Of a DNA stretch of 14,252 nucleotides, positions 1-14,252 are shown piece after piece. Each line of letters opens with the position of its first letter. The first letter of the stretch is position 1. The position numbers were made by a program, and so were the translations under genes. The stretch covers positions 1 to 14,252 of the forward strand of contig JBCCQY010000194.1 of assembly GCA_039208735.1 (NCBI GenBank), written 5' to 3'. The notes below the pieces were generated by a model. It ran no database searches, was not told the origin of the DNA, and saw only the letters and a list, made by a program, of their open reading frames with translations. The DNA is from Myxococcota bacterium. GTDB lineage: Bacteria; Myxococcota_A; UBA796; GCA-2862545.

Positions 1-96
1 CCTCCCCCCTGGTACCCCCCACCCCCGATCAACGGGGATCTCAACCCGACGGACCAACCTTCACTTCGATGGCTTCTTGACAGACTGGGGGCTTAC

Positions 97-3000
97 ATGA
101 ACGCGTTGTTGGCCCTGCTCGAACGGCGCCGTTTGATCGGCGCCATCGTTGCGCTGCTCGTGGGCGTCGGCCTGGTGGCTTGGGCGACGATGGTGCGACA
201 AGAAGATCCGACGTTCGAAGGACGGTTTGCCAGCGTTGTGGTGCCATGGCCAGGGGCCGACCCGCTCCGGGTGGAGCGGCTCCTCGTTCAGCCCCTCGAG
301 GATGCGTTGGCTGACGTGCCCGAAATTCGGCGCATCGAAGCGACTGCGCGCACCGGCGTGGCCGTGCTCACCCTCGAGCTGCGCGATCACATCTACGAGA
401 CCGACGATGCGTGGGACGAGGTGCGGACCCAGCTCGCCGCCGCCGATCTGGCGCTGCCCGAGGGTTCGGGTCCTGTGGACCTCGACACCGGAGTCGGCGA
501 CCCGGCCAGTGTCGTGCTCCTGCTGACCGGCCACGACGACTTGCTCGTGTTGCGTCGGGCGGCTCGGGAACTCGAGGATGCGTTGCTGCTCGTGCCCGGC
601 GTGTCACGGGTGGAGCGCATCGCCGATCCCGGCGAGCAAGTCACGGTTCGACTCGAACCCGCGATGGCGTCGCGGCTCGACCTGGACCCCGGACGGTTGG
701 CGAGCGTTCTGCAGGCCCGCAACGCGGTCACCCCCAGCGGCAATGTCGTGGTCGACGGCCGGAGCGCGGTGCTGGCACCCAAGGTCGAGCTGCCCGATCT
801 CGAGGACTTCCGAAAGACCCCTTGGGTGCTTCCGGACGGTTCAGCGGTGCCCCTTGGCGAACTCGCTCGGGTGACCCTCGAACCTTCTTCGCCAGCGAGT
901 GAACGGGTGCTGTTCGACGGTCGACCCGCCGTCGGATTGGCCGTGATTCCTGAACTCCCGCAGGATCTGGTTTCGTTTGGGGATCGGGTGGATACGGTTC
1001 TCGCCGCCGCCACGCCGAGCCTTGAAGGCGTGTCCGTCGAACGATTCGCGTACCAGCCGGAACACGTGCGGGATCGACTTGGCGACCTCACGCAGACCCT
1101 GTTGTTCTCGATGGCTATCGTCGCAGGGGTGCTGCTGCTGGCCATGGGGTTCCGACTGGGGCTTGTCGTGGCGAGCGTGGTGCCGCTTGTGGCGTTGGGC
1201 ACCGTTGCGATCTACGCGATGGGCGGCGGGGTTCTCCACCAGATCTCGATTGCGGCCCTCGTGCTTGCGCTGGGCCTTCTCGTCGACAACGCCATCGTGG
1301 TGGCCGAGACCGTGCAGCGCCACCTTGACGATGGGGTGCCGGCGCTCGAGGCCGCCCGGCGTGCGGTGCTGGAACTCGGGGTTCCCCTGGGCACCGCCAC
1401 GGGCACGACGGTAGCGGCGTTCGTCCCGATGTGGCTTGCGGGCGGGGGGACGGCCGACTTCACCCGTGCCATCCCCGTCGTCGTCGTGACCGCATTGGTG
1501 CTGTCGTACTTCTTTGCCTTGGCCGTAACGCCCGCACTCGCCGCCCTGTTCCAGCGTCCGACGGCCGCCGCGTCGCAGAGCCGCCTCGATGGCCTCGCCT
1601 TGCGGCTGGGGCGCGCGGTGGTGGCCCGCCCCGGCTGGGCGGTCACCGCGGTGGGCGGCCTGCTCGTGCTGGCACTCGCGATGTTGCCGGCCGTGCGGCA
1701 GCAGTTCTTTCCGCTGTCGGACCGGGCCCGCGTGTTGGTGACCATCGAATTGCCCGAGGGGGCGCACCTCTCCGAGACCCGCCGAATCGTAGAGCGGCTC
1801 GATCGCAAGGTGGCGAATCTCCCCGATGTTGAGCGACGAACCGCATTCATCGGACGGGGACCCCCTCGCTTTTACTACAACCTCAACAACACGCCACAAA
1901 GCCCCCATGCGGCAACCCTCGTGATCGATGCGGCGTCTTCCGAGGCGGTGCCCGAACTCGTCGCGAGGGTGCGACAGCTCGCCCGCGACTTGCCCGAGGC
2001 CACCGTCGTGCCCCGCCGCTTGCAGCAGGGGCCGCCGGTGGGGTCGCCGGTCGAGGTCCGGTTGGAAGGCGCCGACCTCGATGAGCTGGGCGCGGCCGCC
2101 GAAGCGGTGACCCGTGCGCTACGGGACTTGCCCGAGACCCGCGATGTCCATCACGACTTGGGGATCGGAGTACCCACGTTGTCGTGGGCCATCGACGATG
2201 CGGCGGCGGGTCGACGAGGCCTCGCCCGACGTGATGTCGCGTTGTCGCTGTTGGGACGGACGCGAGGGCTGCCCGCGGGGGAGGCGCGCGGAGGACGCGA
2301 GCCGGTTCCGGTGGTCGTGACCACCCCCCAAGGCGAACGCACCCCCGTCGATGCGCTCGGGACGACGATGTTGGCTGCCCCACGCGCATTGTCGACCCCG
2401 CTGTCGGCGGTGGCTCACCAAGAGGTCACCTGGGGCCCAGCGGCGATCCGCCGGGTGGATCGCACTCGGGTCATCACGGTCGGGGCCGAACTGGTCGAAG
2501 GTGCCTCTTTCTCGGCGGTTACCGCCCACCTCGATGCCTTCCAGGCTCTGGTTCCCTCGTCGGTCGAGGTGCGGCTCGGGGGTGAAGCCGAGGGGTCGTC
2601 CGAGGCTAATGCGGCGTTGCTGCAGACCTTTCCCTTAGGGGTGGGTCTGCTGCTGCTGTTCCTGTTCCTCGAATTCGACAGCGTGCGTCGGGTTGGCATC
2701 GTGTTGGTCACCGTGCCGTTGGCCGCGGTGGGGGTGATTCCCGGCTTGGCGCTGTCGGGGCAGCCGTTCGGATTCATGTCGCTGCTTGGCGTCATTGCAC
2801 TTGTGGGCGTGGTCGTGAACAACGCGATCGTGCTGCTCGATGTGATCGAGCATCAGCGACGGGGGGACACTCCCGTGTCCGAGGCCGTGGCCCAGGCGGT
2901 TCGGCTGCGCACCCGGCCCATCTTGCTCACCACGGGCACCACGGTGGTAGGAATGCTGCCCCTTGCCTTGTCGAGCAGTCCCCTGTGGCCGCCGCTCGCG

Positions 3001-4377
3001 TGGGCGATGATCAGCGGGCTGGTGGCCTCGACGGGGCTCACGTTGGTGGCGGTCCCCGCGCTCTACCAGTTGCTGGTCGGTCGCGATTCGGGCCGGTGGC
3101 TCGCGGGGTTGGGGCCGGCGGTGGCGGGGCTCCTCCTTGCGACCCCCGCCCTTGGCGCCGAGCTGACGTTTGCCGAGACCGTGGCCGCGGGACGTGAAGC
3201 GCCGACGGCCCAGGTGGCGCGTCACGATGTCGAAGCGGCGGAAGCCACCCAACGAACCGCCCGCCGCTCGGCGTTTGCGCCGGTCGTGACGGGCTCGGTG
3301 AGCAGCTACCGGCGGGATGCCCCGCTTGAGGTCGAGTTTGAGCTGCCGCCGCTGCCGGGCCTGGACGATCTAGGTCCCCAACGTCTGGTTCAGCAGCCGG
3401 AATCGCTGACCTCGGCCGGCGCCGACGTTCGTGTGCCGATCGTCGATGCAGGAGCGATCGCGCGGATCGCGCCCGCCAAGCGGGCACGGGTGGCGGCGGA
3501 ACATGCCGCCGACCGAGCCGAGGAACTCTCAGCGCAGGCCGCCGCCGACGCTTGGCTCGACGTGCGACGCCTCGATGCGGAACGGCAGGCCAACCGAGCC
3601 TACGTCGAAGCCCTTGCGTCACTGCACGCGGACCTGACCCGCCGGTACGAGGCTCGACTCGTGGTCGAGGCCGATGTGCTGCGGGCCGAGGTGGCCCTGC
3701 TGGATGCGCAACAGGATGGCCGGCGCCTCGATGTGGCCCGCCGCACCGCGACGCTTCGGTTGGGGGCGGTGCTCGGGCGGACCGATGCGGTTGAGCCACA
3801 AGGGCCGCTCCCCGTCATCACGGCGGCTCGCAAAGACGGGGTGCGATCGGATCTCGTGGCCCAGGATGCGGCCATTCGGTCGCTGCGAGCGCAGCGGTCG
3901 GCCGTGTGGGCGGAGGGGCTGCCGTCGGTCGAGGGCTATGGCGCCTATCGATTCGTGGGCCAGGACAACCTCGTCGACAACGATTGGTTGGAGGTGGGCG
4001 TCGTGGCGTCATGGACCCCGATGGCCCGAGGAACGCGGCCCAGTCGCGCGCGCACGTTGGGCGCCCAACTGGCCAGGGCAGAAGCCGAACGTCGCCAGCT
4101 CGCGTTGGCGATCGAGGTCGAACGTGCGGCCGCGGAGGCCGAATCCGAGCTGGCCTCGTCCGAGGTGGAGGTCCGGACGCGTGCGGTCGAGCAGGCCGAA
4201 CTCGCTGCGACCCAGGTGCGCGACCGCTTTGACCGGGGCCTGGCGACGCTCACCGACTTGCTTCAGGCCGAGGCCGACCTGCGCAACCAACGGACCCGCC
4301 GCGAGGTGGCCCAAATCGAAGCGGTCCGAGCCGCCGTGCGTCGTGCCGTGGCGCGTGGAGGCTGGGCGACCGATTAG
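97..4377 (+). CDS. RND efflux permease (AcrB/AcrD/AcrF family) fused to a C-terminal TolC-like outer membrane factor
   Basis: 1426-aa ORF with GGGGG just upstream of the ATG. Residues ~1-995 have RND architecture: TM1, periplasmic domain, TM2-6 with GLLVDNAIVVAE, 'QQFFPLSDR', second periplasmic domain, and TM8-12 with GVVVNNAIVLLD and RTRPILLT. Residues ~1021-1426 have two OEP-like repeats ('RRYEARLVVEADVLRAEVALLDAQ', 'RDRFDRGLATLTDLLQAEADL') plus beta-strand segments. Confidence 0.93.
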   Translation: MNALLALLERRRLIGAIVALLVGVGLVAWATMVRQEDPTFEGRFASVVVPWPGADPLRVERLLVQPLEDALADVPEIRRIEATARTGVAVLTLELRDHIYETDDAWDEVRTQLAAADLALPEGSGPVDLDTGVGDPASVVLLLTGHDDLLVLRRAARELEDALLLVPGVSRVERIADPGEQVTVRLEPAMASRLDLDPGRLASVLQARNAVTPSGNVVVDGRSAVLAPKVELPDLEDFRKTPWVLPDGSAVPLGELARVTLEPSSPASERVLFDGRPAVGLAVIPELPQDLVSFGDRVDTVLAAATPSLEGVSVERFAYQPEHVRDRLGDLTQTLLFSMAIVAGVLLLAMGFRLGLVVASVVPLVALGTVAIYAMGGGVLHQISIAALVLALGLLVDNAIVVAETVQRHLDDGVPALEAARRAVLELGVPLGTATGTTVAAFVPMWLAGGGTADFTRAIPVVVVTALVLSYFFALAVTPALAALFQRPTAAASQSRLDGLALRLGRAVVARPGWAVTAVGGLLVLALAMLPAVRQQFFPLSDRARVLVTIELPEGAHLSETRRIVERLDRKVANLPDVERRTAFIGRGPPRFYYNLNNTPQSPHAATLVIDAASSEAVPELVARVRQLARDLPEATVVPRRLQQGPPVGSPVEVRLEGADLDELGAAAEAVTRALRDLPETRDVHHDLGIGVPTLSWAIDDAAAGRRGLARRDVALSLLGRTRGLPAGEARGGREPVPVVVTTPQGERTPVDALGTTMLAAPRALSTPLSAVAHQEVTWGPAAIRRVDRTRVITVGAELVEGASFSAVTAHLDAFQALVPSSVEVRLGGEAEGSSEANAALLQTFPLGVGLLLLFLFLEFDSVRRVGIVLVTVPLAAVGVIPGLALSGQPFGFMSLLGVIALVGVVVNNAIVLLDVIEHQRRGDTPVSEAVAQAVRLRTRPILLTTGTTVVGMLPLALSSSPLWPPLAWAMISGLVASTGLTLVAVPALYQLLVGRDSGRWLAGLGPAVAGLLLATPALGAELTFAETVAAGREAPTAQVARHDVEAAEATQRTARRSAFAPVVTGSVSSYRRDAPLEVEFELPPLPGLDDLGPQRLVQQPESLTSAGADVRVPIVDAGAIARIAPAKRARVAAEHAADRAEELSAQAAADAWLDVRRLDAERQANRAYVEALASLHADLTRRYEARLVVEADVLRAEVALLDAQQDGRRLDVARRTATLRLGAVLGRTDAVEPQGPLPVITAARKDGVRSDLVAQDAAIRSLRAQRSAVWAEGLPSVEGYGAYRFVGQDNLVDNDWLEVGVVASWTPMARGTRPSRARTLGAQLARAEAERRQLALAIEVERAAAEAESELASSEVEVRTRAVEQAELAATQVRDRFDRGLATLTDLLQAEADLRNQRTRREVAQIEAVRAAVRRAVARGGWATD

Positions 4378-4733
4378 AAGCGGTCGGCCTGTTGCAAGAC
4401 CCAAAGGCCGGCGGCCACCGCGTTGGGGCACGACCGGTCGATGGTGCGGCGAACCACGTCGAGTCGCACCCACGACGACCCGTTGGGCTTGAGGATGGTG
4501 GTCTTGTCGAGCCAGCCCAGCGTGGTGGAACCGCTCGATTCGATGGCCAGCCGGCTGCTGCGCGAGCGGACGTAGCCTACGGTGCGACCGCTCTTTTCAA
4601 TGCGCCAGTCTGACCCGTTTCGCTTTGCGTAGCCGATGGTGTGGCTCGACCGTTCGATGCGCTCACCCACGCAGCGAATCGGGTTGGTTTGCGCATGGGC
4701 CGAACCCAACAGCACGATTCCGAGTCCCAACAT
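4374..4733 (-). CDS. Small secreted hypothetical protein with short beta repeats (possibly 5-fold beta-flower-like)
   Basis: GGAGG RBS 4 nt before the ATG. Short signal peptide ending AHA|Q. Internal repeats RIERSSHTIGY / RIEKSGRTVGY / AIESSGSTTLGW / TILKPNGSSW. C-terminal hydrophobic helix AVAAGLWVL. Fills the gap between two confident genes. Confidence 0.8.
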   Translation of the reverse strand: MLGLGIVLLGSAHAQTNPIRCVGERIERSSHTIGYAKRNGSDWRIEKSGRTVGYVRSRSSRLAIESSGSTTLGWLDKTTILKPNGSSWVRLDVVRRTIDRSCPNAVAAGLWVLQQADRF

Positions 4734-4765
4734 GGAGCCTCCACAGGCCCGTTATCCGATGCGGG

Positions 4766-6352
4766 TCAGAGCCGGCCTTCGTAGCCGCGACGTTCGATGG
4801 GGCACCACGCAAGCCGCAAGCCGCTCATCGGCGTGCGCAGCCAGTCTCGAAGTTCACGAGGATCGTCAAAGCGTTCCGCGGTCGCCCCAAACGCTCGGGC
4901 GAGCCCCACGTAGTCGGTGCCGGTCACGTCCGCGCGCCCGAAGTCGACGCCAACGTTGGGCAGCCCACGCTCCCGCTGCTTCTTTTCGATGAGGGCCAAG
5001 CTGCGGTCATCGATCACGACGATGGTGAGGTTTACCCCTAAGTCTCGTGCGGTGGCCAGCTCGCCGAGCGCCATTTCGAAGCCCCCGTCGCCCACCACGG
5101 CCACGGTGGGAGCCCCTGAACCCAGGGCGGCGCCAATCGCGACCGGCACGGCGTAGCCCATCGTGCACAGCCCGCTCGACTGCAGCAGGGTGCCTGGCTG
5201 CTCTGCGCGCCACATCTGGCTCAAGAGGATGCGGTGGGCTCCGGTGTCGACGGTGACGACGGTTTCGGGGGTGACGGCGTCGCGGATGGCGGTGATGAGC
5301 CCGGCCGGTCCCGGACCATCCTCGGCGGGGAACGCCACGGCGAGGGCCTGGCGTACCGATGCGCCGGTCCACATCGATGAGGAGCGCTCGATGCGACCCA
5401 ACAGGGCGTTGAAGGTGGCGTCGATGGGCCCGACCAAGCGCAGGTCGGTGCGATGCTCGGGGGGCCGCTCGGACGACACGCTGACGTCGATGACGGTCGT
5501 GGAGGTCTTGAACGGCTCGAGCCAACCGGATCGCATCTCGACTGCGTCGTAGCCAGCGAGGAGCACCACATCGGCCTCGGCCACCATGGGCAGGAGCAGC
5601 GCATCGGCCTTGGGCGACAATCCTGCCGCACTGACCCACAGGGGATGGGAATGCGGCATTGCGCCAATCGCCTTGTACGTGCCCAGGACAGGGGCGCGAA
5701 GTCGCTCCACGAGGCTTAGGAAGTGGGGGGAGCGCATGGCCTCGAGCCCCACCATCACCAAGGGACGCTCGGCGCGGGAAAGGCGTTTGGCGGCGCGGTC
5801 GAGGGTGGAGGCCTTGGGAATGGCGACCTGGCGCCGCAGCGGCGTGATGGGCGCTCCGGGGGCTTCGGCGACGTCGAGAGGCAGGTCGAAGTGGACGGGG
5901 CCCGGGCGACCCTCACGGGCTCGCCACAATCCTTCTTCGATGTCGCGCGCCGCGGTGGCGGCGGTGAGTCGGTAGCTCTCCTTCACGAGGGGGGCGAGGA
6001 GCGCCCGTTGGTCAAAGACCTGGTGCGTGAAGGCCACACCGTGATGGTCGGCCACGTTGCCCGTGATCACGATGAGAGGCACCCGATCGAGCTTGGCCTG
6101 CGCCACGGCGTTGGGGCAATTGGCCACCCCAGGCCCCACCGTGGCCACCAGCAACCCCGGGGCGCCGGTCACGTGGTGAAGCCCTTCGGCCAGTAGGCCC
6201 GCCCCCGTCTCATGGCGGGTGAGCACGAACCGAATCCCCGCGGCGCGAAGCGCTTCGAGCAAGGTGAGGGTTTCTCCGCCTGGAATGCCAAAACCAGTCC
6301 GGATTCCGGCCTGGACCAGCGCATGGGCGAGATGTTCAGCCACGGTTTGCAT
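4766..6352 (-). CDS. Thiamine diphosphate-dependent enzyme, acetolactate synthase large subunit-like
   Basis: Motifs FGIPGG, RHE (catalytic Glu), TVGPGVAN, GRPGPVHFDLPLD, DTGAH, SSGLCTMGYAVP and GDGGFEM-x-DD. Family-like N-terminus begins at MQTVAEHLA (ATG at 6352). The ORF-track start at 6397 is probably too far upstream. Confidence 0.9.
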   Translation of the reverse strand: MQTVAEHLAHALVQAGIRTGFGIPGGETLTLLEALRAAGIRFVLTRHETGAGLLAEGLHHVTGAPGLLVATVGPGVANCPNAVAQAKLDRVPLIVITGNVADHHGVAFTHQVFDQRALLAPLVKESYRLTAATAARDIEEGLWRAREGRPGPVHFDLPLDVAEAPGAPITPLRRQVAIPKASTLDRAAKRLSRAERPLVMVGLEAMRSPHFLSLVERLRAPVLGTYKAIGAMPHSHPLWVSAAGLSPKADALLLPMVAEADVVLLAGYDAVEMRSGWLEPFKTSTTVIDVSVSSERPPEHRTDLRLVGPIDATFNALLGRIERSSSMWTGASVRQALAVAFPAEDGPGPAGLITAIRDAVTPETVVTVDTGAHRILLSQMWRAEQPGTLLQSSGLCTMGYAVPVAIGAALGSGAPTVAVVGDGGFEMALGELATARDLGVNLTIVVIDDRSLALIEKKQRERGLPNVGVDFGRADVTGTDYVGLARAFGATAERFDDPRELRDWLRTPMSGLRLAWCPIERRGYEGRL

Positions 6353-6384
6353 CCGGCTCGGCCTAGCGGGCGGGTTTGCTTTCT

Positions 6385-6413
6385 GCAATCCGTTCAAAAG
6401 TGGAACGGTTTGC
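6385..6413. promoter_or_regulatory. Imperfect inverted repeat, candidate transcription-factor operator in a divergent promoter region
   Basis: GCAATCCGTTC-AAAAGTG-GAACGGTTTGC, 10 of 11 arm positions complementary. Lies in the AT-richer spacer between divergent starts at 6352 (-) and 6461 (+). Confidence 0.5.
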
Positions 6414-6460
6414 CGCCCGGACCGGTCGGGAGTGTGGGACCATCAGGCTCGGGAGGTACC

Positions 6461-6997
6461 GTGTCCACAGCTCGTGTTTGGCCAGATCAGGAGCCGGAAC
6501 TGCTCCACCTGCTGCCCCTCGTTTACGTCGCCTGGAGCGATCTTGAACTCGACGACCAGGAGATCGAAGCCATCCGCGAGGCGGCAGGCTGTCAGCAGGC
6601 CGACTCCGGGGTGTGTGCCGCACTTGGGTCGTGGCTCGATCCCGGCCAGCCACCTTCGGCGGGCGAACTGGCCCGCATCCAGCGCTGGGTTCGATCCGGC
6701 ACGGTCCAAGCACAAGCCCCTTCCACCGTCCGTACGGTCCTCGAAGACGCACTCGGACTGTCGGTCGAAGCAGCCCGTAAGGCCCAGCTTGCGGCCCCCT
6801 ACGTTACGCGTGGCCAGCTCCCACGCCGCCTGAGCCCGGGTTCGACGTGGCCGCGCTTGCGGATTTGCTCGACGGCCCCTACCCCGAGGAACGCCAACGG
6901 GTGCGTACTCTCCTTGAAGAACCGGTGTTTACCCACACCCTGGGACTCTCCACAGACCAGCAACGCGAACAAGTGCTGCGCTGGGTTGTTCGCCTAG
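6461..6997 (+). CDS. N-terminal (TerB-like) part of a frameshifted acyl-CoA oxidase. True coding portion probably 6461 to ~6830; the rest is out-of-frame run-on
   Basis: GGAGG at 6452-6456 precedes GTG 6461. Sequence LLPLVYVAWSDLELDDQEIEAIR...WLDPGQPPS resembles TerB-like 'AxxDGxxxxxE' helices and, from recall, the N-terminal extension of long bacterial acyl-CoA oxidases. After ~6830 the downstream frame carries the protein-like sequence. Confidence 0.6.
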   Translation: MSTARVWPDQEPELLHLLPLVYVAWSDLELDDQEIEAIREAAGCQQADSGVCAALGSWLDPGQPPSAGELARIQRWVRSGTVQAQAPSTVRTVLEDALGLSVEAARKAQLAAPYVTRGQLPRRLSPGSTWPRLRICSTAPTPRNANGCVLSLKNRCLPTPWDSPQTSNANKCCAGLFA

Positions 6998-8703
6998 GTG
7001 AAGAAGGCTTCGCGCGAGCCGCCTTTCCTGGTGTGACGTCGGAACACCCTACGATGGGGCCCTTCCTCGCCGCCTTCGAAACCCTCGCGACCTTCGACCT
7101 TGGGCTTTGGGTCAAGACGGGGGTGCAATTCGGGCTCTTTGGCGGCTCGATCTTCTTTTTAGGTACCGAGCGGCATCACGCCTTGCTCGACGACATTGCC
7201 GCCGCGCGACGGCTCGGGTGCTTTGCGATGTCCGAGACGGGCCACGGCAGCAACGTGCGCCAGCTCGGGACCCGGGCGCGCTACGATGCCGCAACTGACG
7301 AGATCGTGGTCCACACGCCCTCGCCAGGCGACCGCAAGGACTACGTCGGCAACGCGGGCGCCCACGGCACCCTCGCCACGGTCTTCGCGCAGCTCGAGGT
7401 GGATGGTGCCGACCACGGCGTACACGCGATCCTGGTTCCGATTCGGGATGAGTCAGGCCAGCCCATGCCCGGGGTGACCCTCATCGACAATGGCGTGAAG
7501 ATGGGCCTCAACGGCGTCGACAACGGCCGCATTGCGTTCGATGAGGTGCGCGTGCCCCGAACCGCCCTGCTCGACCGCTTTGGGCGCATCGAGGAAGATG
7601 GTTCCTACGCAAGCCCGATCGCCAGCCCCTCTCACCGGTTCTTCACGATGATCGGGACGCTCGTGGGGGGGCGGGTCAGTGTCGCCAATGCGGCCCTGTC
7701 GACCTCGAAGGTCGCGTTGGCCATCGCGATTCGCTACAGTCACCGCCGTCGTCAGTTCGGAGCGCCGGGAGAGCCCGAGGTGACCATTGCGAGCTACCCG
7801 TCGCACCAACGGCGTCTGATGCCTCCGCTTGCCATGACCTTGGCGCTCGATCTGGCCCTCGAAGACCTCACCCGCCAGTACGAGTCGCTCGCCCTGGTCG
7901 AGACCGACAAGCGTGAACTCGAAGCTCTGGCCGCGGGCATGAAGGCCATCACCACATGGCATTGCACGGCGACGGTGCAAGCCTGCCGCGAAGCCTGTGG
8001 CGGAGCCGGCTACCTGGCTGTGAATCGCTTTGCCGCACTCAAGGCCGACTCCGATGTCTTCACCACGTTTGAAGGCGACAACACGGTGCTGCTGCAGCTC
8101 GTGACGCGAGGATTGCTCACCGGATTCCGCCAGCAGTTTGCCGACGATCGGGTCACCGGGTTCGTGCGGTTCCTCGTCGACCGAGCACAGTCCACGTTCC
8201 ATCGCCTCAACCCCCTCGAAACCCGCGCTACGAGTACCGAAGCCCTTCGCGATCCTACGTTCCAGCTCGACTTGCTGCGCCATCGCACACAAGATCAGTT
8301 GATTGGGCTGGCGTCGCAGCTGCGGAGCTTGGTGGGCGAGGGTCTCGACGCCACCCAGGCGTTCAATCAGGTGCAGAACGCAGCCCTGTCGCTGGCCCAC
8401 GCGCACCTCGAACAGCACGTGCTGGAGCGGGTGATCGAAGTCGAAGCGTCAGCGCTAGACCCCAGCTTGGGGCCCGTCCTGACTACGGCTCGGAACCTCG
8501 TGGCGTTGCACCGTATTGAATGGGATCTCGGTTGGTTTTTGGAGCACGGCTACATGGCCGGGGGCCAAGCCAGTGCAATCCGACGAGAGGTCGAGGCCCT
8601 GTGTGGGGAGTTGTCGGCCTTCGGCCTTGGCATTGTCGAAGCGTTCCGCTTGCCTCGACTCTCGGCGCCCATCGCCGATCTCACCGAGCCGGCCGAGACT
8701 TAA
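6847..8703 (+). CDS. Acyl-CoA oxidase / acyl-CoA dehydrogenase family protein (catalytic part; full gene probably 6461-8703 with a frameshift)
   Basis: ACOX-type motifs: VQFGLFGG, GCFAMSETGHGSNV, KMGLNGVDNG, AIRYSHRRRQFG, CREACGGAGY, TFEGDNTVLLQ (catalytic Glu), plus C-terminal ACOX helical domain. The frame is open from 6781 and GTG 6847 has no clear RBS. Confidence 0.88.
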   Translation: MAALADLLDGPYPEERQRVRTLLEEPVFTHTLGLSTDQQREQVLRWVVRLGEEGFARAAFPGVTSEHPTMGPFLAAFETLATFDLGLWVKTGVQFGLFGGSIFFLGTERHHALLDDIAAARRLGCFAMSETGHGSNVRQLGTRARYDAATDEIVVHTPSPGDRKDYVGNAGAHGTLATVFAQLEVDGADHGVHAILVPIRDESGQPMPGVTLIDNGVKMGLNGVDNGRIAFDEVRVPRTALLDRFGRIEEDGSYASPIASPSHRFFTMIGTLVGGRVSVANAALSTSKVALAIAIRYSHRRRQFGAPGEPEVTIASYPSHQRRLMPPLAMTLALDLALEDLTRQYESLALVETDKRELEALAAGMKAITTWHCTATVQACREACGGAGYLAVNRFAALKADSDVFTTFEGDNTVLLQLVTRGLLTGFRQQFADDRVTGFVRFLVDRAQSTFHRLNPLETRATSTEALRDPTFQLDLLRHRTQDQLIGLASQLRSLVGEGLDATQAFNQVQNAALSLAHAHLEQHVLERVIEVEASALDPSLGPVLTTARNLVALHRIEWDLGWFLEHGYMAGGQASAIRREVEALCGELSAFGLGIVEAFRLPRLSAPIADLTEPAET

Positions 8704-8954
8704 GGGAAGAGGACCGTCACTTCCACGTGGTCGGGAAAGTCCGCTGAGCCAAGGGACTGTACGCTCTCGTCGTCACCGAGTGCCCACGTGGCATCGTCGA
8801 AGGCTTCGGGGGTAATCGCGGTGCGGAGCATTCGCTCTACGTCGTCACGCTTGGGCACCCTCACGCGCAACACATTGGCGCCGACCCGCGTTGCGGTGAG
8901 TCCTGGCACCGCCATGAAGCGTCGGCGGATCAGTAGCTCGGGGACGTCATCCAT
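8700..8954 (-). CDS. Small hypothetical protein (84 aa)
   Basis: ATG at 8954 lies 4 nt downstream of the DUF3224 stop. Protein-like alpha/beta composition (MDDVPELLIRRRF...HVEVTVLFP). Fills the gap exactly. The upstream part of the ORF-track call is a shadow of DUF3224. Confidence 0.65.
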   Translation of the reverse strand: MDDVPELLIRRRFMAVPGLTATRVGANVLRVRVPKRDDVERMLRTAITPEAFDDATWALGDDESVQSLGSADFPDHVEVTVLFP

Positions 8955-8958
8955 GGGG

Positions 8959-9354
8959 TCACTCAGGCCAGGTGAACTCGAGGTCGAAGGCGTGATCTTG
9001 GCCCTCGCGAGGCGTGATCGTAGCCGAGCCTGCGATGCCGGTCCATTCGCCGGTGCCTGAGCCTTCGAGGATGCGCCAGTGGGCTTGGGGAGCTTGGTCC
9101 GGCCCCGCAATGGCATCATGGAGCAGGATGAAGCCACCCTTCCGGCCGAAGAGGACGCCGGTGATGTGCTCATACCCGCAGTAGGCTCGAAGGTCGGACG
9201 GACCGTGAGCCATGGTGAGGCACGCTGCGCTCTGGCCCTCGAGATCGCCTTCGAAGGTCTTGTCGACGACCGTGCTCACGAATCTCGCCCCTGGGGCATC
9301 CCGCTTGTCGGTCTCTTCCCAACGGTCGATCTTGAAGCTTGCGTGGGCTTTCAT
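8959..9354 (-). CDS. DUF3224 family protein (allene-oxide-cyclase-like beta barrel)
   Basis: GGAGG RBS before ATG 9354. Characteristic segments KTFEGDLEGQS, YCGYEHITGVLFGRKGGFILLH and ILEGSGTGEWTGIAG. Confidence 0.88.
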   Translation of the reverse strand: MKAHASFKIDRWEETDKRDAPGARFVSTVVDKTFEGDLEGQSAACLTMAHGPSDLRAYCGYEHITGVLFGRKGGFILLHDAIAGPDQAPQAHWRILEGSGTGEWTGIAGSATITPREGQDHAFDLEFTWPE

Positions 9355-9452
9355 GAGGCCTCCGCACACGGGTGTAGGCCACCGACCGGATGCGGGCTTG
9401 AACAAACGCGACAGGCCCTTGACGAGGAGGGGTTCGAGGTGCAGAAAATCGA

Positions 9453-9938
9453 ATGCCGAGTTCACTTCCCATCGCTGTGAGGCTGACGCCTGCGTTCGCG
9501 AGCGGACGGGTGCGTCTGGCGGATGTGTTGGCTCACGTTGCAGGACCGGCCGCGCGCGGGCACGAGTCCCGCTGGCGACTCTCTTCCCGCGAATGGACGT
9601 TCGCCCGTCGGGTGCTCACCGAGGCAACCCGACTTTGGCTGTGGCGAACCGATCCGGGGGCGTTTGCGGGTGACTTCGTGCTCGTCGACATGTCGAGCGC
9701 AGAGCCAGAACGTCGCCCGGCGTGGGTGGTCGATCTCAAGTGTGGCGCCCCCCTCAAAGTCGGGGGCGGCGGAGCGGGGAACTCGCTGGTTCAGGCTGCG
9801 CGCGCCATGGCGTGGCTCGAAGCGCAAGGCATCGTGGGACCCGGCGCACCGGTGCTCGCCACAGGCGATGGCGCCGTGGTCTTCGACCTCTGCACCCTTA
9901 GGATTCCGGGGCCTGGGTCGCGGGGGACACCGCGTTGA
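9453..9938 (+). CDS. Hypothetical protein with a PD-(D/E)XK nuclease-like motif arrangement
   Basis: 161 aa, purine-rich GAGG upstream. Helix Glu47, GD74FVLVD strand and WVVD94LK96 strand. Best candidate for the 9355-9898 gap. Confidence 0.7.
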   Translation: MPSSLPIAVRLTPAFASGRVRLADVLAHVAGPAARGHESRWRLSSREWTFARRVLTEATRLWLWRTDPGAFAGDFVLVDMSSAEPERRPAWVVDLKCGAPLKVGGGGAGNSLVQAARAMAWLEAQGIVGPGAPVLATGDGAVVFDLCTLRIPGPGSRGTPR

Positions 9939-11166
9939 TGAGCCGGCCCACGGTGAGGCCCTGAACGAGGACCGAGAACACGACAATCGCGTAGGTCGCC
10001 GTGAGCACGTAGGTGCGCCCCTCGAACTCGGGCAGCGACAAGGCGAGGGCCACCGAGATGCCCCCTTTGATGCCACCCCAGATGAGGATGGGCTGCGTGC
10101 CGGGTGCGAAATCCATGAAGCGGCTCCACACGGACAGTGGAATCAACACCGACACCGCCCGCGCGGCAAGGTTGATCCCGACCAGGAGCACGGCCGCGAG
10201 CATCGCGGACTCCGAAAAGGCGAACGCCACCACCTCGAGCCCGACCAGCAAGAACAGCACTGCGTTCAGGGCCTCGTCGATGAACGACCACACCCGATCG
10301 AGCGTTTGAAGAGTGTCGTCCGACATGGCGCGTTCTCGGCCGCGGTTGCCAATGAGGAGCCCTGCGATGACACAGGCGAGGGGGGCCGAGGTGTGCAGCC
10401 GAAAGGCGATGCTGCTGATTGCCATCACCAGCGCAAACGTGATGAGGACTTCGAGGTTCGGCTCGTCGAGTTGCTGCAGGAGCCGCTCGGTCAGCCAACC
10501 GAGCCCAAAGCCGAGCAAGACTCCTCCGATCACCTCGACGCCCACCAGTTCGAGGACCGATAGCAGGGAGGCCTCCCCCCCGTGGCCCTCGGTGCCGGCC
10601 GCGATCCCCACGAGCACGGTGAACACCACCACACCGACGCCATCGTTGAACAGCGACTCACCGACGACCTTGATCTCCACGGACTTCGGAGCTCCCGCAG
10701 CTCGCATGATGCCCAACACGGCGACCGGGTCCGTCGGCGAGATGAGGGCCCCGAACACGAGGCACCACATCAACGGCACTTCGAGTCCCAGCGCGCTGAA
10801 CACGAGGTAGGCGCCGAGGCCGATGATCGCGGTCGAAATCAGCACCCCGACCGTCGCCAACGTAGCGATGGGGGCAAGCCACTTTCGAAGCCGATCGAAG
10901 TCGGTGTGCAGGGCGCCGGCAAAGAGGAGGAAGCCCAGCATCCCGTGCATCAGCGCTTCGGTGAAGTCGATGTCTTCGAGGACCAGTTCGCGAAGGGCGT
11001 CTCCCAACCCGAGCGAGGGCGAGAGCGCATCCACGCCAAGGACAAACAACGACGCGAGCAGACCAGCGATCGTCAGCGCGACCCCGCTCGGTAGTTTGAG
11101 CGTGAGGTGGTTGAGTGCGCCGAACCCGGCGGCAAGCACGATGAGGAGCGTCACGATCTCGAACAT
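9898..11166 (-). CDS. nhaP: Na+/H+ antiporter, CPA1 / NhaP type
   Basis: About 13 hydrophobic segments. Motifs FLLFAGAL, ISPTDPVAV, GESLFNDGVG, LNAVLFLLVG, WGGIKGGISVALAL and VVFSVLVQGLT. GAAGG RBS. Confidence 0.92.
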   Translation of the reverse strand: MFEIVTLLIVLAAGFGALNHLTLKLPSGVALTIAGLLASLFVLGVDALSPSLGLGDALRELVLEDIDFTEALMHGMLGFLLFAGALHTDFDRLRKWLAPIATLATVGVLISTAIIGLGAYLVFSALGLEVPLMWCLVFGALISPTDPVAVLGIMRAAGAPKSVEIKVVGESLFNDGVGVVVFTVLVGIAAGTEGHGGEASLLSVLELVGVEVIGGVLLGFGLGWLTERLLQQLDEPNLEVLITFALVMAISSIAFRLHTSAPLACVIAGLLIGNRGRERAMSDDTLQTLDRVWSFIDEALNAVLFLLVGLEVVAFAFSESAMLAAVLLVGINLAARAVSVLIPLSVWSRFMDFAPGTQPILIWGGIKGGISVALALSLPEFEGRTYVLTATYAIVVFSVLVQGLTVGRLINAVSPATQAPES

Positions 11167-11211
11167 GGGCCTTCCGAAACGTCACGGCGGAATCGCCGGA
11201 GGCCCATCTTG

Positions 11212-12030
11212 TCAGAGCATCAGAGACCAGGCGGGGCGCGTGATTCGAAGTCCGAGGAAGGTCAGCGCGGGTCCGTACTTCTTGCGGCTCCACAAAAAGC
11301 GTGCCTGGCCCATGAGGAAGGGCGCCGCGAGGAACGCATCGCCGAGCGCCTCGGATTCACGGGCGTTGATAGCCTTCAATTCCTCGCGTGTGGAGCCTGC
11401 TTTGAAGGTGCGCTTACGGCCTTCGGCAACCCAGGACTCGGCGAGGGCCTGCGCCCGGGGCATCAGCTCATCGTGGGGCACGACTTCATCGATCATGCCC
11501 ACTTCGTGGGCATCGGTGGCGGTGGGCTTCCACCCTTCCTGGCCCAACATGCGCTCGGCGTTGGCCTCGCCAATGAGGCGCGGCAGGTGGACCGTCGAAC
11601 AGCCCTCGGGCGAAACCCCGAGTCGGGCGAAGGGGGTTGAGAAGGTGGCTTTTTCGGAAGCGATGATGCCATCACACAGGGTGGCCGAGGTGACCGTCGC
11701 GCCAATCGCGGGACCATTCACCGCGACGAGCAGGGGCTTGTCGAAATCGAGGAAGCGATCGAAGAGGGCCTGATTGGACGCCACGATGGTGTCGCGAAGC
11801 GTCCGGGGATGGCCGAGCTGGATGGTCGCCGAAAGGTTGACCCCAGCGCTGTAGTAGGGGTCGGTTCCTGTGAGCACGACCACGTTGGTCTCGTCATCGC
11901 TGGCCGCCCGAGCGAACGCATCCGCCATCGCGTTCATCATCTCGAGGGTCCACCCGTTGAGCCGCTTGGGCATGTTCATCGTCAGGGTGGTGACGCGGTT
12001 CTTCGTCGAAGCCAGGACCAAATCGCTCAT
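11212..12030 (-). CDS. Enoyl-CoA hydratase/isomerase (crotonase) family, most like delta3,delta2-enoyl-CoA isomerase
   Basis: Motifs PKRLNGW, YYSAGVNL (oxyanion hole), KPLLVAVNGPAIG and FSTPFARLGVSPEGCS. GAAGG RBS. Confidence 0.9.
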   Translation of the reverse strand: MSDLVLASTKNRVTTLTMNMPKRLNGWTLEMMNAMADAFARAASDDETNVVVLTGTDPYYSAGVNLSATIQLGHPRTLRDTIVASNQALFDRFLDFDKPLLVAVNGPAIGATVTSATLCDGIIASEKATFSTPFARLGVSPEGCSTVHLPRLIGEANAERMLGQEGWKPTATDAHEVGMIDEVVPHDELMPRAQALAESWVAEGRKRTFKAGSTREELKAINARESEALGDAFLAAPFLMGQARFLWSRKKYGPALTFLGLRITRPAWSLML

Positions 12031-12092
12031 GGGAGCCTTCTAAGCCGACGAGGTCGAGCGCTCCACGTTTGGCGAACCCACAAATTTCTGCA

Positions 12093-12683
12093 ATGTTCTT
12101 GGGGGCTCGTCGTACGGCGGTTGTGGACCCTTGGCTGGAACACAAGCAGCGGTTGCTGTCTCGTCGTCGTTGCCCGCATTGTGCGGAGCCGGCGTCCGCG
12201 CGTCGGATCCTCCAGGGTCTGCCCTGCGGCAAGTGTGGCGCTCCGCTCGAAGTTCCAGGGACCGAAGATCGCGCAGCCGAGGTGCTCGCAGCGATTCGAG
12301 CGGGCTGGAAGACCTCTCGGTACGCGGTCTACGTTGCGGTGCTTTTGGCCACCTTTTTGTCGGGCTGGGTGCCCTTGCTCGCCTCGATCGTGACCGCGGG
12401 AGCCATGATCACGGCGAATCTGACGCTGCTGCGACGCCCCCTCCGCTGGCTGTCGCCCGTACAGCGGGCGATCACACGCCTAGGCTCTCGGCTTTGGTTT
12501 GTGATGCTGTTGCTCACATCGATGGTGCTCAACACCTTGGCCGCGCCGTTGATCGCAGCATGGGGACTTGGCGCGGCGGCATCGGGCCTCATCGGGGCGG
12601 TTTCCACCTACCTGTACGTCGAAGGATCGCTGTGGCTCATCGAGCGCGCGGTCACGCGGGCTGCGACGGGGAACGAAGCATGA
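12093..12683 (+). CDS. Membrane protein with N-terminal zinc ribbon (CPHC-x14-CGKC)
   Basis: Two CxxC motifs followed by about 4 hydrophobic segments. Stop overlaps the next start (ATGA at 12680-12683). Start uncertain: ATG 12093 or GTG 12123. Confidence 0.75.
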   Translation: MFLGARRTAVVDPWLEHKQRLLSRRRCPHCAEPASARRILQGLPCGKCGAPLEVPGTEDRAAEVLAAIRAGWKTSRYAVYVAVLLATFLSGWVPLLASIVTAGAMITANLTLLRRPLRWLSPVQRAITRLGSRLWFVMLLLTSMVLNTLAAPLIAAWGLGAAASGLIGAVSTYLYVEGSLWLIERAVTRAATGNEA

Positions 12684-13489
12684 TCGAGCAGCTGTTTTCG
12701 TTGGGCACGGCTGGGATGTGGGCGGCGACGGCAACCCTGATTACCACCGCCCTGACGTCGACGGGTCGCCCGGGGGCGACGGTGTTCCTGCTCCTCGCCG
12801 TGCCCACTGCGTTGCTCGAAGCGGGCTACTGGCAGGCGCACCATTGGTTCTTTCCGCCCGCCCACACCTGGGTCCTGTGTCTGTTTGGTCTGTGGGCGGT
12901 CTTCGAGCATTTCTTTCGAGGTGAGCTGTACGGTGAGTTGATGGAGGCGTTGCCGCTCGACGGTTTGGCGGCCTTGCTCATCATTTGGCTGATGTTCATT
13001 GGCCAGGTCGCGCTGGGCACCGCTCCTGAGGGCGCGACGGTGCCGGATGTGGCGCTCGAAGTACGTCGGGCCATCCCCGTAGGACCTGCCCTGGTGCTCT
13101 TGGCGCTCACGATTCCCCTGCAGCTTGTGGTGGGCTGGGCGAGAAACCGAGTGTTTGATGTGTTGCGGGATCTCGGCTTCGGGGGAACCGCAGCGATCCT
13201 CGAGCTGATCGGCGTTACCGGGGCGGTTGTCGCGGTGGTCTTGCTTCCCGCGGTCGCACTTGGTGCCGTGGGCGTCATTGCCATTCCCGTCGTGGTCCTT
13301 GCCCTCGCCGCTCGCCTGGTCGGCAACATCGTGGACCGACAGCGACGACGTGCCTGTCCGCACTGTGGACACAACACCCGGGGGGAAGCGAGCCGTTGCC
13401 CTGCGTGTCACGGTCCATTGCCGATCGTTCGTCCCTTGGCTCCGCCGGCCGTCGTTCCTGTACTTTCGGGCGCAAGAACTCGGATGTAA
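12680..13489 (+). CDS. Multi-pass membrane protein (possibly DUF4126-like) with C-terminal zinc ribbon (CPHC-x10-CPAC)
   Basis: ATGA coupling defines the start (MIEQLFSLG). About 6-7 hydrophobic segments, then RRRACPHCGHNTRGEASRCPAC. The ORF-track extension to 12131 is a shadow of the upstream gene. Confidence 0.78.
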   Translation: MIEQLFSLGTAGMWAATATLITTALTSTGRPGATVFLLLAVPTALLEAGYWQAHHWFFPPAHTWVLCLFGLWAVFEHFFRGELYGELMEALPLDGLAALLIIWLMFIGQVALGTAPEGATVPDVALEVRRAIPVGPALVLLALTIPLQLVVGWARNRVFDVLRDLGFGGTAAILELIGVTGAVVAVVLLPAVALGAVGVIAIPVVVLALAARLVGNIVDRQRRRACPHCGHNTRGEASRCPACHGPLPIVRPLAPPAVVPVLSGARTRM

Positions 13490-13561
13490 CGCTCCAAATA
13501 GAGCATAGGGGCTGGTGTACCGAGGAGAGCCGTGTGGTCTTCTTGGAGCCTGTCTGTGTCC

Positions 13562-14252
13562 ATGTCGACGTTCGGCCTTCGACGGAAGCTGACCCTGCGC
13601 TACGGCATAGGGCTCGCCCTCATCGGCGTGCTCTTTGTCGCGTCGTACGTCGGGTTGACCCAGCTCATCCATTCCCAGCAAACGGACGCGCCGACCATCA
13701 ACGTCAGCGGCCGGCAGCGCATGTTGTCGCAGCGGGTTTCGTTGCTTGCGCTCCGGTATGCGTCGGTCTCAGACCCGACGGAGCGCGCCCGAATTGCCGA
13801 TTTACTCGATCAAGCCATCGGGCTGATGGCCAGTTCGCATCAGGCGTTGACCAACGGAAGTGAGGCGCTGGGGATTTCGCAGACCCAGTCCCTCAATGTG
13901 GAAGACCTCTACGAAGGGTCCACGCGATTGAGCGGCCGGGTTGCGGAGTACCTAAAATGGGCCGAGGGCTTGCGTCAGCTCCCCGCCGGCGAGCTGCGTC
14001 CTGACCATCCTCTCCTCCTTCAGATGCTCGCGCAGTCTGAAAAACCGCTCCTCGCCGACCTGAACCAAGCGGTGTCGCTGTATGAGGCCGAGTCGTCGTC
14101 GCGTGTGGGACAGCTCGCGCAGGTGCAGCTCTACCTGCTGTTGGTGGCCCTGGGACTCATTCTGCTCGAGGCGGGCTTCATCTTCCGACTCATGGTCGAG
14201 AGCATTGTGAACCAGGTGCAAGAGCTGCAACGGAGTTCCGCGGTCATCCGCG
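13562..14252 (+). CDS. Membrane sensor with NarX/PilJ-type periplasmic four-helix domain (histidine kinase, chemoreceptor or diguanylate cyclase); 3'-truncated by the window
   Basis: Manual translation: MSTFGLRRKLTLRY, TM1 (GIGLALIGVLFVASYVGL), P-box-like DAPTINVSGRQRMLSQR, periplasmic helices ending LLADLNQAVSLYEAES, TM2 (LYLLLVALGLILLEAGFIF), then a coiled coil. No stop before the window end. Alternative in-frame GTG starts at 13532 and 13556. Confidence 0.88.
   Translation, partial: MSTFGLRRKLTLRYGIGLALIGVLFVASYVGLTQLIHSQQTDAPTINVSGRQRMLSQRVSLLALRYASVSDPTERARIADLLDQAIGLMASSHQALTNGSEALGISQTQSLNVEDLYEGSTRLSGRVAEYLKWAEGLRQLPAGELRPDHPLLLQMLAQSEKPLLADLNQAVSLYEAESSSRVGQLAQVQLYLLLVALGLILLEAGFIFRLMVESIVNQVQELQRSSAVIR

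Follow-up and report, generated by a model that had tools for sequence, protein, structure and literature searches.

A TolC-type channel encoded in frame behind a TriC/MexK-like RND permease: a probable polyprotein route to the outer membrane

Tripartite efflux pumps are generally regarded as assemblies of three gene products, and the usual view of an outer-membrane protein is that it begins as a precursor of its own with a signal at the N-terminus. In the TriABC-OpmH and MexJK systems, the RND permease is encoded separately from its outer-membrane factor (OMF), and the C-terminus of a 12-helix RND protein is located in the cytoplasm. The permease that we describe here shares with these systems from Pseudomonas aeruginosa (PDB 6vej; MexK 20yy, 9xwg) the architecture with 12 transmembrane (TM) helices, and they are its closest solved relatives by a wide margin. 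In the window, the 14,252-nucleotide stretch of DNA from a member of the Myxococcota, the permease is in contrast joined to an OMF in one frame. Our search of the full-text literature, with subscription journals and transporter databases outside its scope, yielded no paper whose title or opening abstract lines describe an RND-OMF fusion or its processing. Such a fusion is likewise not described in the accessible portions of PMC8277102, PMC10434189, PMC8301774, PMC9360617, PMC4486845, and PMC8809574.

Permease and channel in one reading frame

The first gene of the window (97-4377, + strand) is an uninterrupted frame of 1426 codons whose 1426-residue product matches the Pfam family ACR_tran at residues 12-993 (E 3e-136), followed by two OEP repeats. 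A 12-helix RND permease (residues 12-993), a linker of 28 residues and an OMF of the TolC fold are hence laid out in one frame (Table 1), a departure from the rule that tripartite RND pumps derive from three separate genes. One contig of sequencing run X1 spans positions 2811-4600, including the junction, with 0 differences and 0 gaps relative to the window; it does not provide independent support because the window may itself derive from X1. Runs X2, X4 and X5 leave 3081-3388 uncovered and thus say nothing about the junction. The independent support for the fusion is its conservation in relatives. An assembly artefact or a recent loss of a stop codon was rejected since the fusion is kept in dozens of divergent proteins.

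Table 1. Coordinates of the segments encoded by the fused gene
Feature	Position (nt)	Strand	Basis
RND permease domain, residues 1-993, 12 TM helices, TriC/MexK-like (HAE1-type)	97..3075	+	Pfam, PDB sequence matches, AF2
Cytoplasmic linker / n-region, residues 994-1003 (VGRDSGRWLA), without Met	3076..3105	+	Sequence, n/h/c model
Putative h-region of an internal signal peptide (13th membrane-crossing segment), about residues 1004-1015	3106..3141	+	Hydropathy; model parse h = 1004-1014; AF2 helix 998-1013
c-region TPALGA, residues 1016-1021, with the predicted SPase I site behind G1020 (nt 3156/3157) or behind A1021 (nt 3159/3160)	3142..3159	+	n/h/c model
OMF, TolC-type, non-lipoprotein, residues 1022-1426, two OEP repeats, four beta strands; stop codon 4375-4377	3160..4377	+	Pfam, AF2, Foldseek

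Pfam and AF2 identify the first half as an RND permease (PF00873) with 12 TM helices and two large periplasmic domains. The AF2 model of the first 1040 residues shows an RND protein with twelve membrane helices at a mean pLDDT of 89, and a search of the PDB sequences retrieves 6vej, the TriABC transporter (4e-114), and MexK (1e-109), with the next match at 1e-54. The RND motif residues are D397-N398 in TM4, N908-N909 in TM10 and R940 in TM11; among the relatives, D397 and N398 are invariant and R940 is nearly so. AcrB carries K940 at the proton-relay site, where the permease of the window has R940. This site contains one Asp together with an Asn (D397-N398) in the window, in contrast to the D407-D408 pair of AcrB (PMC8277102, in its accessible part).

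The second half is an OMF (PF02321) by Pfam, AF2 and Foldseek, with two OEP repeats, four beta strands and the helices of the alpha-barrel. The AF2 model of residues 851-1426 has a mean pLDDT of 92, and Foldseek aligns it with VceC (3.5e-16) and with OprM, OprN and TolC (about 1e-12 to 1e-14). Conservation is 32% for the OMF half and 72% for the RND half, and among 40 relatives identity to the window amounts to 81% for TM12 and 16-24% for the linker. The same genome encodes a stand-alone OMF on contig C113 that is 37% identical to the OMF of the window and possesses its own Met and its own signal peptide.

Upstream of the fused gene, no end of an adaptor (MFP) gene is present in the 96 bases that precede the ATG, where the contig ends; the same-genus orthologues differ in this respect. 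The first 130 bases of the contig have no match elsewhere in the genome at E below 0.24, and the missing adaptor could thus not be traced; 24 MFP matches are present in the genome. The copy in the window may have lost its adaptor or may have been separated from it. A TTGACA hexamer is found just upstream of the ribosome-binding site of the RND gene. Downstream, the genes of region 4374-14252 show no apparent connection to the pump; they encode a TPP enzyme, an acyl-CoA oxidase, a DUF3224 protein, a Na/H exchanger, an enoyl-CoA hydratase and a sensor with a PilJ domain, along with several small products without a Pfam match. The acyl-CoA oxidase gene (6212-8703, + strand) appears to start in one frame (about 6490-6800, without a Pfam match) and to continue in another, which probably reflects a frameshift near 6780-6850, either real or an assembly error.

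Distribution and history of the fusion

A search with residues 960-1426, restricted to proteins of 784-2496 residues, gave 41 matches among 7991 scored candidates, and all except one of these (40/41) carry both Pfam domains. We found 93 fused sequences, 87 of them with distinct linkers; when sequences at least 70% identical were taken out, a non-redundant set of 74 resulted. The OMF half is matched in 20 of 41 related genomes, including all four of the same genus. Ten regions of relatives, picked for their long open frames, were fetched and all 10 contain an in-frame fusion with an adaptor gene just upstream; at these ten loci, the directly adjacent adaptor is a feature shared with TriABC-OpmH and MexJK. 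Among 80 genome loci found via the C-terminal part of the RND protein, seven are fused by profile, one (L109) is apparently fused, and the rest are unfused. L109 (4936-8526) comes from a record titled Limnochordia (Bacillota); its RND sequence reads on in frame through a signal-like linker and reaches an OMF-like start ahead of the contig end, and its position in the tree is distant.

The genome of the window itself encodes three RND-OMF fusions, on contigs C194, C173, and C130, and one close stand-alone OMF on C113. The two further fusions (C173:464-4700 and C130:20491-25000) both have signal-like linkers. The paralogous cluster at C113:24299-29243, where a separate OMF gene is divergent from mfp-rnd, offers a natural unfused control; it was called unfused from the separate OMF beside the RND gene, which runs off the contig end.

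In an IQ-TREE tree built from 60 fused and 81 unfused RND domains (141 in all), the fused/unfused label changes 10 times, and at least nine of these changes are forced by well-supported branches; the tree is a quick one with no bootstrap and a midpoint root, composition bias was flagged in 76 rows, and the changes are counted irrespective of direction. The RND-OMF fusion has arisen or reverted several times. The clade of the window comprises 70 members, of which 53 are fused and 17 are not, and the C113 paralogue is one of the nearest rows; it is a clade of the TriC/MexK-like, non-lipoprotein type and has named members in the Myxococcota and Acidobacteriota. The C130 fusion falls with its kin into a fused group of its own, an indication that it goes back to a separate fusion event. 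For most of the 17 unfused members, our profile search found no OMF in the fetched flank. In two unfused members of the clade (Nannocystales, Nannocystaceae; L032:6380-6700 and L033:5760-6100), the OMF start overlaps the RND stop (ATGA and TGATG), so that the fused and unfused states appear close, one small change apart. The fusion likely originated when neighboring rnd and omf genes lost the stop codon and the start codon that had separated them.

Such fusions have consequences for annotation, as their OMF halves are hidden under 'RND permease' names; the name 'multidrug efflux pump subunit AcrB/outer membrane protein TolC' is given to two of the relatives by JGI. According to the accessible part of PMC8809574, 118 proteins without a predicted signal peptide were dropped when TolC-like proteins were surveyed, and this filter would be expected to lose RND-OMF fusions.

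The linker as a candidate internal signal peptide

The sequence-only reading had recognized a signal-peptide-like linker behind the last RND helix, devoid of a lipobox Cys. Its residues and coordinates proved correct: from R996 (nt 3082) to T1024 (which ends at nt 3168), the stretch reads ...VPALYQLLVG-RDSGR-WLAGLGPAVAGLLLA-TPALG-AELT and contains neither Cys nor Met. The n-region has a net charge of +1 in the window (two Arg, one Asp) and is net positive in 63 of the 74 non-redundant relatives; the h-region of the window measures 11-12 residues; and a Pro is present 2-8 residues before the cut in 60/74 linkers. The linker thereby exhibits the hallmarks of a Sec/SPase I signal, i.e., a charged n-region, a short h-region, and a helix breaker together with small residues at -3 and -1, with the exception of an N-terminal position behind a start Met, as this signal is internal (residues 994-1021). 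A lipoprotein (SPase II) signal was ruled out, given that the lipobox Cys is found in 0/74 fused relatives, in keeping with its absence from the window, and so was a Tat signal (RR-x-[FL]-hydrophobic in 1/74; no adjacent RR in the window linker).

Linkers were scored with a home-made n/h/c model, not SignalP, which was trained on 72 of 75 stand-alone OMF N-termini (three lipobox-like ones were left out). It was seeded with the known Ala preference and restricted to h-regions of 7-16 residues, so that h length is not free. The stand-alone set stems from a word-based search (4 weak matches among 7999 candidates) and a HMMER search, which supplied most of it. Fused linkers reach a median score of 9.3 against 2.6 for shuffled versions, with 56/74 at p≤0.05; the remaining 18 do not stand out from shuffles of the whole linker, and one of these belongs to L021, a close orthologue (p=0.30). 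As this test mostly detects a hydrophobic stretch, we added TM1 and TM7 of the same proteins as controls, both of them uncut in-to-out anchors that precede large periplasmic domains. The total n/h/c score fails to separate linkers (8.9) from TM1 (8.8) or TM7 (8.1), and the median 19-residue hydropathy is 1.86 for linkers, 2.06 for TM1, 2.23 for TM7 and 1.61 for stand-alone signals.

The cleavage region is what sets the linkers apart. Its median score is 4.8 in fused linkers (n=59 full-length) and 4.6 in stand-alone OMF signals, compared with 1.3 for TM1 and 1.9 for TM7; within the same protein, the linker scores above TM1 in 54/58 cases and above TM7 in 52/59. Ala occupies position -1 in 53/59 linkers, 9/58 TM1 segments and 20/59 TM7 segments. 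The n/h/c pattern is thus kept among the fusion homologs, a conservation on which the sequence-only reading depended, and their linkers score like the signals of stand-alone OMFs, unlike the uncleaved anchors of the RND protein. When only the 14 residues after the h-region were shuffled, 44/74 linkers reached p≤0.05 and 30/74 failed. A motif of the form [AVSG]x[AGS] follows TM7 as well, in 34/59 proteins, and the Ala-rich proteins of GC-rich genomes easily yield A-x-A; furthermore, the fused relatives share descent and do not represent independent samples.

The linker of the window gave p=0.049 with whole-linker shuffles and p=0.01 when the 14 residues after the h-region were shuffled. With a score of 5.8, compared to a median of 11.9 and a 10th percentile of 7.2 for stand-alone signals, it is a modest signal peptide by itself, and the strong case consequently rests on the family. 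The form of the linker is kept while its sequence drifts (16-24% identity), which is the behavior of a signal peptide, and the predicted cut is positioned just before the start of the mature chain of stand-alone relatives. AF2 places a helix at residues 998-1013 in both models, with the c-region as coil in blocks of mean pLDDT 57-60; in the RND context, pLDDT falls below 50 at 1007-1022 and the linker has no confident place on the RND protein. AF2 cannot show cleavage, and the linker appears in it as a low-confidence helix. The signal-like form could in part be a relic of an ancestral OMF signal; its persistence across such divergent sequences argues for selection.

Proposed biogenesis, alternatives, and comparison with known systems

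We consider it likely that the polyprotein is cut by signal peptidase I, either at 1020/1021 or at 1021/1022. The sequence-only reading had placed the cut near 1020/1021; its cleavage-type c-region holds up, while the exact bond is ambiguous and may be 1021/1022 instead. Our model scores LGA/E (1021/1022) at 5.8 and ALG/A (1020/1021) at 3.4, and orthologues with P-A-R-A fit the 1020/1021 register. According to the accessible part of PMC9360617, SPase I obeys a -3/-1 rule, and precursors stay membrane-anchored when cleavage fails. TolC assembly involves BAM/TAM (PMC8809574, in its accessible part). The genome of the window contains three genes for SPase I that pass the cut-off, as well as matches to the BamA family.

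These data lend themselves to the following scheme for the biogenesis of the pump. Since the 12-helix RND protein ends in the cytoplasm, the OMF half needs one more in-to-out crossing. The Sec translocon would insert the h-region (residues 1004-1015) as a 13th helix and thread the OMF half out, probably co-translationally, whereupon SPase I would cut after G1020 or A1021. The freed OMF would enter the periplasm and assemble into a trimer in the outer membrane via BAM/TAM, and the RND protein would retain the used signal, as an additional helix in a loose position, unless trimming removes it. The two products and an adaptor (MFP) would then form an ordinary tripartite pump, with permease and channel made 1:1 from one start codon. 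On balance, we regard it as likely that this is a polyprotein route to the outer membrane, in which the channel is exported behind a finished 12-helix pump and freed by SPase I at about residue 1021, pump and channel are fixed at 1:1, the pump is left with a 13th helix, and the arrangement has been repeatedly gained and lost, as the loss of one stop and one start codon suffices.

The chain might instead be separated by another protease or only in part, or the OMF half might be released without serving its own pump, with the RND protein using another OMF. The genome of the window holds many other OMF genes, conservation of the OMF half lags far behind that of the RND half (32% versus 72%), and 17/70 RND proteins of the clade are unfused, most of them with no OMF found by profile search in the fetched flank. 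We nevertheless find this scenario unlikely: the OMF half is intact, has the confident fold of a TolC-type protomer and is kept in 53/70 members of the clade, and the residues conserved at -1/-3 follow specifically the SPase I pattern.

Another explanation, which we judge very unlikely, posits that the OMF precursor is translated separately, from an in-frame start nested close to where TM12 ends, and that the full-length chain is either a by-product or subject to degradation. Candidate starts do exist in the frame of the window, namely GTG at V984 (SD -5.0), TTG at L992 (no SD, +1.9) and TTG at L1005 (SD -5.1), and a weak SD is compatible with an internal start, because the stand-alone OMF on C113 is made from a real start whose SD, at only -5.6, is of comparable weakness; the SD energy of the RND start is -8.4. 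Across the family, the picture is different. Met occurs between TM12 and the h-region in 10/74 linkers, against 17.4 expected from composition; no in-frame ATG, GTG or TTG follows TM12 in 8 of the 18 loci with DNA, the two closest orthologues among them, and the candidates elsewhere share no position; in only 2/18 loci does a candidate fall within the strongest tenth of background SD energies. An internal translation start, which the sequence-only reading itself had named as an outcome that would overturn it, was accordingly not found as a conserved feature among the 74 linkers and 18 DNA loci, and it would not account for the lack of an RND stop codon throughout.

The least credible alternative, which we deem highly improbable, is the one raised in the sequence-only reading of an uncleaved 13th helix that turns the protein into a covalent inner-to-outer-membrane tether: the h-region is predicted to be helical, there is overlap in total signal score with genuine TM anchors, and 6/74 relatives have at least 35 residues after the h-region, yet this stretch counts 8 residues in the window and 10 at the median, with at most 24 in 68/74, whereas by our estimate a tether must bridge at least about 120 Å, for which about 35 residues in extended form are needed, so that the short spacer renders an uncut tether geometrically implausible, and the conserved cleavage motif is one that a tether would avoid. 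The accessible parts of two structural sources give the dimensions, with a periplasmic RND part 40+30 Å tall and an OMF alpha-barrel of 100 Å with the equatorial domain at its middle (PMC8277102), and a TolC chain that begins at the level of the equatorial domain (PMC4486845).

Should the proposed SPase I cut be real, signal peptidase I would process a native polyprotein about 1000 residues into the chain, and an outer-membrane substrate could be delivered from a co-translationally inserted inner-membrane protein. It would also suggest a route to co-express pumps at a fixed ratio, testable in E. coli. The finished pump is probably ordinary, and the new part is probably its route of biogenesis.

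The comparison with described proteins brings out what is shared and what is not. The OMF of the window has the fold of TolC, VceC and OprM. These proteins carry an N-terminal signal, whereas the signal of the window OMF is internal, Met-less and located behind a membrane protein of 993 residues. TolC lacks a lipid anchor and its chain begins at the equatorial level (PMC4486845, in its accessible part); the window OMF does likewise, with a lipobox in 0/74 fused relatives. With respect to TriABC-OpmH and MexJK, the window differs in that it unites in one frame what these systems keep in separate RND and OMF genes. A bacterial precedent for the polyprotein reportedly exists in FbcH of Bradyrhizobium japonicum, the cytochrome b-c1 precursor that Thony-Meyer and co-workers are said to have described in 1991: one gene reportedly yields two proteins, a polytopic membrane protein being followed by an internal signal-like linker that is cut at Ala-x-Ala, and both products are said to remain in the inner membrane. 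FbcH and the window would have in common that one bacterial gene gives rise to two proteins via an internal signal; they would differ in that the second product of the window would travel on to the outer membrane, for which it would need BAM/TAM.
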